Below are positions 1-64,000 of a stretch of DNA of 64,000 nucleotides, piece after piece. The stretch is from Acidobacteriota bacterium (GTDB lineage: Bacteria > Acidobacteriota > Terriglobia > Acidiferrales > UBA7541), in NCBI GenBank assembly GCA_003223245.1, contig QHYI01000105.1, positions 7,913 through 71,912 on the forward strand. The letters are read 5' to 3'. A program made the position numbers and the translations under genes. The notes beneath the pieces were generated by a model, which was not told where the DNA came from, did no database searches, and worked only from the letters and a program-made list of their open reading frames with translations. Within the stretch, counting starts at the first letter, position 1. The number at the start of each line of letters is the position of its first letter.

Positions 1-855
1 CGTGCGCAGGCTCATCACCGGCTTCAGCGGCAGGAGCTTCTCCGCTTCTTCGCGCTTTTCCGCGGGATCGTAGCCGGGATGGTAGCCGTAGAGAAGCGCG
101 CCGGGGCGCACCATGTTCGCCCAAGTTTCCGGGCGCGAGACGATGGCCGCGCTGTTGGCGAGATGCACGATGCCGGGGTCGATACCGAGAGCGCGCAGGC
201 GGTCGAGTGCGGCGTAGAAGCGCTCCTCTTGTTCCTGCGTTTGCTTGCCGGCAGTCGTGTCGGTGAAAACTTCGGACGACGCGAAGTGCGAGAAAATGCC
301 GGTGAGCTTCAAGTGCTTGCATTTGCCGAGCTGGCGCGCAAAGCAATCGACGTCCGACGACGCAATGCCCAAGCGGTTCATGCCGCTGTCAACCTTCAGG
401 TGAAACGACGCGGGCTTGCTTCCGCGGCGAGCCGCGGCGCGTTCGAGCAGCGGCAACTGATCGCAGCGATGCACTGCGGGCGTGAGGTCGTATTTCAGCA
501 GGCGCGCCTGTTCGCCCGCGACAAAGCCCGTCAGCACAAGAATCGGGCGGCGCACGCCGGCTTCACGCACGGCGATGCCTTCGTCGGTGCAAGTCACGCC
601 AAACCAGTCCGAGCCGGCGTTTTCGAGCGCCTTGGCAACTTGCGGGCCGCCGTGGCCGTAGCCGTTACCCTTCACGATGGATAGGATTTTGCGCGGGCTC
701 TTGCGCTTCTCTTCCGGCGGATTCACGTACTTTTGGATGGCCGCGAGGTTGTGCGCCAACGCTCCGAGCGAAACCTCCGCCCAAACTGGCCGTCTTGCTT
801 CGTGCCGAGAGCCTCTACTGCTTCGACTGAGGAGACTTTTCTGTTTGCTTGGCAT
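1..855 (-). CDS. alr: Alanine racemase, N-terminal ~285 codons. The 3' end runs off the left edge, so it is absent from the ORF track.
   Basis: Manual translation from the ATG at 855 gives MPSKQKSLL...VWAEVSLGALAHNLAAIQKYV...SIVKGNGYGHG (PLP-lysine motif)...HLKVDSGMNRLG...FSHFASSE...HLANSAA...MVRPGALLYGY...LKPVMSL. The frame stays open to base 1. Confidence 0.85.
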   Translation of the reverse strand, partial: MPSKQKSLLSRSSRGSRHEARRPVWAEVSLGALAHNLAAIQKYVNPPEEKRKSPRKILSIVKGNGYGHGGPQVAKALENAGSDWFGVTCTDEGIAVREAGVRRPILVLTGFVAGEQARLLKYDLTPAVHRCDQLPLLERAAARRGSKPASFHLKVDSGMNRLGIASSDVDCFARQLGKCKHLKLTGIFSHFASSEVFTDTTAGKQTQEQEERFYAALDRLRALGIDPGIVHLANSAAIVSRPETWANMVRPGALLYGYHPGYDPAEKREEAEKLLPLKPVMSLRT

Positions 856-1247
856 GTTCCTATGGAGTGCGGCAGCCCTGTTTACCCTGAGGAACAAAGG
901 GCTGCCACTTTCTGTTTGTCCTTCTTCAGCGATCCCAAAGCTATGAGTTTACGACAACCGCAGCGCGCGCACAGACGGCCACTTTGGCCGCCGCGCGCAA
1001 AAGACAACACCTGACGCCGAGCGGAAAGGCACTCCGCCACGGTTGGCAGTGCAGGGGCCTTAGCCCCATTAAACTCCGCACAGCAGGAGTGGTTGTGCTG
1101 CTATGCGCCAAAGACCGCCTCGCTGTGCTGCCTGCTTGAGTGCACTTCCAAGACCGAAGCTGCCGGGCGGGGATGCCGCTCCCGCCCATTCGGAGAGGCA
1201 CACTTAAGCCCTGATTCTAGATAGAGTTAGCGGCCTACTTAAGCGGG

Positions 1248-1269
1248 AAAAGCGCCTACTATCGGCGCC
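1248..1269 (-). terminator. Candidate intrinsic terminator downstream of dnaB
   Basis: The minus strand reads GGCGCC-gatagta-GGCGCT followed by TTTcc, about 60 nt after the dnaB stop. Confidence 0.4.
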
Positions 1270-1331
1270 AATTTTGCGCCGCGTGGCTGGGTGTCCACGC
1301 TGTGGCATGCTTACCGCACACCGCGCAAAAG

Positions 1332-2738
1332 TTACATCTCGTCCGGCGCGAACGACGAGAAAGCGTCTGGCGCGGCTTCCTCGAAGCGCGTAAAGCGGCT
1401 GCGGAAAACAAACTTCACCATATCCGTGGGGCCATTGCGCTGCTTGGCGATGCGCAGCTCGGTTTCTTCGCGCTCTTCGGGAGTGGCGCCCGCTTTGAAA
1501 AAGTGCGGGCGGTAGATGAACATCACCACGTCAGCATCCTGCTCGATGGCGCCGGATTCCCTCAGATCGGAGAGCTGCGGACCGCGCTCATCGCGCTCCG
1601 GCGCGCGCGTAAGCTGGCTGAGCACTAGCACGGGAATCTGCAGCTCTTTGGCCAGCCCCTTCAAGCCGCGCGAAATGCTGGCCACTTCTTCCTGGCGGTT
1701 GCCAAAACGCCCGCGCGCGGTGATGAGCTGGAGATAGTCGACGATCAGCAGCGACATGCCTTTGTCGCGCTTCAGCCTGCGGACCTTGGCGCCAATTTCG
1801 AGCACGCTGATCGAGCCGGAATCGTCAATCCACAACGGCGAAGAAGAAATCGTGCCCAGCGCTTCGGTGATGCGGCGCCAGTCTTCGCGATTCAAATGGC
1901 CGGTGCGAAATTTGTGCGCGTCAATTTGCGCCACGGAGGCGACCAAGCGCTGCAGCAGCGACTCCTTGGACATTTCCAGACTGAACATCGCCGCGGGGTG
2001 GCCGCCGCGAATGGCGATGTTTTCCATCAGGTTCAGCGCCAGCGCAGTTTTTCCTTGCGAGGGCCGCGCGGCCAGAATGAGCAATTCCGAGGGCTGCAAG
2101 CCGGAGGTGAGCTTGTCCAATTCCGTATAGCCGGTGGGAACGCCGGTGACACTCTTGCCTTCCTTGAAGATTTTTTCCAGGCGCTCGAAATTGTCGCGAA
2201 CGATGTCTTTGACGGGGATTAATCCGGCGCGTATCCGGTCTTCGGCAATCGCAAAAATCTGTGATTCCGCGCCGTCGAGAAGAGCGTCGGCGCCCTCTTC
2301 GCCCTCGAAGGCACGCTGCTGGATTTCGTGCGTGGTATGAATCAGGTTCCGTAGGATGGCTTTTTCTTTGACGATGCGCGCGTAATGCTCGATGTTGGAA
2401 ACGCGCGGCATGCCGTCGGCGAGCGAAGCAAGGTACGGCGCGCCGCCTGAAGCTTCCAGCTCGCCCTTGCAGTGCAATTCGTCGCTGAGCGTCACCAAGT
2501 CGATGGCCTGCTGGCTTTCGCCGAGCGCAATCATATGGGTGAAGACGCGGCGGTGCTGGTCGAGAAAAAAATCTTCGGGCCGCAGCGTTTCTAGGGCGGC
2601 GTTCAGCGCGTGATTGTCCAGCAGAATGGCGCCCAGGACAGAGCGTTCGGCTTCCAAATTATTGGGCAATGGCTTTTCGAGGGTGGTGTCGGCTGCCATA
2701 GGTTGTCTTGCGCTTGCTATTCGCTTTTTGTTCGCCAA
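1332..2738 (-). CDS. dnaB: Replicative DNA helicase DnaB
   Basis: 468 aa. It has the N-terminal LEAERSVLGAILLDN motif, the Walker A ARPSQGKTALALN and LSDLRESGAIEQDADVV. Confidence 0.95.
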   Translation of the reverse strand: MANKKRIASARQPMAADTTLEKPLPNNLEAERSVLGAILLDNHALNAALETLRPEDFFLDQHRRVFTHMIALGESQQAIDLVTLSDELHCKGELEASGGAPYLASLADGMPRVSNIEHYARIVKEKAILRNLIHTTHEIQQRAFEGEEGADALLDGAESQIFAIAEDRIRAGLIPVKDIVRDNFERLEKIFKEGKSVTGVPTGYTELDKLTSGLQPSELLILAARPSQGKTALALNLMENIAIRGGHPAAMFSLEMSKESLLQRLVASVAQIDAHKFRTGHLNREDWRRITEALGTISSSPLWIDDSGSISVLEIGAKVRRLKRDKGMSLLIVDYLQLITARGRFGNRQEEVASISRGLKGLAKELQIPVLVLSQLTRAPERDERGPQLSDLRESGAIEQDADVVMFIYRPHFFKAGATPEEREETELRIAKQRNGPTDMVKFVFRSRFTRFEEAAPDAFSSFAPDEM

Positions 2739-2990
2739 ACATTAGACCACACCCGTCTTAGGAGTGCAAGCCTCTCTGCCTTAGGACATTTTGACAATCT
2801 TCAGGTGGCGACGGTTATGCTTGCCAAAGAGCAGGCACGCTGGGACCGACCAAATCCTGTTTTGATTGTTACCGAATCGTTGGCGCATTGTGCCCGTGGT
2901 TGCCGGACGCGTCAATCGGAGTTTTTGAATATCGCTGTGCACGATTTTGGAAATGTTGAAAAAAGTTCTCGCGCAGCGGTTTTTACCAAC

Positions 2991-3028
2991 AAAAAGGGCG
3001 CATTACCCTGGTGCCGGAATATTGCGCC
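2991..3028 (-). terminator. Candidate intrinsic terminator after rplI
   Basis: On the minus strand, a GGCGCA...TGCGCC stem is followed by CTTTTTGTTGG, about 40 nt after the rplI stop. Confidence 0.5.
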
Positions 3029-3064
3029 GCTGTTCAAAAAATAGTTTTTGCTGGTGGCCGCGGA

Positions 3065-3511
3065 TTACGATTCCTTTTCCACGGTAACTTTGATTTGTGC
3101 GGTGACGTCGCGGAAGACTTTGATGGTCACTGGCGATTCGCCGATGATGCGGATGGGCTCAGAAAGCTGCACCTGGCGCTTGTCGATCTTGAAGCCTTGC
3201 GCGGCAAGCGCGTCGGCAATGTCCGCAGCCGTCACGGAGCCGAACATCTGATCGTTTTCGCCGGTCTTACGCGTGAACTTCAACGCGACGACGTTGAGCA
3301 ATTCAGCTTGCCTCTGCGCCGCTTCGAGCTCCGTCGCGGTCTTCTTAGCGAGCGACGCGCGAATCCGCTCAATCGCTTTCAGATTGCCCTCCGTCGCTTC
3401 GACGGCAAGCTTGCGCGGCAACAGGTAGTTGCGCGCATAGCCGGGCTTGACCGTCACTACGTCGCCGCGGTGTCCCAGCTTATCGATGTCTTCCTGAAGA
3501 ATGATTTGCAT
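3065..3511 (-). CDS. rplI: 50S ribosomal protein L9
   Basis: 148 aa beginning MQIILQEDIDKLGHRGDVVTVKPGYARNYLLPRKLAV. It sits last in the rpsF-rpsR-rplI order. Confidence 0.95.
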   Translation of the reverse strand: MQIILQEDIDKLGHRGDVVTVKPGYARNYLLPRKLAVEATEGNLKAIERIRASLAKKTATELEAAQRQAELLNVVALKFTRKTGENDQMFGSVTAADIADALAAQGFKIDKRQVQLSEPIRIIGESPVTIKVFRDVTAQIKVTVEKES

Positions 3512-3628
3512 CTTGCCTCTCTTAGCTCCTGTTCAGGCCCTGCGAAAAGCTTGGTCTGCAAAACTGAGAAAAAACCCTCACGGCTTGCGCCCCGAGCGAC
3601 AGCAATTCAAAACTCAAAAACAAACAAC

Positions 3629-4114
3629 TCAGGATTTGGGCGCTTCGGCGGCGGGCGCGGGATGCGCTGCGGCGGGCGCGGGATGCGCTGCAGCGGGCGC
3701 GTGCGCGCCATGCGCACCGGGCGTCACCGCACGCGGGGCCTGCACGTTCCCGGCGCTGCCCGAAAACGGCAGCAACGCGATGTTGCGCGCGCGCTTGATG
3801 GCCACGCCTAATCCGCGCTGATGCCGCGCGCAGACCCCCGTCATGCGGCGGGGCAGAATCTTGCCGCGTTCCTGCAGGAACTGCGCGAGAATGTCCGCGC
3901 GTTTGTAGTCGATGAAGTCCATCTTCTCCACGCAGAATTTGCACACTTTCTTCTTGCGAAAATACTGCCGCTTGCCGCGGGGCCGTCCGCCTGGGCCCGC
4001 AGCTCCTCCGGCTCCGGCCTGAGCAGCGCCGCCCGGCGTGCTCTCGCGCCGTCCCCCGCCTTCGCGTCGCGGAGCGCCGCCTGACGCTGGTGCTTGTTTC
4101 TGTTCCTCTGCCAT
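3629..4114 (-). CDS. rpsR: 30S ribosomal protein S18 with low-complexity N- and C-terminal extensions
   Basis: The core is [65 protein letters not shown] prefer the ATG at 4114 (preceded by AAAGGGTG) to the GTG at 4123 in the ORF track. Confidence 0.9.
3651..3700 (-). repeat. 21-bp in-frame tandem repeat (about 2.5 copies) inside the 3' end of rpsR
   Basis: gcgggcgcgggatgcgctgcg (3651-3671) is followed by gcgggcgcgggatgcgctgca (3672-3692) and then a partial gcgggcgcgtgcgcg. It encodes the [14 protein letters not shown] tail. Confidence 0.9.
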
Positions 4115-4206
4115 GCTTATCACCCTTTCCGATTACCACCCGGCCAAGCCGGGAATGCATCTCTTTCTCGAATCGCTCTACCAGAATCTCGAAAGCGTCA
4201 CCAGAA

Positions 4207-4617
4207 TTAGCTTGTGGCCGTGGCTTGCTCCTGGGCCGCTGGCGCAGGCGCTGCCGGACGGCGCGGACGCCGCGCGGCGCGCTTCTCGCGCTTTTGCACG
4301 AGCTTCTTTTGCCGCTTCAAATCTTCGTCCAATCGCACCGTCTGGTATTTGATCACGGGGTCCTGGGTGCGCAGGCGGCGTTCGATCTCGGCGATCAGCT
4401 CGCCGTGCGTGGTGCGAATCTCCTGGTGCACGTAAATCCCTTCGCGGTGTTTGTGCACGCGATAAGCGAGCTTGCGCGTGCCCCACTGCTCGGTCTTCTC
4501 GATCTTGCCGCCCTTTTCCGCGCAGGCGTGCTCGACCACGCCAAGAACCTTCTTGATCTCCTCCTCCGGCGTGCCCGGTCGGACGATGAAAATCAAATCG
4601 TAATAACGCTCTTCCAT
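4207..4617 (-). CDS. rpsF: 30S ribosomal protein S6
   Basis: MEERYYDLIFIVRPGTPEEEIKKV...WGTRKLAYRV, with a basic/Ala-Pro C-terminal tail. I prefer the start at MEERYY (4617) to the ORF-track start at 4641. Confidence 0.9.
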   Translation of the reverse strand: MEERYYDLIFIVRPGTPEEEIKKVLGVVEHACAEKGGKIEKTEQWGTRKLAYRVHKHREGIYVHQEIRTTHGELIAEIERRLRTQDPVIKYQTVRLDEDLKRQKKLVQKREKRAARRPRRPAAPAPAAQEQATATS

Positions 4618-4720
4618 GATGACCTCTCTTCCCTCTCGCAAACTGTTTTGCGTCCGCGGCCTCGACTGCTTTTGGCACGGAAATTTTTCTCTCGCTAGCT
4701 ACGGCGGGCTAAACCCGCCG

Positions 4721-5320
4721 CTACACGGCCTCTTCCGGTTCTTCTCCCGACGGGGGCTTGCGGCGGTTGTATTTCGTCATCGCCGCGTCTAAGCCCTGCG
4801 TCAGAATCATCTCAACGGCGTCGCCAGCCTCGCCTACCATTTCCGCTGCGACCTCCAGTTCCGCCTTCTTCATGGGCCGCAGCACGTGCTCTCTGCGGCT
4901 GCTTAGCCGATGTTCAAGTCCGCAGCCGAGCCGCAGCCTCGCAAATTTCTGAGTTCCGACGGCGTTAATCACTGACCGCGCGCCGTTGTGGCTCCCCGCG
5001 CTGCCGTCCGCATGAATCCGAATCGTGCCGAGCGGCAGTTGCACTTCATCCCACATCACCAACAGTGCGTCCACATGCAGTTCGTACTTCGCGAGCAGCT
5101 CTCTCACCGAGATGCCGCTCAGATTCATGTACGTCTGCGGCTTGGCCAGGAGCACTTCTTCCCTGGCTACCTTTCCGCGGCCTACCAGCGCCCGGCCTTC
5201 CGGCCGCTCGACGCGAATCCCATTGCGATTGGCCAGTTCGTCCACCACCATGAAACCCAGGTTGTGCGGCGTCCACTGGTATTCCGGATCGGGATTCCCA
5301 AGTCCGACAATGAGCCGCAT
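4721..5320 (-). CDS. pth: Peptidyl-tRNA hydrolase
   Basis: 199 aa with MRLIVGLGNPDPEYQWTPHNLGFMVVDELA and GSHNGARS. Confidence 0.95.
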   Translation of the reverse strand: MRLIVGLGNPDPEYQWTPHNLGFMVVDELANRNGIRVERPEGRALVGRGKVAREEVLLAKPQTYMNLSGISVRELLAKYELHVDALLVMWDEVQLPLGTIRIHADGSAGSHNGARSVINAVGTQKFARLRLGCGLEHRLSSRREHVLRPMKKAELEVAAEMVGEAGDAVEMILTQGLDAAMTKYNRRKPPSGEEPEEAV

Positions 5321-5365
5321 AAGGTGTCACTACGCCTGCCGAAGCACAGCAAGAAGGGCTCCGCT

Positions 5366-5400
5366 CGTGAGTCGTGATTGGTGACTCGTGACTGGTGACG
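5366..5400. repeat. Five tandem heptamers (SGTGAYK) in the rplY-pth spacer
   Basis: The sequence reads cgtgagt cgtgatt ggtgact cgtgact ggtgacg, directly from the DNA. Confidence 0.85.
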
Positions 5401-5428
5401 CCAACATGACTTCCAGCCCACCCCATCC

Positions 5429-6181
5429 TTATTTCTTTTCTTTCTTCTCCGCCTTCTCGGGCTTCTCTGCCTTCTCGGCCTTGGGCTGTGCTTCCGCAGC
5501 TTGCGCGCCTTCTTCGCCTTCGACTTCTTTCTTGCCCTTCTTGATGACTTCGGGCTCGGCCGGAGCTGCCCCTTCCGCTGCCACCGCTTCCGCAGGCTTC
5601 TCTTCCTCGACCTTGAGCGCCACGACGTGAGCGATGACGCGCTCCGGTTCGGTGAGAAGTTTGATCTTGGCTGGGTCAATTTGCAGCTCGCCCACGCGCA
5701 ATTGCTTGCCGAGCATCAGCTCGCTGACGTCCATGCGGAATTCCGTGGGGATGTCGCTCGGCAGGCATTCCACTTCCACTTCGCGCGTGACAACTTCAAA
5801 CACGCCGCCCTGCACTTTGACGCCGGCCGGCTCACCAAAGGTGTGCACCGGAACCTTGACTTTCATGCGCACGTCCATCGCTACGCGCATGAGGTCGACG
5901 TGCAGGAGTTTTCCGGTGGCCGGATCCACCAGCCAGTCTTTCAGGATGGCCGGCTCTGGCTTGCCTCCGAGCTTCACTTGAAACAGGGTGTTGTGCCCGG
6001 TCGACGAGCGCAGGATGGCGCTCACTTGCTTGGCGTTCACCGACAGCGTAACCGGAGCGGCCTTGCCGCCGTACAAAACCGCCGGAACTTGCCCGGTCTG
6101 GCGCAGCCGCCGCGCTTCGTTCTTGCCCCGCGTGGCGCGGGGCGCGCCTTCTACTACGACTCCCTCTGCTCGATCTGCCAT
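5429..6181 (-). CDS. rplY: 50S ribosomal protein L25 / general stress protein Ctc with a Lys/Glu/Ala-rich C-terminal tail
   Basis: 250 aa with RATRGKNEARRLRQTGQVPAVLYGG. The tail is AEKAEKPEKAEKKEKK. Confidence 0.9.
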   Translation of the reverse strand: MADRAEGVVVEGAPRATRGKNEARRLRQTGQVPAVLYGGKAAPVTLSVNAKQVSAILRSSTGHNTLFQVKLGGKPEPAILKDWLVDPATGKLLHVDLMRVAMDVRMKVKVPVHTFGEPAGVKVQGGVFEVVTREVEVECLPSDIPTEFRMDVSELMLGKQLRVGELQIDPAKIKLLTEPERVIAHVVALKVEEEKPAEAVAAEGAAPAEPEVIKKGKKEVEGEEGAQAAEAQPKAEKAEKPEKAEKKEKK

Positions 6182-6276
6182 GGCCTTCTTCCCTTCTTCT
6201 GAACTTAAACTTTTTGGCGCCTAATTGCTCGAACCTGCGTGTCTGGGGCGCAGCATGCTGCGCCGGAGCTCGTCAA

Positions 6277-7239
6277 TCAGATGAACAGCTCGCTGATGGA
6301 AGTCTCTTCGTGAATCGAGCGAATCCCGCGCGCCAGCAGGTCCGCCACGCTCAAAACTTTGATCTTCCCCATTTTTTTGGCCGCTTCGGTAAGCGGCACG
6401 GAATCGGTGGCCACCACTTCGCAGATCTTGGACTTCTCGAGCCGCTCGACGGCCGGACCGGAAAGCACCGCGTGCGTGCAAGCGGCGTACACCTGCGTGG
6501 CGCCTTCGCGCAGCAAAGCCTCCCCGGTTTTCACTAGCGTTCCCGCAGTGTCGATGATGTCATCGACGACCAGAGCGCTGCGGCCGCGCACCTCGCCGAT
6601 CAGGTGCATCACTTCGCTCACGTCCACGTCCACGCGCCGTTTGTCAACGATAGCCAGCGGCGCATCCAGCTTCTTGGCGAAAAACCGTGCGCGCTCCACT
6701 CCCCCCGCATCCGGGGCGACCACCGTAAGATGGGGCAGCTTCAAGTGCCGGAAGTATTCGACCAGCACCGGCGACGCGTACAAATGATCCACGGGCACGT
6801 CGAAATAGCCCTGAATCTGAGGCGCGTGCAAATCCAGGGTCAGCGCGCGGCTGGCCCCGGCCGTTTCCAGCAGGTCTGCGACGAGCTTCGCCGAGATCGG
6901 AACCCTCGGCTTATCCTTGCGGTCTTGCCGCGCGTAGCAGTAATACGGCAGCACCGCCGTTATGCGCCATGCTGAAGCACGCTTAAACGCGTCAATCATC
7001 AGCAGCAATTCCAACAGGTGGTTGTCCACCGGGTGATGGCACGGCTGCACGACGAAAACATCCGCGCCGCGAACGTTTTCGAGAATCTGGAAATAAATTT
7101 CGCCATCACTGAATCGGCCGAGCAGCGCTTTCCCCAGCGGAACGTTCAAATGACCGCAGATGCTCTCCGCCAGCACTGGGTTTGCGGTCCCCGAAAAAAT
7201 CTTGAAGCGGTCTTCGTTCACTTTGCGTTCGCTCCCCAA
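6277..7239 (-). CDS. prs: Ribose-phosphate pyrophosphokinase
   Basis: KIFSGTANPVLAESICGHLNVPLGKALLGRFSDGEIYFQI and VVDDIIDTAGT. The ORF-track start at 7239 is TTG. A GTG at 7221 preceded by GGGGAG is an alternative start. Confidence 0.95.
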   Translation of the reverse strand: MGSERKVNEDRFKIFSGTANPVLAESICGHLNVPLGKALLGRFSDGEIYFQILENVRGADVFVVQPCHHPVDNHLLELLLMIDAFKRASAWRITAVLPYYCYARQDRKDKPRVPISAKLVADLLETAGASRALTLDLHAPQIQGYFDVPVDHLYASPVLVEYFRHLKLPHLTVVAPDAGGVERARFFAKKLDAPLAIVDKRRVDVDVSEVMHLIGEVRGRSALVVDDIIDTAGTLVKTGEALLREGATQVYAACTHAVLSGPAVERLEKSKICEVVATDSVPLTEAAKKMGKIKVLSVADLLARGIRSIHEETSISELFI

Positions 7240-7478
7240 CTATTCAGAACCCTGAAGTGGCCGAAGCGTAACTGGGGACGCGCTAAAGCGCGGCCCTACA
7301 ACCTCCTCCGATCGAAGTTGAAAGGCGAAGGTCAAAAGTTGAAGGTTAGGAACGAAAAATTCGGAACCAAGAAACACCCTTGCTCCGCATTCTCCCCCGT
7401 AGCCTTTAACTCAAACTTTCAACTGTTTAACTTCTGCGGAGTCGCTGAAGGCGGCTTCCACTTCGAGCACACGCGGCC

Positions 7479-8399
7479 TTATCGGGCGATGTGCATCCTA
7501 CGAGCGTACCTCTCGCGCGAGAGTGTCTCGCAGACGAAGGTCTGATCGTGCGGAAACCCAACAGCGGCTCGGCGCGCCATCGCTGGGCTCGGGAATATTC
7601 CAAACACCGCCGAACCGCTACCCGCCAGCGAGGCTTCTGTCGCTCCTTTTTGAAGCAAGGCCCGCTTGATTTGTTCAAGCCGGGGATGCCGCCGAAAGAC
7701 CGGCCCTTCAAAATCATTCGAAAGGCCGTTTCCCTGCGCGCCTGCCTTCGCAGGCGAGCTCCAAGATAGAGCACAGAACTGTAAGAGTTTAGAGTTTACC
7801 GAAGAGTTTGTCAAACCAAGGGGCTTCGCGTGTACCCAGCGGAAAGCGTCCGGCGTGGGGATGCGAACTTCCCGTGGAACGACCACGAGAACCGGCAGTT
7901 TGGGGATGTCTTCCAGAGGATAGATTTCGTTGCCGCGGTTCACACCGAGCGCCCGCCCGCCCAGAAGAAAAAACGGCACGTCGGCGCCGAGAGAAGCGGC
8001 GATTTCCATCATTTGCCCGGCAGGTAATTTTTCTCCGGTTAGTTGCAAATACCCGAGCATTGCGGCGACCGCATCGCTCGAGCCTCCGCCCAGCCCTCCG
8101 CCCGCTGGAATTTCCTTTCTGAGCTCGATCTCCACGCCGCCGCCGATTTTCAGTTTGCGCTTGAGAGCGTCCACGGCGCGATAGACGAGATTCTTCTGCA
8201 CGGGTTCTGCCGCGAGCGAGGCGTTTCCCTGGATGCTCAGCGCAATTCCCGGCCGCCGGGAAGTTCCGAGCCGGAGTTCGTCGTGCAAGGAAAGCGTCTG
8301 AAAAATCGTTCGCAGTTCGTGATAGCCGTCGGGTCGCTTCCCCAAAATGTCCAGGCGCAGATTGATTTTCGCGAAAGCTGGAATGCGAACTTCGGTCAT
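7479..8399 (-). CDS. ispE: 4-diphosphocytidyl-2-C-methyl-D-erythritol kinase
   Basis: MTEVRIPAFAKINLRLDILGKRPDGYHELRTIFQT and PAGGGLGGGSSDA. The 423-aa ORF-track version is an artificial 5' extension that overlaps the TPR gene. The real ATG is at 8399. Confidence 0.9.
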   Translation of the reverse strand: MTEVRIPAFAKINLRLDILGKRPDGYHELRTIFQTLSLHDELRLGTSRRPGIALSIQGNASLAAEPVQKNLVYRAVDALKRKLKIGGGVEIELRKEIPAGGGLGGGSSDAVAAMLGYLQLTGEKLPAGQMMEIAASLGADVPFFLLGGRALGVNRGNEIYPLEDIPKLPVLVVVPREVRIPTPDAFRWVHAKPLGLTNSSVNSKLLQFCALSWSSPAKAGAQGNGLSNDFEGPVFRRHPRLEQIKRALLQKGATEASLAGSGSAVFGIFPSPAMARRAAVGFPHDQTFVCETLSRERYARRMHIAR

Positions 8400-8406
8400 T
8401 CGTGAA

Positions 8407-10524
8407 TTACGGCTTGGCGTCGGAGGAAGTGGACTTCTGCGCCACGCGATGCTTGGATTGCGAAAGCTTCTTTTCGACTTCCGCAACCTTGTCGGATTCC
8501 AGGTCTGCCGGCAGTGACCTGTGCCATTCCGCCAGCGATTTTTCCCACTCCGCCGCGGCCAGGTCGGGCCGGCCGAGCTTGGCGTAAACATCGCCCAAGT
8601 GCGCGTGAATTGTGGGATCGTGGCTTTCGCGCGCCACGGCCTTGCGCAGCGTGGCTTCTGCGTCCACAGGCCGATTTTCCTTGAAATAAATCCATCCGAG
8701 GCTGTCGAGATAGCCGCCATTGTAAGGTTCTTCCTGCAGCGCGCGCTCAACCAGCGATTGCGCCTCGTTCAGACGGATTCCCAGGTCCCCAAGCATATAG
8801 CCGTAATAATTCAACACCGGCGCGTTCTTGGGATTTACCGCCAGAACTTTCTTGAATTCTTCCTCGGCCTTGTCATAAAGCTTCTGGCGCTCGTAGATGG
8901 CGCCGAGGAGGAACCAGATCATTTCGTTGTCACGAGGCTGGCCGGGAAGCGCTTCGGCGGCATGGGCCGATTCCTCGGCTTCCTTGTAATGCCGGCCGCG
9001 CTCATAAACTTGCGCAATGTTCAGATAGGTGTCGCGGTCGCTCGAATCTCCGTGCAGTTGCGCGCGCAGGAGCTTGACGGCTTCGTCGCTCTGCCCGTTT
9101 TCTCCAAGCAGCAGCGCATAGCTCGAGCGAATTCCAGAGTCTGCAGGGTACTTGGCCATCGCTTCCTTGCCGGTTTCGAGCGCTTTCGGCAAGTCCTTGG
9201 CCGTGCGGTACGTGTCCATGATCATCATGCGCGCGCGCCGATCTTCTTCGTCACCCAGGTGCCCTAGCTCTTCAAAAGTGTAAATCGCGGCCTGATAATT
9301 CTGATCCTCGCGGTAGAGCTGCCCCAGCTGCTGATACAAGATGGACAGCGATCTCTTGCGCGATGGCAGCGTGGCCGGCTGCCCTTTGATCCCGGTCACT
9401 GCGTCCGTCAGCACGCGAATGGCATCTTCATAACGGCCCTGCGATTCGTAGAGCATCCCTTCGTTGTACATGACCTCGAGGCTGCCCGGCGCGTATTGCC
9501 GAGCTTTTACCAAATTCTCTTCGGCTTTATCCAGTTGGTGCAGCTCGCGATAGATTTGCGCGATTCGCAAATACACATCGGAATCGTCGGGCGTCAGCTC
9601 CGACAATTTCTGGTAAACCTTCAGCGCTTCCGAATATTTTTCTTCGGACAACAAGGTTTGTCCCAGACCGCGTTGATGGCTCAGCTCGGAAGGATCCAGT
9701 TCGGCAGCTTTGCGGTAGGCCGTTTCCGCCTTCGGCAAATCATGTGCCTGCGTATATGCATCGCCGAGCAAATCCAGCAGCACCGGCGAGGACGAATGCT
9801 GGGTAATCCCTTCGAGCAGCGCCACGGCTTCGTCAGACTTACCCTCATCCATCAGCAACTGCGTCAATTGCTCGACCGCCTGCTCGTTGTCCGGATCGGT
9901 TTTCAGGATGCTCCGTAAAACCTGCTCGCTCTTGTCGTGTTCGTTTTTTAGCCGGTAGAGCCGCGCCAGCCAGAGCGCGGACTCTGTATCCGTGGGGTCC
10001 AGACGGTAGATTTCGCGGAATTGCTCAATGGCCTTGTTTGCCGTTTCCGACTGCCCGCTGCCAGCATTCACGTCCCCTAAGCTTCGCAAATAAATTCTTC
10101 CCAGCAGACGCCGCGTCGGCACGTCATTAGGGTCACGCCTCAGGATGTCTCTCGCTTCGTTTTCCGCTTCCTTGGTACGCTGTGCCTTCCAGTACATCTC
10201 CGCCAGCCGCTCGCCAATCACCGGCGATTTCGGGTCCAGCGCATAAGCCTTTTTGTAGGCCTCGATGGCTTTCGTGGCGTAGTCCGGGTTGCTCGAAGCT
10301 TCATATTGCTGTTCGTAAATGTGGCCCATCGTGTAGTTGTAATAGGCGTCCGCGCGCGGGGAATCTGTTTCGGAGTTTCCGGGCGCGGCTTCGGAAGAGG
10401 GACTCTGTGCGGCGGGAGTCTGAATCTTTTTCTCGGCGGGAGGATTTCCGGGCGTCTGCGCGAAGACGGGCGCACTGGCCAGGCCCAGGATGATGGCAAA
10501 CGAAACTATCCGTTGAATTTTCAT
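8407..10524 (-). CDS. Secreted tetratricopeptide-repeat (TPR) protein
   Basis: It starts at MKIQRIVSFAIILGLASAPVFAQTP (signal peptide, ATG at 10524). Many TPR-like A..Y..A....P units follow along about 700 aa. Confidence 0.8.
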   Translation of the reverse strand: MKIQRIVSFAIILGLASAPVFAQTPGNPPAEKKIQTPAAQSPSSEAAPGNSETDSPRADAYYNYTMGHIYEQQYEASSNPDYATKAIEAYKKAYALDPKSPVIGERLAEMYWKAQRTKEAENEARDILRRDPNDVPTRRLLGRIYLRSLGDVNAGSGQSETANKAIEQFREIYRLDPTDTESALWLARLYRLKNEHDKSEQVLRSILKTDPDNEQAVEQLTQLLMDEGKSDEAVALLEGITQHSSSPVLLDLLGDAYTQAHDLPKAETAYRKAAELDPSELSHQRGLGQTLLSEEKYSEALKVYQKLSELTPDDSDVYLRIAQIYRELHQLDKAEENLVKARQYAPGSLEVMYNEGMLYESQGRYEDAIRVLTDAVTGIKGQPATLPSRKRSLSILYQQLGQLYREDQNYQAAIYTFEELGHLGDEEDRRARMMIMDTYRTAKDLPKALETGKEAMAKYPADSGIRSSYALLLGENGQSDEAVKLLRAQLHGDSSDRDTYLNIAQVYERGRHYKEAEESAHAAEALPGQPRDNEMIWFLLGAIYERQKLYDKAEEEFKKVLAVNPKNAPVLNYYGYMLGDLGIRLNEAQSLVERALQEEPYNGGYLDSLGWIYFKENRPVDAEATLRKAVARESHDPTIHAHLGDVYAKLGRPDLAAAEWEKSLAEWHRSLPADLESDKVAEVEKKLSQSKHRVAQKSTSSDAKP

Positions 10525-10679
10525 GATTATTCCTGAACCCAAAAGTATCCCATGCGGCGGAAACGGGGTCAAAAGCCAAATGCGCTGGCGTTTCGAGAGC
10601 TTGCAGCGCTTTCCAAAGCGTGGGCACCCCCCGGAGCTAAGATGCCGAGGGTCGAAAAAACGTTGGGGAGAGAGCGGGG

Positions 10680-10708
10680 TTGACATTCTTTCTTATTTCT
10701 GCAATTAT
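10680..10708 (+). promoter_or_regulatory. Sigma70-type promoter of arsR-arsM. It predicts a leaderless or near-leaderless transcript.
   Basis: TTGACA (10680-10685), a 17-nt spacer, then AATTAT (10703-10708). The arsR ATG at 10715 is 7 nt downstream, and no Shine-Dalgarno sequence is visible. Confidence 0.5.
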
Positions 10709-10714
10709 CGAACT

Positions 10715-11071
10715 ATGTGCAAGCCCGATACTCTCCTGGTCACGCGCTGCGCCGACCGCTTTTCCGCGCTCGGCGCCGAACCGCGCCTGCAAATCCTCCG
10801 TCTTCTTCTCGCCGCCCACCCCGCAGGAATGGTGGCCGGCGAAGTCCAGGAAGAACTGGGCATCCCCGCTTCGACTCTTTCCCACCATCTCGAAAAGCTC
10901 AAGCAAGTCGGCCTCGTCAAAGCTCGCCGCGAAGGGACGTATCTCTGGTACTCCGTAGATACCGATGCTTTTCGCGAAGTGTTGAACTTTCTCTACGAAG
11001 AATGCTGCACGCGCTCCCGTGCTGTCCCGGCAGAATCCGTGGTCCCAATTTCAAAGGGAGGAACTCCATGA
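10715..11071 (+). CDS. arsR: ArsR/SmtB family metalloregulator
   Basis: MCKPDTLLVTRCADRFSALGAEPRLQILRLLLA...STLSHHLEKLKQVGLV, with a C-terminal ECC. Start refined to the ATG at 10715. Confidence 0.85.
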   Translation: MCKPDTLLVTRCADRFSALGAEPRLQILRLLLAAHPAGMVAGEVQEELGIPASTLSHHLEKLKQVGLVKARREGTYLWYSVDTDAFREVLNFLYEECCTRSRAVPAESVVPISKGGTP

Positions 11072-11919
11072 GCGAAACCAACATTCAAGAAGCGGTGAAG
11101 CAAAAATATGGGGAAGCCGCGAAGCGTGCTGCCAGGGGCACGACGGCCTGTTGCGGGGCAGGCGCGTCCATCAATGGTTGCGACCCAATCACCAAGCATC
11201 TCTACAGCGACGCCGAGAAGGACGCCTTGCCGGAAAAAGCCGTCGCAGCCTCGCTCGGCTGCGGCAATCCCACCGCTCTTGCCCAATTGCAACCCGGCGA
11301 AACCGTCCTCGATCTTGGCTCCGGCGGCGGCATTGACGTCCTTCTTTCCGCCAAGCGTGTTGGCCCCACCGGCAAAGCTTACGGCCTCGACATGACCGAC
11401 GAAATGCTGGCGCTGGCTCGCGAAAACCAGAAAAACGCCGGCGTCACAAACGTCGAATTTCTGAAAGGTGCGATCGAAAACGTCCCTTTGCCCGACAATT
11501 CCGTCGACGTTATCATCTCCAACTGCGTCATCAATCTTTCCGGCGACAAAGATCGCGTCCTTGCGGAGGCGTTTCGCGTCCTCAAGCCCGGCGGCCGCTT
11601 TGCGGTTTCCGACGTCGTCGTGCGCGGCGAAGTTCCCGCGAACATCCGCAAAAGCATGGAACTGTGGGTCGGCTGCGTCGCGGGCGCGCTGGAAGAAAAT
11701 GAGTATCGTGAAAAGCTTGCCCGCGCGGGGTTCGAATCCATCGAAGTAGAGGCCACGCGCGTTTACCGGCTGGAGGAGGCCGGCGAATATCTCCAAGCCG
11801 CCGGCCTTGATCCCGAAACCGTTGGCCCGCAGATCGACGGCAAGTTCATCAGCGCTTTTGTTCGGGCGGTAAAGCCCGCAGCTAAATCCATGTGCTGCGT
11901 CCCGGCTTGTTGCCCGTGA
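11068..11919 (+). CDS. arsM: Arsenite S-adenosylmethionine methyltransferase
   Basis: [18 protein letters not shown]...ACCG...[29 protein letters not shown]...ISNCVINLS. There are Cys pairs at both ends. An ATGA overlap joins it to the arsR stop. Confidence 0.85.
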
Positions 11920-11923
11920 TCTC

Positions 11924-12326
11924 GTGGTGGCGCAGCTTTATCCCGAGCGCAGCGAGGGAATGCTGCGCCCCATTTGGGCAAACCTCGAGTCCGTGTGCAG
12001 GAGACATTCTTTCTGTCCGCTGCTCGCTGGAGCGGGCATAATAACCCATGCGCCAAATCGGCATCGACGTCTCCGCTCACCGCTCCAAATCCGTTTCCGA
12101 ATTCGAGGGCCGGCGCTTCGACACGGTCATCACCGTGTGCGATTCCGCCGCGGAACTTTGCCCTACGTTTCCCGGAGCGCGGCGCCTCCACTGGAGCATC
12201 CGAGATCCCGGCAACGCCACCGGCTCGCACGAAGAACAACTCGCAGCCTTCTGCCGCGTCCGCGACGAACTCACCTTCCGCCTGCGGCAGTTTCTTGCGG
12301 CCCATTCCACAACAGAAAAGCCTTAG
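11924..12326 (+). pseudogene. arsC: Decayed LMW-PTP-type arsenate reductase: P-loop lost, internal frameshift/deletion
   Basis: Frame 0 from 12048 gives MRQIGIDVSAHRSKSV...TVITVCDSAAELCPTFPG...HWSIRDP, an ArsC C-terminal two-thirds. A TAA lies immediately upstream in that frame. Frame 2 from 11924 gives ...ERSEGMLRP...AGAGIITHAPN, which resembles a degraded CTGNSxRSQMAEG...SAGxExHGxNP segment without the catalytic Cys. Confidence 0.6.
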
Positions 12327-12463
12327 TCCCTTTCGCTTATAACGGCAAAAGGGACCAAGGCTTCTGCTCAAGGAGGGAGGAGATTTTCTTTCCGAACCGC
12401 TGACTTTGCGTCGTGTCCACTTCGAGCGGAACACTTCGCCACCTGGGCTCCGCCCCGGGGGTT

Positions 12464-12721
12464 TCAGTGAACCTTGTCGCTCTTGGTTTGAATTCTGTCG
12501 ATGCGCAACAATCCGTTTGCTCTCAAATACTCGGCAAACTTTCCAAATTTTGCGGCGTCGTCAAACTCCAAATGAAAAATCAAACCATCCCGGCCTTGGA
12601 ACATCGCCGTCGCGCTCGCTTCAAAAAGTTCGGCAATTTTCTTGCAATCTTCCTTAAGCCTCTCTTGCTTGTCTTCCGTCGGCAAAGGCATCGTCAAATC
12701 AAAGTCGATCGTGTCATCCAT
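12464..12721 (-). CDS. Hypothetical small acidic protein
   Basis: 85-aa ORF with protein-like composition (MDDTIDFDLTMPLPTEDKQERLKEDCKKIAELFE...). I recognised no family. Confidence 0.4.
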   Translation of the reverse strand: MDDTIDFDLTMPLPTEDKQERLKEDCKKIAELFEASATAMFQGRDGLIFHLEFDDAAKFGKFAEYLRANGLLRIDRIQTKSDKVH

Positions 12722-12824
12722 CGGACACCCCCCTTGGAGAGTCCCAATCTCTCACATGGGCGGACGCCTGCCTAGCTGTCCTGAGGTACAGCGGCATTCC
12801 TCCTACACGTCGTCCGACCCTTTC

Positions 12825-13295
12825 TTACATTATTGTCCCTACAGAAGAACCGTCGAAACGGCGAGCGTCCGGGACTGGCAAACGGATGTGAACCCTGTGG
12901 GCACGCCAAAGCGCAAAATGCTGATTCCATTGGGCATGGAGCTCCGGTGTCAATCGCCGCGCTTGTGCACCTTCACGTGCTGGTGACAGGGCTACGGGAT
13001 CCAGCAGCCGCAAGATGTGCTCGCCGGACTGCGCGTCGAAGCGGTAGAGCAGCACGGCGTCCGCGGCGCGGTCTTGGCCTTCCAATTCCAACTCGGGATT
13101 GTCCACAACGTTGCTGCAACGCATGGTGTACTTCATTTTGGCGAACGCTGTGAGCGGCGGTTTACACAGCCGTCCCGTCTCTACGCAGGGTGCTTGAGCT
13201 TTGCGAAGGTTGCTAAACGTGCCCGAGTTACCAAAGAGCGGAATTACGAGTCCGGCGGCCATTCCCATCAGGGCTAACGCAAATGCACGATTCAC
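12825..13295 (-). CDS. Hypothetical secreted protein
   Basis: 156 aa with a signal-peptide-like N-terminus, MNRAFALALMGMAAGLVIPLFG. I recognised no family. Confidence 0.5.
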   Translation of the reverse strand: MNRAFALALMGMAAGLVIPLFGNSGTFSNLRKAQAPCVETGRLCKPPLTAFAKMKYTMRCSNVVDNPELELEGQDRAADAVLLYRFDAQSGEHILRLLDPVALSPAREGAQARRLTPELHAQWNQHFALWRAHRVHIRLPVPDARRFDGSSVGTIM

Positions 13296-13350
13296 CTGTC
13301 GCGAGTCGCGGTGCTATGATGCTCGTTCGTTCCACGAAAGCGAGCGCTCC

Positions 13351-14307
13351 ATGAACGCACGCATTCTCGATGGCCAGAAAATTCGCGACGAAATCTTCGC
13401 GGAACTGAAGGACGAGGTTCGCCTGCTTACCTCTGCCGGGGTGCGCCCCGGCCTAGCCGCCGTCCTCGTCGGCGAAAGTCCCGCTTCGCAGCTCTACGTC
13501 AAGAGCAAAATTGCCGCCTGCGAACAGCTTGGCCTCTCGAGCGCGCTGCTCACGCCCCCGGCAACGGTCAGCACCCTGGAATTGCTCGCCGTGGTGGAGG
13601 ATTTGAATCGCGACAACAGCGTGGACGGCATCCTGGTCCAGCTTCCGCTTCCTCCGCAGGTGGACACCAAGCGCATCCTCGAAGCCGTCGATCCCGCGAA
13701 AGATGTGGACGGCTTTCACCCGGTCAGCCTGGGCCGCCTCGTCAGCGGACGTCCCGGCCTCGTCCCCTGCACGCCGGCGGGCTGCATGGAGATTCTGCGC
13801 CGCAGCCGCATTCCCGTCGAAAGTGCAGATGCAGTTGTTCTCGGCCGCAGCGATATTGTCGGCAAGCCCATGGCACTTCTGCTCATGCACGCCAACGCCA
13901 CCGTCACCATCTGCCATTCCAAAACGCGCGAACTCCCGGAAATCGTTCGCCGCGCCGACATCGTCGTTGCGGCCATGGGCAAAGCCGGTTTCGTGCAAGC
14001 CGATTGGCTGAAAGCTAACGCTACGGTCATTGACGTTGGCACCAATACGATCAAGGATCCCGCCGAAGCCGAGCGGCTCCTGCGCAATTTCCCGGCCCGC
14101 CTTGAAAAATTCCGCGCCAAAGGCTCCGTTCTCGTTGGTGACGTTCATCCCGACGCCGTAAACACCGCGGGCGCGGTCACTCCGGTTCCCGGCGGCGTCG
14201 GCCCCATGACTATCACCATGCTCATGAGCAACACGGTCAAGGCCGCGCGCCTTCGCCGCGCTTCATCGCCGTCTTCGGCAACGCAATCCACGGCATCAGC
14301 TCGGTGA
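13351..14307 (+). CDS. folD: Bifunctional 5,10-methylene-THF dehydrogenase/cyclohydrolase
   Basis: MNARILDGQKIRDEIFAELKDEV...LYVKSKIAACEQLG...PVPGGVGPMTITML. It carries about 20 extra residues (KDPAEAERLLRNFPARLEKFRAKG) before the VGDV motif compared with the FolD proteins I remember. Confidence 0.95.
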   Translation: MNARILDGQKIRDEIFAELKDEVRLLTSAGVRPGLAAVLVGESPASQLYVKSKIAACEQLGLSSALLTPPATVSTLELLAVVEDLNRDNSVDGILVQLPLPPQVDTKRILEAVDPAKDVDGFHPVSLGRLVSGRPGLVPCTPAGCMEILRRSRIPVESADAVVLGRSDIVGKPMALLLMHANATVTICHSKTRELPEIVRRADIVVAAMGKAGFVQADWLKANATVIDVGTNTIKDPAEAERLLRNFPARLEKFRAKGSVLVGDVHPDAVNTAGAVTPVPGGVGPMTITMLMSNTVKAARLRRASSPSSATQSTASAR

Positions 14308-14315
14308 TTGCAAAA

Positions 14316-14924
14316 ATGCTGCGACTCGGATTGACCGGCGGCATCGCCAGCGGCAAGAGCGCGGTCGCGGCCATGCTCCGCGAACTGGGTTTTTCGGTTC
14401 TCGACGCCGATGCGCTCGCGCACAAATTGATCGAGCCCGGCCAGCCCGCTTACGAAGAGGTGCTCCGCGAATTTGGCCTGGGGATCATCGATGGCCAGGG
14501 TCACGTGGACCGGGCACAACTCGGCGCGCTGGTTTTCGCGGATCGCGCCAAACTCAATCGCCTGAATGCCATTGTCCATCCTCGCGTCGCCGAAGCTGTC
14601 GCTCGCCAATTCGATGAATGGCGACGCGCTGGCGGGCGCGACGCTGCGTTCGTCGAAGCCGCGCTGATCGTCGAGGCTGGCCTGCACAAACAGCTCGACG
14701 GCCTGGTAGTTACCTGGTGCCGCCCGGAGCAACAGCTTGAGCGGATGGCCGCGCGTGGAATGAGCGAAGAGGAAGCGCGCCGCCGCATTGCCGCGCAAAT
14801 GCCGCCCGAAGAAAAGCTGCGGCATGCCACGGACAAAATCGATTGCTCCGGCACCCTCGAACAAACCCGGCAGCAGGTGGAAGCGCTGGCCGCCAGACTC
14901 CACGGTAGCAAGGCGGCGCGGTGA
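14316..14924 (+). CDS. coaE: Dephospho-CoA kinase
   Basis: MLRLGLTGGIASGKSAVAAML. A GTG at 14304 overlapping the folD stop is an alternative start. Confidence 0.9.
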   Translation: MLRLGLTGGIASGKSAVAAMLRELGFSVLDADALAHKLIEPGQPAYEEVLREFGLGIIDGQGHVDRAQLGALVFADRAKLNRLNAIVHPRVAEAVARQFDEWRRAGGRDAAFVEAALIVEAGLHKQLDGLVVTWCRPEQQLERMAARGMSEEEARRRIAAQMPPEEKLRHATDKIDCSGTLEQTRQQVEALAARLHGSKAAR

Positions 14925-14984
14925 CCGGCTCCAGCGACTTTGCCTATACTAGAAGCATCGAATGGAAAAGAAGGGATATAAGCG

Positions 14985-16151
14985 ATGAATTTAAGGAACA
15001 GATCGAATCGCGCGCGCGCCATTGCTGCCGCGCTGGTGCTGATCCTTGGTGCGTTCTGGGCAGGTTCTCGTTTCGGGCCTCACGATCCAAACAAAGTGGA
15101 GGCCGTGCGGCTTGGCAGTTCCGGTCCATCTTCCGCGGCCCCGAGCGACGCGGGATTGACGGAAGACGAATCCATCAACGTGCGCATCTATCGCCAGGCT
15201 TCTCCGGCCGTGGCAAACATTCTTACCAAAGCGACCGAATACGACTGGTTCATGGACCCTGTTCCGGTCGAGGGCGCGGGCTCCGGTTTTATTATCGATT
15301 CGCGCGGCTACATTCTCACCAACTACCACGTGGTGGAAGGCGCACAATCCATCGAGGTGGTTCTGGGAGATCAATCGCGCCATCCCGCGAAATACATTGG
15401 CGCGGACCAGCGCAATGACGTCGCGCTCATCAAGATTGACCCCAAAGGCAAGCAACTCGCTACCTTGAAACTTGGGGATTCCCGTGCGATTCAGGTAGGC
15501 CAAAAAGTTCTCGCCATAGGAAACCCGTTCGGCTTCCAGTCCACACTCACCACCGGCGTAGTCAGCGCCGTCGGCCGTACTGTGCAGACCAGCCAGACCA
15601 CCGCCATCGAAGAAGCGATTCAGACCGACGCGGCCATTAACCGCGGCAATTCCGGCGGTCCGCTGATCGATTCGCACGGCGACGTGATCGGCATCAATAC
15701 GGCAATTTACACTCCGAGCGGCACTACCGCAGGCATTGGCTTTGCCATTCCCATCAACACCGCTAAAACAATTGCCAATGACCTCATCACCACCGGCCGT
15801 GTGCATCGCGCCTACCTGGGCGTGGAAACGTTGGCTCTTGCGGGCGGACTTGCCGAAGCGCTGGACTTGCCGGTTCAAGAAGGCTTATTGGTGGAAACGG
15901 TCACAAAGGGAGGGCCGGCCGCCGCCGCTGGCATTCATGGCGGCGATCGCATTGTTCGGGCCGGCCTGAGCCAATTCTATATAGGAGGCGACGTCATGGT
16001 AGCCATCGACGGCCAGAAGGTGGCGAACCAGTTCGATGTCAGCTCGGTCCTCAACCATCACCGCCCGGGCGATACGGTCAATGTGACGGTGTATCGCGGC
16101 GGGAAGAAAATGGATATTCCCGTGAAGCTCGGCGAACGCGACGGCAACTGA
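14985..16151 (+). CDS. htrA: HtrA/DegP-family periplasmic serine protease with one PDZ domain
   Basis: It has an N-terminal anchor, GSGFIIDSRGYILTNYHVV (His), DVALIK (Asp) and GNSGGPL (Ser), with a PDZ-like C-terminus. Confidence 0.9.
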   Translation: MNLRNRSNRARAIAAALVLILGAFWAGSRFGPHDPNKVEAVRLGSSGPSSAAPSDAGLTEDESINVRIYRQASPAVANILTKATEYDWFMDPVPVEGAGSGFIIDSRGYILTNYHVVEGAQSIEVVLGDQSRHPAKYIGADQRNDVALIKIDPKGKQLATLKLGDSRAIQVGQKVLAIGNPFGFQSTLTTGVVSAVGRTVQTSQTTAIEEAIQTDAAINRGNSGGPLIDSHGDVIGINTAIYTPSGTTAGIGFAIPINTAKTIANDLITTGRVHRAYLGVETLALAGGLAEALDLPVQEGLLVETVTKGGPAAAAGIHGGDRIVRAGLSQFYIGGDVMVAIDGQKVANQFDVSSVLNHHRPGDTVNVTVYRGGKKMDIPVKLGERDGN

Positions 16152-16227
16152 GAGACAGAAATAATCGAAATTCGTGGCCTTCCAGGCAGACATATCCATT
16201 TCCCGATTTCCATTTTGCAGGTTCTGT

Positions 16228-17016
16228 TCAGCGCGAGAATTCAGCGCGGTGCTTTTCGCGGGTTTGGGGGCTTAGCAAGAACCAAGCATCGGCAATGTCC
16301 CGGACGCGTTCGAGTTCGCGCTGCATTTCCGCATGCTTCGCTTCCATCGCTTCCGCGTCGGCATCCGCCGGAACGTAAATCGGCGGGGCAAACAAAATCA
16401 CCGCGCGCGCAAAAGGCATGGGCAGCAGAAAGTGGTCCCAAGTTTTGGTGAAGGTTTTGCCGCGCTCGATGCCGATGTGAAAGACCATGATGGGACAGCC
16501 GGTCTTGCGCGCCAGCATCACCGGTCCCGGTTTTGCCACGTAGCGAGGTCCGCGCGGTCCGTCGATGGTAAACGCGCAATCCACTCCTTCTTCGAGCCGT
16601 TTGGCCATCACCGCGAGTCCGCGCAACCCGCCGCGCGACGAACTTCCCTGGGCGGTGCCAAATCCCAGCCACTCGATTACCTTGCGCGTCCACTGTCCGT
16701 CAAAGGCAGTGGTGTTCATCACCACGACGCCATGATGGCGATGCCACCAAACAATCGGCAGGATGATGCGGTGCCAGAACGCCCAGATAATGCGTTTGCC
16801 CGACGCGTGCACCCGTTCCGCGTGCTGCCAGCCGAGCACTTCATAGCGCAGCGTGGGGCCAAGCGTCCGAATAACGCCATACACTGCAGCTGCGATGAAA
16901 GGAATCTGGATGCGGCGTGTCCACGGCAGGGACGGCAGCCTTGTGTCATAATGCAGGTTGACCGGCTCTTGCTCCGGCTGCTTCACGGTTTCAAAGATTG
17001 TGTTGGGGTGTGGCAT
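16228..17016 (-). CDS. DUF374-type lysophospholipid acyltransferase-like protein
   Basis: 262 aa with WAFWHRIILPIVWWHRHHG...AQGSSSRGGLRGL...FTIDGPRGPRYVAKPG. The family assignment is from memory. Confidence 0.65.
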   Translation of the reverse strand: MPHPNTIFETVKQPEQEPVNLHYDTRLPSLPWTRRIQIPFIAAAVYGVIRTLGPTLRYEVLGWQHAERVHASGKRIIWAFWHRIILPIVWWHRHHGVVVMNTTAFDGQWTRKVIEWLGFGTAQGSSSRGGLRGLAVMAKRLEEGVDCAFTIDGPRGPRYVAKPGPVMLARKTGCPIMVFHIGIERGKTFTKTWDHFLLPMPFARAVILFAPPIYVPADADAEAMEAKHAEMQRELERVRDIADAWFLLSPQTREKHRAEFSR

Positions 17017-17151
17017 GTAGGTTTGGTTGCCGGCCGAGCTACCATGCGCAGGTGCGCCAGCAGTCCCCGCCGACGTATAGTATAGGTGAGACCCCCGCCT
17101 TTGTGCCGGGAGTACTACGAAGTGCCGCTTCCCTTCATTTCAAAGAACCGG

Positions 17152-18207
17152 ATGCGCCGGATCGCTTGGCTGCTTGCTAGCGCGGTGGTGCTGGCTGCTG
17201 CAGCAACTCTGACGACACTGACGGCGCGCTCCGATGAACCGGTTTCGGGTTCCGTTGGAACGATTGATGGCGCGGCCGTCGCCGTCACGGGGCCCATGCG
17301 CGTCGAATTGGTTCGAGGATTTCCGCGAACCGTCCTGCGGAGCGGCAGCGACGTGCTGGTTAAGTCCGGGACGGCACGCCTCGACCTCATCGAGGGAGGG
17401 TCCATCAGCATTTGCGGGCCGGCGCATTTCTCGGTCCTCAAGGTCGGCAACCAGGTCACAGTTGCCCTGGATTCCGGAACGATTCACCTTTCCATCGAAC
17501 ATGGGCCCGCGGTGACGATTTATACTCCGCTTCTTCAGATTCAACCTATCGCCATTGGCGACGGTCCGCAAGATGCCTTGGTTGGTTTCGACGCCGCAGG
17601 AGCCATGTGCGTTCGCGCTTATCGCGGCGCGGTAAGGCTGGAGCAGCAGCTCACCAGCCAAAACATTGTTGTTCCTCAGTCGGCGGATGTTCTGCTGGTG
17701 AATGGGCAGTTGGACGGATTACGCGGAGGCGGCGACCGTTGCTCGTGCGATCCTCAGCTCACGAAATATACGCCTCCTCCGCGGCTGGAGCTTGTGCCAC
17801 CCGCGAAGACCACCGAAGAAGCGAATGCCAGGCCTTTGGCTTCCGGAGACGTCATTTCTCCCTTGCCATTGGATAAGCCCGCGGAAAAGGAAGGACCGAT
17901 CTATGAGGTTTTCGTTCCGCCGCTGATTTATAACGCGAACGCCGAAGTTCAGCCGGAAGTGGACACGAGCAAGATCGTGGTGGTGCGGCGAGTGCGCGTG
18001 CGGCCCACACTCATTTTCGAAGGGCGCGTGGAAGGAGACCCGCCTGCTCCCTCTCCGCCCGTTTCTTCTGCTCCTACGGCGCGGACGCCAATGCCCACGC
18101 ACCCGGCTCCGGCAAAACCGTCCAAACCCGCGGCGCAGACGCAGGCCGATTCTGTGGTGGACCGCCTGGTTCACTTCGTGAAGAAACTTTGGTCGCCCGG
18201 GGGTTAG
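17152..18207 (+). CDS. Hypothetical secreted protein with a Pro-rich C-terminus, possibly a FecR-like beta region
   Basis: It starts at MRRIAWLLASAVVLAAAA, a signal-like sequence. The C-terminus is PPAPSPPVSSAPTARTPMPTHPAPAKPSKP. Confidence 0.55.
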   Translation: MRRIAWLLASAVVLAAAATLTTLTARSDEPVSGSVGTIDGAAVAVTGPMRVELVRGFPRTVLRSGSDVLVKSGTARLDLIEGGSISICGPAHFSVLKVGNQVTVALDSGTIHLSIEHGPAVTIYTPLLQIQPIAIGDGPQDALVGFDAAGAMCVRAYRGAVRLEQQLTSQNIVVPQSADVLLVNGQLDGLRGGGDRCSCDPQLTKYTPPPRLELVPPAKTTEEANARPLASGDVISPLPLDKPAEKEGPIYEVFVPPLIYNANAEVQPEVDTSKIVVVRRVRVRPTLIFEGRVEGDPPAPSPPVSSAPTARTPMPTHPAPAKPSKPAAQTQADSVVDRLVHFVKKLWSPGG

Positions 18208-18234
18208 AGAAGCTCCTGAGATAGTCCTCAGGCG

Positions 18235-19893
18235 TCACATGCCTTCATAGTTGGGGCCGCCACCACCTTCGGGAACAACCCAATCGATAATCTGGTAAGG
18301 GTCAGCGATGTCGCAGGTTTTGCAGTGCACGCAATTGGAAGCGTTGATTTTCAGCTTTAGCGTAGTGCCGGACTCTTTCACCATTTCGTAGACCGCTGCG
18401 GGACAAAAATACTGGCAGGGATTGCCGTATTCGACGACGCACTTGGTGGAGCAAATGTTCGTGTCTGCAACGTGAAGATGGCAGGGCTGATCTTCTTCGT
18501 GGCGCGTGCCGGAGTGATAGACGTCGGTGAGGCGGTCGAAGGTGAGTTTGCCATCGCCTTTGAACCGCTCCGGCGCAGGGCGGCCGTTGATTTTCCGGTA
18601 GGCCTCGTGGCCCGCGTGCGCGCGCATGGGATCGATCAGGCCGCGGCCGCCGGTGATTTGCTGAAACGCGGTATGAAAAAATCCGCGAAGCATGCCGCGC
18701 GAAAAAGATTGGTGGAAATTGCGGACCTGCCAGAGCTCTTTCTTGACGTAGCTTTGCTCGACTTTTTTCGGGAAGGCGCTCAGCGTCTTTGAAGAAGTAT
18801 CGCCGGATTTGAGGGCTTCGAAAATCGTTTCCGCCGCAAGCATGCCGCTTTTCATCGCCAGATGTATGCCCTTGAGGCGCTGTGAATCGAGGAAGCTGGC
18901 GGAATCGCCGATGATCAGGCCGCCGTCCACGTAGGTGCGGGGCATGGCGTACCAGCCGCCGTAGGGCAGCGACTTCGCGCCGTACCGAACGAGCTTGCCG
19001 CCGTCGAGAAGTTTCTTGAGAAACGGATGCGTCTTCCAGGTTTGAAATACGGCGTGGGGATCGAATTGCGGGTCGGCGTATTCGAGCGCGATGACAAGGC
19101 CGATGGAAACGCGATTGTTCGAAAGGCCGTAAATCCAGCCGCCGCCGTACATGCTGGTGGGAACAGGCCAGCCGAGCGTGTGCGCCACATAGCCGAGCTG
19201 AATGCGGCCGGGCTGCACGTCCCACAATTCCTTGATGCCGATGCCGTAACTTTGCGGATTGATGTTGTCGAGTTTTTTTGCGGCGACGAGTTTTTTGGTG
19301 AGCGAGCCGCGCGTACCTTCGGCAAGCACGGTCACTTTCGCGCGAAGTTCATAGCCGGGCGTGAAGTTGTCCTTGGGCTTGCCGTTTTTGTCGACGCCTT
19401 TGTCTTCGGTGATGACCCCCGCAAGGCCGTCGCCTTCGTAAATTAGCTCGGCACCGCCAAATTCCTTGAAGACGTTGACGCCTGCGGCTTCGACTAGGCC
19501 GCCGAGCCATTTTGTGATTCTGCTGAGCGAAATGAGGTAATTGCCTTTGTTTTGGAAAGGCGGCGGGGTAATTGGGAAACGGAAGGATGAATTCTTGGTG
19601 AAGAGCAGCGCGGCGGAATCGGTAACCGCAGTGTCGAGCGGCGCGGATTTTCGGAAATCAGGAACCAGTTCAGCGAGCGCTTTGGGATTCATGATCGCGC
19701 CGGAAAGCTGGTGCGCGCCGATTTCGCGGCCTTTTTCGAGCACGTAAATATTCTCTGCAGAAAGCTCGGGCTTGGCGCCGGAAACGTTGTGCTTTTTGAT
19801 GAGATTGGCGAGATGCAGCGCGCAAGAAAGCCCCGCCGGCCCCGCGCCGACAATGAGCACGTCGGCCTCGAGTTGTTCGCGCTGATCGGTCAT
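18235..19893 (-). CDS. Electron-transfer flavoprotein:ubiquinone oxidoreductase (ETF-QO)
   Basis: 552 aa with the FAD motif DVLIVGAGPAGLSCALHL and a C-terminal 4Fe-4S region, CPAAVYE...CVHCKTCDI. Confidence 0.9.
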   Translation of the reverse strand: MTDQREQLEADVLIVGAGPAGLSCALHLANLIKKHNVSGAKPELSAENIYVLEKGREIGAHQLSGAIMNPKALAELVPDFRKSAPLDTAVTDSAALLFTKNSSFRFPITPPPFQNKGNYLISLSRITKWLGGLVEAAGVNVFKEFGGAELIYEGDGLAGVITEDKGVDKNGKPKDNFTPGYELRAKVTVLAEGTRGSLTKKLVAAKKLDNINPQSYGIGIKELWDVQPGRIQLGYVAHTLGWPVPTSMYGGGWIYGLSNNRVSIGLVIALEYADPQFDPHAVFQTWKTHPFLKKLLDGGKLVRYGAKSLPYGGWYAMPRTYVDGGLIIGDSASFLDSQRLKGIHLAMKSGMLAAETIFEALKSGDTSSKTLSAFPKKVEQSYVKKELWQVRNFHQSFSRGMLRGFFHTAFQQITGGRGLIDPMRAHAGHEAYRKINGRPAPERFKGDGKLTFDRLTDVYHSGTRHEEDQPCHLHVADTNICSTKCVVEYGNPCQYFCPAAVYEMVKESGTTLKLKINASNCVHCKTCDIADPYQIIDWVVPEGGGGPNYEGM

Positions 19894-20099
19894 GTGGTCA
19901 ATGGTGCTGAGTCTTCTGAAAGCGCTAGCCCCTTCTCACGGAATTCCTCTTCAATCATTCCGAAAACGCGACGCGGTTCGGGAAGCGCTTCTTCGCGCGT
20001 GGGCATTAAAGCATCACAACTGGCGATCGCAGGAATCTCGGCCACCCAACTGCCGGCGTCCTGTTGATGACAAATAGTACTGTAAGCCTCGAATTTCAT
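19890..20099 (-). CDS. HicB-like (UPF0150) single-domain protein, no HicA partner
   Basis: MKFEAYSTICHQQDAGSWVAEIPAIASCDALMPTREEALPEPRRVFGMIEEEF. Its stop overlaps the ETF-QO ATG (ATGA at 19890-19893). Confidence 0.55.
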   Translation of the reverse strand: MKFEAYSTICHQQDAGSWVAEIPAIASCDALMPTREEALPEPRRVFGMIEEEFREKGLALSEDSAPLTT

Positions 20100-20162
20100 T
20101 GCGTAACACAAGTATAAGCTCGGAGAGAACACGGCGCCACGCGCTACTGCCTTGCGGCGATT

Positions 20163-20540
20163 TCAGTTTCCCGTGGGGATGATGCCTGCGTTCTCCACCA
20201 TGAGGATGACAGTGCGCTCGGGAGCGCGCGTGCGATGGAGGACTCCTTTGGGAACGACCGTGCCTTGCCGCGGGCCGAGCTCCATGGTTCTGCCTTCGAG
20301 ATCGATCAACAGCTTCCCTTCGACAACGTAGAAAAACTCGTCGTTATCGTCGTGCTTGTGCCAATGATATTCGCCTTGGACGACTCCAAGACGAACCACC
20401 GACCCATTCACCTGGCAAAGCGTTTGGTTGAACCACTTATAGGTGCACGCACCCGCGAGCGCTTTTTCGTCAATGAGTTCCAGTGGCTGATGAAGGATGT
20501 TGAGTCGCGTCTCGTAAGGAAAGCCTTCCACGTTGGCCAT
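20163..20540 (-). CDS. Cupin-domain protein
   Basis: GEYHWHKHDDNDEFFYVVEGKLLIDLEGRTMELGPRQGTVVPKGVLHR. I prefer the start at MANVEG (20540), which is preceded by GGGAGG. Confidence 0.75.
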   Translation of the reverse strand: MANVEGFPYETRLNILHQPLELIDEKALAGACTYKWFNQTLCQVNGSVVRLGVVQGEYHWHKHDDNDEFFYVVEGKLLIDLEGRTMELGPRQGTVVPKGVLHRTRAPERTVILMVENAGIIPTGN

Positions 20541-20680
20541 CCGACGCCTCCCGTGCAGAGCGATCTTTCTTTTGTGCAACTTCATTAATGAGGTTGCGAC
20601 CTGCTCCAGCCAAGCGCCAATTTGTCATATCCGTGCTACGGCGTTGGAAGAAAAGCAGTTTTGCGTTTACCGCGCTTGGC

Positions 20681-21664
20681 CTATTTGGCGTTCTGCAAGA
20701 CTTCGCTGAGCGCGGGCATGATTTCGAAGATGTCTCCGACAACACCGTAGTCGGCGATCTCGAAAATGGGCGCGTTCGAATCTTTGTTGATGGCCACGAT
20801 GGTACGCGCGCCTTTCATGCCCACCACGTGCTGAATGGCACCGCTAATGCCGAGCGCGAGATAAAGTTTTGGCGCGACGGTTTGGCCAGAACTGCCGATC
20901 TGGCGTTCCATAGGGAGCCAGCCTTCATCGCAGATGGGGCGCGAGGCGGCGATTTCCGCCCCAAGTGCTTTCGCGAGCGCTTCCGCTTGCGGAATGTTTT
21001 CCCGAGCTTTGATGCCGCGGCCAATGGCGACAATAAGCGGTGCTTGCGTGAGGTCGACGGCGGATTTGGCCTCTTTGAACAGCTCCATCGGCTTCGTGCG
21101 AATCTGCGTGGCGTTCAACGTCACGCTGACGGCGTTCACCGGGGCTTTGATAGAAGGATGGGCGGCAAGCAAATCCGCGCGAAAAGCGCCGGATTGAAAC
21201 GAGGCAAACCAGGGCGCCGGGCCCGTGAAAGTGACGTCCGCAGCGGTCTTACCCTGGAACATCTGGCGCACGAAGACAAGCTTGCCGCCTTCGTTGCGGT
21301 AGCCGATGCAGTCGCCGATCATGCCTTTGCCCAGTCTCGCAGCAAGCTTGGGCGCGAAGTCGCGCACCTGATAGGTGTGCGGGAACAACACCATTTCAGG
21401 CTTGGCCGATTCGATCACTTGGTTGAGAACGATGCAGTAGGCGTCGGGCGTGTACGCCTCGAGCAGGTCGTGTTCTACGCGCAGAACCTCGGAGACATTT
21501 TTTGAGGCGAGTTCATCTGCAAAAGAAGAAATTCCTTTGCCCATGACAAGGGCGCTGACGGTACTTGACGTGTCTTTGGCGATTTGTTGCGCGGCAGCCA
21601 GCGTCTCAAAACTGCCGTTGTGCCATTTGCCTTGGCGTAATTCGGTGACGACGAGGATTTTCAT
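20681..21664 (-). CDS. etfA: Electron transfer flavoprotein alpha subunit
   Basis: 327 aa with PKLYLALGISGAIQHVVGMKGARTIVAINKD. Confidence 0.95.
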   Translation of the reverse strand: MKILVVTELRQGKWHNGSFETLAAAQQIAKDTSSTVSALVMGKGISSFADELASKNVSEVLRVEHDLLEAYTPDAYCIVLNQVIESAKPEMVLFPHTYQVRDFAPKLAARLGKGMIGDCIGYRNEGGKLVFVRQMFQGKTAADVTFTGPAPWFASFQSGAFRADLLAAHPSIKAPVNAVSVTLNATQIRTKPMELFKEAKSAVDLTQAPLIVAIGRGIKARENIPQAEALAKALGAEIAASRPICDEGWLPMERQIGSSGQTVAPKLYLALGISGAIQHVVGMKGARTIVAINKDSNAPIFEIADYGVVGDIFEIMPALSEVLQNAK

Positions 21665-21666
21665 GG

Positions 21667-22431
21667 CTAGATCACCCGCGCTTCAAACTTGAGTTTTTCC
21701 ACGAGTTTTGTCGCCACTTCCTTGGGCGTGCCGGTCAGAAATTCCGTCTTTTTTGTTTTTGTGGGCACGTAGATTTTTTCGATTTTCTGCGTGGGTTCAT
21801 GCGAAACGCCCAAGGATTCGCGCGCGATCGTCGCGATTTCCTTTTTCTTGGCCGCCATGATGCCCTTGAGCGTGGCGTAGCGAACTTTGTTGATGCCGGA
21901 CTGAATCGACAGCACCGCGGGCAGCGGGCATTCCATCCACTGAAACCATCCCGCTTCCAGCTCGCGTTTGAGCTTCATCTTTCCGTCCTGCGCTTCAATT
22001 TGCATGATGATGGTGGCGTGCGGGCGGTCGAGCAGAGCGGCGAGGAGCACGCCGGTCTGCCCAAAGCCGTGGTCGTCGCTCTGCAAGCCCGTAAGGACTA
22101 GATCCGCTTTTTCTTTTTGAATGGCGGCCGCAAGGGCTTTGGCCGAGCCGAGCGGATCGAGTTGCGCGAAATGGTCATCGGCGATGTGAATGCCGCGGTC
22201 GGCGCCCTTCGCAAGCGCTTCCTTGATGGTTTGTTTCACCCGTTCCGGCCCCATCGAGAGCGCGACCACTTCGCCTCCGTGCTTTTCCTTGAGCCGCAGC
22301 GCTTCTTCGAGCGCGTAGCTGTCCGGCTCGTTCATTTCGAAGCCGATGTCAGACTCCTTGATCCAGTTTCCGGCGATGGCCAGGGGCGCGTCTTTCGCGG
22401 GAACCTGCTTGATGCACACGATGATGTTCAC
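21667..22431 (-). CDS. etfB: Electron transfer flavoprotein beta subunit
   Basis: 254 aa with MNIIVCIKQVP...NEPDSYALEEALRLKE. Confidence 0.95.
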   Translation of the reverse strand: MNIIVCIKQVPAKDAPLAIAGNWIKESDIGFEMNEPDSYALEEALRLKEKHGGEVVALSMGPERVKQTIKEALAKGADRGIHIADDHFAQLDPLGSAKALAAAIQKEKADLVLTGLQSDDHGFGQTGVLLAALLDRPHATIIMQIEAQDGKMKLKRELEAGWFQWMECPLPAVLSIQSGINKVRYATLKGIMAAKKKEIATIARESLGVSHEPTQKIEKIYVPTKTKKTEFLTGTPKEVATKLVEKLKFEARVI

Positions 22432-22473
22432 GCGGATGCTTCCTTTCAGAATTTCCCAATTCCATGGAGCGAG

Positions 22474-22495
22474 AAAAACCGCGGGAGCGCGCGGC
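22474..22495 (-). terminator. Candidate intrinsic terminator after fabF
   Basis: The minus strand reads CCGCG-cgctcc-CGCGG followed by TTTTTC, about 15 nt after the fabF stop. Confidence 0.45.
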
Positions 22496-22510
22496 TAAAG
22501 AAGTCTAATT

Positions 22511-23755
22511 CTACTTGCCGGACCAGCGCCGGAAAATGAGCGCGGCGTTGGTGCCGCCAAATCCAAAAGAATTCGAGAGTGCGTACTCGACCGACGCTTT
22601 GCGCGCATGTTTGGGCACGTAATCCAGATCGCATTCCGGATCGGGATTTTCCAGATTAATCGTGGGCGGCAGCGTCTGATCGCGCAGTGCCAGCACGCTG
22701 ATGCCAGCTTCGAGTCCACCCGCGCCGCCGAGCAAGTGACCGGTCATCGATTTCGTTGAGCTAACGGGCACCTTCTTGGTGCGCTCACCGAAAACGCGCT
22801 TCAGAGCGCGCGTTTCGATGATGTCACCGATAGGCGTGGAAGTCCCGTGGGCGTTTACGTAACCAATGTCATTAGGGGAGAGCTTGGCGTCCTTGAGCGC
22901 CACCTTCATTACGCGATACGCGCCATCGCCGTTCTCTTCCGGCTGCGTCATGTGATACGCGTCGCCAGACATGCCGTAGCCGACGATTTCGGCCAGAATC
23001 GGCGCGTTGCGCTTCTGCGCATGTTCGAGGGACTCAAGTATCAGAATACCTGCGCCTTCGCCGACGACGAAGCCGTCGCGGCCGGCGTCCCAAGGACGGC
23101 TGGCATGTTGAGGATCGTCATTGCGGGTAGAGAGCGCCTTCATGGCAGCAAAGCCGCCGATGCCCATGGGCGTTACGGTGGCTTCCGAGCCGCCACAAAT
23201 CATCATCTCCGCGGCGCCGCGCTCGATAATTTTGAACGAGTCGCCAACGGCATGCGCGGAAGCAGAGCACGCTGTAGCCGTCGCGGAATTCGGCCCTTTC
23301 GCGCCATAGCGAATCGAAATCTGCCCCGAGGCGAGATTCACAATGGCAGAAGGAATGAAAAAGGGAGAAATCTTGCCCGGGCCGCCGTTCAGCAGCTTCC
23401 CGTGCTCGCGCTCGATGATATCGAACCCGCCGATGCCGGAAGAAACGTACACGCCCACTTCATCGAGATTGGAATCTTCGGGTTTCCAGTTGGCCGACTT
23501 CACCGCAAAATCCGCGCTGGCCAGCGCGATCTGGATGAAGCGCGCCATCTTCTTCAATTCTTTTTTTTCGATCCAGTTAAAAGGGTCGAAGTTCTTCACT
23601 TCGCCCGCGATTTTGCAATCGAATCCGGTCGCGTCAAATTGCGTGATCGGCGCAATCCCGCTGCATCCGGCAACGAGGTTCCTCCAGCATTCCTCCGTGC
23701 CGATGCCCAGCGCGCAGACCAGCCCAACACCCGTGACGACTACCCGGCGAGTCAA
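22511..23755 (-). CDS. fabF: 3-oxoacyl-ACP synthase II
   Basis: 414 aa with RRVVVTGVGLV, ATACSASAHA (active-site Cys), NAHGTSTP and GHLLGGAG. Confidence 0.95.
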   Translation of the reverse strand: MTRRVVVTGVGLVCALGIGTEECWRNLVAGCSGIAPITQFDATGFDCKIAGEVKNFDPFNWIEKKELKKMARFIQIALASADFAVKSANWKPEDSNLDEVGVYVSSGIGGFDIIEREHGKLLNGGPGKISPFFIPSAIVNLASGQISIRYGAKGPNSATATACSASAHAVGDSFKIIERGAAEMMICGGSEATVTPMGIGGFAAMKALSTRNDDPQHASRPWDAGRDGFVVGEGAGILILESLEHAQKRNAPILAEIVGYGMSGDAYHMTQPEENGDGAYRVMKVALKDAKLSPNDIGYVNAHGTSTPIGDIIETRALKRVFGERTKKVPVSSTKSMTGHLLGGAGGLEAGISVLALRDQTLPPTINLENPDPECDLDYVPKHARKASVEYALSNSFGFGGTNAALIFRRWSGK

Positions 23756-23793
23756 TGTTCCGATACTCCCTGTTGAGGTGATGGTTCCGTGGT

Positions 23794-24036
23794 TTACTTA
23801 CCTTTGGCGTGTTTGTCGATATATTCGACCGCGTCTTTCACCGTAGTCATTTTTTCGGCGTCTTCGTCCGGCACTTCGATGCCGAAGGCTTCCTCAAACG
23901 CCATTACCAATTCTACCTGATCGAGCGAGTCGGCTCCTAAATCGTCCACAAACGAAGCTGTGGGCGTAACTTCCGCTTCATCCACGCCGAGCTGCTCGAC
24001 GATAATCTGCTTCACGCGTTCTTCTACGCTAGCCAT
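23794..24036 (-). CDS. acpP: Acyl carrier protein
   Basis: 80 aa with the phosphopantetheine site [18 protein letters not shown]. The RBS is GGAGGAAAG. Confidence 0.95.
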
Positions 24037-24232
24037 CCTTCTTTCCTCCGCGATTCTAAGTCAGTGTCAGTGCTTTTTATTCCGCTGATCCCAGGCTGAA
24101 GAGCCTGCCCTGCCTGCGCGGAGTACAGCCGCGCGAAAATGGTGTTTTCGAACCCGTACTCTCGGATTCGCGGCTGGCGGCCGCGGTTACGTGCCGATTT
24201 CGCTTGATAATGGGGCCCTGAATAACCTGCCC

Positions 24233-24261
24233 ATTCTAGTCAGGGCACCTTGCAAGGTCAA
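24233..24261 (-). promoter_or_regulatory. Sigma70-type promoter upstream of acpP
   Basis: The minus strand reads TTGACC, a 17-nt spacer, then TAGAAT, about 195 nt upstream of the acpP ATG. Confidence 0.45.
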
Positions 24262-24531
24262 CTTTCAGGCCCCGAAGATTCCCCATGAAAGGTAGTGGCG
24301 TCGATGATTCCACCCCAACCCTTTCCAGCAATATAGTGGGCTATTCCTTCAAAGAGCAGGTCGTCAGGATTTCGTCTCCGTCTAAGTCATAGAATCGCAG
24401 CTTCAAACCTTCCTGCAATCCGATTCCCGCTTCTTTCAAATCTTCGAAACTACCCTTGGCAAAGGGGCTCCCGTCACCGTTGCTTGGCGGATACAAATAG
24501 AGTCTACCGTGCTTCTCTGGAAGCTTGTTAA

Positions 24532-24636
24532 GCCGCCGTTGACATCGAGGACGTGGCCGGTGATGCAGCCGGCTTCGTCGCTCGCGAGAAAAACAATGGC
24601 GGCAGCTGCCGCGCTGGCATCTCCGTACTCCTGATT
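24532..24636 (-). pseudogene. 3'-terminal remnant (35 codons) of a FabG-like short-chain dehydrogenase
   Basis: It translates to [35 protein letters not shown]. The intact FabG C-terminus is [33 protein letters not shown]. By hand alignment, 24 of 33 aligned residues are identical. The DNA of 24532-24608 aligns with 26332-26408. Confidence 0.8.
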
Positions 24637-26163
24637 TTAGGTGATCGACTTCGAGCGCTCCACTGGCGCACTCGGCCCTTGGGGATGGATGTACATCGCC
24701 GCCGTGTCAATGGTCTTTAGCTCCGGCTGCGGCAGGCCCATGGGATAGCGCACTTCGCGCTGGTGGTCGGCGAATTGCCGCTTGTAGTTGTACACGCTGT
24801 TGAACTTCCACAGCATTTTGACGAAATTCGTCTGGCCACGCGCCAGAAATCCGAGCGAGAGACCAAGGGTGCGCCCCAAAGCGACCCAACCCATGAATTT
24901 CTTGTTTAAGACTTCCTGGGTTTGTAAAAGTTGGCGATAGAACTCTTGGAGCGGGAGCTTGGTCGGCAGCACCGCGTGTTGTACATCGAAGAGCCGGTAG
25001 TCCCGCGTCGTAAACTGGCGCGACTCGCTAAGCCAGGTCTCTGTGCCGGGATAGGGGGTGTTCACCGTGATGTGCACAATTTCCGGCACCGACAGCGCCC
25101 ATTCTCGCACCACAGCAAAGCGTTGTTCATCCCAACTCGGGTCAGCGATGATGTTGATGGCAGCGAACATGCCGAGGTCGCGAGCGCATTTGAGCGCTTC
25201 CAGATTCTTGTTGAGCGTGATGCGTTTCCGGTGCTCTTTCAGCCCTTCTTCGTCAATCGCTTCAATGCCTAGAAACATGTATTCCAACCCGAGCCGTTTC
25301 CAATACCGAAAAACCTCTTTGTTGCGCAAAAGCACGTCTCCGCGCGTTTCCAGGTAATAGTGTTTCTTGATGCCCCGCCGCTCGATTTCGCGAGCAATGG
25401 CGTAACCGTGGTCCGCGTAAATGAACGCGACGTCGTCTACGATAAACACGCCGGGTTCCCGGATGCTCGCCAGATCCTCGGCGGCCGCTTCCGGGCTGCG
25501 CTGACGGTAGCTCCGCCCATAAAACGTCCACGCGCTGCAGAAGACGCAATCCCAGGGACAGCCCCGCGTGAATTCAATCGAGGCAGCCGGGTCGAGCACG
25601 CCGATAAAATATTTTCGCCGCCTCGGCAAGAGATCGCGCGCAGGATGCAATTCGTCTAAGCTTGCGATCATCTCAGGCGCGGGTCCTGCTCCCGTTAGTG
25701 TCACGATGCCCGGCAGTTTGTGAATGCTGTCGCGATTCTCTCCCGCCCGCTCCAGCAATCTCGGGGTAATGCCCTCGCCTTCTCCTTTCACGACGCAATC
25801 GAGCGCCCCACCAGCGTGCTCTAGAATCTCCTTCGCTGTGAAGGACGCGCTGTGCCCCCCGGCAAACAGAAAAGCCTCAGGCAATAGTTGACGCGTGGCC
25901 TGTACTAAATCCACCACTTCAGGAATGTTGGCCAGGTAATTCAGCGAATAGCCGATGGCCTCCGGCCGCCAGTCCCGAACGATGCGGAAATAGTCTTTTT
26001 GGCTGCTCGCTTGAAGATCCAAGAGGCGGACGTCATATGCGCTTTTGCGGCAAGCGGCGGCCACAAGCTCGAGTCCCAGCGGCTCAAGCCGCAGGTACAC
26101 TTCCGAGTACATCAAGGAGCTGGGATGTACAAGAAGAACCCGGTGGATTTCCCGCGAATGCAT
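24637..26163 (-). CDS. B12-binding-domain radical SAM protein (class B; HpnR-like hopanoid/lipid methylase is one possibility, unverified)
   Basis: 508 aa. The N-terminus VLLVHPSSLMYSEVYLRLEPLGLELVAAACRKSAYDVRLLDLQ resembles a cobalamin-binding Rossmann fold. The radical SAM cluster motif is TRGCPWDCVFCSAW (CxxxCxxC). Confidence 0.9.
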   Translation of the reverse strand: MHSREIHRVLLVHPSSLMYSEVYLRLEPLGLELVAAACRKSAYDVRLLDLQASSQKDYFRIVRDWRPEAIGYSLNYLANIPEVVDLVQATRQLLPEAFLFAGGHSASFTAKEILEHAGGALDCVVKGEGEGITPRLLERAGENRDSIHKLPGIVTLTGAGPAPEMIASLDELHPARDLLPRRRKYFIGVLDPAASIEFTRGCPWDCVFCSAWTFYGRSYRQRSPEAAAEDLASIREPGVFIVDDVAFIYADHGYAIAREIERRGIKKHYYLETRGDVLLRNKEVFRYWKRLGLEYMFLGIEAIDEEGLKEHRKRITLNKNLEALKCARDLGMFAAINIIADPSWDEQRFAVVREWALSVPEIVHITVNTPYPGTETWLSESRQFTTRDYRLFDVQHAVLPTKLPLQEFYRQLLQTQEVLNKKFMGWVALGRTLGLSLGFLARGQTNFVKMLWKFNSVYNYKRQFADHQREVRYPMGLPQPELKTIDTAAMYIHPQGPSAPVERSKSIT

Positions 26164-26208
26164 GATGCCCCCCGCGCGTCACCACCCCTTGGACTAGCTG
26201 GCGGTATC

Positions 26209-26237
26209 ATTACAAAATCTTCGAGTTGCCTTGTCAA
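26209..26237 (-). promoter_or_regulatory. Near-consensus sigma70 promoter dedicated to the radical SAM gene
   Basis: The minus strand reads TTGACA, a 17-nt spacer, then TGTAAT. It lies between the fabG stop (26315) and the rSAM ATG (26163). Confidence 0.5.
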
Positions 26238-26314
26238 CGGCCGCCCGCAAGGCGTGTCGCCCTGCAAGCCTGCCGTACGACAATTCGCCTAGCCGCTTTA
26301 CTCGCCTAATTTTG

Positions 26315-27061
26315 TCACGCCATGTACATACCGCCGTTCACGTCCAGGACGTGGCCGGTGATGTAGCCGGCTTCGTCGCTCGCAAGAAAAACAACGGCCG
26401 CGGCGACGTCGCGTGGACAGCCCATGCGGCCCAGCGGAATGCGCGTCTTTAAATCTTCTTTCACTTTGTCGGGAAGCACGCCGGTCATCGGCGTTTTGAT
26501 AAAGCCGGGCGCGACGGCATTCACGGTGATATTGCGCGAAGCGATTTCGATGGCGATGGCTTTCGTCAAGCCTATCAGACCAGCTTTGGCGGCGACGTAA
26601 TTCGCCTGGCCCGCGTTACCCATTTGTGCCACCACCGAGGCGATGTTGACGATGCGGCCCCGCCGCGCGCGCACCATGGTCAGAAGAGCTTGCTGAATGC
26701 ACAAATGCGCGCCGGTCAGGTTCGTGCGAATCACCGCGTCCCAATCCTCCGCCTTCATGCGCATGGCCAAGCCGTCGCGCGTAATCGCCGCGTTGTTCAC
26801 CAGAATATCGAGGCGGCCGAATTTCTCGACGACGGCTTTGAATCCCGCCCTGACCTGTTCCGCATCCGCCACGTCCATCTTCACCGCGAACGCTTCTTCG
26901 CCTGCCGCGGTAATCTCTTTCACCAGCGCCGCGAGCTTCTCTTCATTGCGCGCAGCCACGGCGACTTTGGCGCCTGCTTCCGCAAGCGCCAGCGCCGTGT
27001 CGCGCCCAATGCCCTGCGACGCGCCGGTCACCAGAGCTACTTTGTCTTTCAAGCGGAACAT
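26315..27061 (-). CDS. fabG: 3-oxoacyl-ACP reductase
   Basis: 248 aa with [20 protein letters not shown] and YVAAKAG. Confidence 0.95.
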
Positions 27062-27176
27062 TTCTTTCGCTCGCAGCTGTGCCTCACCCCTTTAGGGGTG
27101 AGGTCTTCTCCTTCAATTTCGGCTAAAACGGGTCGAGTAACCGCCTCAGGCCTGAAGGCCCGAGCTTACAAACTCT

Positions 27177-28130
27177 CTATGCCGCGTCGGAACGCGCTGC
27201 AGCGATTTTTTCCACGGTCACCGCGAGGCTCTTTTCGTCCTCGACGTTGAGAGCCGCGACCGAACGTTCGATCTGTCGCAGCAACCCCGTGAGCACGCGG
27301 CCCGGGCCGACTTCCACACAGGTGTTCACGCCTTCATCGATGAGCAGGCGCACCGATTCTTCCCAGCGCACCGGCATGGAAACCTGCCGAATGAGCGCCT
27401 CCCGCGCTTCGCTGCCAGTGGTGATGGTATCTGCGTCGACGTTGGTCACCAGCGGCACGCGCAAGTTCGAAAACTCTGTGGCTCGCAAGTCTTGCTCGAG
27501 TTTCTGTTGCATCGGTGCCATCAACGCGGAATGAAACGGCGCGGAAACCGGGAGGATCACGGCGCGCTTCGCGCCCGCTTGCGACGCCAACTCCACGGCT
27601 CGCTTCACCGCGCCCGCGTGGCCGGAGATCACCGTCTGTTCCGGTGAATTCAAATTCGCCGGCGCGCAAATTTCGCCATTGCCGGCGCGCTTGCACACAT
27701 CCGCCACCACCGCGTGAGACAAGCCCATAATCGCGGCCATGCCGCCCACGCCCTGCGGAACCGCATCTTGCATGTACGTGCCGCGCTTGCGCACGAGCCT
27801 CACGGCGTCGGCAAACTTCAACGATCCGGCGCAAACCAGCGCGGAATATTCGCCAAGACTATGGCCTGCTACATAATCCGGCTCCAAGCCTTTTTCCTCC
27901 AGGACGCGAGTTGCCGCCACCGAGCAAGTTAAGATGGCTGGCTGCGTATTGGCAGTGAGCTTCAGGTCTTCTTCGGTGCCCTCGAAGCACAGCTTGGAAA
28001 CCGAAAAACCCAGCGCTTTGTCCGCTTCGTCGAAGACCGCTCTGGCCGCGGCATACTTTTCCGCGAGTTCTTTGCCCATGCCGGGATATTGTGAAGCTTG
28101 TCCAGGAAACACAAATGCGACTTTACCCAT
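27177..28130 (-). CDS. fabD: Malonyl-CoA:ACP transacylase
   Basis: MGKVAFVFPGQASQYPGMG...GHSLGEYSALV. The 437-aa ORF-track form is a 5' over-extension into plsX. The real ATG is at 28130. Confidence 0.95.
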   Translation of the reverse strand: MGKVAFVFPGQASQYPGMGKELAEKYAAARAVFDEADKALGFSVSKLCFEGTEEDLKLTANTQPAILTCSVAATRVLEEKGLEPDYVAGHSLGEYSALVCAGSLKFADAVRLVRKRGTYMQDAVPQGVGGMAAIMGLSHAVVADVCKRAGNGEICAPANLNSPEQTVISGHAGAVKRAVELASQAGAKRAVILPVSAPFHSALMAPMQQKLEQDLRATEFSNLRVPLVTNVDADTITTGSEAREALIRQVSMPVRWEESVRLLIDEGVNTCVEVGPGRVLTGLLRQIERSVAALNVEDEKSLAVTVEKIAAARSDAA

Positions 28131-28153
28131 GGCCGATTTCCTCTCTGCCGCCG

Positions 28154-29161
28154 TCACGCGGGAACCGCAGTGGCGGAGAGCTCTTGTTCGATTCTTTCGT
28201 TGAGGCGCGCGCGGGCGAGCCCCGCGGCCACACGGATGGCGTTTTTCACCGCATTGGCATTGGAACGTCCATGGCCAATCACGCAGACGCCGCGCACACC
28301 CAAAAGCGGCGCGCCACCATACTCCGTATAATCGATCTTCCTCTTCAAGCCTTTGAACGCCCCTTGCGAAAGCTTTGCCCCGACCTGCGAAAGAATCGAG
28401 CTTTTCAGCGACTTCTTCAGCAAATCGAAGATCGAAACCGCCAGACCTTCGCAAATCTTCAAAGCGATGTTGCCTACGAAACCATCGCACACAATCACGT
28501 CCACGCTGCCGGAAAAAAGATCTCCGCCTTCGACGTTCCCTACGAAATGCACCGGACTCTTCTTCAGCAGAGTATAGACCTCGCGGGTCAGCACGTTGCC
28601 CTTGATTTCTTCCTCCCCCACCGAGAGCAGGCCCACACGCGGGCGCCGGTTGCCAAACGTGGCGCGGTAATACACTTCACCCATCACCGCAAACTGCACC
28701 AGATGCTCCGGCCGCGAATCCACATTCGCCCCCACGTCCAGCAGCACCGAAACGCCGCCTCTCGCGTTGGGAAAGGGCGCTGCCAGGGCCACGCGGTCCA
28801 CGGACTCAAGCGTGCCGAGAATGAACTTCGCCGCGGTCATGACCGCGCCGGTATTTCCGGCGCTGAGCATGCCATCGGCCTTGCCATCATGAACCAGTCG
28901 CGCCGCCACGTGCACGGAGCTGTCCTTCTTTCGCCGGAAAGCCTGCGCCGGGTGATCGTTCATGGTGATCACTTCGCTTGCCGGCACAATCTCAATCGGC
29001 AGATTGGGCACGGAGTGCTTGGCCAGTTCGGCGCGCACCGCGTTCGGCTGCCCCACCAGCAAAATGCGCACGTTGAACTCGCGTGCGGCCAGCACACTGC
29101 CTTCCACTTCAGGACGTGGTGCATGGTCCCCGCCCATGGCGTCAACGGCGATGGTGATCAT
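28154..29161 (-). CDS. plsX: Phosphate acyltransferase PlsX
   Basis: 335 aa beginning MITIAVDAMGGDHAP. Confidence 0.95.
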   Translation of the reverse strand: MITIAVDAMGGDHAPRPEVEGSVLAAREFNVRILLVGQPNAVRAELAKHSVPNLPIEIVPASEVITMNDHPAQAFRRKKDSSVHVAARLVHDGKADGMLSAGNTGAVMTAAKFILGTLESVDRVALAAPFPNARGGVSVLLDVGANVDSRPEHLVQFAVMGEVYYRATFGNRRPRVGLLSVGEEEIKGNVLTREVYTLLKKSPVHFVGNVEGGDLFSGSVDVIVCDGFVGNIALKICEGLAVSIFDLLKKSLKSSILSQVGAKLSQGAFKGLKRKIDYTEYGGAPLLGVRGVCVIGHGRSNANAVKNAIRVAAGLARARLNERIEQELSATAVPA

Positions 29162-29199
29162 GGGATTTTGCGCGCGGAATCAGCAAAACATGAAACAGC

Positions 29200-29376
29200 T
29201 TATGCCGACGCTTGTACCGCCTTGCCCTTATAGTAGCCGCAATGCGGGCACGCCTGGTGCGGCAGCTTCATTTCCTGGCAATTCGGACATTTGCCCAGCC
29301 CGGGCTTGGTCAGAAAATCATGCGCCCGCCGCGTGCTGGTCCGTCTTTTGGAATGCCTCCGTTTTGGGTTAGGCAT
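29200..29376 (-). CDS. rpmF: 50S ribosomal protein L32
   Basis: MPNPKRRHSKRRTSTRRAH...CPNCQEMKLPHQACPHCGYY. Start refined to 29376. Confidence 0.9.
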   Translation of the reverse strand: MPNPKRRHSKRRTSTRRAHDFLTKPGLGKCPNCQEMKLPHQACPHCGYYKGKAVQASA

Positions 29377-29437
29377 AACACTACACCTCGTTCCCGCCGC
29401 GTTCGGCGGATTATATAGGGCTTTCGCCCTCAAAAAG

Positions 29438-29980
29438 CTATTGTTTTTTCAACCAGTCCTGCTTGAGACGCGCGAGTGAGGCCCATCGGGGATCTGTGGC
29501 GTGGGTCTCACAGCGGCAGTCCTCGTGGTTCAGGTTGGCGCCGCAATTCGGGCACAGCCCCCGGCAATCGCTCTGGCAAATGGCTTTGATGGGAAGCGCC
29601 AGAAGCACTTGCTCTTTCAACACGTCCGCCAAGAAAAGGCCATCTCCTTCGTAAAATCCGATCTCCGTATCATCATCCTTCAGCCGGTCTTCGCGATGCT
29701 TGGTGAGGCTGGCATCGTTCGGAAGCGGCGCATAAAGCAGGTCAAACGAGCGGCTTACTTCCTCGTTGACCGGTTCGAGGCAGCGCGCGCAGACCAATTC
29801 GATCTTCGTCTCGAAGTTGCCCTCGACGCGAATCTGGCCCTCCAGTAATTCCGCGGTAGCCGTCACTTCGAGCGGCTCAATCTGCTTCATTTCTACCGAA
29901 TGGAAATCGATGCTGCCCGGCGCATAGGTCTTGTGGATTCGCAGCTTCCGGACAGCTAATTCCTTTACGTCCAGGAACAT
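29438..29980 (-). CDS. yceD: YceD/DUF177 family protein
   Basis: 180 aa with C-terminal CQSDCRGLCPNCGANLNHEDCRC. It sits in the canonical position upstream of rpmF-plsX. Confidence 0.85.
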   Translation of the reverse strand: MFLDVKELAVRKLRIHKTYAPGSIDFHSVEMKQIEPLEVTATAELLEGQIRVEGNFETKIELVCARCLEPVNEEVSRSFDLLYAPLPNDASLTKHREDRLKDDDTEIGFYEGDGLFLADVLKEQVLLALPIKAICQSDCRGLCPNCGANLNHEDCRCETHATDPRWASLARLKQDWLKKQ

Positions 29981-30545
29981 CTATTCAGCGCCTCCGGCGC
30001 ACCACGCTCATGCTTTACCATTATTCAGAGGGGTTCCCGCCAAGTCAAGGAATGTGGGCTGAACTTGCTATTTTTGCGCCCTTTCTTGTCACCTTACTAT
30101 GCGGGTGCTTTGCAAGGCTATCGGTTGATGTGCACGCGCATGCCAGAAACGGTTTGGAGCTTAGGTCGTATTTGCTCCGCATAGCAACCCGGGTAACTCT
30201 GAGAGAAAGTCTACCCTGCTCGCCTGATCCGGGCCGCCTTAGGGCTTTCATGACCTGACACGCAATTGCGCACCGTTCCTGAAGCTTAGGTCGCCTTCTT
30301 GAAGAACGATTTGACGTTAAGCATGTAGAACATGGAAATTTTGCAAAGAAATCCGAGTAGAACAAGGACGGACAACGGAAAATCTTCACCGGTTTAGTAC
30401 TCACTAAGTCTGCGCCCCATCCGCTTGCGGACCGCTGTATCTTATTGATTCCAAAGCCTTTCCTTTGACTCGTGTGTGCAAGAATCTTTGGTTCTAGCCT
30501 TGCCACACGCCTTCTTCCAGTCGAAATCATTCCGGAGTAATCTAC

Positions 30546-30737
30546 ATGCGATTCCGTACCGCACTGAGCCTCGTCTCCATCTTTGTTGTATGCTTTACTA
30601 TAGCTGCCTGGGCTACACCGTTTCCGGATCGGATCGTGCCACCCAGGTTGGCGCCAAATCCTGACCGCCCGCCCGAGTCGGGTAAAACCGCGAGCCAAAG
30701 AGGAAGAACCGATTCGCTCAAGCCAACACACACGTAA
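30546..30737 (+). CDS. Possible small secreted proline-rich peptide (63-aa precursor)
   Basis: The ATG is preceded by GGAG with an 8-nt spacing. The signal-like N-terminus is MRFRTALSLVSIFVVCFTIAAWA. The mature part is TPFPDRIVPPRLAPNPDRPPESGK... Confidence 0.35.
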   Translation: MRFRTALSLVSIFVVCFTIAAWATPFPDRIVPPRLAPNPDRPPESGKTASQRGRTDSLKPTHT

Positions 30738-30815
30738 TCCTTAGTTCACCAATCCTACGCGGCCGCACGCACCCAACCCCTCGCGGCATCTTCATTTTGG
30801 ATTAAGGAGTTTCAG

Positions 30816-33095
30816 ATGCGCGCGACTCTGAAAATCGTCCTGCCCCTGATCGTGAGCGTCGCCAGCGTGTCTCTTGTTTTCGCCGGTTACCAGGTAAGGA
30901 ACCAGCGGCGTATCTTGCGCAACGATCTCGCGCGGCGGGCGGAAATCCTGGCCGATAGCCTCCAGGAGAGCATCGAGCGGGAACTTGGCCGGGGCCAGGA
31001 CCGCGGCCTGCGCCGTTTCGTCGAGCGCTATGGGCAACGCGAGCACCTCCGAGGAATTGCTATCTACGATACAGGAGACCATTTGCTTGCCATTACTCCG
31101 GGACTTGAGCCAGCCTTGCCGCTGCACCCAACCGCCATAACCAAAGCCATGCACGACGATCATGGCGATGGCGAATTTCTTCCCCCTGAACAGACCTCGG
31201 CACAACAGGAAAGCGATGCCCTTCCCGTGCACGTTTATGCGATGCCGCTTCACCGGGACAACAAAGTCGTCGGAGCCCTCCTCCTGGTGCACGACACCGG
31301 CTACATTGAAATACAAGTCGCACACACCCTGCGTGACGCCCTTCTCAACGCTCTGGTGCAAACGCTGTTGATTAGCGCCCTGGCGCTGCTTCTTGTGCGC
31401 TGGACTTTTACCGGACCTCTCACGCGCACCGCCAAATGGGTCCGCACATTGCGCACCGGCCAACCCAATCCGCATCCGGCACTGTTGCAAGGCGGAGCCA
31501 TGGAGCAGTTGCACCATGAGGTTACCCACTTGGCCCGAGACTTACATTCGGCAAGGACGGCGGCCGAAGTCGAAGCGCGGCTCCGCGATTCCAACGCCTC
31601 GCTGTGGACCGCGGAACGGCTGAGCGTCAATCTTCGCGAACGGCTTCAAAACCAGCCGCTTTTTGTGGTTTCGAATCGTGAGCCCTACATGCACGTCTTC
31701 GACGGGAAGGACATCAAGGTGATCGTGCCCGCCAGCGGCGTGGTCACCGCCCTCGAGCCGGTTTTGCTGGCGTGCAACGGCACATGGGTCGCGAGTGGCT
31801 CCGGCAGCGCGGACCGCGAAGTCGTCGATTCCCAGGACCGGCTCCGCGTCCCTCCGGATCGTCCGAGTTATACGCTCCGTCGCATCTGGCTTACGGAAGA
31901 GGAAAACAAAGGCTATTACGATGGATTTTCGAATGAGGGCCTCTGGCCGCTTTGCCATATCGCCCATACGCGCCCAATTTTCCGCCCCGAAGACTGGCTG
32001 CAATACCAGCGGATCAACCAGCGGTTTGCCGACACCGTCTTGCAAGAAATGGCAGACGCGGATTCGCCCATTCTGCTGGCGCAGGACTATCATCTTGCAC
32101 TCGTTCCGCGCATGGTGAAGGATGTCCGCCCGGACGCGCGCGTGGCTATCTTCTGGCACATCCCCTGGCCCAACGCAGAGGTCTTCGGAATTTGCCCTTG
32201 GCAGCGCGAACTCATCGAAGGATTGCTGGGCGCGGATCTCATCGGCTTCCATATTCAAACCCATTGCAACAATTTCCTTGAAACCGTGGACCGCGGTCTC
32301 GAAGCGCTCACCGAATGGGACCGCTTTGCGGTAAGCCGCCAAGGCCACGTTACCCGAGTGCGGCCCTACCCGATTAGCGTGGAGTTTCATGAAAAACCCA
32401 GCCTGGAACCAAATATCGCCAACAGGCTGCGCGCGGAATTGTGCGACGAGATGGACATTGAAGCTACGCATCTGGGAGTCGGGGTGGATCGTGTCGATTA
32501 CACCAAAGGAATCCTGGAGCGGTTCCGCGCCTTGGAAAGGTTTTTCGAACTGAATCCGGGTTACTGCCGGCGGTTCACCTTCGTGCAGATCGGCGCGCCC
32601 AGCCGGACCGACATCGACCGCTACAGGAATTTGCTCGAGGAAGTCAATTCTGAGGCGGAGCGCATCAACGACCGCTTCCAAACGTCGCGGTGGAAGCCCA
32701 TCGTGTTTCGCGGGAAACACCATTCCCACGAGGAAATTTCCCGTTTCTACAAGGCGGCCTCCTTCTGCATGGTCACTTCCCTGCACGATGGGATGAACCT
32801 GGTGGCCAAGGAATTTGTGGCTTCCCGGGAAGATGAACGCGGCGTATTGATCCTGAGCACGTTTGCCGGTGCAGCGCACGAACTGAGTGATGCGCTGCTC
32901 GTGAATCCTTACGACATTTCGCAGGTCGCGCGAGCTATTCATCGCGCGCTGGAAATGCCAGAGAGAGAGCAGACCGAGCGAATGCAGCACATGCGCCACA
33001 TTGTGCGGCAACACAATGTATACCGCTGGGCCGCGCACCTTCTCTTCGATCTGACTGAGATTCGTATCGAACTGGTGGAGCGCGCAGAAGCCTAG
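30816..33095 (+). CDS. otsA: Trehalose-6-phosphate synthase (GT20) fused to an N-terminal two-TM sensor/HAMP-like module
   Basis: The GT20 part starts near residue 265 ([12 protein letters not shown]...[15 protein letters not shown]...[11 protein letters not shown]). The N-terminus has TM1 ([18 protein letters not shown]), a loop of about 150 aa, TM2 ([13 protein letters not shown]) and a HAMP-like linker. The RBS is AAGGAG. Confidence 0.85.
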
Positions 33096-33184
33096 CGCCA
33101 TTCAGCCGGCAGCTTTTCGTAGCGCGCGACATCTGGCATCGGCGCGTTGCGCCCGCTGCATCTAAAATCGAGAGGACAGCTGAC

Positions 33185-33844
33185 TTGAACGCCGCCGAAA
33201 CACCGTTCGATTTCGTCACCGCTTCCTACCTCACCCGGATTGGAAATCACTCGGCGGAAAACCTCGCGGAATTGCTGACTGGGCTCGAACATTGCAACGA
33301 CGCCTCCATTTTTCACCACACCTTTCAAACGCTGGGCTTCCACCACTTCCTCACGGAAGGCTTTTCCAACGATTTCGCGCAGTGGACGCTGGCCTCCCTG
33401 AACCGAACTGACCTTGCCGAGCAACTGGCCAGCCTCGACATCCGTGATTACCTTTCGATTGCAGCGCTACGAAGCGATCTTCGCCGCGTAGTCCGGGATT
33501 TTTGCGACGCTCAGCCGCAATTCGCGTCGCAATCCGGCCTCGAGCGATTTCACTTCTGCGAGAGCGTGGAAGTGACCGTGCCTTTTGGCCGCTGTGCGCA
33601 CACCCTGGGTGAATTTCGCGAAGGCGTTGCGCATCTCAGCCACGCCAGTTTTTATTTTCACTTCATTTCCTCGCGGCTGCGCCTCCAACTCCAAACCAAT
33701 GACTTTTCCTATTGGCTCTCCGGCAGTCTAGGCCTTCGGACGCTCGCTGACAGCATCAATCGCATCGACGTCTACACGAACACGCTCGACAGCGCCCGCG
33801 CCAAGATGCTCCGCCTGATCGACCGCGAAAGGAGAAACCCATGA
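33185..33844 (+). CDS. Conserved hypothetical protein, possibly the DUF5752-type partner of TreT-like synthases (from memory only)
   Basis: 219 aa with a TTG start. Its stop overlaps the ATG of the next gene (ATGA). The composition is His/Phe-rich and cytosolic-looking. Confidence 0.55.
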   Translation: MNAAETPFDFVTASYLTRIGNHSAENLAELLTGLEHCNDASIFHHTFQTLGFHHFLTEGFSNDFAQWTLASLNRTDLAEQLASLDIRDYLSIAALRSDLRRVVRDFCDAQPQFASQSGLERFHFCESVEVTVPFGRCAHTLGEFREGVAHLSHASFYFHFISSRLRLQLQTNDFSYWLSGSLGLRTLADSINRIDVYTNTLDSARAKMLRLIDRERRNP

Positions 33845-35067
33845 CGGAAGTCTTGGCGCCAAGCCGGATTCCTCTGGAAAACTATGTCGGGGTCGTAGGC
33901 GCGGGCGAGATCGAGGAATTGCGCGCGCTGGCCAAGCCCCTGCGCGGCCGCAGCATGGAGATGATCAACTCCACGGCTGTGGGAGGCGGCGTTGCGGAAA
34001 TTCTCAACCGTCTGGTACCGCTGGCCGAAGAACTCGAGCTGGCCATGCGTTGGGACGTGATGAAAGGCGCGGAAGAATTTTTCGACGTCACGAAATCTTT
34101 CCACAATGCCTTGCACGGCGAGCCGTATCTCCACAAGTCCAAGGATTTTGAGATTTTTCTCTCCTACAACGAGCGGAATCGCGCCAACCTTCCGCTCGAT
34201 GCCGAATTCATGGTCATTCATGACCCACAGCCGGTCGCGCTGATTGACGCTCGGCCGCCCGGTTCCAATCACTGGGTTTGGCGGTGCCACATTGATTTGT
34301 CGCATCCGAACCGCGAGGTCTGGAACTTTTTGGAGAAATTCGTTTCCCGCTATGACGCGGCCATGTTCTCTTCTCCCGAATTTTCGCGCCAGCTCTCTAT
34401 CTCGCAATACCTTTTCTACCCCGCCATTGACCCGCTTTCCGAAAAGAACTGCCCTCTCGATCCGGAATTGATCGAGCAAGTTCTCGACCGCTATCAGATT
34501 GATCCGCAGCGGCCCATCCTGACGCAAATCTCCCGCTTCGACCGCTTGAAGGATCCCGTGGGCGTCATTCGCGCGTATCGCATCGTGAAGCGTTACTTCG
34601 ACTGCCAGTTGGTTCTCGCTGGCGGCAGCGCGTCCGACGATCCGGAAGGCGCTCTGGTTCTGAAGGATGTCCTGCGCGCGGCCGACAAAGACCCCGATAT
34701 CAAGATCCTCGAACTCCCTGCATGGGCCCCTTTGGAAGTGAACGCGCTGCAGCGCGCTTCGACGATTGTCGTGCAGAAAAGTTTGCGTGAAGGGTTCGGC
34801 CTGACTGTTTCAGAGGCGCTATGGAAAAAGAAGCCCGTCGTAGCTTCCGCCGTCGGCGGCATTCCCACGCAAATCATTCACAAGCACACCGGCTTGTTGG
34901 CGTACTCCGTCGAAGGCACTGCTTATCAAATCCGTTTTTTGCTTTCCCACCCGGAGATCGCCGCGAAGCTCGGAGAAAACGGCCACCAGCACGTAAAGGA
35001 AAACTTCCTCATCACGCAAAAACTGAAGCGCTACCTCGCTTTGTTCCTGCTCCTCGACCGGAGCTAA
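33841..35067 (+). CDS. treT: TreT-like trehalose (glycosyl-transferring) synthase, GT4 family
   Basis: 408 aa with INSTAVGGGVAEILNRLVPLAEELELAMRWDVMKG..EFFDVTKSFHNALHG and a C-terminal GT-B EGFGLTVSEALWK. Confidence 0.75.
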   Translation: MTEVLAPSRIPLENYVGVVGAGEIEELRALAKPLRGRSMEMINSTAVGGGVAEILNRLVPLAEELELAMRWDVMKGAEEFFDVTKSFHNALHGEPYLHKSKDFEIFLSYNERNRANLPLDAEFMVIHDPQPVALIDARPPGSNHWVWRCHIDLSHPNREVWNFLEKFVSRYDAAMFSSPEFSRQLSISQYLFYPAIDPLSEKNCPLDPELIEQVLDRYQIDPQRPILTQISRFDRLKDPVGVIRAYRIVKRYFDCQLVLAGGSASDDPEGALVLKDVLRAADKDPDIKILELPAWAPLEVNALQRASTIVVQKSLREGFGLTVSEALWKKKPVVASAVGGIPTQIIHKHTGLLAYSVEGTAYQIRFLLSHPEIAAKLGENGHQHVKENFLITQKLKRYLALFLLLDRS

Positions 35068-35226
35068 TGAACGCGGCGCTACTGCGGACGTCAAATCCCG
35101 CGCACCTGCAACGGTTGGCGGTTCTTCGGCTGGACGTGCCCTTTCGTTCCTCAGGGTAAAGCGCTTGGCGGGCTGGAGTTTCGCCCGGTGGCGGGAACAG
35201 AGTACGCGGGAGTACAATCCACGGCC

Positions 35227-35667
35227 ATGGTTCCGAAAGCGGGATATTTCACGCCGCTGCTGCACGTCATGGACGTGCGACGATCGATTCGCTTCTATCA
35301 ATTGCTGGGATTCGAGCTCATCGACCTGGAGGGCGACCCCGCGTGTCCCGGCTGGGCACGCATGCACTGCGAGGGCGGCGCGGTGATGTTCCTGTTGGCC
35401 GAGGAGCCCTTCGACCCCACCAAGCATGCCCTGCTCACGGCCATGTATACCCCGGACCTGCCTGCGTTTCGCGAGCACCTGCTGGCCAACGGAATTGACG
35501 TGCCGCCGATTACCTATCCTGGATACATGCCAAGCGGGTCGCTCTCGCTGCGCGACCCGGACGGCTATATCATCGACATCCATCACTGGAGCGACGCGGA
35601 ACACGGCGCCTGGCTGAAGAACGTCGAGCAGAAGAAGCAGGCGGGAGTCCTGCCGTCCGGTGGGTAG
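35227..35667 (+). CDS. VOC/glyoxalase-family protein
   Basis: GYFTPLLHVMDVRRSIRFYQLLGFEL...LRDPDGYIIDIHHW. Confidence 0.8.
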   Translation: MVPKAGYFTPLLHVMDVRRSIRFYQLLGFELIDLEGDPACPGWARMHCEGGAVMFLLAEEPFDPTKHALLTAMYTPDLPAFREHLLANGIDVPPITYPGYMPSGSLSLRDPDGYIIDIHHWSDAEHGAWLKNVEQKKQAGVLPSGG

Positions 35668-35719
35668 GGCCTGTCGCGAGCCGGGAGAATCTCACACGCT
35701 AGACGTATAACGCCTCGCG

Positions 35720-35934
35720 TTGTACCAACCAGGCCCAAGTCCCGCAACACCGGCAGACGCCGTGGATGAGTTTACAGTTTTCAATATCAAAGGCAACGCG
35801 TACCGGTCACGTATTTGGAACTCCCCGCATCGTTTCGGAGGTTTTAAACAGGAAACAGGAAGAGGGAGTTAAACAAGGAACAGATTGCGCGGTTGAGCGC
35901 GCGGTTTCACGTGTCGCCGGAGCTGTTTTTTATT
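35720..35934 (+). pseudogene. Decayed higB-higA toxin-antitoxin remnant
   Basis: 35768-35806 encodes EFTVFNIKGNAYR, the HigB 'VFNIKGNxYR' core. 35826-35855 encodes RIVSEVLNRK. After a +1 frame change, 35866-35934 encodes ELNKEQIARLSARFHVSPELFFI, a HigA HTH C-terminus pattern. Both parts are truncated. Confidence 0.55.
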
Positions 35935-36170
35935 ACGCCTCGTAGTAGCGGGTCTTTAAGACCCCGTGCTGCTTGTTCTTCCGATATCCCTCAGGACTGC
36001 AACTGCTCCGAATTTCGCATTTCCATTTTCGATTCTCTATTTTCCGACTTCCAATTGCGACTTTCGATTCCCTGCTGCCAAAGCCAAGGGCGGAGGAAGT
36101 TGACGGGCGAGTTCACGCCGCAAGAAGAGAGAAAAGTAAGGAGAGATATGATAAAGTAAGGAAGCGCGGT

Positions 36171-36428
36171 ATGGCCATGAAGAAACAAGCCAAGTTGACC
36201 AGCAAGGGGCAGATTACCGTGCCGCGCGAGATTCGACGCCGGTTGGGCGTGCGGGCGGGAGATCGCCTGGAGTTTGAGGACAACGGCAAGGGAATAGAAG
36301 TCAAAGCGGTGAGAGAACAGAGTCCTTTTGCGAAGTACATGGGAATCGGCAATCCGGGAATTGGAAAGGGCCGGAAAGCGATCAACAAATGGCTGCGTGA
36401 GATCCGAGGTCATCAGGACGAAGAGTGA
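36171..36428 (+). CDS. vapB: AbrB/SpoVT-fold antitoxin (VapB-type)
   Basis: MAMKKQAKLTSKGQITVPREIRRRLGVRAGDRLEFE. The RBS is AAGGAAG. Start refined from the 151-aa ORF-track version. Confidence 0.8.
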   Translation: MAMKKQAKLTSKGQITVPREIRRRLGVRAGDRLEFEDNGKGIEVKAVREQSPFAKYMGIGNPGIGKGRKAINKWLREIRGHQDEE

Positions 36429-36847
36429 CTACCGCGCTGGACACCAATGTAATCGCTGCTCTTTGGGATGCAAGCGATGCGCTGCATCAAGCAGCACGAA
36501 AGGCGCTGGACGCGGCCTGGAGCCAGGACCGACTGGTCATTTCGGGCGTGGTCTACGCGGAGTTGATTGGCGCTCCCAGAAGGACTCAGGCGTTTGTGGA
36601 TCGGTTCTGCGAAGACGCGGGGATTAGAGTGGAATGGGAGTTGAAAGAAAGGATTTGGCGAACGGCGGGGACCGCCTTTCAAGGATATGCGGCACGACGA
36701 AAGAAGCAGGGGGGAGCGGGGTCACGGCGGCTTCTCGCGGACTTCCTAATCGGAGCACACGCGCTGGTGAGCGGTTACCAGCTTTTGACGGCGGATGCGG
36801 GAGTGTACAAGACATCCTTTCCGCGGCTAGCGCTGGAGATTATTTAA
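36425..36847 (+). CDS. vapC: PIN-domain toxin VapC
   Basis: 140 aa with ALDTNVI...ADFLIGAHA...LLTAD. Its GTG start overlaps the vapB stop (GTGA). Confidence 0.85.
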   Translation: MTTALDTNVIAALWDASDALHQAARKALDAAWSQDRLVISGVVYAELIGAPRRTQAFVDRFCEDAGIRVEWELKERIWRTAGTAFQGYAARRKKQGGAGSRRLLADFLIGAHALVSGYQLLTADAGVYKTSFPRLALEII

Positions 36848-37135
36848 GGAGTATCGAATCGCTGTTTTATGGCCACAGGGAGCTGTGGCGATAGTTACCG
36901 CCGCCGAGCAATTGCACAAGTCGCAAATCCCGCAACACCTGCGACTGCCGGCAAATGGCGAAGTTGTATTTGCCACCCTTACGAAAACTGCCGGCGTGGG
37001 TGGGTATTCTTCCCATTCCGGAACCGCGCCTCCCGCCTTCCCAGGCCGCGGGTTACTTCCTTACTTCCATTCTCTTCAGTCTGCTACAATCGGCGGAACT
37101 GGTTACCCCACTTCAACTTCGACGGAGGCACCCGC

Positions 37136-38875
37136 ATGCATTTCTGCGTCCTGAGTCTTCACGCCCTGAATTGTCGCGCCCGGAATCACCGCGTCTCGAC
37201 CCGGCGCGCACTCATCACCTTTTCGCTCGCCCTGGCGCTGGCCATCTCCACTCTCGCGCCGAGCGAGGCCGCTTTCGCGCAGGAGCATGCCGGGCATGGC
37301 GCTGGCGCCGCCAAACCCGCCGCCGTGCTGATGAGCGGCTACGGCAACTGGCATCACCCGGTCTCGACGAAGAACGCGCAAGCGCAAGCGTTCTTCGACC
37401 AGGGACTGCGCCAGATTTACGCGTTCAATCACGATGAGGCGGCGCGCTCGTTCCAGCGCGCGGGCGAGCTCGACCCCAAGCTGGCGATGGCGTTCTGGGG
37501 CGTGGCAGAAGCGGTAGGGCCGAATTACAACGATCCCGCGAGCGAAGACCGCTTCGTCCAAGCGCACGCCGCGATCGAGAAAGCGCAAGCGCTGGCGGGC
37601 GATGCTTCGGGGAGCGACAAGGCGTACATCGACGCGCTGGCCAAGCGCTTCCCGGCCGACCGCCAAGCGGATTTGCGCGCGGCCGCGGAGCAATATCGCG
37701 ATGCCATGCGCGAAGTGATGAAACGCTTCCCCGACGATCTGGATGCAGCCACGCTGTTCGCCGAAGCGGGAATGAATTTGCATCCCTGGGGGCTGTGGCG
37801 GCCCGACGGTACGCCGGAAGAAGGCACGGAAGAAATTGTTGCGACGCTAGAGTCGGTGATTCGGCGTGAGCCGAATCATCTGGGCGCGATTCACTACTAC
37901 ATTCATTCGGTGGAGGCCTCGAATTCGCCGGAGCGCGCGTTGGCCGGCGCGCATCGGCTGGCCGAACTGGCGCCCGCCGCGGGACACATCGTGCACATGC
38001 CCGCGCACATTTATATACGCACCGGCGATTACGAAGCAGCGCTGAAAACTAACCAGAAAGCCGCGCTGGCGGATCAGGCCTACATCAAGGGCGGCGCGGC
38101 TCCGGGCATCTACTCGATGATGTATTACAGCCACAACTTGCACTTTATTGCCATGGCCGCGGCGATGAACGGCAATTACGCGGAGTCGCGCCGCGGTGCG
38201 CAGTTGCTCGCTGCGAACGTCCGCCCGCATGTGAAAGACATGCCCGCGCTCGGTGGCTTCATGACCGTGCCGATGGCCGTGGAAGTGCGCTTTCACAAAT
38301 GGAATGAAATCTTGAAGATGCCGCAGCCGGACGCGGCGATGCAGACGGCCAACGTTTTCTGGCATTTTGCGCGAGGATTAGCGCTCGCGGGCACAGGCGA
38401 TTTGGATGGCGCCGAAGCGGAGCACAAAATTGTTGCCGAGGCGGAAGAGAAAACTTCGCCGGAGGCCATTTTCCAGGCGCCCATCAACAACAAGACCAAA
38501 GATATTTTGAAAATCGCGGAAAACGTGCTGGGCGCAAAAATTTCGCTGGCAAAAAATGATATGGACGAAACGGTGAATCAATTGCGCGCGGCCGTCGCGG
38601 TGCAAGACGGCTTGAAATACGATGAGCCGCAGGACTGGTTTTATCCCGTGCGCGAATCACTGGGCGCGGTGCTGCTGAAGATCGGCGACTATGCGGGAGC
38701 CGAGGAAACGTTTCGCGCGGACCTCGAGCGCAATCTGCGCAACCCGCGTTCGCTTTTCGGACTCGAACAAGCCCTGAAGGCCGAGGACCGAACCTACGAT
38801 GCGGGCTTCGTGCGCAAACAGTTTGACGCCAACTGGAAGGGCGCCGCGCGGCCTACCGTGGACGACCTCCTCTAA
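37136..38875 (+). CDS. Secreted TPR-like protein
   Basis: It starts at MHFCVL..., with GGAGG 7 nt upstream. There is a signal-like LALALAISTLAPSEAAFAQ, then NAQAQAFFDQGLRQIYAFNHDEAARSFQRAGELDP. Confidence 0.75.
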   Translation: MHFCVLSLHALNCRARNHRVSTRRALITFSLALALAISTLAPSEAAFAQEHAGHGAGAAKPAAVLMSGYGNWHHPVSTKNAQAQAFFDQGLRQIYAFNHDEAARSFQRAGELDPKLAMAFWGVAEAVGPNYNDPASEDRFVQAHAAIEKAQALAGDASGSDKAYIDALAKRFPADRQADLRAAAEQYRDAMREVMKRFPDDLDAATLFAEAGMNLHPWGLWRPDGTPEEGTEEIVATLESVIRREPNHLGAIHYYIHSVEASNSPERALAGAHRLAELAPAAGHIVHMPAHIYIRTGDYEAALKTNQKAALADQAYIKGGAAPGIYSMMYYSHNLHFIAMAAAMNGNYAESRRGAQLLAANVRPHVKDMPALGGFMTVPMAVEVRFHKWNEILKMPQPDAAMQTANVFWHFARGLALAGTGDLDGAEAEHKIVAEAEEKTSPEAIFQAPINNKTKDILKIAENVLGAKISLAKNDMDETVNQLRAAVAVQDGLKYDEPQDWFYPVRESLGAVLLKIGDYAGAEETFRADLERNLRNPRSLFGLEQALKAEDRTYDAGFVRKQFDANWKGAARPTVDDLL

Positions 38876-39230
38876 CCGGTCCTCTGACCCGCCGCGCGCT
38901 GTAGCCCGTCTTAGGCTTTAGGCCATGAGGATAACGGTCAAGGGGACATGTAAAATTTGTCCGTGCCCTACCGATGAACAGGATACTCCCCATATGGTTC
39001 TTCCTTTATCTCCTGTTTTTCCAGTAAGTTAGCAAAGAATGCGTCTTTGCCCCTGTACTTACCCTGTGGACAAAACCGTACGGTGGAACAGGCTCTAGTA
39101 CTTCTGCCCTATTCGTCTTTGTAACCGACTGACTATCTGTCGGAACAGCCTCGGCCGGCATCATTTCCTCGTTCGAACAATAGAACGTGTCGCTAGCAAC
39201 CGTCCCACGAAACATCACAAGGAGCCCGTG

Positions 39231-39794
39231 ATGACCCTTGTTCGTCGAGCGAACCGCCTAGCTAGCCAACATGGTTTCTCCATGGTGGAGTTGATAATTG
39301 CCCTGGGAGTCGTCGCAGTGGTGCTGGCAAGTTCCCTGCCCATGGTGTTCAGGTCGCAACGCGCCTACCGGCTCATGAACGACACCCGAGCCATCGCCGA
39401 CCAACTCACACTGGCGCGCGTGCGAGCCGCCAGCGAGTTCACCCAAACAAGACTTAATTTCAATTTGGCTAATGGCAGTTATCAGCTTCAGCTCTGGGAC
39501 AAGGCCACCAATAGCTTTGATATCACCGAAGGCGGGAGGCAGTACCTCTCCGGCTCTACCAATTTTAGCATTGGCACCGTTGGCACCCCTGCGGGCAGCC
39601 AAACCACTATCCAGGAAAGTCCCCAGATCATTTTCAACTCAAGAGGCATCGCCGTCGACAACACGGGAGCGGCTACCGGGAACTACGCTATCTATCTGTC
39701 CGATAACCAAAGCCAATACTCTGCGGTCAGTGTTTCGGCAGGCGGCAAGGTCAGCATCTGGCGGTGGAAAGGTTCGAGCTGGCAGGGCTATTAA
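39231..39794 (+). CDS. GspH/FimT-like minor (pseudo)pilin
   Basis: It has the prepilin N-terminal methylation motif QHGFSMVELIIALGVVAVV. The RBS is AAGGAG. Confidence 0.75.
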   Translation: MTLVRRANRLASQHGFSMVELIIALGVVAVVLASSLPMVFRSQRAYRLMNDTRAIADQLTLARVRAASEFTQTRLNFNLANGSYQLQLWDKATNSFDITEGGRQYLSGSTNFSIGTVGTPAGSQTTIQESPQIIFNSRGIAVDNTGAATGNYAIYLSDNQSQYSAVSVSAGGKVSIWRWKGSSWQGY

Positions 39795-39835
39795 ATCTCT
39801 TACCAAATCTTTTGGAAGCAACGAGGCGAACTTTC

Positions 39836-40384
39836 ATGTGCGATTGCGTTGGCGGCAAATCAAAGCGCGGGGCCAAAGCACAGGCGGGATTCTCGATCCT
39901 GGAAACGATGATCTCTGCGGTAATCCTGCTGGTCGGGGTTGTGCCCGTTATGGCGTTATTTGGAATCGCTGCGGGACAGAACAAAAAGCAAGGTGACATC
40001 GCTACCCGAACGATCGAGTACTCGCAGGACAAAATGGAGCAGTTGCTCTCCTTGGATTTCAACGATGGCTCGACCAATACCGCCATCTTCCCCGCTAGCG
40101 CGACGGGTGGTACGGGACTTGGCGGGGCCATGGCGGCGAGCAGCACGGTTGGGGGTAGCAATCCTGCCGCGCCCGTCGCCGGGTATGTGGACTATCTCGA
40201 CTCCAATGGAAACCTGTTGACCAGTCCGACCGGCGCTTTTTATACGCGCGTTTGGGGCATCTCCACGGATGCCACAGGAAACATCAAGACTGTTCAGGTA
40301 GTGACCGCCGCGGTCTCGTCCTTAGCGGCAGGCGGCCCTGCGCCAACGATGACCTTGGTCGGCGCCAAGGGCTTTGGTCACTAA
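39836..40384 (+). CDS. PilV-like minor pilin
   Basis: It has the prepilin motif AGFSILETMISAVILLVGV. Confidence 0.7.
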   Translation: MCDCVGGKSKRGAKAQAGFSILETMISAVILLVGVVPVMALFGIAAGQNKKQGDIATRTIEYSQDKMEQLLSLDFNDGSTNTAIFPASATGGTGLGGAMAASSTVGGSNPAAPVAGYVDYLDSNGNLLTSPTGAFYTRVWGISTDATGNIKTVQVVTAAVSSLAAGGPAPTMTLVGAKGFGH

Positions 40385-40402
40385 AAAGGAAGGGTGTTTG
40401 AG

Positions 40403-41281
40403 ATGACCAAGAGCAAGAGCCAAGGATTTTCACTCCTAGAGCTGATGGTTAGCATCGCGGTGCTGGTCACCATCTGTGGCGCGCTGTTTTCCGCCTTATT
40501 CGCTTATCAAAAGACCTACGCGTCGGAAATGCTGAAAGCCGATATGCGCCTGGGAGTGCAGGGCGCCGCAGAAACCTTGGCTCAGGAAATCGGCCAGGCT
40601 GGCGCCGTGCCGCCTACCACCACCACGCTTACGGGGAGCATCACGGCAAGCGCGCTGGCCCAAAGCGCTAGCGTAATCTCAACCGCAAATATGTTTGCTG
40701 GCGAAACCTTGCAAGTCGACCAGGGCCCCACTTATGAGACCGTCAAAATCGCCAGCGTATCCAGCTCCACAACCATCAGTGCCATCTTCAACAGCAATCA
40801 CGCCGCGGGAGCTCTGGTTTGGGCTAGCGGCGTCTTTCCCCAAGGCATCCTTAGTTCTTCGACGGCCAACGTGTTACAGCTTTTTGGAGATATCAACAGC
40901 GACGGAACCCTGGCCTACGAAGAGTATAGGTGCGACATGACAGCGGGAACGCTCACGCGGTCCATTACGCCTGTCGGAGCCGGCGAAAGGAATGCCGCCG
41001 TGGTGGTCCTTCAAGGAGTTATCGCAAATCCAGGCGGGACACCGTGCTTTACCTATGCCGCTCCTGTGTCTGCGGCAGGCTTCAACTTCATCACCAACGT
41101 GGGGTTCACCGTGACGACTCAAACCTCGGACCCCGACCCACAGACTGGCCAATATGCCACGATGACCAAATCTTTCTTGGATCTCGCGCCGCGGAACGTC
41201 AAGGCCGGCTTGGCTCTGGCGCAAGGCGGCTACACCGCCCCATTGCAGGCCACGCCTCCGGGCCTGCCCATGAGTCCATGA
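40403..41281 (+). CDS. PilW-like minor pilin
   Basis: It has the prepilin motif QGFSLLELMVSIAVLV. Confidence 0.7.
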   Translation: MTKSKSQGFSLLELMVSIAVLVTICGALFSALFAYQKTYASEMLKADMRLGVQGAAETLAQEIGQAGAVPPTTTTLTGSITASALAQSASVISTANMFAGETLQVDQGPTYETVKIASVSSSTTISAIFNSNHAAGALVWASGVFPQGILSSSTANVLQLFGDINSDGTLAYEEYRCDMTAGTLTRSITPVGAGERNAAVVVLQGVIANPGGTPCFTYAAPVSAAGFNFITNVGFTVTTQTSDPDPQTGQYATMTKSFLDLAPRNVKAGLALAQGGYTAPLQATPPGLPMSP

Positions 41282-41315
41282 GAATCGTTTGTTTGGAGGA
41301 AAAGGGCGAGGCTTC

Positions 41316-42758
41316 ATGAAAACGACCACAGTCAAAAGGAACAACGAACAGGGCATAGGGCTGCTGGTTGCCTTAATGACCCTCATGCTGCTCTCCACGA
41401 TGGTCGCGGGCCTGCTCATGGTGACCAATACGCAGCTCTGGACTACCTTGAATCACCGGCTGGCGACTCAGGCCCGCTACGCGGCCGAATATGGCGCTCA
41501 GCGGGCAGCCGTATGGATCGCTAACACCGATCTCAAGATGAACGACACTACCGGCCTCAACACCGGGGTTTATCCGGTCCAGCTTACCGCCGACAATCAG
41601 GCCGTGGTCCTGTCCGCGATGTCCGCTGTGACTGCGAACTATCCCGATTCCTCAGTTCGGACCGGCTTCAATACGGCGCTCTCCAATCAACCCGTCCCGG
41701 GATTGACAAATTTCAAGTATTCGACGTATGCCACCTTGGTGTCTATGACTCCAGCTGCGGCCGCTGGAACCGCTATGTACCAGCAGACGTGGCAGATTAC
41801 CTCGCAAGCCAGTATCGTGGGCCTGCGCAACGCCCAAGTTCAAGTCGTCGAGAACATCCAGCGCATGGTGGGCGTACCGCTGTTCCAATATGCGATCCAA
41901 AGCACAGGCAACGGCTGCGGCGCCCTCACCCTTGCGGGCGGCGCCAGCACCGACAGCTATGATTCATCTGCCGGAACCTATGCCTCGACCAATACGGCTG
42001 CCGGTGGAAACATCGAAGCCAATGGCAACGTCAGCCTCAGCGGCAGTAGCACAGAGGTGGAAGGAAATCTCTACGACCCGAATCCGACCGGAACAAGCTG
42101 CAGTTCGGGTAGCGTCGATGCCCTTACCGTCGGTGGCGGCGCCAGTGTGACAGGAAGCGTTACTACGATAGGCGCCCCTTTGACCGTTCCAACGCCGCCC
42201 GCGCCAAGTCCCGTCCCGCCGACAACGAATGAACCTTTTACTGGCAACTGCGGCGGCGGAGCCGGGTGTACGAATCTGTCGGCCGATAACCTGGCGCTTG
42301 CCCCGGGAACGTATGGAAACATCAGTGCCAGCGGCGGCACTTCCCTGCACCTTTCTGCGGGCACCTATAATCTGAACAGTCTCACGCTCAGCGGCGGAAG
42401 CTCCCTGGTCATCGACTCAGGCCCAGTCATTGTCAACATCGGGGGTGCAGGCATACGCGCACCAATTACCTTTAGCGGTGGCAGCATAACTAACAATAGC
42501 GGGCTCGCCGCAAACCTCCAGATTAATTACGGGGGAACCGGTGCCGTGGATCTGTCCGGAGGAGCGGCGAGCTATGCATTGGTCGACGCTCCCAACGCAG
42601 CGATCACTTTCAGCGGCGGCTCGAATTGGTATGGGTCGGTCATCGGCAAAACCGTGAACGACAGTGGCGGCACTGCCGTCCACTTTGACCGCAGCCTCCT
42701 TGTCACCATCACCAATGGCAAATTCCAGATCGTCGGATTCAACTGGAGCAAATTCTAA
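41316..42758 (+). CDS. PilX-N-domain protein with a large Gly/Ser/Thr-rich repetitive C-terminal domain
   Basis: The N-terminus is NEQGIGLLVALMTLMLLSTMVAGLLMV...ARYAAEYGAQ. The C-terminal ~300 aa carry repeated GGxS/T...xxSGG units, which look beta-helix-like. Confidence 0.7.
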   Translation: MKTTTVKRNNEQGIGLLVALMTLMLLSTMVAGLLMVTNTQLWTTLNHRLATQARYAAEYGAQRAAVWIANTDLKMNDTTGLNTGVYPVQLTADNQAVVLSAMSAVTANYPDSSVRTGFNTALSNQPVPGLTNFKYSTYATLVSMTPAAAAGTAMYQQTWQITSQASIVGLRNAQVQVVENIQRMVGVPLFQYAIQSTGNGCGALTLAGGASTDSYDSSAGTYASTNTAAGGNIEANGNVSLSGSSTEVEGNLYDPNPTGTSCSSGSVDALTVGGGASVTGSVTTIGAPLTVPTPPAPSPVPPTTNEPFTGNCGGGAGCTNLSADNLALAPGTYGNISASGGTSLHLSAGTYNLNSLTLSGGSSLVIDSGPVIVNIGGAGIRAPITFSGGSITNNSGLAANLQINYGGTGAVDLSGGAASYALVDAPNAAITFSGGSNWYGSVIGKTVNDSGGTAVHFDRSLLVTITNGKFQIVGFNWSKF

Positions 42759-42794
42759 GGCCAGGAAACTGCGGCGCCTCCGCGGAGGGGAAGC

Positions 42795-43160
42795 ATGAGG
42801 ACAAGACGAGAATTGCAGGAAACCCCAGTCTATGTCGCCTCGGCATGGTGGAGAAATTGCGAACCGTTTGTAACCATCGTCGGCGGGAGCCAGAAAGCCG
42901 TGGAAACGACCATTCAGGCCGTGATGCTTCAAACGGCAACCGACGCCTATAACGAACAGGGGAGCAAAAAACGCGAGCGCGATGACTTCCTGCTGGACAT
43001 GGCTCGGTCGTTTGCCAAACGCGATACGCTTGGCAACGTCTTCCCTGCCCATGTTCTTGAGAACTATTGCAGCGAGAAGTTGCTGCGTCATCGCTACCTG
43101 GACTATCAAAACTTCCACTCTTTAGTGAACGGCGACCCAAACGCCATAGTCCGTTTCTGA
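42795..43160 (+). CDS. Hypothetical protein
   Basis: 121-aa ORF with GGAGGGG upstream. I recognised no family. Confidence 0.45.
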   Translation: MRTRRELQETPVYVASAWWRNCEPFVTIVGGSQKAVETTIQAVMLQTATDAYNEQGSKKRERDDFLLDMARSFAKRDTLGNVFPAHVLENYCSEKLLRHRYLDYQNFHSLVNGDPNAIVRF

Positions 43161-43168
43161 GCGCAGCT

Positions 43169-44092
43169 ATGTTCCATCCTTCAAATCCCCCGAAGCCGCA
43201 GGCGGAGATGTACGAAAAACAGTTCCGGCTCTACCTTCTCCGCTTGGACCTGATCAGCGCGGTGTCCTGGTGGCTAAGCGCTCTCGCCGCCGTTTTGATT
43301 CTGGTGGCTTTTCTCGCCTTGCTCTTTCCAGGGCTGCTTGTCTATCTCCTCCCGCGTGGTTGGGACTCCACTTCACCGCTCGCGATCCTTCTCACGGTAC
43401 TCTTGCTTTCCCAAGCCTTCACGCTCTATCAGGGACACCAGTTCAAACTCTTTCGGCATCGCCTCGCCGCTCAGATGGACGCCGCTGAGAAACAACGCAT
43501 GCGCGCGGATACTTTTTACGGCATGTCCATCATCGATCCCCTCACCGGCCTCCACAACCGCCGTTTCGGGGAAGAGCGCTTGAAGGATGAGGTTGCTCGA
43601 GCGGAAAGGAAGAACCAGAACTTGGCCGTGATCGCCATCGATCTCGACAACTTCAAGCCCATCAACGATCAATTCGGACACGCCGCCGGAGACTTGGTTT
43701 TGAAGGAGTTCGCGCGCCGCCTCCGACGGGCCATCCGCCCCTGTGATGTTCCCGTGCGCCTCGGCGGAGACGAGTTCCTGATCCTTCTTCCGGAATGCTC
43801 CACCGAGAATGTTGACATCATCTTCTCCCGCCTGCACCCCTTTGAGGTTACGGTGAACCGCCAAAAGGTGCCTGTTTGTTTTTCGCGGGGACGTGCCCAA
43901 TACCAGATCGGCGACAAGCCGGAAACACTGGTCGCGCGCGCCGACGAGCGCCTGTACGCCGATAAGCAGGCGCGGAAGAATCCACGTCCGTCCGAAGACG
44001 GCGCCTACGGACCGGAAGAACTGTCATCCGGCGTCATTCATGCAGAAACGCGGGACAGGTGTGCCGCGCTAAGCGGCAGTCTGGAGGATTAA
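43169..44092 (+). CDS. Membrane-anchored diguanylate cyclase (GGDEF)
   Basis: Two TM segments are followed by DPLTGLHNRR...IDLDNFKPINDQFGHAAGD...RLGGDEFLILL. Confidence 0.9.
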   Translation: MFHPSNPPKPQAEMYEKQFRLYLLRLDLISAVSWWLSALAAVLILVAFLALLFPGLLVYLLPRGWDSTSPLAILLTVLLLSQAFTLYQGHQFKLFRHRLAAQMDAAEKQRMRADTFYGMSIIDPLTGLHNRRFGEERLKDEVARAERKNQNLAVIAIDLDNFKPINDQFGHAAGDLVLKEFARRLRRAIRPCDVPVRLGGDEFLILLPECSTENVDIIFSRLHPFEVTVNRQKVPVCFSRGRAQYQIGDKPETLVARADERLYADKQARKNPRPSEDGAYGPEELSSGVIHAETRDRCAALSGSLED

Positions 44093-44252
44093 ACGATCCC
44101 CTGTTCCATGGCCTGCAATGCTCTTTCGCCTTTGGAGACGCGCGAGACGGTGAGCGTCGCTCGATGGCTGAGCCTCGAGGGTAGTTTCAAATAGCTTCAA
44201 AGCAAAGGCCCACCGGAGCGGTATTTTCGCCCTAATCCGCTTGTTCCTCGCC

Positions 44253-44720
44253 CTAGTTTTTTGCCCAGCGCTGGCGAATTCCGGCGAGGAATTTCTGCTT
44301 ATCCTTCTGCATGAGCCGGATGAGCGCCCGATTTTCCGTCTTCTCGTGCTTCCCCGCCCATAGCACCATTTCTGTCAGCACGGGAGCCAGATCGATTCCT
44401 TTTCGCGTGAGCGAGTAAATGAGCTTTCGGCCATCGGAGAGATGCCGCTCTGCGCGGAGGATTCCGTACGCTTCCAGCTTGCGCAGCCGGTCGGTTAATA
44501 TGTTCGTCGCGATTCCTTCGTAGGATCCGAGGAACTCCTTGAACGTGCGCGACCCAAATAACATCGCGTCCCGGATAATCAACAGCGACCACCGATCGCC
44601 CAGCATCTCCACCGAAGCATTCAGCGGGCAGCCGGACCGCCACTTTGGATTGGCCTTTCTCTTTGCCACTTTTTCACGGTAGCAATTATCACTTGCATTT
44701 TGCAAGTGACTTTTACACAC
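44253..44720 (-). CDS. HxlR-family transcriptional regulator
   Basis: CPLNASVEMLGDRWSLLIIRD...ATNILTDRLRKLEAYGIL. The ORF-track GTG at 44720 would place the palindrome inside the CDS. A GTG at 44669 is a plausible real start. Confidence 0.85.
   Translation of the reverse strand: MCKSHLQNASDNCYREKVAKRKANPKWRSGCPLNASVEMLGDRWSLLIIRDAMLFGSRTFKEFLGSYEGIATNILTDRLRKLEAYGILRAERHLSDGRKLIYSLTRKGIDLAPVLTEMVLWAGKHEKTENRALIRLMQKDKQKFLAGIRQRWAKN
44689..44709. promoter_or_regulatory. Perfect 9-3-9 palindrome, a candidate HxlR operator in the hxlR/doxX divergent region
   Basis: TCACTTGCA-TTT-TGCAAGTGA, read directly from the sequence. Confidence 0.5.
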
Positions 44721-44762
44721 TAACCGAACCAGCGCCCGTTACAAATCCGGAGGGAGAATCTC

Positions 44763-45209
44763 ATGAGCTCAAACGTTCCACCGGCCTCGCAAGGAGCGGC
44801 GCCCGTTGAACGACCTTCTGTTTCAGCGCGCGGCGCACTGTGGACCGGACGTATCCTCACTGCTCTCGCGGTATTGTTTCTGCTCTTCGACGGCATTACG
44901 AAAGTGATGAGAGTTCCCGCCGTGCTCAAAGCAAGCGCTCAGCTTGGCCTTTCGGACAAGCTCATCGTCGCGATCGGCGTTACCCTGCTCTTGTGCACCG
45001 GCCTTTATGTGATTCCGCGCACTGCGGTCCTCGGCGCAGTATTTCTGACCGGCTATCTCGGCGGCGCAGTCTCCATTCAACTGCGCGTCGGAAATCCGCT
45101 CTTCAGTGAAACATTGTTCCCGGTGTATTTTGGCGTGCTGGTGTGGCTCGGCCTGTATCTCCGCGAAAGCCGCTTGCGCGCGCTGGTTCCGTTGCGAAGG
45201 TTGATTTGA
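44763..45209 (+). CDS. DoxX-family membrane protein
   Basis: 148 aa with four hydrophobic segments, including [19 protein letters not shown]. Confidence 0.7.
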
Positions 45210-45268
45210 TTCCGGTTCGCGTCCTTGGTAGAAAAGAAAGCTTGAAAAAAAACAGAAAGGAGCATTTG

Positions 45269-46456
45269 ATGAGCGGAGTACGCGTATTGGTTGGCACACG
45301 CAAGGGTGCATTCATCCTCACTTCGGACGGCAAGCGCCAGAAATGGGACGTAAGCGGCCCGCATTTTGCCGGTTGGGAGATCTATCACATGAAAGGGTCG
45401 CCCGCGAGTCCCAATCGCATTTACGCATCGCAGACGAGCGGCTGGTTCGGCCAGATCATTCAGCGCTCCGATGACGGCGGCAAGACCTGGATTCAACCGG
45501 GCACGCCGCCGGGCGAACCGACCACCGGTCCGGGGGGAATGCCCAAAGGCGAAAGCAACAAATTTGTGTACGACACCTCCGCGGAAACCGGCAAGCCTCT
45601 TACCACGCATCAGTGGTACGACGGCACGCAGCATCCGTGGGAATTCAAGCGCGTGTGGCATCTTGAGCCTTCGCTCAGCGAACCGGAGGTGGTCTACGCA
45701 GGCGTCGAAGACGCCGCCATCTTCCGCTCGAAAGACGGAGGCAAGTCCTGGCAGGAGTTGTCTGGGCTTCGCGGCCACGGCACGGGTCCGAAGTGGCAGC
45801 CTGGCGCCGGCGGCATGTGCTTGCACACCATCGTTGTCGACCCCCGCAATCCCAGGCGCATTGTCATCGCCATCTCCGCTGCAGGGGCGTTTCGTACCGA
45901 CGATGGCGGCAAAACCTGGAAGCCCATCAACAAAGGGCTGCACTCGCAATACATCCCGAATCCGACCGCCGAAATCGGCCATTGCGTTCATCACATTGCC
46001 ATGAGCCGCAAGCGTCCCAACACCCTTTTCATGCAAAAGCATTGGGACGTCATGCGCAGCGACGACGGGGGCGACAACTGGAAAGAAGTCAGCGGCAATT
46101 TGCCCACCGATTTCGGCTTCGTCATCGATGTTCACACCCACGAGCCCGAAACTATCTACGTCGTTCCCATCAAGAGCGACGGCGAACACTTCCCTCCCGA
46201 CGGAAAGTTGCGCGTGTATCGCAGCCGCACTGGCGGAAACGAGTGGGAAGCCCTCACGAAAGGCCTCCCGCAGAAAGATTGTTACGTCAACGTGCTGCGC
46301 GACGCGATGGCCGTCGACTCGCTCGACAAATGCGGCATCTATTTCGGCACCACCGGCGGACAGGTGTACTGCTCGGCCGATGCCGGAGACAATTGGACAC
46401 CCATCGTGCACGACCTCCCGGCGGTGCTCTCCGTCGAGGTCCAAACTCTGTCATGA
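45269..46456 (+). CDS. Cytoplasmic BNR/Asp-box beta-propeller protein (sialidase-like fold, function unknown)
   Basis: There is no signal peptide. Asp-boxes are [32 protein letters not shown] and SADAGDNW. The RBS is AAAGGAG. Confidence 0.8.
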
Positions 46457-46770
46457 CCGCAGTTCCATCGGGGAAAATTCGCGTCATCCTCCCCCCGCAT
46501 TTGCGAGGATTGGCGCATGTCAAGGGGGAGGTTCTTCTCCAGGTCGCGGGCACGCCGTCGGTGCGCTCGGTGCTCGACGCGCTCGAAGCTGCTTATCCGA
46601 TGCTTCGGGGCACGATTCGCGACCACGTCACACAGCAGCGACGGCCGTTCTTGCGCTTCTTCGCGTGCGAGGAAGATCTTTCTCACGAATCGCCGGACAC
46701 TCCGTTGCCTGAGGCGGTCGTCTCGGGCAAGGAGCCTCTGCTCATCCTCGGCGCCATTGCCGGTGGCTAG
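46453..46770 (+). CDS. ThiS/MoaD-like ubiquitin-fold protein ending in Gly-Gly
   Basis: 105 aa, [21 protein letters not shown]...[13 protein letters not shown]...[10 protein letters not shown]-stop. Its ATG overlaps the propeller stop (ATGA). Confidence 0.7.
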
Positions 46771-47079
46771 AGCAGCGTTGGCTGAAAAGTTTTTGACGGA
46801 CGAAAAATCAGGTAAAGACCCGAACGATTCCCTATACTTTCTCGGTCAGGAGCTTCCCTTATGCGACGAGGACCGGCGCGCCGGGGCTCACAGGGCACTT
46901 GGTGAGTCTAGCGCGAAGAAAGACTCACCTGGCGATGCCACAGGCGCGCCGACCCTGAACAAATCCAGCTAAGAATTGCTGCCGCGCGCTTGGCCCGGCG
47001 CCGATCCCTGGAATCCCGACTCTGGTGAATCGGGCGCGCGTCAGCCTCTTAGAGGACTCCGACGGTTTCCCGCCTGCAA

Positions 47080-47550
47080 TCACGGGTGCTGGACAAAAGG
47101 ATAAATCTCGTCCGCAATCCAATAATTCTCGAAGAGGATCGCTAGCAGTGTTCCCACCACCCAAACGACCCACCGTTGCTTGTTCCACGATGCGCTGCTC
47201 GTAGCATTCTGGATCAACATTTCCGCAAGATACGCCGCGCTGTAACAAACATTCGCGAGCAACGCCAAAACGGTCATGATTCCCAGCGACTCCAGCGTCA
47301 TCGCCGAGCGGAAATGCGGCCATGTCTTCACCACCCAAAGCACGACGACCGCGAACAGCAGCAGATTGTAGAGCGGCCGCCGCGGTTCCCAGAATCGTGC
47401 TGCGTCCCTCAGCCCCTTCCACGACGACGCTTGCACGGAATTGTCAGACCCCGCTGACGGTCCCTCTGCATTCTCCATTTCTTGCTCCTTTCGGCGGCTC
47501 CGAACGAGTTTGCCCAGGTATCTGCTTCGTTGTGCCATGCACTTTATCAT
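47080..47550 (-). CDS. Hypothetical integral membrane protein
   Basis: 156 aa with three or four hydrophobic helices (LYNLLLFAVVVLWVV, GIMTVLALLANVCYSAAY, VVWVVGTLLAILF). Confidence 0.55.
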   Translation of the reverse strand: MIKCMAQRSRYLGKLVRSRRKEQEMENAEGPSAGSDNSVQASSWKGLRDAARFWEPRRPLYNLLLFAVVVLWVVKTWPHFRSAMTLESLGIMTVLALLANVCYSAAYLAEMLIQNATSSASWNKQRWVVWVVGTLLAILFENYWIADEIYPFVQHP

Positions 47551-47621
47551 ACAAAGTACTTCGCGTCAATCCCGCGCCGTGGCCGTTTATACTCGCTTGA
47601 TCCGATTCCTGGAGGCCTCCG

Positions 47622-47888
47622 ATGTGCCGCAACATCCGAACACTTTTCAATTTCGATCCGCCGGTCACGCCGGAGGAGGTTCGCGCGGCTTCCTTGCAGT
47701 TCGTGCGGAAAATCACCGGCTTCCATCACCCGTCGAAAGCCAACGAAGCTGCGTTCAACGCCGCCATTGACGACATCGCCCGCGCCTCGACGCGCCTGCT
47801 CCATTCCCTGGAAACCACCGCGCCCCGTCGCAATCGCGAGGCCCAAGCCGCCAAAGCTCGAGCCCGCGCGGCAGCCCGCTTCGCATGA
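47622..47888 (+). CDS. DUF2277-family protein
   Basis: MCRNIRTLFNFDPPVTPEEVRAASLQFVRKITGFHHPSKANEAAFNAAIDDIA. The family is recalled from memory. Confidence 0.7.
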   Translation: MCRNIRTLFNFDPPVTPEEVRAASLQFVRKITGFHHPSKANEAAFNAAIDDIARASTRLLHSLETTAPRRNREAQAAKARARAAARFA

Positions 47889-48276
47889 CCAAGAAAGGGA
47901 AGCAAGTGAACGAACAGTATGCCCACGCCCGGGCATTTTGCACGGTTATCAAAACAAAGGGGTTGCTAAATGTGACTGTTGGAAGTGGTTGAAAAACAGG
48001 TTCAAAATGCGTTAGCAAATTTGAGGCAGCTTCTAAGTTGAAAACTCATAGAGACCAATTCAGGTTACTCCCGACTGGAGGTAACGACCGGCTGGAAAGG
48101 GCGGAGCGGGGGCGCATAGAGGAACCGTGGCGCAGTCCCGTATCACCAGTGATCGTCGCTTTGAAGATGAAATAGAGAGAAATGCAACGTCCGCCGACAA
48201 ACTTTCAACAAACTGCTTGTTGTAAAGCCCCCCAAGCCCGTGAGTCAAACAAACGCAAGAAGGTAAGGCCGGCGTT

Positions 48277-49230
48277 CTAGGCGGAGCTGCCAGAAGAGCG
48301 CGGGGCTTTCTCGAGGGCATGGCGATCCCAGTGGGCGAGTTGCGCGCCGGCTTCGTAGGTGGACTGACAAAAGTCGAGTAGCGCCGCACTAGGAGACAAA
48401 GCGCGGCGGACCTCGTGGTACATCACGATAAACTCGTTGAGCTGCCCGTGGTAGAACGCGGCGTCCGGGCGAATGCGGGATTCGCGGAAGCCCGGCGGCT
48501 CGGGAGCCATGTAGGAATAGAAGGCTGGTCCATCAAGGCCGCTTCCCGGCCAAAAGCCAACGCTGCTGACTTCGTGGGAATAAGCTTCTCGGGTAATGGA
48601 ATCCGCGCCAGAGCGCTCCGGGGCGCGACGGCCCGAAAAGCGCGTGACGGCAAGATCGAAGCTGCCCCAGAAGAAATGTACGGGGCTCGACTTACCGACG
48701 AAGCGAGAGCGGAACTCCTGAAAGACACGGTCCACGGAGACGAGGATTTGCCAGAACCTGCTGGCATATTCGGGATCGTAAGAGGTGTGCACGCGATCCT
48801 GGTCAAAGGGCATGGGGTCAGGGATTTCCACGGGCATTCTCCAAATCCTGACCCCGATTGCGGCCGAACGAAGCATACCGAGAAAGTCTTGATAAAAGTC
48901 CGCGACCGAGCGGGGAGAGAGCGGAATAGATTTGACCTGGCCTGTGTTGGTTTGCAGCACCAACTCGTGATTGAGGAAATCGAAGCGCAGTTCAAAAGTG
49001 AAGTGCGCGTAAGGAATCGCAGTGGTCGTGAGGCCACGCGCAGAAACATAGAGAGGAACGTTCCACCAGTGGTTCAACCTGGGTGTGAGCGCGAGTCGAA
49101 CCTTGCCAACGATTTGCGTCCACATGTGCAGCGTGGCGTAGGTGTCCTTCCAGGCTGCAAGCGGGAGAGACGGCCAGCACTCCGCCATGTCGCTCATGGC
49201 GGTGCTCGGGGATTGGTTGGTGTCGAGCAT
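48277..49230 (-). CDS. DUF5996-like protein
   Basis: CWPSLPLAAWKDTYATLHMWTQIVGKVRLALTP...VHFFWGSFDLAVTRFSG. The start is uncertain (49230, 49197 or 49188). The 439-aa ORF-track form is over-extended. Confidence 0.65.
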   Translation of the reverse strand: MLDTNQSPSTAMSDMAECWPSLPLAAWKDTYATLHMWTQIVGKVRLALTPRLNHWWNVPLYVSARGLTTTAIPYAHFTFELRFDFLNHELVLQTNTGQVKSIPLSPRSVADFYQDFLGMLRSAAIGVRIWRMPVEIPDPMPFDQDRVHTSYDPEYASRFWQILVSVDRVFQEFRSRFVGKSSPVHFFWGSFDLAVTRFSGRRAPERSGADSITREAYSHEVSSVGFWPGSGLDGPAFYSYMAPEPPGFRESRIRPDAAFYHGQLNEFIVMYHEVRRALSPSAALLDFCQSTYEAGAQLAHWDRHALEKAPRSSGSSA

Positions 49231-49397
49231 GACGATAACCCTCAGCCCACCAGCGGCTACAAACTGTGCTACGGGCTGAGCGCGCATTGGTGCGTAGATT
49301 AACGCAAAAGACGCCGCTTGCAAATCGCGCCTGGTGGAAGTGGCAGTCTTTCGAACGTGGGCGTAGACTGCGGCGATGGCGACGTAAGGAGGTCCAA

Positions 49398-50330
49398 ATG
49401 TCATTACGGCCGGTGAAGAGGTTGATACGGGCGAAGCCGACGATCGAAGGCGCGGGAGTACACCTGCGGCGGGCGTTTGGCTTCGGCAATACGAAGGAGT
49501 TCGATCCGTTCCTGCTGCTGGACGATTTTCGCAATGACGTGCCGGCGGACTACCTGGCGGGCTTTCCGTGGCACCCCCACCGCGGCATCGAAACAATTAC
49601 GTATGTGCTTTCCGGCACCGTGGAACACGGAGACAGCATGGGCAATCGCGGGACGATCGCCGCAGGCGACGTCCAGTGGATGACCGCAGGAAGTGGGATC
49701 ATCCACCAGGAGATGCCGAAGGGCGACCACGCCGGGCGCATGCACGGATTCCAATTGTGGGCGAACCTCCCGTCGGCGTTGAAGATGACCGCGCCGCGCT
49801 ATCAGGAAGTGAAAGCGGGGGAAATTCCTGCGATTACGGACAACGACGGGACGCAGGTGCGCGTGGTGTGCGGGAAGTTCTGGGGCAAAACAGGACCGGT
49901 AGAGGGCATTGCAGCGGACCCCATCTACATTGACGTGAGCGTGCCGCCAGGGCGGCGGAAGACGCTGCCGGTCGAAGTGACGCGGCACGCCTTCGCATAC
50001 GTGTTCGCGGGCGCGGGAAAGTTCTGCAATGCGTCGGAACCGCTCGAGGTTCCGACGGAGCCGGTGGGCTGGCTGGAGACTACTCCGCCGCCCTCGGAGG
50101 CGGACAATCGCTCGCTCGTGCTGTTTGACCGTGGCGATGAGTTGATGGTGCAGGCGGGGGAGGAAGGCATACGCTTCCTGCTGGTGTCGGGCAAGCCGCT
50201 TGAAGAGCCAGTGGCGTGGTACGGGCCGATTGTGATGAATACGCAGGAGCAGTTACGCGAGGCGTTCCGCGAGCTGGAGCAAGGCACGTTCTTGAAGGCG
50301 CAGAAGAAAACTAGAGCGAGCGTCGAATAG
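49398..50330 (+). CDS. Pirin-family protein
   Basis: GFPWHPHRGIETITYVLSGTVEHGDSMGN...VQWMTAGSGIIHQEMP. The RBS is TAAGGAGG. Confidence 0.9.
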   Translation: MSLRPVKRLIRAKPTIEGAGVHLRRAFGFGNTKEFDPFLLLDDFRNDVPADYLAGFPWHPHRGIETITYVLSGTVEHGDSMGNRGTIAAGDVQWMTAGSGIIHQEMPKGDHAGRMHGFQLWANLPSALKMTAPRYQEVKAGEIPAITDNDGTQVRVVCGKFWGKTGPVEGIAADPIYIDVSVPPGRRKTLPVEVTRHAFAYVFAGAGKFCNASEPLEVPTEPVGWLETTPPPSEADNRSLVLFDRGDELMVQAGEEGIRFLLVSGKPLEEPVAWYGPIVMNTQEQLREAFRELEQGTFLKAQKKTRASVE

Positions 50331-50589
50331 CCGAGGACAAGAATCGCATGGAAAATGGATTAGAAAATCAAAACCCCAAGTTTGCAATTTCAAGCTCCGT
50401 CGTTAGGACTTGTAACCTCGGCAGCGTACATGGGCATTGTATACGGCGGGACTCCAGTGTATCTTCAGATCAGAGTAGATGTAGGGTAAGACAGTATGCC
50501 TGGCATGCGGAACCCGGCTCACCTGCAGGCGTACCCGGAGCAGGACATACGTCCTGACGGGGGAAACCAATACAGGAGAGACCATTCCG

Positions 50590-52071
50590 ATGAAAGCTGT
50601 CGCTTTCAAGCTGCGCTTCCCGTGTTTTCGTGTGTTTGCCGTTCTGTCCACCATTCTTTTTGCAATGACCATGGGCTTTCTTCTGGCACGAGGGCAGTCG
50701 CCCGCGCTTCCCGCGATTAAAGTTGTCAACCTGATTCCCGCGAGCCTGAGCGGCGAAAGTAATCAGGACAGCGAACCCTTCCTGGCGATTCAAAAAGACA
50801 ATCCGCAAGTGATGGTGGCTTCCGCGTTCACGCCTAATCCGTTTTCGATGACCGCGAACGCTCCGGTGTACGTTTCGCAGGACAGCGGAAACAGCTGGGT
50901 GCTCAATGCCATCACTCCGGTGCAACGCATGACCTGCGACATCACTCACGCGATGGCGACCGGAGAGAATCATCCGCGTGGCGACCTGCACGCAGGCACC
51001 CTCGCATGCGCGTCGGGCATCACTCTGGATGAATCGGAATCGGTGGACGTTTCGTCAAGCGCTACGATGAATGTGCAATCCACGCGCGGCAACGTAGATC
51101 AGCCGTTTGTGCGCGCGCTGGGCGTCTCGAGCGGCGACCGCATTTATGTTGGAGTGAATGACTTCAATCGGGCGAACGGGCAGACCGCCACGGTGGATGT
51201 GTCGGTGGACGGCGGCGCGACCTACAGATCAATCCCTATCGAAATGCGCAAGACGGCGGGCCAGGACGGCCCATCGGTCCGGCCGGCGGTGGCCAACGAC
51301 GGAACGGTTTACGTGGCATTTTTCGGCTGGCGCAAATTTGATGGCAAGACCGCTACCAGCGACGTGGTGGTGGTGCGCGACGATGCGGCGGCAACGGGCG
51401 CGAATCCTTTTCACGCGCTCAGCAATCCTTCGGATAAGCTGCCCGGGCGCGTAGTGGTGAAGAATGCTTCAATTCCATGGTCCAATGCGCCGGCGTTAGG
51501 ACAGGAACGCATTGGTTCAACGCTTTCTATAGCCGTGGACCCGAATCAAAGCGCGATCGTGTATCTGGCCTGGGCCGACAAAGGGAGCAAAGCAGACATC
51601 TACACATTGCACGTGAGGAATTCGGCGGACCGGGGCGTCACGTGGTCGAAGACGGATTTGCCGGGCACCACCATTCACAATGCCACGAATGTCGCACTGG
51701 CGATCGCCGACAACGGTGCGGTGGGATACCTTTATCAGCAGCTAAGCGGCGGGCGATGGGTCACGCATCTGGTGCAAACTCACAACGCGTTTGCTACATC
51801 ACAGGAATTTGTGCTGGCGACGGTTCCGGCGGATCAGCCCGTGGGGCAGTTTCTGCCTTATCTGGGCGACTATGATTATTTGTTGTCTGTGGGGAATGAA
51901 TTTCGCGGGGTTTTTTGCGCGAACAACACGCCGGATTTCGCGAATTTCCCGCAGGGCGTGACGTTTCAGCGGGCGGCGGACTTTAGCGCCAAGACGCTCA
52001 ACGATGGCGCAGGCAACCTCGTGCCCATTTCCATCGATCCATTCTATTTTAGTGTTCCGGTGATCCCATGA
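50590..52071 (+). CDS. Secreted BNR/Asp-box-containing protein
   Basis: It has a signal/anchor FRVFAVLSTILFAMTMGFLLA. Asp-box-like motifs are SQDSGNSW, SVDGGATY and SADRGVTW. Confidence 0.7.
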   Translation: MKAVAFKLRFPCFRVFAVLSTILFAMTMGFLLARGQSPALPAIKVVNLIPASLSGESNQDSEPFLAIQKDNPQVMVASAFTPNPFSMTANAPVYVSQDSGNSWVLNAITPVQRMTCDITHAMATGENHPRGDLHAGTLACASGITLDESESVDVSSSATMNVQSTRGNVDQPFVRALGVSSGDRIYVGVNDFNRANGQTATVDVSVDGGATYRSIPIEMRKTAGQDGPSVRPAVANDGTVYVAFFGWRKFDGKTATSDVVVVRDDAAATGANPFHALSNPSDKLPGRVVVKNASIPWSNAPALGQERIGSTLSIAVDPNQSAIVYLAWADKGSKADIYTLHVRNSADRGVTWSKTDLPGTTIHNATNVALAIADNGAVGYLYQQLSGGRWVTHLVQTHNAFATSQEFVLATVPADQPVGQFLPYLGDYDYLLSVGNEFRGVFCANNTPDFANFPQGVTFQRAADFSAKTLNDGAGNLVPISIDPFYFSVPVIP

Positions 52072-52127
52072 GGGGTTGCGCCGATATGCGCGACAAATGC
52101 CTGAACGCGAGGGCAAAGGGGGTCTTT

Positions 52128-52994
52128 ATGAGGATTTCGTCAGTGTTTGTCGCAGGCCGTTTATGGGCGGCCGCTCTACTGCTGGCTTTGTGCGGATGCA
52201 CGACCGCTGCGACCCCACAAGCTATGGCCAACCAGGCCGCATTAATGGGTAGATCGAGCATCGTCTTTTCAGGCACAGTGAGCCAACTTGCGGCCACTTC
52301 TTTTGCGGACGTGCCGAAATCGGCTCAGACGATTGTGGTGCGCGTGGATTCGATCGTAAAGAAACCTGCGGCGGTGTCGTTGAAAAAAGGGGATAGCGTC
52401 ACAGTGAAAGTGAAAGACACGTCCGCGTTCCAGGAAGGCCAGCAAGCTACCTTTTATACCGATGGCTGGATTTTTGGCTCCGGCGTAGCGGTCATAGAAG
52501 TGGGGCATGTGCTCGGTGAAGCTGCTCCGGCGGCAAGGGCGCAGGAGAAACCGCAGGGGCCGGAGCAAATCAGCGATCAGGAATTGCGCGAGCGTATGAA
52601 CGCCTCGGATTTTGTCGTGGTCGGGCGCGTCACCGACGTTCATAAGTGGAACCCTCCCAAAGCGAAGTCGGGCGCGCCTCTGCATGTAACGGAACATGAG
52701 CCGGATTGGCATGAAGCGGTGGTGCAAGTTGAGTCGGTCCTGAAGGGCGGACAAGTCAAGGGAAAGAAAGTGGTTGTGCGATTTCCGAATCGCAACGATG
52801 TGGCATGGGCGAACTCGCCAAAGTTCACGAAAAATCAGAGAGGCATTTTCTGTTTGAACCGGGATAAAGCTACCGGCGCCCCGTACACGGAGCTGGGAGG
52901 CAAACAAGTGAATGTGTACACTTGCCTGGGGCATGGGGACGCGCTGCCGATTTCGGAAGAAGCCCGCGTGCGAGCGCTGCTGAAGAACCAGTAG
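52128..52994 (+). CDS. Lipoprotein with two internally repeated ~110-aa modules
   Basis: It has the lipobox LLLALCGC. The two modules are IVFSGTVSQL...VVRVDSIVKK and FVVVGRVTDV...VVQVESVLKG. Confidence 0.6.
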   Translation: MRISSVFVAGRLWAAALLLALCGCTTAATPQAMANQAALMGRSSIVFSGTVSQLAATSFADVPKSAQTIVVRVDSIVKKPAAVSLKKGDSVTVKVKDTSAFQEGQQATFYTDGWIFGSGVAVIEVGHVLGEAAPAARAQEKPQGPEQISDQELRERMNASDFVVVGRVTDVHKWNPPKAKSGAPLHVTEHEPDWHEAVVQVESVLKGGQVKGKKVVVRFPNRNDVAWANSPKFTKNQRGIFCLNRDKATGAPYTELGGKQVNVYTCLGHGDALPISEEARVRALLKNQ

Positions 52995-53102
52995 ACCGTT
53001 TTCAGTTTGCTCGCCGTGGAAGACCACAAGTACAACGGCGTCTTAGCCGGCTTGCCTCCTCGCAAAGAGACAAATTGAAGGTCCGCGACAATCGCGTCGG
53101 TT

Positions 53103-53690
53103 TCACTTTTCCTGCGTGGCGGGCTTTGCGGCGAGCTTTTCTGCGGCCAGCCTTTTGGCGGTGTTCAACGCATCAGCGGCGGGAACTTTGACGTCCGGGT
53201 CAACCCCGGTGCCTTCCCAGTTGGTGTGCGTGATGGGATTGATTGCCCGGGCAAACAGCACGCCAATCCCGAAATGCTCGGTGATGCGGTGGCCGCGCAC
53301 AGGGTGGGCGCCGCCGCCGGTGTCTCGCCGACGATGGTGGCTCGCTTGAGCGCCTTTAGGTCATAGGTGAACTCCTCTCCACCGGAAAAAGTGTGGGAAG
53401 ACGTCAGGACAAACACGGGCTTGCCATCCAGGCGCTTACCCGGCACATAGGGAAGCGCGTCCAATACTGATCGGTGATGTCGCCCTTGCGGGTCCATAGA
53501 TCGTTGAGGTGCGTCCTTGGGGATCGCCCCCGCCGTTTTCCCGCAGGTCGAAGATGAGGGCGTCAGCGTTGGCGAGGAAATTCATCGCGGCCACAACCGT
53601 GGGCCCGCAGATCTCAGGGTCAGCAAAGAAATCGAACTTCAGATAACCAACGTTGCCTTCGAGAATCTCCGCCTTATTGAAGCCGGACGC
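53103..53690 (-). pseudogene. S41-family (C-terminal processing/tricorn-core-like) peptidase pseudogene, N-terminally truncated with at least two frameshifts
   Basis: Three frames carry consecutive pieces: AEILEGNVGYLKFDFF...ALIFDLRENGGGDP, then PYVPGKRLDGKPVFVLTSSHTFSGGEEFTYDLKALKRATIVGE, then HRITEHFGIGVLFARAINPITHTNWEGTGVDPDVKV. Confidence 0.7.
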
Positions 53691-53810
53691 TTAGAGAATA
53701 CTTGGGTGCTTTCTGTGGGTATGATAGCCCGGGTACAGCAACGACCTGGTATGGAGCTGGCCCTTTGTAGCTGGAGAATTCGTGTTCCAGTCGATGGATG
53801 GGAGGGGTGA

Positions 53811-54314
53811 GTGTCGAAATTCCACAGAGATTGCTCGAGCCGATTTTCGGCGGCTCTGGTTTTGCTTTTAACGGTAGTGATGTTTGCGCCGGTCACACGC
53901 GCACAAGTACGGCCTTCGCCAAGTCTGCAGGCTCGAAAAAGGATGGTCCGGGCCGTGGACAAGACTTTTCAAGAAGGCCTGCACGCGAAGTTGCCGCCGC
54001 ATCTTTCCACTTTGCTGGGTTTATCGCAAGAACAAGAATGCCCCGTCATGCAAGCCATGCTGCGGACCGGGACAATCGTGCAGGGGTTTGATGTCTCGGC
54101 GGCGAACAAAAACGACGTGGTTGTTTTTGTGGTGAACGAGACGACAAAGGATCAAACCCTCTATTTGACCTCGAAGCAAGGCGTACTGCGGAAAGTGGTC
54201 ACTGTCGGGGAAGGAATCGGACGGGTTCAAAAGATTACCAGCAAAGATCGGAAAGCGTTCGAGAAAGAAAAACAGTTTTGGTTGGATCGGTTAGTTCCCG
54301 TCGGCGCGCCATAG
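53811..54314 (+). CDS. Hypothetical secreted protein
   Basis: 167 aa with the signal-like FSAALVLLLTVVMFAPVTRAQ. Confidence 0.55.
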   Translation: MSKFHRDCSSRFSAALVLLLTVVMFAPVTRAQVRPSPSLQARKRMVRAVDKTFQEGLHAKLPPHLSTLLGLSQEQECPVMQAMLRTGTIVQGFDVSAANKNDVVVFVVNETTKDQTLYLTSKQGVLRKVVTVGEGIGRVQKITSKDRKAFEKEKQFWLDRLVPVGAP

Positions 54315-54365
54315 TGTCGAACGGACTCCATTGCGTACGCGGGGGGAAGGAGAGAGCGTAAAAAC

Positions 54366-54439
54366 TGGAGGCGCGGGGCGGAATCGCACCGCCGCTAAAG
54401 GTTTTGCAGACCTTCGCCTTGCCACTTGGCTACCGCGCC
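54366..54439 (-). tRNA. tRNA-Cys (anticodon GCA), CCA encoded
   Basis: The minus strand reads GGCGCGG-TA-GCC-AAGTGGCAA-GGC-G-AAGGT-CTGCAAA-ACCTT-TAGC-GGCGG-TGCGATT-CCGCC-CCGCGCC-T-CCA, a 74-nt cloverleaf. It has U33, A37 and the U73 discriminator typical of tRNA-Cys. Confidence 0.85.
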
Positions 54440-54467
54440 TCAAAAAAGTTGTAAGTCAGTCCTCAGT

Positions 54468-54506
54468 AAAAAAAAACAAAAGGCCGCGCGCCGCGCTCAG
54501 CGCGCA
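54468..54506 (-). terminator. Intrinsic terminator of the rhodanese gene
   Basis: On the minus strand, a GC-rich hairpin (GCGCGCTGAGCGCGGCGCGCGGCC) spans the stop codon and is followed by TTTTGTTTTTTTTT. Confidence 0.6.
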
Positions 54507-55381
54507 TTGGCGGCCACGCCGGATTGCGCGGAACGCGACTCGTTCACAATAGGCGCGCCCACCAGATTGCCCCATTCGGTCCAGGAACCGTCGTAATTGC
54601 GCACCTTGTCGAAGCCCAGCAAATACTTGAGCACGAACCAGGTGTGCGAACTGCGCTCGCCGATGCGGCAGTAGGCAATCACTTCATCCTTGCCATTGAT
54701 GCCTTTGGCTTCGTACAGCTTCTTCAAATCGTCGACGGATTTGAAGGTGCCGTCTTCGTTGGCGGCCTGCGCCCAGGGAATATTGGCGGCTTTGGGAATG
54801 TGGCCGGCGCGCTGGGCGGTTTCGGTCATGCCCGGAGGCGCGATGATCTTGCCGGTGAATTCGTCAACGGAACGAACATCGACGAGTTGCCCGGACTTGC
54901 GACCTTCCAATACGGCCGAAACATCTTCCTTGAAAGCGCGGATGGAAGCATCTGTCGCGGCAACGCGATACGTTGTTGGAGAGATGTGGGGAACGTCCTT
55001 GGTGACCGGGCGCTTCTCTTCCAGCCATTTCTTGCGGCCGCCATTAATGAGGCGGACGTCCTTGTGGCCATAAAGCTTCAATTGCCAGAAGGCGTACGCC
55101 GCGAACCAGTTGTTGTTGTCGCCGTAAAGAATGACCGCGGTGTCGTTCGATATGCCGGAAGCGCCGAGCAGCTTCTCGAGCGCGGCCTTATCGATCAGGT
55201 CCCGGCGGATGCCGTCCTGGAGCTGGGTTTGCCAGTTCCAGCCAACGGCCCCAGGGATGTGCCCTTGGTCGTACGCGGTCGTGTCCACGTCTACTTCGAC
55301 AAAGCGCGTGTTCGGCGCCTTGAGATTTTGTTCGGCCCATGCGGTCGAGACCAGAACTTCCGGATGTTTGTACTCTGCCAT
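54497..55381 (-). CDS. sseA: Thiosulfate/3-mercaptopyruvate sulfurtransferase (tandem rhodanese)
   Basis: 294 aa with QGHIPGAV and the active-site loop CRIGERSSHTW. Confidence 0.9.
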   Translation of the reverse strand: MAEYKHPEVLVSTAWAEQNLKAPNTRFVEVDVDTTAYDQGHIPGAVGWNWQTQLQDGIRRDLIDKAALEKLLGASGISNDTAVILYGDNNNWFAAYAFWQLKLYGHKDVRLINGGRKKWLEEKRPVTKDVPHISPTTYRVAATDASIRAFKEDVSAVLEGRKSGQLVDVRSVDEFTGKIIAPPGMTETAQRAGHIPKAANIPWAQAANEDGTFKSVDDLKKLYEAKGINGKDEVIAYCRIGERSSHTWFVLKYLLGFDKVRNYDGSWTEWGNLVGAPIVNESRSAQSGVAANAR

Positions 55382-55772
55382 TTTCCTTTCTCCTTCGTTT
55401 CCCTTAGATGTATAGCTCTGAAATCCGTTTGTGCGCTTGCATCAGAAAGCAAAACCCACCGGCCATTTCTTCTGGCGGTGGGCTCAAAAAACCCTGAGGC
55501 TTGTCGAAGCGCTAAATGCCCAGCCTCCCCGCGCCAGAAGACACACACGTACAGCGCATGCAACAGATGCATATGGTTGTCTTCTTCCGGCTGCGCATTT
55601 GCATGCTTTTATGCTACATAGACGGCGCAATCTTGGCAATAGCACGTGTCGCTCACTTTGCACCCGCTCACTTTGCCAAGCATCTCGAGGAAGTCACACG
55701 TGTCGAAGCGCCCGGCGATCAAATCGCGCCTATGGAAGATCCGCGGTTGCGCTCCTAAAATAATTAGGCACT

Positions 55773-57477
55773 ATGATTTCCTTTGATGCCGCGCACGCGG
55801 CCGTGCATTACCCAAAGGACCGCCGTTTCCGCATCTGGGTCCGCCCTTCCATCCTGATCGGAATCGCGGTGATTGGGGTGGCTGCTGTGCTAGCGCCGTG
55901 GATTGAGGCTGCGCTCGTCGGCTTGCCTTCCGTTCCACCTGTGCCGCAGATCTATCCCAAGAATTTTGCCGGGCCCCACGAGTTTCCAGTTTGGGTCCGC
56001 TACTGCCACTTCTTCAATTTCTTCTTTGTGATGTTGCTCATACGCAGCGGCCTATCCATCCTGGTCGACCATCCTCGCCTGTATTTCAATGATCACTGTA
56101 CGCCAGGTAGCGAATGGATGCGCTTCACGCAGCTCAAAGTTCCTCACGGCCGCATCTGGACGGCGAAAGACGACGCCCGCTATCTCTCGCCGCTCATCGC
56201 CACACCGGGTTACCGGCACACGATTGGGATTGCTCGCGTGTGGCACTTCATCAATGTCCACGGCTTCCTCATCACCGGCATTTTCTTCATCTTCATGCTC
56301 TTCGACACCGAGCAGTGGCGGCGGCTCGTTCCCACTTCCCCGTTGGTTCTCTTGCAGGCGTGGAACATCTGGGTGCACTACGCAACATTTCACTTGCCTG
56401 CGGAGCCGAACGGGTTTTATGGCTACAATGCCTTGCAGCAGATTGCGTATTTCACGGTCGTTTTTGTCTTCGGCCCTTTCGCTATCGCCACTGGCATCGC
56501 CATGTCGCCAGCGGTGGTGAACCACCTCCCCTGGTATGCGCGGATTTTTGGCGGCCGGCAATCGGCCCGGTCTATTCACTTCCTTACTATGCTCAGTTTC
56601 TTAGCATTTCTCGTGGTGCACGTCACGCTGATCGTGATGACCGGCTTTGCACGCAACATGAATCACATCGTGCTGGGGACCGACGATCAAGGGCATTGGG
56701 GTATGTACTTGGGATTTGTGGGCATAGGCGTGGTCGTGCTTTCGTGGGGTGGTGGCTCACTACATCTCCTGGAACCACCCGCGAGGTTTGCAGCACGCCC
56801 TCAAGTCCGTGACCTATCCCATGCAGCTCCTCACATTGAACCGGCTGGTGCCGCATCAGAGTTATTCCGATCAGGATATTTCGCCCTACTTCTGGCCCAA
56901 TGGAAAGATGCCAGTAAGAGAGGAGTGGAAGCAGTTGGCCGAACGGGGCTTCCGCGATTTCAAATTAAACGTGGGAGGATTGGTCGAAAATCCAGTCGAG
57001 CTTTCCCTTGCGGACCTGGAAAAACTGGGCCTCATTGAAAACATCACCATGCACCATTGCATCCAGGGCTGGAGTGGCATCGCGAAGTGGGGCGGCATTC
57101 CGATGAAGAAGCTCATCGAACTCGTGCGGCCAAAACCGGAAGCCAAGGTTGTGGCCTTTTTCTCGTTTGGGGAAGCGCTCTATGGCGGAGCCTATTACGA
57201 TACGCAGCGCCTTGAGAATGTTCTGAAGAGCGAATGTCTGCTCGCTTCGCGCATGAACGGTGGCCCGCTCCCGGAAGTATATGGCGCTCCGCTGCGGCTG
57301 CGCGTCGAGAATCAACTTGGCTACAAGATGGTCAAGTGGATCGAGCGCATTGAGTTTATGCAGTCGGAAAAGCAGTTGGGCAAAGGAGAGGGCGGAAAGA
57401 ACGAAGATGACGAATACTTCGATCTTCTGCCAATATCTGACGGCCTCCCACACTGTTTGTGGCACTGGCTGCCGTAA
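55773..57477 (+). pseudogene. Cytochrome-b-like membrane domain fused to a molybdopterin (sulfite-oxidase-fold) oxidoreductase domain, split by a +1 frameshift at a GGGG run
   Basis: Frame 0 is protein-like up to ...GFVGIGVVVLSW (56747). Frame 1 continues immediately as VVAHYISWNHPRGLQ...HHCIQGWSGIAKWGGIP...LRLRVENQLGYKMVKWI. The out-of-frame tail of ORF1 is Arg/Gly/Pro-rich junk. Confidence 0.75.
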
Positions 57478-58275
57478 AATCATTTAGCAGGTCTTGCACC
57501 CTGAAAGCATTGGCGTCCTAGAACGCCAATGCTGACTTCCTCGAGCATTGCATTTGGCCAGGTGCTTTCAAGTGCATTTCAGCGCGGTGCCTTGCGGGTG
57601 ATTTGTACCGCTGCTTAAGCTCTGTGGTGGATTGGTAAGTGATCCTGTCGCTGCGCCGTGTCCGTATTTTGTTTGCACATGACCGCTGGCATTTCTGCTC
57701 TCCTGGGTTTGGTGGGGTGAATTCTGGGTAATCGGCACCCGGGATAGCGAGTGACGCCTCCGTTGGTGAGCTCTCGATAGATCTCTCCCAGGATGCTCAC
57801 AATCTCAGCGACAGCACGGTCGGAACTCCGAAGTTGCACGTAATCGCGCTCTGCGAGTTGGCCGGACGACGACGAGTTCAGCCTTCTTCCAAGAATGGCC
57901 TTGGGCAATTTCCCCCGTTTCGGGATCGAAGGCATCCAGCCACTGAGATGTTGCCCATCCCCAGACTATTCTTTGCGAAGGAACAGCAGCGTCCATCGAG
58001 GATGAGGATGGCGATAATGATGAGCGGAGCCCGCCATGGCCGGTCTGCCTGATGCGGAACTCCCCCAGTTCTGGCATGAACAGTTCCTGCCTCTTGCCGC
58101 CCAGGAGCATGCGCTCCGCGAGAAGCTAATGATCGTAGGCCAGGGAAGGGCACCTACTTCCTCAATCCAACAGCGCTATCGAAGTTGCTCCTTCTAATTT
58201 ATGTCCCAGCGTCCCGTCCCGGCGCACTTCGCGGGCTTGACGCAATCCCAGTTATAGACATAACATCAAAGCGAA

Positions 58276-59211
58276 ATGGCCGTACGTAACGGACGGATGG
58301 CTGGATGGTTGCTACTGACCTTCACCCTGCCTGCGAAGCGCGCCAGCCAAAGAGTAGAGATTTGGCGAAAGCTGCAGCGGTACGGAACCGTGCCACTTGG
58401 AAATTCGGGCTACCTGCTCCCTAACAATCCCAGCAACGAAGAAAGATTTCAGTGGCTCGCGACCGCGATTCGGAAATACGGAGGCGACGCATCCGTGGTG
58501 CACGTCGCATCGATCGACAACCTCTCAAAAGCTCAACTGATCGGCCGCTTCTCGGAAGCACGCACGCGGGAGTATCAGGAATTGATTCGGGAGCTTCAAG
58601 CACTTTCATCAAAAGGTGCGGAAGGAAAGAGTAATGGCCGTCTCGACCGGTTGCGAAATCGGTTTCAAGAGATTGTCGAGGTCGACTTCTTCAACAGCCC
58701 GCTACAAGTTCGTGTCAAGCAATTACTTGAGCAGGCCGCCTCATTGCGCGGGGCGGGGGCCGCGGCCCCGACCGGCAATATCAACACGAAGGACTACAAG
58801 GGCAGGCTCTGGGTCACTAGACCAAGGCCGGGAGTCGATCGTTGTGCATCTGCCTGGCTGATCCGAAACTTTATCGACCCCAAAGCGCGGTTCGCTTTTG
58901 CACCAGAGGACCGTGTGCCGGCTGGCAGCGTGCCATTCGACATGTTTCATGAAGAAGGATTCGGCCACCGTGGCGACGACTGCACGTTTGAAACCCTCAC
59001 AAAACAATTTCACGTCCGCGACCCGAAGGTTGCTGTGATCGGGCAAATGATTCACGACGCAGATCTCGCGGATGATCGGTTTGGCCGTAAAGAGGGTTAC
59101 GGGGTGGACCAGATATTGAAAGGCTGGGCGCGTCAAGGTATCTCGGACGACAAACTGCTGGAGCGCGGGATGGGACTCATCGAAGGACTCTACCACGCAC
59201 CACAGAAGTGA
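58276..59211 (+). CDS. chrB: ChrB-family protein (chromate-resistance regulator-like)
   Basis: The N-terminus is WLLLTFTLPAKRASQRVEIWRKLQRYGTVPLGNSGYLLP. The C-terminal domain has WVTRPRPGVDRCASAWLIRNFIDPKARF. Confidence 0.8.
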   Translation: MAVRNGRMAGWLLLTFTLPAKRASQRVEIWRKLQRYGTVPLGNSGYLLPNNPSNEERFQWLATAIRKYGGDASVVHVASIDNLSKAQLIGRFSEARTREYQELIRELQALSSKGAEGKSNGRLDRLRNRFQEIVEVDFFNSPLQVRVKQLLEQAASLRGAGAAAPTGNINTKDYKGRLWVTRPRPGVDRCASAWLIRNFIDPKARFAFAPEDRVPAGSVPFDMFHEEGFGHRGDDCTFETLTKQFHVRDPKVAVIGQMIHDADLADDRFGRKEGYGVDQILKGWARQGISDDKLLERGMGLIEGLYHAPQK

Positions 59212-59229
59212 ATTGAGGAGCAGACGGAC

Positions 59230-60657
59230 GTGTTTGCAAATCATCGAATGTATTGGAAGACGGGGATAAGCACGATTTTGGTGCTGGCCGCGAGCGTGCC
59301 CTCATCCGCTCAGTCGGACCAGCAAAAGACAAGAGTGTTTACTCTCGAAGAAGCGGTGGATTTTGCGCTTAAGAACTATCCTGCGGTGCGGGCATCGCTT
59401 GAACATCTCCGTTCGGCAGAAGCTGGTGTGGGCCTCGCTCGAACGAGCTACTTGCCACGGACCGAGGTTCTTTGGCAGTCCAACCGCGCAACAGACAACA
59501 ACATTGCCGGGCTGACGGTACCAAACTCCGTCATCGCTCCGATTACAGGACCTGTGACGTTGTCGCCGTCGAACCGCAGCGCCTGGGGAAGCGCGGGCGG
59601 ACTGTTGTTTTCCTGGGAGCCGCTCGACTTCGGGTATCGCGGCGCGAGGGTGGATCTAGCACGCGCCGTTCAGAGCAGAGCCGGGGCGGAAGCGTCTCTG
59701 ACACGCCTCGATGTCGGCATTGCCACGGTCAACGCTTACCTGACGCTGCTCGCAGCGGAGCAGACCGTCCGCGCGGCGGAGGCGGATGTCGAGCGCCGCG
59801 AGACCTTCACGAAATCCGTGCACGTTCTCGTCGACAATCAGCTCCGCGCGGGCGCTGATGCTTCAAGGGCGGACGCAGAACTCGCCCGAGCCCGAGTCAA
59901 CCTGGCGAGAGCGCAGCAGCAGGAAGCAACGAGTCGCGCACAACTTGCGGATATTCTCGGCATTGCGGATGTGGCAGTGGAGATTCGGGAAAGCAGTTTG
60001 CTGGGCACGCCGCCCGCGGCTGCTCCCCCACCAACCGCTATCTCCGCGAATCCGGCTGCGGAAGTTCAGCGCGCGCGCGTCCAAGAGTCGCAGTCGCTCG
60101 TGCACGCTCTTGATCGGTCGTATTACCCGAAGCTGTATTTGCAATCGGTGGTGATGGGACGCGGAAGCGGTGTTGACCCCACTGGCAAATTTCTCGGAGG
60201 CACGGAGGGTATGGGACCTGATCGTGCGAATTGGGGGGCCGCGCTCACGGTGACCTTCCCGGTATTCGACATCTTTTCCACCAAGTCGAAAAGGGATGTT
60301 GAAGCAGCGAACCAACGCACAGAGGAAGCGCACTACGACCAGATTTTGCAAGACCTGACGGGACAACTCCGCAAGGCCCAGGCTTCGCTCGATGGAGCAA
60401 GGAAAGTCGCCGAGAACACGCCGCTCGAATTGGGAGCAGCCCTGACAACGGAAACCCAGGAACGTGCACGCTATCAAGCTGGCCTCGCGACGCTGGTGGA
60501 TGTTTCCGACGCGCAGAGTTTTCTGGTGCAGGCAGAGATCGATGACGCTCTGGCGCGGCTGGCGGTCTGGCAGAATCTTGCCTCAGTTGCCGCCGCCCAA
60601 GGCGACCTTGCGCCATTTTTGCAATCACTCAATGCCAAGACACAAGGAGCGCCGTAG
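59230..60657 (+). CDS. TolC-family outer-membrane efflux protein
   Basis: 475 aa with a signal peptide, then [38 protein letters not shown]. Confidence 0.85.
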
Positions 60658-60659
60658 CC

Positions 60660-63600
60660 ATGTGGCTCCTTCGCGCCGCACTCCGCAATCCAATCTCCGT
60701 CGTCGTCGTCGTCATCGGCGTCGCACTGTGCTCGATTCTTGCGCTTGTGCGCATGCCGATAGATATTTTCCCGAACCTGAATTTACCGGTCATTTACGTA
60801 GCCCAGCCCTATGGGGGCATGTCTCCAGCACAGATGGAAGGCTATCTCGTGTACTACTACGAGTATCACTTCCTCTACATCACGGGGATCGCGTCCGTGG
60901 AATCAAAGTCGATCCAAAACGTGGGATTGCTGAAACTGACGTTTCATCCCGGCACGGACATGAGCCAAGCGATGGCGCAAACCGTGGGCTATGTAGACAG
61001 GTCGCGTGCGTTTATGCCTCCTGGCACCGTGGCGCCATTCATCATGCGGTTTGACGCAGGAAGCGTGCCTGTGGGCTACCTGGTTTTCTCGAGCACGACG
61101 CGAAGTGTGGGAGAAATTCAGGACCTTGCTCTTAATCGAGTTCGTCCTTTGTTCGCCACACTGCCGGGAGTTTCCGCGCCGCCCCCGTTTGGAGGGAATC
61201 AACGGACAATTGTTATTAGCGTTGATCCCGATCGTCTCCGCGCGTATCGCATGGCGCCAGAAGAGGTCATTCAGGCGATCAGTGCGGGCAACACGATTGT
61301 GCCTGCGGGGAATGTGCGAACCGGAGATTTGTTGCGCCTGGCGCCGATCAATTCAGTCGTCTCGAATATCAAAGACTTGCAAGATCTCCCGATTCGCATG
61401 GGAGCGGGCCCAACGGTTTTCTTGCGTGATGTGGGAACAATAGAAGACACGAGCGATATCGTCACAGGTTACGCAGAGGTAAACGGCAGACGCACCGTTT
61501 ATATTCCCGTTACGAAACGTGCCGATGCTTCGACTCTGACGGTCGTCAACGAAGTGAAAAGCAGCCTGGCGCAATTCCAGTCCGTCGTTCCAGGAGACAT
61601 CCAGATCGATTACGAATTCGACCAATCCTCCTACGTTCGGAACTCGCTGCTATCTGTCGTGAGGGAAGGTCTCCTAGGCGCCCTCCTAACGGGAGTGATG
61701 GTGCTGTTGTTTTTGCGTGATTGGCGGAGCGCGCTCATCGTTGTAACTACGATTCCATTCGCGCTGCTAACAGCCGTAGTAGCCCTGTGGGGCGCAGGCC
61801 AGACCATCAACATTATGACTTTGGGCGGCCTGGCACTGGCTGTCGGGATTCTCGTCGACGAATCGACGGTGGTGATGGAGAACATTCACAGTCACTTGGG
61901 GCAGGGGCGAGGGAGAGCGGTGGCAGTCTTGGAGGCAAGTAAAGAAGTGCAGATTCCTCGCCTTCTTGCGATGCTGTGCATTCTCGCAGTCTTTGTTCCT
62001 TCCTTCTTCATGACCGGAGTGTCGCATTCGCTTTTCGTGCCTCTCTCGCTCGCCGTTGGTTTTGCCATGGCCGCTTCCTACTTCTTGTCGAGTACTCTTG
62101 TGCCCGTATTGGCAACGTGGATTCTGCGGGAGCATGCATGGGAAGCGGAGGATACGCCTTCGTTGCTACACCGAGTGCGGAACGCGCTCGGCCGCATTCT
62201 GAACCGGCTCACGGCAATTCGGGGACTTACGGTTTCGGCGTACGTTCTCGTTTCAATTTTAGTGGTTGTCTTTCTCGGGCCGTATCTCGGAAGAGAGATT
62301 TTCCCTCGCGTTTCCTCGGGTCAACTTCTTTTGAGATTCCGAGCACCGACCGGGACCAGAGTGGAAACTACGGAACGACTCACGCTTGGTGTGCTCCACT
62401 CGATTCAAGAAGCAGCTGGTCCAGGGAATGTTGCCATCTCTTTGGCGTATGTGGGCGCGATTCCGCCCAGCTATCCCATCAATGCGATTTATCTTTGGAG
62501 CAGCGGTCAGCATGAAGCGATGTTGCGTGTGGCTTTGAAACCGGAGTCCGACATTCGCGTGGACGAGTTCGAGGAGCGCTTGCGCCAGCTCTTGCCAGAC
62601 AAATTTCCCGGCTGCCACTTTTCTTTTGAAGCTGGAGATATCGTGACGCAGATCATGAACTTTGGAGCTCCAACGCCCGTGGAAATCAACGTGAGCGGAC
62701 CTGACCTCAGTGCCGATCGAGCTTTTGCTGCGAAGGTTCGCACAGAAGTAAGTAAGATTGGCGCCCTCCGCGACCTTCAGTATGACGAACCGCTCGACTA
62801 TCCGAGCATGGACATCAATGTAGACCGGGAACGGGCGGGACAGTTGGGGGTTACCACCGGGAGTATTGGGCGATCATTCCTTGCAGCCACGTCCTCTAGC
62901 CGTTTCGTCGCGCCGAACTATTGGGCAGATCCGAGGTCCGGAGTCGCATATCAGGTGCAGGTGCAGGTTCCTCAATCCGACGTTACATCGATTCAAGACG
63001 TAGAACATATTCCAGTGATGCAAGGAGGGGCTGAACATCCGCTCGTAGGTGACGTAGCGCAGGTAGGCTACGGGACTGTCGTTGGCGAATATCACCGGCT
63101 GAATGGACAGCGAATGGTGACGCTCACCGCGAATGTCTCGGGAGAGGATCTCGGGCGCGTTTCGAACGAGCTTGACGCCGTGATCAACCGCGTAGGTTCT
63201 GCGCCTCGGGGAGTTAAGGTCACGGTCCGAGGACAGATTGGTCCAATGAAGCAGACATTGACCAACCTTGGCGTTGGGTTGCTTCTCGCCGTCCTCGTGA
63301 TCTATCTGCTGCTGGCGGCGAACTTCCAATCACTAAGGCTCGCCTTTGTGGTGCTGTCTGCTGTTCCTGCGGTCATCTGCGGAGTGCTCTTCGTTCTGCT
63401 TGTGACTCGCACGAGTTTAAACATTCAGTCCTTCATGGGAGCAATCATGGCCATCGGTGTGGCCGTGGCGAACGCGATTCTGCTGGTCACATTCGCGGAG
63501 GAATATCGTAGGGAGGGAAATGCCTCCACTGCTGCTGCGGTTCATGGAGCGCAAACACGCATGAGACCCATTTTGATGACAAGCATGGCGATGATTGCTG

Positions 63601-63833
63601 GAATGGTCCCAATGGCTCTGGGTATTGGCGAAGGAAGTCAGCAAACGGCTCCGCTCGGGCGCGCGGTCATCGGAGGCTTGCTGTTTGCCACGGCGGCCAC
63701 ACTTCTGATTCTTCCGCTCGTGTTTTCCTTGGTGCAAGAACGCGCCGGCGTCAAGTCGCCATCGCTTGATCCCGATGACCCCGCAAGTGCCTTCCTGAGA
63801 GATTCAAATCCACTGCCCGGAGGAGCTAAATGA
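60660..63833 (+). CDS. RND efflux transporter permease (AcrB/HAE-like rather than CzcA-like TM4 motif)
   Basis: 1057 aa beginning [23 protein letters not shown]4 is [22 protein letters not shown]. The topology looks like 12 TM helices. Confidence 0.95.
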
Positions 63834-64000
63834 CGCGAGCCCGGATTCCGTTCACTGTAATCCTTTGCACGACACTCAGCTTTTGCGCTTCTTGCGGCAC
63901 CAATTCGGGCTCGAGCACCAGCGCTCAGGGAACGGCGTCGCCTACACCAACCGTCGAAGTGGCTAAGGTAACGTTAAAGAAGCTGTCCATCGCGACGCGG
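63830..64000 (+). CDS. RND periplasmic adaptor (MFP) lipoprotein, 5' fragment that runs off the right edge
   Basis: Manual translation gives [29 protein letters not shown]...[17 protein letters not shown]. Its ATG overlaps the RND stop (ATGA). Confidence 0.65.

Follow-up and report, generated by a model that had tools for sequence, protein, structure and literature searches.

A predicted hopanoid C-3 methylase gene, hpnR, inserted in a variable fabG-acpP intergenic slot of a Candidatus Acidoferrum-like soil bacterium

The prototype of HpnR, the hopanoid C-3 methylase, is the Methylococcus capsulatus enzyme (Welander and Summons 2012, cited by PMC5462960 and PMC13459092). Proteins of this family (NCBIfam TIGR04367) join a B12-binding N-terminus to a radical SAM core with a CxxxCxxC motif. 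The same fold class is found in HpnP, BchE, HpnJ and the TIGR04072 proteins, and HpnP, the hopanoid C-2 methylase, also has the hopanoid substrate class in common with HpnR. HpnR is counted among the canonical B12-dependent radical SAM methylases, and its mechanism, as proposed for HpnR and HpnP, is biochemically unstudied (PMC13459092). Members of the family are stand-alone genes outside the hpn clusters, and their distribution is patchy; among cultured Acidobacteria hpnR was reported only from Ca. Koribacter versatilis, and horizontal transfer has been proposed (PMC5462960). The strain concerned, Ellin345, makes methylated bacteriohopanepolyols, and bacteriohopanepolyol synthesis is common in subdivisions 1-3 of the Acidobacteria (PMC5462960). 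A knockout has validated a single hpnR, annotation from profiles only has been criticised, and TIGR04367 is reported to match a NirJ-like branch of proteins as well (preprint 10.1101/2025.07.29.667474).

The gene described here lies in a fatty-acid synthesis locus, for which the canonical order is yceD-rpmF-plsX-(fabH)-fabD-fabG-acpP-fabF, with an internal acpP promoter. We analysed a 64-kb stretch of acidobacterial DNA (GCA_003223245.1, QHYI01000105.1:7913-71912; hereafter the window). Its minus strand reads yceD-rpmF-plsX-fabD-fabG-X-acpP-fabF, where ORF X is the gene under study, and continues 3' of fabF with etfB, etfA and an ETF-quinone oxidoreductase gene (Table 1). The cluster has the canonical order and orientation and a separate promoter-like site before acpP, but it is without fabH. 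We verified rpmF, plsX, fabD, fabG, acpP and fabF each with curated NCBIfam equivalog models; these and the PF02620 match of the yceD-family gene agree with the gene order read in the first-pass annotation, which was made from the sequence alone.

Table 1. Features of the fab cluster and of the inserted DNA, listed 5' to 3' on the minus strand (positions counted from the first letter of the window)
Feature	Position	Strand	Evidence
yceD-family gene	29438..29980	-	PF02620 match on identical contig L081
rpmF (ribosomal protein L32)	29200..29376	-	TIGR01031; 58-aa gene call on identical contig L081
plsX	28154..29161	-	TIGR00182, 367 bits
fabD (malonyl-CoA-ACP transacylase)	27177..28130	-	TIGR00128, 362 bits
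fabG (3-oxoacyl-ACP reductase), intact, resident	26315..27061	-	TIGR01830, 327 bits vs cut-off 297.75
Spacer from fabG stop to hpnR start, 151 nt	26164..26314	-	no homology to relatives' post-fabG sequence (blastn)
Promoter-like string TTGACA-17-TGTAAT 5' of hpnR, putative	26209..26237	-	read from sequence
hpnR (ORF X), 508-aa cobalamin-dependent class B radical SAM protein	24637..26163	-	ORF, PF02310, PF04055, TIGR04367
Orphan fabG 3'-end fragment	24532..24621	-	direct repeat and match to relatives' fabG
Lineage-specific filler with frameshifted small-ORF remnant	24275..24531	-	translations; no homology to relatives' spacers
acpP upstream block, conserved: promoter-like site and ~195-nt leader	24037..24274	-	promoter scan; identity to relatives
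acpP (acyl carrier protein)	23794..24036	-	NF002149, TIGR00517
fabF (beta-ketoacyl-ACP synthase II)	22511..23755	-	TIGR03150, 642 bits

The exact arrangement, with a 100% identical HpnR, was found on at least 10 contigs, drawn from several soil metagenomes that are independent of one another (ENA, JGI, Logan), and the contigs compared were at least 99.9% identical to the window across 2.5-7.6 kb. The arrangement is no assembly chimera; it belongs to a genuine, near-clonal population. The host most likely belongs to Ca. Acidoferrum, a genus of soil Acidobacteria, and represents one species-level lineage within it; members of this genus are abundant, uncultured bacteria of acid soils (PMC7980381).

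ORF X scored 835.5 bits against TIGR04367 (HpnR_B12_rSAM, an NCBIfam equivalog; E = 1e-251, cut-off 650), in an alignment that spanned profile positions 2-489 of 490. The other NCBIfam scores were far under their cut-offs, at 150.7 bits for BchE (TIGR02026, the next model; cut-off 481.35), 70.3 bits for the ladderane-type lipid biosynthesis B12-binding/radical SAM protein (TIGR04072; cut-off 360) and 55.6 bits for HpnJ (cut-off 578), and we rejected all three assignments. The HpnP model was absent from the NCBIfam matches of X, and no hpnP partner was seen in the window. Since TIGR04367 reportedly can also reach the NirJ-like branch, we compared the score of X with those of reference HpnRs. 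The proteins of a Korobacter MAG, Methylomirabilis, Kozakia baliensis and Nitrospira scored 816, 867, 899 and 905 bits, respectively, so that X falls inside the reference range, with a score like that of the Korobacter protein.

Pairwise comparisons gave the same picture. The plasmid collection gave a single strong match, the annotated hpnR of the acetic acid bacterium Kozakia baliensis, with 58.6% identity across 99% of X, and a clean gap separated it from the next match at 30.5%. It was 68% identical to HpnR of the Korobacter MAG (L041) and 69-81% identical to seven further homologues, six of which are named HpnR by their source. We found 6060 homologues in all; the closest non-identical ones were 79-83% identical to X, and many of the nearest carry the JGI or NCBI name 'hopanoid C-3 methylase HpnR'. 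Among solved structures X has no close relative (best match E = 1e-7). Taken together, these data indicate that X is an HpnR orthologue, an ordinary member of the family and a predicted hopanoid C-3 methylase, and we call the gene hpnR. The first-pass annotation had pointed to the branch of lipid-modifying enzymes that includes HpnP and HpnR and had left open whether X is an HpnR orthologue; the assignment to HpnR bears out the former and answers the latter. The HpnRs of Ca. Koribacter versatilis Ellin345 (WP_011523840.1) and of the Korobacter MAG are acidobacterial, as X is, but X differs from both in order (Acidoferrales) and in genomic context. Compared with the prototype, it belongs to an uncultured Ca. 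Acidoferrum-like host and its function is predicted.

The architecture of the protein is that of the family. Pfam searches placed a B12-binding domain (PF02310) at residues 20-136 (78.7 bits, E = 4e-22) and a Radical_SAM domain (PF04055) at residues 196-354, in keeping with the earlier description of a class B, cobalamin-dependent radical SAM enzyme of 508 aa with a cobalamin-binding N-terminus and a CxxxCxxC motif. The cluster motif is C202-x3-C206-x2-C209, in the sequence TRGCPWDCVFCSAW. These three cysteines were invariant in a nine-sequence alignment of X with eight HpnRs from five phyla and are included in its 182 invariant columns. X kept all of the family-invariant residues and showed no lineage-specific departure from the positions that are invariant in HpnR.

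We then asked how the space between fabG and acpP is filled in relatives of the host. Relatives with 95-96% FabF identity, several of them named Ca. Acidoferrum sp., keep the order yceD-rpmF-plsX-fabD-fabG-acpP-fabF-etfBA, and in these relatives the slot is already without hpnR. The same-genus loci were 81-93% identical to the window at the nucleotide level (82.6% between the resident fabG and their fabG), and they have a fabG-acpP gap of 575-620 bp. In the 51 related loci of the metagenome scan that contain both fabG and acpP, the spacer measured 163-828 bp and hpnR was present in none. The corresponding spacer of the window is 2278 bp long, because hpnR and the debris beside it lie inside. 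The longer spacers of the relatives hold unrelated small ORFs, among them a Sel1-repeat protein and lipoprotein-like proteins. By blastn, the relatives match the window as far as the fabG stop, and the match is taken up again at 24274, 13 nt upstream of a promoter-like TTGACC-17-TAGAAT (24261-24233; 10 of 12 consensus matches in the promoter scan) before acpP. The acpP upstream block that begins there was 81.6% identical to those of three relatives (L092, L094 and L095).

The break in homology from the fabG stop to the acpP promoter and the varied ORFs of the spacers thus identify the slot as a hypervariable intergenic site. It separates what appear to be two transcription units. The first-pass annotation had proposed a secondary insertion into an otherwise canonical locus, and the same-genus loci without hpnR agree with it: hpnR is a secondary insertion into the slot, ahead of the conserved acpP promoter. 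The companion claim, that X sits between fabG and acpP of the fatty-acid synthesis operon, holds for the gene order, but the place appears to be one between two transcription units rather than within a demonstrated operon. We found no intermediate or empty-site alleles in the same population, in which all contigs that bear the arrangement were at least 99.9% identical.

Traces of rearrangement lie next to the inserted gene. The FabG-like fragment noted in the first-pass annotation directly after X begins 15 nt past the hpnR stop and is truncated at both ends. Positions 24533-24606 form a direct repeat with 26331-26404 in the resident fabG, 89% identical over 74 nt and 1798 nt apart, which is far beyond chance. 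In comparison with the fabG of relatives the match extends to the 90-nt copy of Table 1; this copy spans roughly nt 641-732 of fabG (747 nt) and still reads as the C-terminus of an SDR protein. The fragment was 88% identical to L092 fabG over 92 nt; over 81 nt it was 84% identical to the resident fabG and 89% to that of L092, and the best of the relatives' genes reached 92% over 75 nt. Its identities to the resident gene and to 59 relatives, at 84-92%, were indistinguishable, and no relative compared has a second fabG copy. Because 81 nt are too few to decide its source, the fragment may be either a diverged target duplication or part of a foreign acidobacterial fabG borne by the cargo. It is most likely the footprint of the rearrangement. 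The filler that follows contains the frameshifted remnant of a small ORF, with no Pfam match and no counterpart in the loci compared.

We also examined how hpnR might be transcribed. The first-pass annotation had credited the gene with a near-consensus promoter of its own. The string exists, with TTGACA at 26237-26232, a 17-nt spacer and TGTAAT at 26214-26209. The pattern was picked post hoc; with one mismatch allowed it occurred once in the window, where 0.11 occurrences were expected, and at least one match turned up in 11 of 100 shuffles. Position 2 of the sigma-70 -10 hexamer is almost always A. The string has G at this position, where A is required, and for this reason is missing from the list of our sigma-70 scan. 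The region upstream of hpnR showed weak similarity to those of the two nearest species-level hpnR relatives (L001 and L002). The string is therefore not beyond chance, and a promoter belonging to hpnR is possible. The minus strand showed no terminator-like site in the 151-nt spacer ahead of hpnR, so transcription may equally well run on from fabG. A hairpin with a T-run inside the fabG fragment (24612-24599) was rejected as a terminator, as it folded no better than shuffled sequences (z = 0.01), and terminator-like sites in the region were not in excess (5 against 4.3 in shuffles). No riboswitch or other known RNA was recognised before hpnR or acpP, as Rfam gave no match there even with E relaxed to 1.

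We searched with tblastn for the fab proteins of the window around hpnR in 80 loci, one genome per species, mostly from Acidobacteriota with some from Nitrospira, Methylomirabilis, Planctomycetota and Verrucomicrobiota. None had fab genes arranged in this way, nor do fab genes adjoin hpnR in its closest relatives (79-83% identity); the place between fabG and acpP is thus a context found in no other lineage examined. The neighbours of hpnR were an esterase and an aldehyde dehydrogenase in L087, a deaminase and a GalT-like gene in L088-L091, a Rieske oxygenase in L097, an esterase and response regulators in L098, and an MFS transporter with DUF genes in another near relative. When about 430 neighbouring ORFs were clustered, no family occurred in more than 10 of 78 hpnR loci, and conserved neighbours of the shc or hpn type were not evident among them. 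Because every near relative is found in a different context, hpnR behaves as a roaming stand-alone gene, like other members of its family. An apparent 'hpnR' beside a fabF paralogue in L157 was discarded; the match was 31% over 127 aa, to a different radical SAM gene.

These results bear on the proposal of the first-pass annotation that adjacency to acpP points to tailoring of acyl chains, in which X would be a fatty-acid or acyl-ACP methylase tied to the fab operon and ACP and would act in mid-chain methylation or on membrane-spanning lipids. The gene does lie physically between fabG and acpP, class B radical SAM enzymes do include modifiers of lipid chains, and there is the weak TIGR04072 match. 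That match, however, is far under its cut-off whereas the HpnR model gives 835.5 bits, the residues invariant in HpnR are unaltered in X, and the slot gathers unrelated small genes. Above all, fab synteny is not conserved: it is missing from all 80 hpnR loci and from the nearest homologues, and such a gene is missing from the slot in all 51 relatives. This largely refutes the proposal, which we consider extremely unlikely. The annotation had itself looked to a family with a non-lipid substrate, together with an unconserved fab context, as evidence against it. The context is indeed unconserved; hopanoids are not acyl chains, yet they are membrane lipids. A bolder variant holds that hpnR was recruited for a non-hopanoid membrane lipid and that its fixation on the acpP side reflects selection for co-expression with fatty-acid synthesis. 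It rests on a possible lack of shc in the host and on there being a single genetically validated hpnR. In a milder version the slot of Ca. Acidoferrum is a capture site dedicated to small accessory genes, and read-through from the fab genes could couple 3-methylhopanoids to membrane synthesis. We give this pair of ideas a very small chance of being right.

Two further readings accept the family and question the function. In one, X is an enzyme of the HpnR clade whose substrate has shifted to another polycyclic triterpenoid or isoprenoid lipid, in a host that may lack bacteriohopanepolyols. Squalene-hopene cyclase (shc) was not seen among the window ORFs scanned, knockout evidence covers a single hpnR and profile-only annotation has drawn criticism (10.1101/2025.07.29.667474), and, at 58.6% identity to the Kozakia baliensis protein, X is far from a near-identical copy of a proteobacterial HpnR. 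Against this stand the high full-length conservation, with 182 columns invariant across HpnRs of five phyla, a score within the HpnR range and the frequency of hopanoid synthesis in subdivisions 1-3 (PMC5462960), and a shifted substrate seems very unlikely to us. In the other, X is a recently acquired passenger, unexpressed or non-functional and heading for decay. It has a truncated stretch of fabG and the frameshifted remains of an ORF beside it, and its promoter is putative; nonetheless, all 508 codons are intact, no family-invariant residue has been lost, and the same allele persists in several soils. Its composition also matches the host, with a GC of 0.574 and a GC3 of 0.692 against 0.70-0.75 in most neighbouring genes, and neither measure gave a sign of foreign origin; this fits a donor among related Acidobacteria or a long residence. 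Decay of the gene is therefore very improbable in our judgement.

The reading that we prefer, and consider highly probable, is that X is hpnR, inserted in one Ca. Acidoferrum lineage into the hypervariable fabG-acpP slot, and that its position is accidental. In such an event hpnR would have been put between the fabG stop and the acpP promoter as a self-contained, single-gene cargo, and the insertion would have left the truncated fabG 3' fragment and the decayed filler. Adjacency to acpP would then be a chance result of which sites tolerate foreign or relocated DNA, with no functional link to acyl-ACP chemistry. Because an ordinary HpnR lies in a variable slot, the position says nothing about new fatty-acid chemistry.

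The substrate and the reaction of X are predicted here from its orthology, domain architecture and cluster motif. The enzyme would add a methyl group at C-3 of the hopanoid A ring. The [4Fe-4S] cluster held by the CxxxCxxC motif would reductively cleave one SAM to give a 5'-deoxyadenosyl radical, which would abstract the hydrogen at C-3 of the hopanoid. The hopanoid radical would take a methyl group from methylcobalamin in the N-terminal B12 domain, and a second SAM would re-methylate the cobalamin. A scan of 20 large ORFs of the 64-kb window gave neither shc nor hpn genes, and hopanoid synthesis by the host is for this reason an assumption. It is a reasonable one, because bacteriohopanepolyol synthesis is common in the subdivisions named above.

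The 3-methylhopanes are geochemical biomarkers, historically for aerobic methanotrophs. Every further lineage that bears hpnR weakens this assignment, and hpnR is present in many Acidobacteriota genomes in the data of the MAG era. With the present locus the abundant, uncultured Ca. Acidoferrum-like soil Acidobacteria join the potential sources of 3-methylhopanoids. The locus is also a concrete case of the patchy movement of hpnR, a single-gene cargo in a tolerant intergenic slot with the debris of rearrangement still visible. In other respects it is ordinary: a known family in an unusual but unconserved position, with no new chemistry. Automated pipelines would already name X HpnR, and the locus opens no long-standing question.

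Public gene calls make the protein 17 codons shorter, at 491 aa (P0001). The 508-aa start is supported because the alignment to the HpnR profile begins at residue 8 of X, and because the codons that follow this ATG (SREI) are conserved in relatives too.

The space between fabG and acpP, which in the window (24037-26314) carries hpnR, the gene for an orthologue of the hopanoid C-3 methylase, was hypervariable throughout the genus Ca. Acidoferrum when compared with related fab loci (L092-L095 and L099-L178). The spacer ranged from 163 to 828 bp in length (n=51 related loci), and the small ORFs that it contained in these loci were unrelated, with Sel1-repeat and lipoprotein-like proteins among them. 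The slot looks like a hot spot for the gain and loss of small genes. The window itself has a frameshifted remnant of a small ORF at this place; a Pfam search with the remnant gave no match, and an intact counterpart was absent from every locus compared. Next to the remnant lies a conserved block upstream of acpP, in which conservation begins exactly 13 nt ahead of the promoter-like site and the leader shows roughly 82% identity with other species. A search of this block against Rfam found no match.

Features of the fabG-acpP slot and other genes in the window
Feature	Position	Strand	Description
Conserved acpP upstream block	24037-24274	(-)	Promoter-like site TTGACC-17-TAGAAT and leader of ~195 nt
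Small-ORF remnant, frameshifted	24275-24531	(-)	Reads ...LKLRFYDLDGDE / DDLLFEGIAHYIAGKGWGGIIDATTFHGES
OtsA-like GT20 enzyme	30816-33095	(+)	First of two trehalose genes
TreT-like trehalose synthase	33841-35067	(+)	Second of two trehalose genes
Adjacent gene pair	40394-42758	(+)	Prokaryotic N-terminal methylation motif in one, DUF7305 domain in the other
Single tRNA gene	54369-54439	(-)	Rfam

In L157 (3746-4120 and 5001-6245), a related acidobacterial contig, a fabF paralogue adjoins a different radical SAM gene. The latter gene was ruled out as hpnR, with just 31% identity to the HpnR core across 127 aa, and neither acpP nor fabG was matched when L157 was searched for them. Within the population of the window, one contig (L085, 960-1694) differed from window positions 26599-26659 by a short indel or rearranged stretch within fabG, possibly a true variant or else an artefact of assembly; its fabG gene call is 244 aa long and was recorded without a Pfam match.

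We also looked at the neighbours of hpnR in other genomes. In seven Nitrospira loci (L061, 5791-6624, and six others), the gene two to three places upstream of hpnR encodes a membrane protein that contains the motif RHPNYFFEWLHW. Its presumed resemblance is to proteins of the DUF1295 or steroid 5-alpha-reductase type, and hpnR might thus have a neighbour with a lipid-related role in these loci. In two further hpnR loci (L088 and L089), hpnR is flanked by N_methyl genes resembling the pilin or pseudopilin-like gene of the window, probably by coincidence.

Elsewhere in the window, two genes for trehalose synthesis were observed, and the OtsA-like enzyme carries an N-terminal extension of ~280 aa without a Pfam match. 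The tRNA gene was the sole Rfam match in the window at the gathering threshold.

Follow-up and report, generated by a model that had tools for sequence, protein, structure and literature searches.

The onset of compatible-solute synthesis under water stress can occur within seconds and is only partly understood, and the known cases of its control involve either ion effects on soluble enzymes or transcription. HAMP-coupled receptor-enzymes carry a sensor, a second transmembrane helix (TM2), a HAMP domain, a helical linker and a dimeric catalytic domain on one polypeptide; they include class III adenylyl cyclases (Rv3645), HAMP-GGDEF diguanylate cyclases and HAMP-PP2C phosphatases. In BcsA-type glycosyltransferases, a fused PilZ receptor domain gates activity within the same polypeptide. 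The sensor kinase WalK (YycG/VicK) of Firmicutes begins with a transmembrane helix (TM1), which is followed by a single PAS/Cache-like domain outside the cytoplasm (~150 aa), by TM2 and by HAMP; genes nearby encode small membrane-anchored proteins that modulate it.

In a 2016 census, Cache domains occurred only with outputs already known from signalling, SMP_2 excepted, and the outputs of the Cache/HAMP toolkit are catalogued almost entirely as kinase, chemoreceptor, cyclase or phosphatase (PMC4822843). Protein-level control of trehalose synthesis is described for Thermoproteus tenax, where operon partners in msc-gt-tpsp and orfY-treT are involved, a mechanosensitive channel is linked to the pathway, and the TPS activity of TPSP-GT is controlled post-translationally by an operon partner (PMC3634074). 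Canonical OtsA/Tps1 enzymes (E. coli 1uqu, M. thermoresistibile 5jij) are cytoplasmic and begin at the VVSNR strand.

Here we analysed a 64,000-nucleotide stretch of an Acidobacteriota genome (the window) that encodes a receptor-type trehalose-6-phosphate (T6P) synthase. Its input half is built like that of WalK and resembles it by sequence profile and by fold, at an identity of only 16-18%. Unlike WalK, the protein is without a cytoplasmic PAS domain, DHp (HisKA), HATPase and a response regulator, its output is a GT20 domain, and it belongs to Acidobacteriota. Whereas the outputs of the HAMP receptor-enzymes handle signalling molecules or phosphoryl marks, the output here is a primary metabolic GT-B enzyme of compatible-solute synthesis. 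BcsA differs in its cytoplasmic c-di-GMP input, its GT2 fold and its polymer product, and has neither an extracytoplasmic sensor nor HAMP. The catalytic fold and catalytic residues are those of canonical OtsA/Tps1, to which the present protein adds 281 N-terminal residues with two membrane helices. Two T. tenax components, an orfY homologue (4cso) and treT, are also present at the locus; the T. tenax system differs in that its TPS forms one protein with TPP and is activated through a complex with a soluble GT4 protein (PMC3634074), with no membrane sensor, Cache or HAMP. In the literature searched, we found no description of a membrane-linked or HAMP/Cache-linked TPS.

The membrane-spanning input half

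The gene is complete and occupies nucleotides 30816..33095 of the forward strand, encoding 759 aa plus a stop according to the ORF list and the start-site context. An AAGGAG Shine-Dalgarno sequence lies 8 nt 5' of the ATG, and an in-frame stop is found upstream at 30735. From the N- to the C-terminus, the protein consists of TM1, a PDC/Cache domain, TM2, a HAMP-like segment, a helical linker and the GT20/OtsA domain. A protein with 100% identity exists, as do more than 120 clusters of full-length homologues of 759-774 aa. The public annotation, a plain 'trehalose-6-phosphate synthase', conceals the sensor half of the protein.

We observed two strong hydrophobic helices, with 19-residue Kyte-Doolittle peaks of 2.30 (residues 5-23) and 2.32 (residues 176-194); the sole further window above 1.4 falls within the GT20 fold. 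TM1 (residues 5-25; 30828..30890, forward strand) is an N-in membrane anchor by hydropathy, AlphaFold2 (AF2) modelling and alignment to the NCBIfam HK_WalK model, in which it matches TM1 of WalK. Both AF2 models place it within one continuous helix running from residue 2 to residue 58/59. That the same segment acts as a cleavable signal peptide, cut between VFA and G, is formally conceivable. TM2 spans residues 175-198 (31338..31409, forward strand) and belongs to a continuous helix, residues 162-214 in the AF2 models, that passes from the membrane into the next segment.

The interval between the two helices (residues 26-172; 30891..31331, forward strand) is filled entirely by a single extracytoplasmic PDC/Cache-type sensor domain of ~150 aa. 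By AF2, a long N-terminal helix precedes a PAS-like beta-sheet fold, the sensor region comprising helix 2-59, helix 62-72, five strands and helix 106-114. A family profile matched the WalK extracellular domains 5is1, 4ywz and 7dud at E-values of 3.5e-4 to 5e-3, the value of 3.5e-4 being that for the S. aureus WalK extracellular domain. Foldseek gave TM-scores of 0.75-0.77 to 4ywz/5is1 (0.76 for 4ywz), followed in rank by the sensor domains of KinD, Mlp24, PctC, Tlp3, DctB and DcuS. When the 295-residue N-terminal model was used as the query, the best match was a full-length WalK model (E 2.6e-10, TM-score 0.72, 271 columns). Pfam Cache-clan models did not match the window protein itself; in 22 homologues, sCache_3_2 was found in 9 (best E 1e-3), dCache_1 in 6 (3e-5) and dCache_3 in 3 (1e-4). 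Conservation across diverse members left Y84 and D160 as the only conserved polar residues of the sensor, and no ligand-binding residues were identifiable from it.

The likeness to sensor kinases extends across the whole input half. NCBIfam full-length kinase models aligned in register, with WalK covering residues 5-255, CreC 131-244 and AtoS 142-251 (E 6.5e-5 to 4e-3), and these alignments span TM1, the sensor, TM2 and HAMP. The resemblance is confined to that half; Pfam and NCBIfam models of HisKA (DHp) and HATPase_c found no match in the 759-aa protein, and its C-terminal 478 residues are GT20. Together with the WalK profile and Foldseek matches, the kinase-model alignments provide good support for a sensor-kinase input module with OtsA in the place of the kinase. 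This is the architecture that the initial annotation had proposed from the letters of the sequence, including a hydrophobic helix at about residues 5-25, a segment of ~150 aa outside the membrane, a second membrane helix, an amphipathic linker and a charged helical stretch; all of these elements are present.

HAMP-like transmitter, helical linker and GT20 domain

Directly C-terminal to TM2 lies a helix-connector-helix segment of ~50 aa (residues 199-247; 31410..31556, forward strand), which we describe as a divergent HAMP-like transmitter with AS1 at 201-215, a connector at 216-227 and AS2 at 228-247. The AF2 models show a helix to residue 214, a low-confidence connector of 12-13 residues with the loop at 215-226, a helix from 227/228 to 258 and another at 266-277; these models are monomers, in which a four-helix bundle cannot show. 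The signature Pro, Gly and Glu align with the corresponding positions of E. coli HAMPs, P201 and E235 being invariant and G215 present in at least 90% of 30 diverse members. We compared the family with seven reference HAMPs from E. coli (Tsr, Tar, Tap, EnvZ, CpxA, NarX and PhoQ) using hhalign. With TM2 included, the probability was 89% and the score 33.8, above all 60 shuffles (maximum 21.3); without the TM2 columns, the probability was 25% and the score 18.4, above all 100 shuffles (8.0 ± 2.0, maximum 16.7).

Other searches were less favourable to HAMP. Pfam HAMP (PF00672) had no match at E ≤ 1 in the window protein, and it was absent among the best 25 of 29 family matches at E ≤ 10 in 22 homologues. 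A profile of TM2, HAMP and linker returned HAMPs only at non-significant values from the PDB sequences (Aer E 0.72, Tsr E 4.3). The Aer and Tsr matches were in register, yet stood amid histones and SOX2. Relative to the E. coli HAMPs, the connector carries 7 additional residues. HAMP membership of residues 199-247 is weakly suggested by these comparisons, and 'HAMP-like' is the right level of claim.

A conserved helical linker of fixed length (residues 248-281; 31557..31658, forward strand) joins AS2 to beta-strand 1 of GT20. Its consensus includes AAExEARLRxxxxxxWTxERL, and its invariant residues include A250, E253, R257, W264, T265, R268 and L269. Identity among 11 diverse members is higher in the linker (0.49) than anywhere else in the N-terminal module, the two HAMP-like helices reaching 0.44-0.45 and the connector 0.15. 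The spacing from E235 to S286 is 51 residues in 225 of 233 sequences, and that from W264 to S286 is 22 in all 234. When the module is modelled in isolation, the pLDDT of the linker is 47-65; modelling of the full-length protein raises it to 75-82. An invariant linker beside a connector of variable length is the pattern that would be expected of a helically coupled linker.

The GT20/OtsA-type T6P synthase domain comprises residues 282-747 (31659..33056, forward strand), as identified by Pfam, PDB and Foldseek matches and by residue alignment. It begins 17 residues beyond the initial estimate of about 265, the segment then taken as its start lying at residues 282-293 (31659-31694). The N-terminal module accordingly ends at nucleotide 31658, 48 nt further than the 31610 first given. 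PF00982 matched residues 283-747 at E 1.4e-116, covering model positions 4-472 of 473. The PDB sequence match was 5jij (OtsA; E 7e-75), and Foldseek gave a TM-score of 0.89 to 5jio and 0.86-0.90 across OtsA structures. The best-scoring function was OtsA, with 430 bits compared to 310 for GgpS; the OtsA model TIGR02400 scored 429.7 bits, under its equivalog cutoff of 564.85, and PRK14501 (TPSP) scored 492 bits, under its cutoff of 634. In a pairwise alignment with E. coli OtsA, R9, G22, Y76, W85, D130, H154, R262, K267, R300, D361 and E369 are all identical. Thus 11 of 13 substrate or catalytic residues are kept; the other two are G21, which is replaced by Ser, and the donor-base contact F339, which is replaced by His. 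With the catalytic residues intact, the domain can reasonably be predicted to be an active T6P synthase.

We examined the fusion in 80 related loci, nearly all from Acidobacteriota MAGs (gp2, Ca. Acidoferrum). The N-terminal module is joined in frame to GT20 with no stops in every one of them, across independent assemblies, and each of the 15 loci tested for it has a single uninterrupted ORF of 757-773 aa. The dN/dS ratio is 0.08-0.16 for the N-terminal module and 0.04-0.09 for GT20, and the module is under purifying selection. Conservation of the 280 N-terminal residues in hundreds of homologues, together with the low dN/dS, shows that the arrangement is not due to chance. A relative of the module is encoded in 367 species genomes. 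The N-terminal profile had 1569 matches at E ≤ 1e-3, the best 150 of which all belong to the same GT20 family or are fragments, and none of these 150 carries the module on another output. An hmmsearch with this profile found no paralogous sensor on a kinase among the window ORFs and most of the fetched loci, E. coli reference loci excluded.

Trehalose genes and a small gene beside the fusion

The first downstream gene (33185..33844, forward strand) encodes an orfY homologue that matches Pfam DUF5752 (E 6.6e-54) and PDB 4cso, 'OrfY protein, transcription factor' (E 2.3e-27); no paper on DUF5752 was found in the literature searched. It is followed by a gene for a TreT-type trehalose synthase of family GT4 (33841..35067, forward strand), which overlaps the orfY stop by 4 nt and matches Pfam TreT_GT1 (E 4e-52) and Glycos_transf_1. 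The NCBIfam model TreT_Thcocales scored 398 bits against the product, below its cutoff. Both genes are syntenic in roughly 45 of the 80 loci. In six of the 80 relatives (L033, L055, L066, L069, L072 and L080), otsB lies directly 3' of the fused gene. We found no otsB in the window (E>1), and Pfam scans detected none among 19 flanking ORFs from this locus and from L020/L045. The presence of orfY and treT downstream, and of otsB adjacent in six relatives, points to the trehalose pathway. L045 also has a gene for an MscS channel, ~2 kb 3' of the fusion.

Upstream, a small ORF of 63 aa (30546..30737, forward strand) has a signal-peptide- or TM-like N-terminus. Homologues of it precede the fused gene by ~100-120 nt in 50 of the 80 loci and were not detected in the other ~30. 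Their sizes are 113-118 aa in 33 cases and 41-73 aa in 14, and all have the N-terminus MRFRxxLSLxTxFxxCFTxAxW(A/S)xP in common. The ORF in the window is a short form that lacks the C-terminal domain. Its product is a candidate accessory protein and might be a partner of the receptor-type enzyme.

Proposed signal path, alternatives and leader sequence

With moderate confidence, we propose that the protein is a receptor-enzyme, in which a signal that comes from the cell exterior or the membrane sets T6P synthase activity by way of the WalK-like Cache domain, the HAMP-like segment and the linker. From this architecture, it is reasonable to suppose that compatible-solute synthesis is gated by an extracytoplasmic signal. 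The PDC/Cache domain between the two membrane helices would sense the signal and pass a conformational change through TM2 to the divergent helix-connector-helix, from where it would travel along the rigid linker of fixed length to beta-strand 1 of GT20. The enzyme is probably dimeric, as HAMP receptors are, and the signal could alter the placement, or the opening and closing, of the two GT20 domains, so that the rate of T6P synthesis in the cytoplasm changes post-translationally. It may act together with orfY-treT, as part of one transcription unit, and with a T6P phosphatase whose gene lies at another place; in some relatives the next gene is otsB. Candidate signals are a small ligand, an envelope or water-stress state, and a co-encoded small membrane or secreted protein. 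The results show the domain architecture with its conservation and selection, the intact catalytic residues and the trehalose genes nearby; dimerisation and allosteric gating we infer, along with which way the regulation runs and what the signal is. In the literature searched, we found no glycosyltransferase under the control of a HAMP domain, and gating of a GT-B fold from its N-terminus would accordingly have no mechanistic precedent there.

More tentatively, with a probability a little below even, this may be the first family to be recognised in which a receptor is coupled through HAMP to a glycosyltransferase. A transmembrane Cache receptor would then act on a primary metabolic enzyme, the T6P synthase, with no phosphorelay, second messenger or transcription in between, perhaps tuned by the co-encoded small protein, and would give soil Acidobacteria a trehalose switch on the scale of seconds for drying and rewetting. 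A receptor wired straight to T6P synthase would be a new control logic and a new output class for the Cache/HAMP toolkit, and sugar-phosphate formation would offer a simple in vitro read-out of HAMP signalling. Hundreds of uncultured soil species of Acidobacteriota carry the family, which may be relevant to the way a dominant phylum of soils endures drying and rewetting.

The N-terminal module could instead serve for tethering only, anchoring a constitutive OtsA at the inner membrane with the outside domain as a scaffold or interaction surface, for instance beside a channel, an exporter, TreT/OrfY or a pathway for glycolipids. The solid topology and membrane helices fit this, as do the sensor without a definable ligand pocket, the weak case for HAMP membership, the MscS gene near the L045 locus and the complex of trehalose synthase with partner proteins in T. 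tenax (PMC3634074). However, an anchor needs one helix, not a conserved Cache fold of 150 aa and a helix-connector-helix with HAMP signatures. The best-conserved linker, invariant in length, points to mechanical coupling rather than to a flexible tether, and purifying selection acts on the whole module; we regard tethering alone as unlikely. A variant of the receptor-enzyme reading, to which we give somewhat less credence still, keeps the path and changes the signal, the real input being the upstream small protein or the membrane itself and not a free ligand, by analogy with MgrB/SafA on PhoQ, MzrA on EnvZ or YycH/YycI on WalK. It is favoured by the position of the small gene and its conserved hydrophobic N-terminus, which is all that the 41-73-aa forms retain, and by WalK, the closest structural relative, having been modelled with its membrane partner YycH (entry 9a5d). 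Against it stand the ~30 loci in which the gene was not detected, the missing C-terminal domain in the window and a terminator-like hairpin between the small ORF and the fused gene.

Two further alternatives concern the enzyme and the gene model. The GT20 domain might make a product other than T6P, such as glucosylglycerol-phosphate or another sugar-phosphate, or be a regulatory pseudo-enzyme, and trehalose would not be controlled. The scores below the equivalog cutoffs, the replacements of F339 and G21 and the lack of otsB in the window leave some room for this; yet OtsA scores far above GgpS, every residue for the acceptor phosphate and for catalysis is conserved, and the gene is followed directly by otsB in six relatives and by treT/orfY in about 45, which makes it improbable. 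As an artefact of annotation or assembly, the true start might be an internal codon close to GT20, the 840 nt before it being untranslated or a gene of their own; an internal Met with an untranslated upstream region had been raised in the initial annotation itself. The plain public annotation and two in-frame candidates, GTG284 and ATG292, are compatible with such a start. However, M292 is C-terminal to the essential Arg288, so a product begun there would lack it, and the Shine-Dalgarno sequence precedes ATG1. The in-frame fusion at all 80 loci and the dN/dS of the module rule the artefact out, and we give it next to no weight.

The leader between the small ORF and the fused gene (30738..30815, forward strand) contains a G+C hairpin with a T-run, and a stretch, TCCTTAGTTC, complementary to the Shine-Dalgarno region. 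Its minimum-energy fold pairs UCCUUAGU with AUUAAGGA. This fold, which would sequester the Shine-Dalgarno sequence, has no greater stability than shuffles (energy z-score -0.5, not significant), and we note it as an observation. In the 0.8 kb upstream, Rfam and tRNA scans returned nothing, including no Rfam family for the leader, and a promoter/terminator scan of the upstream region stayed at or below the shuffle expectation. Blocks of the leader are conserved, being invariant among close loci in which synonymous sites are saturated.

The fused gene and its catalytic domain

We observed that the receptor-type trehalose-6-phosphate (T6P) synthase (TPS) gene is a single open reading frame of 759 aa (30816-33095, + strand). 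It begins with ATG, carries AAGGAG 8 nt 5' of this codon and has its closest upstream in-frame stop at 30735. GT20 spans residues 283-747 (Pfam, E 1.4e-116). The initial annotation had set the GT20 start near residue 265; the motif it quoted actually lies at residues 282-293, and apart from this 17-residue shift its observation was confirmed. The noncatalytic N-terminal part is 281 residues long (nt 30816-31658), slightly exceeding the interval first annotated. The two hydrophobic helices described ahead of GT20 coincide with Kyte-Doolittle maxima (19-residue windows) of 2.30 at residues 5-23 and 2.32 at residues 176-194, and with AlphaFold2 helices; the sole further window above 1.4 falls within the GT20 fold.

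The protein is a GT20 member. Solved OtsA/Tps1 structures were matched by sequence (E 7e-75 to 1e-63) and by Foldseek (TM 0.86-0.90). When aligned with E. coli OtsA, R9, G22, Y76, W85, D130, H154, R262, K267, R300, D361 and E369, which have substrate or catalytic roles in that enzyme, are identical in 11 of 11 cases. G21 corresponds to Ser307 (31734-31736) and F339, a contact of the donor base, to His636 (32721-32723). Given these two changes, the preferred NDP-glucose may not be UDP-glucose. The NCBIfam OtsA equivalog scored 430 bits, under its cutoff of 565 and well over GgpS at 310. In sequence and fold, the catalytic domain is a genuine OtsA-like GT20.

A relative is encoded in 367 genomes of a scan covering one genome per species. 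The best 80 of these are almost all Acidobacteriota MAGs (gp2, 'Candidatus Acidoferrum/Acidiferrales'), and the N-terminal and GT20 matches are continuous at every one of the 80 loci. A codon-by-codon check of 15 loci showed one ORF each (757-773 aa). Residues 1-280 have a dN/dS of 0.08-0.16 and GT20 one of 0.04-0.09, the synonymous divergences being close to or past saturation. Since the fusion is conserved in frame, the ORF is single and N-terminal dN/dS is low, both an artefact and the case raised initially, an internal Met start with the upstream region untranslated, are excluded; ATG292 is located past the essential Arg288. The N-terminal part is a real protein.

With residues 1-279 as query, we retrieved 186 proteins, many of which also include the GT20 start; the named proteins among them come from Acidobacteriota MAGs. 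Searching with the full-length protein, we retrieved a metagenome protein of 100% identity and over 120 clusters (759-774 aa), called only 'trehalose-6-phosphate synthase' where the source gives a name. Distant members are 36-57% identical, one being from a Methylomirabilota MAG. In the distant member P0124 (L088 1968-4709, 913 aa) the outside module is duplicated, with two Cache-like units followed by TM2, HAMP and GT20. In contig L087 (13088-17224, - strand), which carries another distant member, P0132, the receptor-OtsA gene has kinase fragments, several response regulators and poly-HAMP proteins as neighbours and follows a gene for a GerE-type response regulator.

The N-terminal module and its linker to GT20

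Full-length kinase models of NCBIfam align in register with the N-terminal part: HK_WalK positions 11-258 with residues 5-255 (E 8.7e-5), CreC positions 139-251 with residues 131-244 (E 6.5e-5) and AtoS positions 165-271 with residues 142-251 (E 3.7e-3). A 22-member family profile matched the S. aureus WalK extracellular domain crystals 5is1, 4ywz and 7dud (E 3.5e-4 to 5e-3). As modelled by AlphaFold2 for residues 1-295 (pLDDT 75.7), TM1 extends into the first sensor helix as an unbroken helix (2-59), which is followed by a short helix and five strands with a helix in between. TM2 likewise extends onward in an unbroken helix (162-214), and past it come a 12-residue low-confidence loop and helices 227-258 and 266-277. 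The top PDB Foldseek match of this model was 9a5d_A, an integrative full-length WalK model (E 2.6e-10, TM 0.72 over 271 columns). WalK extracellular crystal structures ranked second (TM 0.75-0.77), and the further matches, KinD, Mlp24, PctC, Tlp3, DctB and DcuS, are all Cache/PDC sensors. Three independent lines, namely kinase-model alignment, the WalK profile match and Foldseek, thus support the reading of this module as a sensor-kinase input half of WalK type, and with it the originally proposed joining of a sensor-kinase input to OtsA.

Pfam Cache-clan models matched homologues (sCache_3_2 in 9/22, dCache_1 in 6/22 with a best E of 3e-5, dCache_3 in 3/22) and gave no match to the window protein itself. 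The 2016 Cache census, whose models derive from proteins chosen for signalling outputs, lists established signalling outputs only, apart from SMP_2 (PMC4822843).

The segment after TM2 had been described as HAMP-like. Pfam HAMP matched neither the window protein (E<=1) nor, among the 25 family matches listed out of 29, 22 relatives (E<=10), and a segment profile gave only noise-level matches to PDB sequences, with the Aer and Tsr HAMPs in register at E 0.7-4. In a canonical HAMP, Pro opens AS1, Gly ends AS1 and Glu opens AS2. P201, G215 and E235 are these signature residues; across 30 aligned diverse members, P201 and E235 are among the invariant positions, and conservation of G215 is 90% or higher. 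Using hhalign against seven E. coli K-12 HAMPs (Tsr, Tar, Tap, EnvZ, CpxA, NarX, PhoQ), we obtained 89% probability and a score of 33.8, with the signature positions aligned and a 7-residue insertion in the connector; 60 column-shuffled controls reached at most 21.3. Without the TM2 columns the score was 18.4 (25% probability; 100 shuffles: mean 8.0, sd 2.0, maximum 16.7). Identity among 11 diverse members (AS1 0.44, connector 0.15, AS2 0.45) follows the HAMP pattern of conservation. With evidence on both sides, the HAMP assignment is weakly supported, and the segment is best termed divergent and 'HAMP-like'.

The linker (residues 248-281) has the highest identity of the entire N-terminal module (0.49, 11 diverse members), and its invariant residues include A250, E253, R257, W264, T265, R268 and L269. 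Spacing is 51 residues from E235 to S286 in 225/233 sequences and 22 residues from W264 to S286 in 234/234, while the connector upstream varies in length by up to 5 residues. Linker-region pLDDT rises from 47-65 in the isolated module to 75-82 in the full-length AlphaFold2 model (pLDDT 84.3), which suggests that this region packs on GT20.

Proposed regulation of the synthase

We propose that the protein would dimerise, that a signal would act on the outside domain, on the TM region or on a small partner, and that the response would alter T6P synthase activity via HAMP and linker. Regulated synthase activity is, on balance, the somewhat favoured outcome, and we infer gating as the best available explanation. 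The N-terminal module might instead simply place the enzyme at the membrane. This appears rather unlikely, as a linker that is helical, conserved and fixed in length argues against a mere tether and is what one would expect for mechanical passing of conformational signals. Variants of these readings take up the remaining probability. In its proposed gated mode of working, the window protein would resemble HAMP receptor-enzymes (adenylyl and diguanylate cyclases, kinases). It differs from histidine kinases, and is not one, because the DHp and ATPase domains are absent (Pfam, NCBIfam).

A precedent exists in T. tenax, where TPS is controlled at the protein level by an operon partner (PMC3634074). 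No account of a TPS bound to the membrane or linked to a sensor was found in the literature searched. 'dCache_1 + Glyco_transf_20' is already among the precomputed Pfam hits of some database entries, so the architecture is latent in databases and, as far as could be seen, undescribed.

Genes around the fused gene

Since yceD, plsX and fabD upstream run on the opposite strand, the fused gene opens its own + strand unit. Within the 0.8-kb upstream region lies a small ORF (30546-30737, + strand, 63 aa) with a signal-peptide or TM-like N-terminus. In 50/80 loci a homologue precedes the fused gene by ~100-120 nt (for example L001 5533-5883 and L045 5750-5887): 33 are of 113-118 aa and have a C-terminal domain rich in beta structure, which had no convincing family match, and 14, including the window copy, are of 41-73 aa. 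All keep an unusually conserved segment, MRFRxxLSLxTxFxxCFTxAxW(A/S)xP. Small membrane proteins such as MgrB, SafA, MzrA and YycH/I tune sensor kinases, and by this analogy it is plausible, though only a hypothesis, that the small protein is a candidate accessory protein, partner or ligand of the receptor.

Some blocks of the leader (30738-30815) show no variation even between loci at which synonymous change has reached saturation. One of them is a terminator-like G+C hairpin and T-run, with one compensatory change in locus L014, and another, TCCTTAGTTC, is able to pair with the Shine-Dalgarno GGATTAAGGAG. The fold energy of the leader was no more stable than that of shuffles, and Rfam gave no match in the leader or upstream region.

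Downstream by 90 nt is a DUF5752 gene (33185-33844, + strand; Pfam E 6.6e-54), whose product has a homologue in OrfY of Thermoproteus tenax (E 2.3e-27 to PDB 4cso, an entry that its depositors labelled a transcription factor); no mention of DUF5752 was found in the literature searched. A TreT-type trehalose synthase gene (33841-35067, + strand) overlaps its stop, and the two are translationally coupled. This bacterial orfY-treT pair follows the fused gene in ~45/80 loci. A T6P phosphatase (otsB) was found neither in the 64-kb window nor among the neighbours scanned, and must therefore be encoded elsewhere. In 6/80 loci an OtsB homologue (E 1e-11 to 1e-19) lies directly downstream of the fused gene (L033 5067-5801; L055, L066, L069, L072 and L080 at about 8340-9060), which ties the family to trehalose synthesis; the order in L033 and L072 is fused otsA, otsB, orfY, treT. 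In L045, an MscS-type mechanosensitive channel gene (10324-12249, - strand) ~2 kb downstream recalls the T. tenax msc-gt-tpsp operon. Farther downstream in the window, an ORF with a MazE-type antitoxin domain (35973-36428, + strand), type IV pilin-like (N_methyl) genes (39228-41281) and a GGDEF diguanylate cyclase (43067-44092, + strand) appear unrelated.

Follow-up and report, generated by a model that had tools for sequence, protein, structure and literature searches.

A predicted beta-grasp protein ending in Gly-Gly is recurrently encoded beside a cytoplasmic Asp-box propeller in Acidobacteriota and other bacteria

ThiS/MoaD-type proteins are prokaryotic relatives of ubiquitin, and to our knowledge each known member works with a defined client enzyme. 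In the 64,000 nucleotides of an Acidobacteriota genome analysed here (contig QHYI01000105.1, positions 7,913 to 71,912; hereafter the window) the gene for a ubiquitin-like protein (Ubl) apparently of this type is joined to the gene for a BNR propeller, which raises the question of what such a propeller may do for a Ubl and which of the surrounding genes belong to the same system. An earlier sequence-only reading of the locus had described an HxlR-type regulator divergent from genes for a DoxX membrane protein, a propeller and a Ubl, and every feature of this arrangement was found where it had been placed (Table 1). The DoxX_2 gene is the first of the plus-strand operon, followed by propeller and Ubl, and no terminator is predicted inside the operon. 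The propeller gene is preceded by AAAGGAG, the start codon of the Ubl gene overlaps the propeller stop codon in the form ATGA, as described before, and the final GAIAGG of the Ubl stands directly before its stop codon.

Table 1. Features of the locus and of the downstream rhodanese gene, in positions of the window
Feature	Position	Strand	Basis or location
HxlR-family regulator	ORF 44253..44720, probable gene 44253..44669	-	Pfam HxlR, E=3.1e-18
Candidate HxlR operator, perfect palindrome TCACTTGCA-N3-TGCAAGTGA	44689..44709	.	HxlR/DoxX_2 divergent region
DoxX_2 membrane protein, 148 aa	44763..45209	+	Pfam DoxX_2, E=1.4e-18
Cytoplasmic seven-bladed Asp-box (BNR) propeller, 395 aa	45269..46456	+	Pfam, PDB 3b7f
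Ubl, predicted MoaD/SAMP1/CysO-like beta-grasp protein, 105 aa	46453..46770	+	Ends GAIAGG; AF2 model and fold matches
Tandem rhodanese	54497..55381	-	Pfam on flanking genes

Recurrence of the propeller-Ubl pair

The sequence-only reading had put forward propeller and Gly-Gly Ubl as a functional pair, and a survey across genomes bears this out. A genome scan with a 6-sequence alignment reached no further than the 80 closest loci, none below 79% identity, and more distant clades were drawn from plasmid tblastn and a metagenome scan. The pair is carried by 72 of 81 genome loci, and among the 135 loci with a propeller of at least 70% identity the Ubl lies beside it in 120, with the 4-nt ATGA overlap of the two genes in 69 of these 120 pairs. 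When approached from the Ubl side, the propeller was adjacent in all 11 of the 11 places reached. At 30-34% propeller identity the order is flipped, with the Ubl gene preceding the propeller gene, in Ralstonia, Cupriavidus, Burkholderia, Paraburkholderia and Mitsuaria; in the betaproteobacteria examined from the family of PDB entry 3b7f (Ralstonia, Cupriavidus metallidurans, Burkholderia, Paraburkholderia and Mitsuaria) the Ubl is directly upstream. In a clade of 40-50% identity a Ubl with the canonical PAVSGG tail was found in about 10 of 22 loci. One natural fusion (P0318) runs from a ThiS domain through ...VSGG and a 9-residue linker into the propeller, with the GG internal and not free. 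Pairwise identities of propeller and Ubl correlate (r=0.55). Altogether at least 599 species-representative genome stretches from many phyla contain the pair, and genera open to experiment, for instance Burkholderia, Ralstonia, Cupriavidus and Anaeromyxobacter, are among them. The propeller family numbers over 1,300 clusters at 50% identity. The adjacency of propeller and Ubl is far beyond chance. No literature on the pair was found, including in a systematic survey of prokaryotic Ubl neighbourhoods, the literature searched being incomplete and the absence of reports hence not proven.

The other genes of the locus fared differently. The regulator is adjacent in 30 of the 135 loci, mostly acidobacterial. 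The membrane protein, which scores 67.4 bits against DoxX_2 (PF13564; gathering cut-off 26.3) and has several hydrophobic 19-residue windows fitting a multi-pass membrane protein, has a homologue in just 6 of the 135, and must be regarded as an occasional passenger and not, as first proposed, as a core member. The tandem rhodanese had been pointed out about 8 kb downstream; with a homologue in 1 of 171 loci it is rejected as a partner and probably irrelevant. Betaproteobacterial pairs sit in unrelated contexts with none of HxlR, DoxX_2 or rhodanese. The conserved core is the propeller-Ubl pair, not the four-gene set.

Fold and conserved residues of the two proteins

The earlier description of the propeller as a protein of this length with five Asp-boxes and no signal peptide holds: five boxes are canonical and one is degenerate (SRTGGNEW), and the N-terminus is not hydrophobic (maximum Kyte-Doolittle value 0.97). 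Pfam matches are Sortilin-Vps10 and BNR. In the PDB the protein matches 3b7f both by sequence (E=4.6e-67, 33% identity) and in the fold search (TM 0.76/0.81). This entry is Reut_B4987 from Cupriavidus pinatubonensis JMP134, a 'putative glycosyl hydrolase with BNR repeats', with seven blades and five Asp-boxes, whose function is given as not known (PMC2716378). In the AF2 model, too, the strands were read as seven four-stranded blades; the model was built from an alignment of sequences at least 85% identical (pLDDT 70) and suffices to assign the fold but not to judge the geometry of a site. Compared with 3b7f, the window propeller carries an insertion of ~40 residues at about residues 80-125.

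Assignment as exo-alpha-sialidase (GH33) was rejected on the sequence tests, with a BNR_2 score of 22.2 against a cut-off of 31.4 and no signal peptide; PDB sialidases match across one Asp-box only (E ~0.1 in the PDB sequence search). The F510_1955 family of glycosylhydrolases (NCBIfam NF045728) was rejected as well, the window propeller scoring 83.6 bits and the protein of the betaproteobacterial (beta) clade 54.2 bits against a cut-off of 175.

Outside the Asp-boxes the residues K12, W130, H186, H241, Q256, H258, F282, G283 and R344 are invariant; they lie either where the innermost strands begin or in loops linking the second to the third strand of successive blades. Clades of Streptomyces, Rhodobacter and Fuscovulum propellers with no nearby Ubl retain this invariant site, the function of which is thus not strictly dependent on an adjacent Ubl. 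No Cys is common to all propeller clades, Cys239 of the window protein being Asp in the beta clade. A role for such a residue in accepting a persulfide or acyl group was therefore rejected, and a persulfide relay on the propeller is unsupported. The fold search further lists Asp-box entries titled as peptide complexes, namely Ycf48 with a D1 peptide and sortilin with neurotensin and with a PGRN peptide, in addition to DAIP with a thermolysin fragment. The peptides bound by Ycf48 and sortilin are presumably C-terminal tails of their partners. Ycf48/HCF136 and the sortilin Vps10p domain have the Asp-box propeller fold in common with the window protein, at a TM of only about 0.4-0.6, but work in different compartments of the cell and lack a Ubl partner. 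By analogy, peptide-binding Asp-box propellers are a possible precedent for the binding of a Ubl tail.

For the Ubl, a PDB sequence search with the window protein alone returned a spurious EryAI match only, and one with a profile of both Ubl clades, which align at about 25% identity, returned SAMP1 at E=0.2 only; a fold search was therefore needed for placement. The AF2 model has a pLDDT of 80.4 (47 in the tail), and its top Foldseek matches are SAMP1 (3po0, TM 0.74/0.85), HVO_2177 (2m19), 2l52, CysO (3dwg), MoaD (6jc0) and Urm1 (1wgk). Structural neighbours of the SAMP1/SAMP3/Urm1 type are 3po0, 4hro, 2l52, 2m19 and 1wgk, and the Urm1-Ahp1 complex is among the matches. Judged from the model, the Ubl is predicted to be a beta-grasp protein of MoaD/SAMP1/CysO type. 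The ThiS/MoaD likeness claimed earlier rests on this predicted fold and on homologues that match Pfam ThiS at a cut-off of 22.5 (27.4 for the Cupriavidus Ubl, 36.8 for the fusion), whereas the window Ubl itself has no ThiS (PF02597) match at E<=0.1. The only family match in NCBIfam is SAMP1 (NF041918), where window (14.2 bits) and beta-clade Ubl (45.5 bits) both remain below the cut-off of 60 bits. Among close homologues hardly any variation is seen in the final six residues, G-A-(I/M/L/V)-A-G-G; in the beta clade the tail reads QAL(S/T)GG. The GG is exactly C-terminal in 114 of 120 close Ubls; residues beyond it are present in the other 6 and in several mid-clade Ubls.

Neighbouring genes and a conserved palindrome beside HxlR

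The absence of E1, JAMM, molybdopterin and thiamine genes near the window pair, noted earlier, was confirmed. A ThiF-type probe of the whole 64-kb window revealed no E1-like ORF, and Pfam searches of ten flanking genes revealed no molybdopterin, thiamine or JAMM gene. The probe was an approximate E. coli ThiF sequence, which limits its negatives; its two positives were verified by Pfam. These are the 2 of about 170 loci in which an E1 of MoeB/MoeZ type abuts the pair: in L133 a ThiF+rhodanese gene of this type begins 4 nt downstream of the Ubl gene, and in L064 a ThiF gene stops 12 nt short of the propeller gene. MoeB/MoeZ is a housekeeping gene, and because of this and the low count the two adjacencies could be fortuitous. 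Neither the recurrent neighbour clusters nor the 25 families listed in a scan of 148 neighbours from 38 loci contained a known client enzyme (MoaE, ThiG, CysM, TtuA etc.), and no E2 or JAB was recognised in either; the same clusters and families together with spot checks gave no recognisable JAMM-like gene. The pair has no consistent link to a sulfur-metabolism gene. The propeller, the DoxX_2 protein and both Ubls were without a match in PADLOC-DB, and with neither such a match nor an E2 or JAB, anti-phage or ubiquitination-like Ubl systems (Bil, CBASS Cap2-type, 6A/6E operons) were rejected.

The regulator scores 65.9 bits against Pfam HxlR (cut-off 20.8). Its ORF could mechanically be extended upstream, yet homologues and the position of the operator point to a probable GTG start at 44669, giving a protein of ~138 aa. 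Its single Cys, C14, lies within an RSGCP motif, and every one of the 29 full-length HxlR homologues beside the pair has this N-terminal Cys. The palindrome is a perfect 9-3-9 repeat inside the 93 nt that separate the divergent HxlR and DoxX_2 genes. Scored at up to 2 mismatches, its core ACTTGCA-N3-TGCAAGT was found beside all 30 adjacent HxlR genes, 29-96 nt from the HxlR 5' end; in 6 loci with no adjacent HxlR it precedes the propeller by 68-120 nt. Winged-helix domain, conserved N-terminal Cys and a palindrome in the own promoter region are features of the HxlR family, and a stress-sensing HxlR repressor appears to control the pair at this locus. HxlR control, as proposed earlier, thus gains comparative support from conserved operator and invariant sensor-type Cys; as a part of the module the regulator stands only for some lineages.

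The families enriched near the pair in the neighbour scan are VOC/glyoxalase, YCII, SRPBCC, DoxX_2 and DinB/MST. They resemble the CatR/YodB-catDE quinone/catechol regulon of Bacillus subtilis, which is governed by MarR/DUF24 (HxlR family) regulators (PMC6212828). Common to both are an HxlR-family repressor, the conserved N-terminal Cys and an adjacent operon with a DoxX-type membrane protein, and VOC/glyoxalase proteins as in a catDE-type regulon also occur in loci related to the window. CatD itself is DoxX-like. Unlike the catDE regulon, the cargo at the window includes the propeller-Ubl pair, and the operator sequence is different.

Proposed function of the pair and alternatives

The recurrent tight pairing suggests an undescribed sulfur-carrier or protein-tagging system. 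We tentatively favour a two-gene module, which we place a little short of probable, of a trans-activated sulfur-carrier Ubl with its tail docked on the conserved polar site of the propeller, regulated here by HxlR. The C-terminal Gly-Gly would be activated by a MoeB/MoeZ-type E1 encoded elsewhere in the genome, by adenylation and probably by thiocarboxylation via the rhodanese domain of the E1. The propeller would be the dedicated partner of the Ubl and form a complex with it, in which the flexible ...A-(I/L)-(A/S)-G-G tail may dock on the invariant polar ring of K12, H186, H241, Q256, H258 and R344; from the strand topology, this ring is expected in loops opposite the Asp-box face, round the central channel. 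Finally, in what is the weakest step, the propeller may use the activated tail as sulfur donor, analogous to MoaD-MoaE, ThiS-ThiG and CysO-CysM with a new partner fold. In the acidobacterial genome of the window the pair and DoxX_2 would have been recruited into the regulon of a one-Cys HxlR-family protein, probably a repressor. This repressor would bind ACTTGCA-N3-TGCAAGT, so that quinone, electrophile or thiol stress should raise expression. Several observations speak against the sulfur-carrier reading: the rarity of an adjacent E1, the want of a consistent sulfur-metabolism neighbour and of a universal propeller Cys, the retention of the invariant site by propellers with no Ubl nearby, the internal GG of the fusion, Ubls that extend past GG although the clusters, families and spot checks gave no recognisable JAMM-type peptidase, and a window Ubl below the ThiS and SAMP1 thresholds.

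The pair resembles MoaD-MoaE, ThiS-ThiG and CysO-CysM in that a small beta-grasp Gly-Gly protein is encoded beside one dedicated partner, often with translational coupling. Sulfur-carrier E1 proteins (MoeB, ThiF, MoeZ) are usually encoded elsewhere and are common to several carriers. Fusions of carrier and partner occur occasionally in sulfur-carrier systems (PMC1779556), and P0318 is such a case in this family. In contrast to the known pairs, the partner of the window Ubl is a seven-bladed Asp-box propeller, and no pathway genes that would make a cofactor, cysteine or thiamine lie close by. We know of no sulfur-carrier client with an Asp-box beta-propeller fold.

Possible but somewhat unlikely in our view is that the propeller represents a new client class for an activated bacterial Ubl, either as a sulfur-inserting enzyme that uses the thiocarboxylate or as target or adaptor of a Urm1/SAMP-like conjugation. 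The former, if true, would be the first beta-propeller enzyme to use a protein thiocarboxylate on a cytoplasmic metabolite, with a thio-sugar or a low-molecular-weight thiol against quinone/electrophile stress as possible products; the latter would be an E2/E3-independent reaction triggered by thiol stress.

SAMP1, SAMP3 and Urm1 are dual sulfur carriers and E2/E3-independent protein modifiers, and they share with the window Ubl the closest structures, the GG terminus and the stress link (Urm1-Ahp1 is linked to stress). The Ubl could accordingly be read as a protein modifier of the type of archaeal SAMPs, Thermus TtuB and eukaryotic Urm1, activated by an E1 and conjugated to lysines with no E2/E3, the propeller serving as main target or as substrate-recruiting adaptor and activation possibly being triggered by oxidant or electrophile stress. 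Such a role is in line with SAMP1 and HVO_2177 as top structural matches, the listed Urm1-Ahp1 complex, the single NCBIfam family match, the stress-regulon context, the invariant Lys12 and the peptide and protein complexes among related Asp-box entries, and the existence of a kinase-propeller fusion (P0264) hints that the propeller can serve in binding or sensing. We nevertheless judge it unlikely. E1, E2, JAMM or deubiquitinase genes are not consistently near the pair, PADLOC-DB gave no match and the SAMP1 scores are under the cut-off. Unlike SAMP1, SAMP3 and Urm1, the present Ubl is bacterial, has no UbaA-type E1 or JAMM in its neighbourhood and shows strict 1:1 pairing; taken with translational coupling and the fusion, such pairing is easier to reconcile with a stoichiometric complex than with a modifier of general use.

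The Ubl could instead serve the propeller as a structural or regulatory subunit held without a covalent bond, in the manner of TmoB in toluene monooxygenase or of YukD, with the GG used for docking only and no C-terminal chemistry. Bacterial non-conjugated beta-grasp subunits are documented (PMC1779556), and the internal GG of the natural fusion, the Ubls extending past GG, the rarity of an adjacent E1 and the conserved site of Ubl-less propellers all agree with this role. It is improbable in view of the near-invariant last six residues with GG mostly terminal, of the MoaD-type PAVSGG tail in the mid clade, as expected for E1 recognition, and of the in-operon MoeB/MoeZ-type E1 in two loci.

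It is very improbable that HxlR, DoxX_2, propeller, Ubl and rhodanese form one obligate thiol/thiosulfate-redox module analogous to mycobacterial DoxX-SseA: all lie inside the window, and HxlR, DoxX_2 and the pair occur together in a few other loci (L001, L004, L009, L131, L162), but the neighbourhood counts and the betaproteobacterial pairs given above have already largely refuted it, and the window protein is Pfam DoxX_2, not DoxX. Chance proximity of a MoaD for molybdenum cofactor synthesis to a glycoside hydrolase or sialidase, as the public names 'MoaD/ThiS family protein', 'molybdopterin synthase sulfur carrier subunit' and 'exo-alpha-sialidase' would have it, is hardly credible for a pairing kept down to 30% identity with coupling and fusion, with no MoaE or cofactor genes among the 25 families listed (38 loci) or the ten window-flanking genes, and with a cytoplasmic propeller that falls below the BNR_2 and F510_1955 cut-offs and whose relative 3b7f has a function listed as not known (PMC2716378).

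What the pair presents is a Gly-Gly Ubl locked to a partner fold not previously tied to Ubl chemistry, and this also bears on the misleading 'exo-alpha-sialidase' and 'MoaD' annotations. The crystal structure 3b7f has been available since 2007 with no function, and the pairing gives it a direct hypothesis; should the propeller be a client of the Ubl, in either version, this would give a function to the orphan structure and its family. The conserved HxlR operator ties the pair to electrophile/thiol-stress responses in soil Acidobacteriota, where regulation is little understood.

Recurrence and architecture of the pair

The conserved unit is the propeller together with its Ubl, the small Gly-Gly beta-grasp protein encoded next to it. 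Relatives of both proteins number in the thousands, and the propeller family comprises 1,391 clusters at 50% identity (E<1e-30). Our scan of species-representative genomes yielded 599 propeller relatives, the best 80 of which (79–88% identical) were analysed; together with one locus reached from the Ubl side, the Ubl was found downstream of the propeller on the same strand in 72 of 81 loci, and 2 of the 9 exceptions were cut off by contig ends. Adding 80 metagenome loci gave 135 loci with a propeller at least 70% identical to that of the window (close clade), of which 120 carry the Ubl, confirming, along with the distant clades described below, that the pair singled out by the sequence-only reading recurs across genomes. 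A 4-nt overlap joins the two genes in 69 of these 120 pairs; in 13 more their spacing is between -1 and 30 nt, and in 21 other genes are inserted between them. Inserts in several Acidobacteriota include AbrB-like and PIN/VapC-like toxin-antitoxin pairs; insertions or wide gaps were seen, for example, in L021 (about 11200–11900) and L037 (about 11265–12870), and at other loci with gaps of more than 200 nt.

An exact C-terminal GG is present in 114 of the 120 close Ubls, the tail G-A-(I/M/L/V)-A-G-G being almost invariant. Residues follow the Gly-Gly in L032, L041, L063, L068, L144 and L151 of the close clade and in L095, L098, L101 and L110 of an intermediate clade (propellers roughly 40–50% identical), with the ends GGRGL, GGCI, GGRK, GGAL, GGVC, GGQK and GGLRTT. 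Chemical use of the GG in such extended Ubls would require C-terminal processing, and no JAMM-type peptidase was recognised near them.

Propellers 79–88% identical occur both in Acidobacteriota and in records labelled as distant phyla (e.g. L018, L028, L033, L039, L069 and L073 within L002–L081), including the complete genome of Anaeromyxobacter oryzae and MAGs labelled Nitrospira, Manganitrophaceae, Verrucomicrobiota, Planctomycetota, Chthoniobacterales, Tepidisphaeraceae and Chloroflexota. Such similarity points to horizontal transfer of the pair or to constraint of unusual strength; binning errors may lie behind some of the MAG labels.

Pairing extends to far more distant relatives. In Ralstonia, Cupriavidus, Burkholderia, Paraburkholderia and Mitsuaria (beta clade) the propeller is only 30–34% identical and its gene is immediately preceded by that of an 89-aa protein ending QAL(S/T)GG, so that the gene order is flipped, in otherwise unrelated gene surroundings. 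About 10 of 22 intermediate-clade loci contain a Ubl, upstream or downstream and typically ending PAVSGG, and the propeller-family representative P0318 is a natural fusion of a ThiS domain, ...VSGG, a 9-residue linker and the propeller. Approached from the Ubl side, the propeller adjoined the Ubl in all 11 places examined. No Ubl was found near the Streptomyces, Fuscovulum and Rhodobacter propellers (36–42% identity). The Ubl-less propeller on the plasmid of Streptomyces sp. NBC_00184 (L082, 6001–7089) itself ends ...AATIGG, a Gly-Gly that may be coincidental. A further representative, P0264 (704 aa; P0334 is listed alongside), has a Ser/Thr protein kinase domain fused to the propeller and no obvious membrane segment, which suggests that the propeller is able to function as a module for sensing or binding in the cytoplasm.

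Neighbours in these distant clades are varied. On the Ralstonia megaplasmid (L084 and L176–L178, 1244–3767) the pair follows, on the same strand, hppD (4-hydroxyphenylpyruvate dioxygenase), a RidA-family gene and an MBL-fold hydrolase gene, with an Lrp/AsnC regulator divergent from the set. A glutamine-synthetase-family gene lies 62 nt upstream in Fuscovulum (L083, 4542–5927). The ergothioneine genes egtB-egtD are divergent from the Rhodobacter propeller (L088, 3589–5770) and a YbdK/GCS2 glutamate-cysteine-ligase-family gene is upstream of Ubl and propeller in L101 (1311–2441); these thiol-metabolism neighbours are scattered and too few to weigh.

The window locus and its proposed regulation

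The sequence-only description of the locus proved correct in every particular, since the four genes, the palindrome, the ATGA overlap and the absence of an E1 were all confirmed; the one reservation is that the Ubl, described as ThiS/MoaD-like, gives no direct Pfam ThiS match. The HxlR gene likely starts at the GTG at 44669, which leaves a divergent intergenic region of 93 nt. No terminator-like sites were found between the three plus-strand genes, and a ThiF-type probe detected no E1 anywhere in the 64 kb. The propeller has five canonical Asp-boxes and one degenerate box, and lacks a hydrophobic N-terminus. Pfam searches of ten flanking genes identified GGDEF, DUF2277, DUF5996, pirin, tandem rhodanese and cytochrome b561.

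Features of the window around the propeller-Ubl pair
Feature	Position	Strand	Remarks
Four same-strand ORFs	39228-42758		upstream of HxlR gene; the single one scanned has a DUF7305 domain
GGDEF diguanylate cyclase	43067-44092		N-terminal membrane region; follows the four ORFs
HxlR regulator (ORF)	44253..44720	minus	Pfam HxlR E=3e-18
Palindrome TCACTTGCA-N3-TGCAAGTGA	44689-44709		perfect 9-3-9 repeat in the 93-nt divergent region
DoxX_2	44763..45209	plus	E=1e-18
Propeller, 395 aa	45269..46456	plus	AAAGGAG ahead of start; matches Sortilin-Vps10 and BNR models
Ubl, 105 aa	46453..46770	plus	C-terminus GAIAGG; own ATG overlaps propeller stop codon as ATGA
DUF2277	47622-47888
DUF5996 (ORF)	48277-49596	minus	overlaps pirin ORF as called
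Pirin (ORF)	49266-50330	plus	overlaps DUF5996 ORF as called
Two ORFs, 493 and 308 aa	50590-52994	plus	no Pfam match
Tandem rhodanese	54497..55381

Because the DUF5996 and pirin ORFs overlap, their true starts probably make them shorter than the mechanical ORFs. DUF2277 recurs close to the pair, no more than a few kb away in the window and several Acidobacteriota: it was seen in L001, L018 (11986–12309), L102 and L172–L175, and it precedes the propeller by 43 nt in L154 (7652–7948) and follows the Ubl by 35 nt in L024 (5208–5513).

Beyond the window, the core of the palindrome, a candidate HxlR operator, was counted 37 times as ACTTGCA-N3-TGCAAGT with at most 2 mismatches across the scanned loci holding a propeller homologue, where a hand calculation at equal base frequencies predicts roughly 7 chance occurrences over the whole 2.25 Mb locus set. 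It lies 29–96 nt from the 5' end of the HxlR gene in all 30 adjacent homologues, and 68–120 nt upstream of the propeller start in six loci where no HxlR is adjacent. The regulator gene is either divergent from the operon, as in the window, or co-directional and upstream of the propeller. All 29 full-length HxlR regulators beside the pair keep an N-terminal RSGCP cysteine, at the position where YodB-type regulators have their sensing Cys. HxlR is adjacent in 30 of the 135 close loci and in a single one, L110, of the intermediate clade. DoxX_2, which had been proposed as a further member of the module, was present in just 6 of the 135, and a homologue of the window's tandem rhodanese, noted earlier for its position about 8 kb downstream, in 1 of 171 loci; a four-gene module as first proposed is thus left with little probability. 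The enriched neighbour families are VOC/glyoxalase, YCII, SRPBCC, DoxX_2, MFS and DinB/mycothiol-S-transferase. Together, the neighbours and HxlR are reminiscent of CatR/YodB-catDE, the quinone/catechol regulon in Bacillus subtilis (PMC6212828).

Fold and conserved sites of the two proteins

An AF2 model of the Ubl from a two-clade alignment has a pLDDT of 80 and a disordered tail. The best fold neighbours of the Ubl in the PDB were SAMP1 (3po0, TM 0.74/0.85) and HVO_2177 (2m19), followed by Methanosarcina SAMP1 (2l52), CysO in complex with CysM (3dwg), MoaD and Urm1. The betaproteobacterial Ubl passes Pfam ThiS and matches SAMP1 at 8e-12, below the family cut-off. By these fold neighbours and the homologue's matches, the Ubl is predicted to be a divergent MoaD/SAMP1/CysO-type beta-grasp protein.

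Sequence (E=4.6e-67) and fold (TM 0.76/0.81) both place the propeller in the PDB 3b7f (Reut_B4987) family. A survey of Asp-box propellers describes 3b7f as seven-bladed with five Asp-boxes and its function as 'not known' (PMC2716378). Remoter fold neighbours were GH74 xyloglucanases, the protein-binding DAIP, Ycf48 (entries with D1 peptide) and sortilin (entries with neurotensin or PGRN peptide). The public name 'exo-alpha-sialidase' is unsupported, as the propeller falls below the thresholds of the sialidase-type BNR_2 and F510_1955 models.

Outside the Asp-boxes, the residues K12, W26, W130, H186, H241, Q256, H258, F282, G283 and R344 are invariant in all clades, those without a Ubl included. 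In the strand pattern of the model all except W26 fall at the starts of the innermost strands of successive blades or in second-third strand loops, and the Asp-boxes occupy third-fourth strand loops; from these positions and standard propeller topology, the invariant residues other than W26 should surround the central channel, on the side of the propeller away from the Asp-boxes. Cys239 is not universal, being Asp in the beta clade.

Possible activation of the Ubl and a reading of the pair

Neither E1 nor E2 was found among neighbour clusters recurring in at least 5 loci or among the 25 families listed from 148 neighbours of 38 diverse loci; inspection of the same two sets, without a dedicated JAMM probe, recognised no JAMM-like protein. 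Two loci do carry an adjacent E1, out of about 170. In L133 a 379-aa ThiF+rhodanese protein begins 4 nt after the Ubl; its best matches, MoeB model PRK07411 (7.7e-157) and MoeZ (2.1e-150), are both below equivalog cut-offs, and it passes the cut-off of MoeB model PRK08762. The second case is L064, whose ThiF-domain gene, cut short by the contig end, finishes 12 nt ahead of the propeller. E1s of this type thiocarboxylate MoaD and CysO in actinobacteria. The two adjacencies are suggestive, not decisive, an E1 of this type being also a housekeeping gene.

Propeller and Ubl very probably work together, and chance adjacency deserves little credence. The most economical reading would have a sulfur-carrier-type Ubl that is activated in trans, the propeller as its dedicated client, docking of the Ubl tail on the conserved polar ring and, in Acidobacteriota, recruitment of the pair into the control of an electrophile-sensing HxlR repressor. 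C-terminal chemistry is favoured by the strictly conserved, terminal GG, by the MoaD-like PAVSGG tail of the intermediate clade and by the in-operon E1-rhodanese gene at two loci. Against this, caution is advised by the GG buried in the P0318 fusion, the residues after GG in some Ubls with no peptidase recognised, the rarity of E1 linkage, the lack of a universal Cys in the propeller and the retention of the same propeller site in Ubl-less clades. Weighing these arguments, we favour the carrier and client model only tentatively, as a quite possible account. SAMP/Urm1-like conjugation appears unlikely on the same balance, and we consider it similarly improbable that the Ubl is a purely structural subunit.

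Searches of a literature library, itself incomplete, returned nothing on the pair; propellers, sialidases and Asp-boxes go unmentioned in a systematic survey of prokaryotic Ubl neighbourhoods, and PADLOC contains no model for the pair. If the preferred carrier and client model applies, the pair would work like a Ubl sulfur carrier and its client, and its new side would be the fold of the client and the stress-regulon context. The pair is of broad occurrence, and it comes with a solved orphan structure and tractable hosts.
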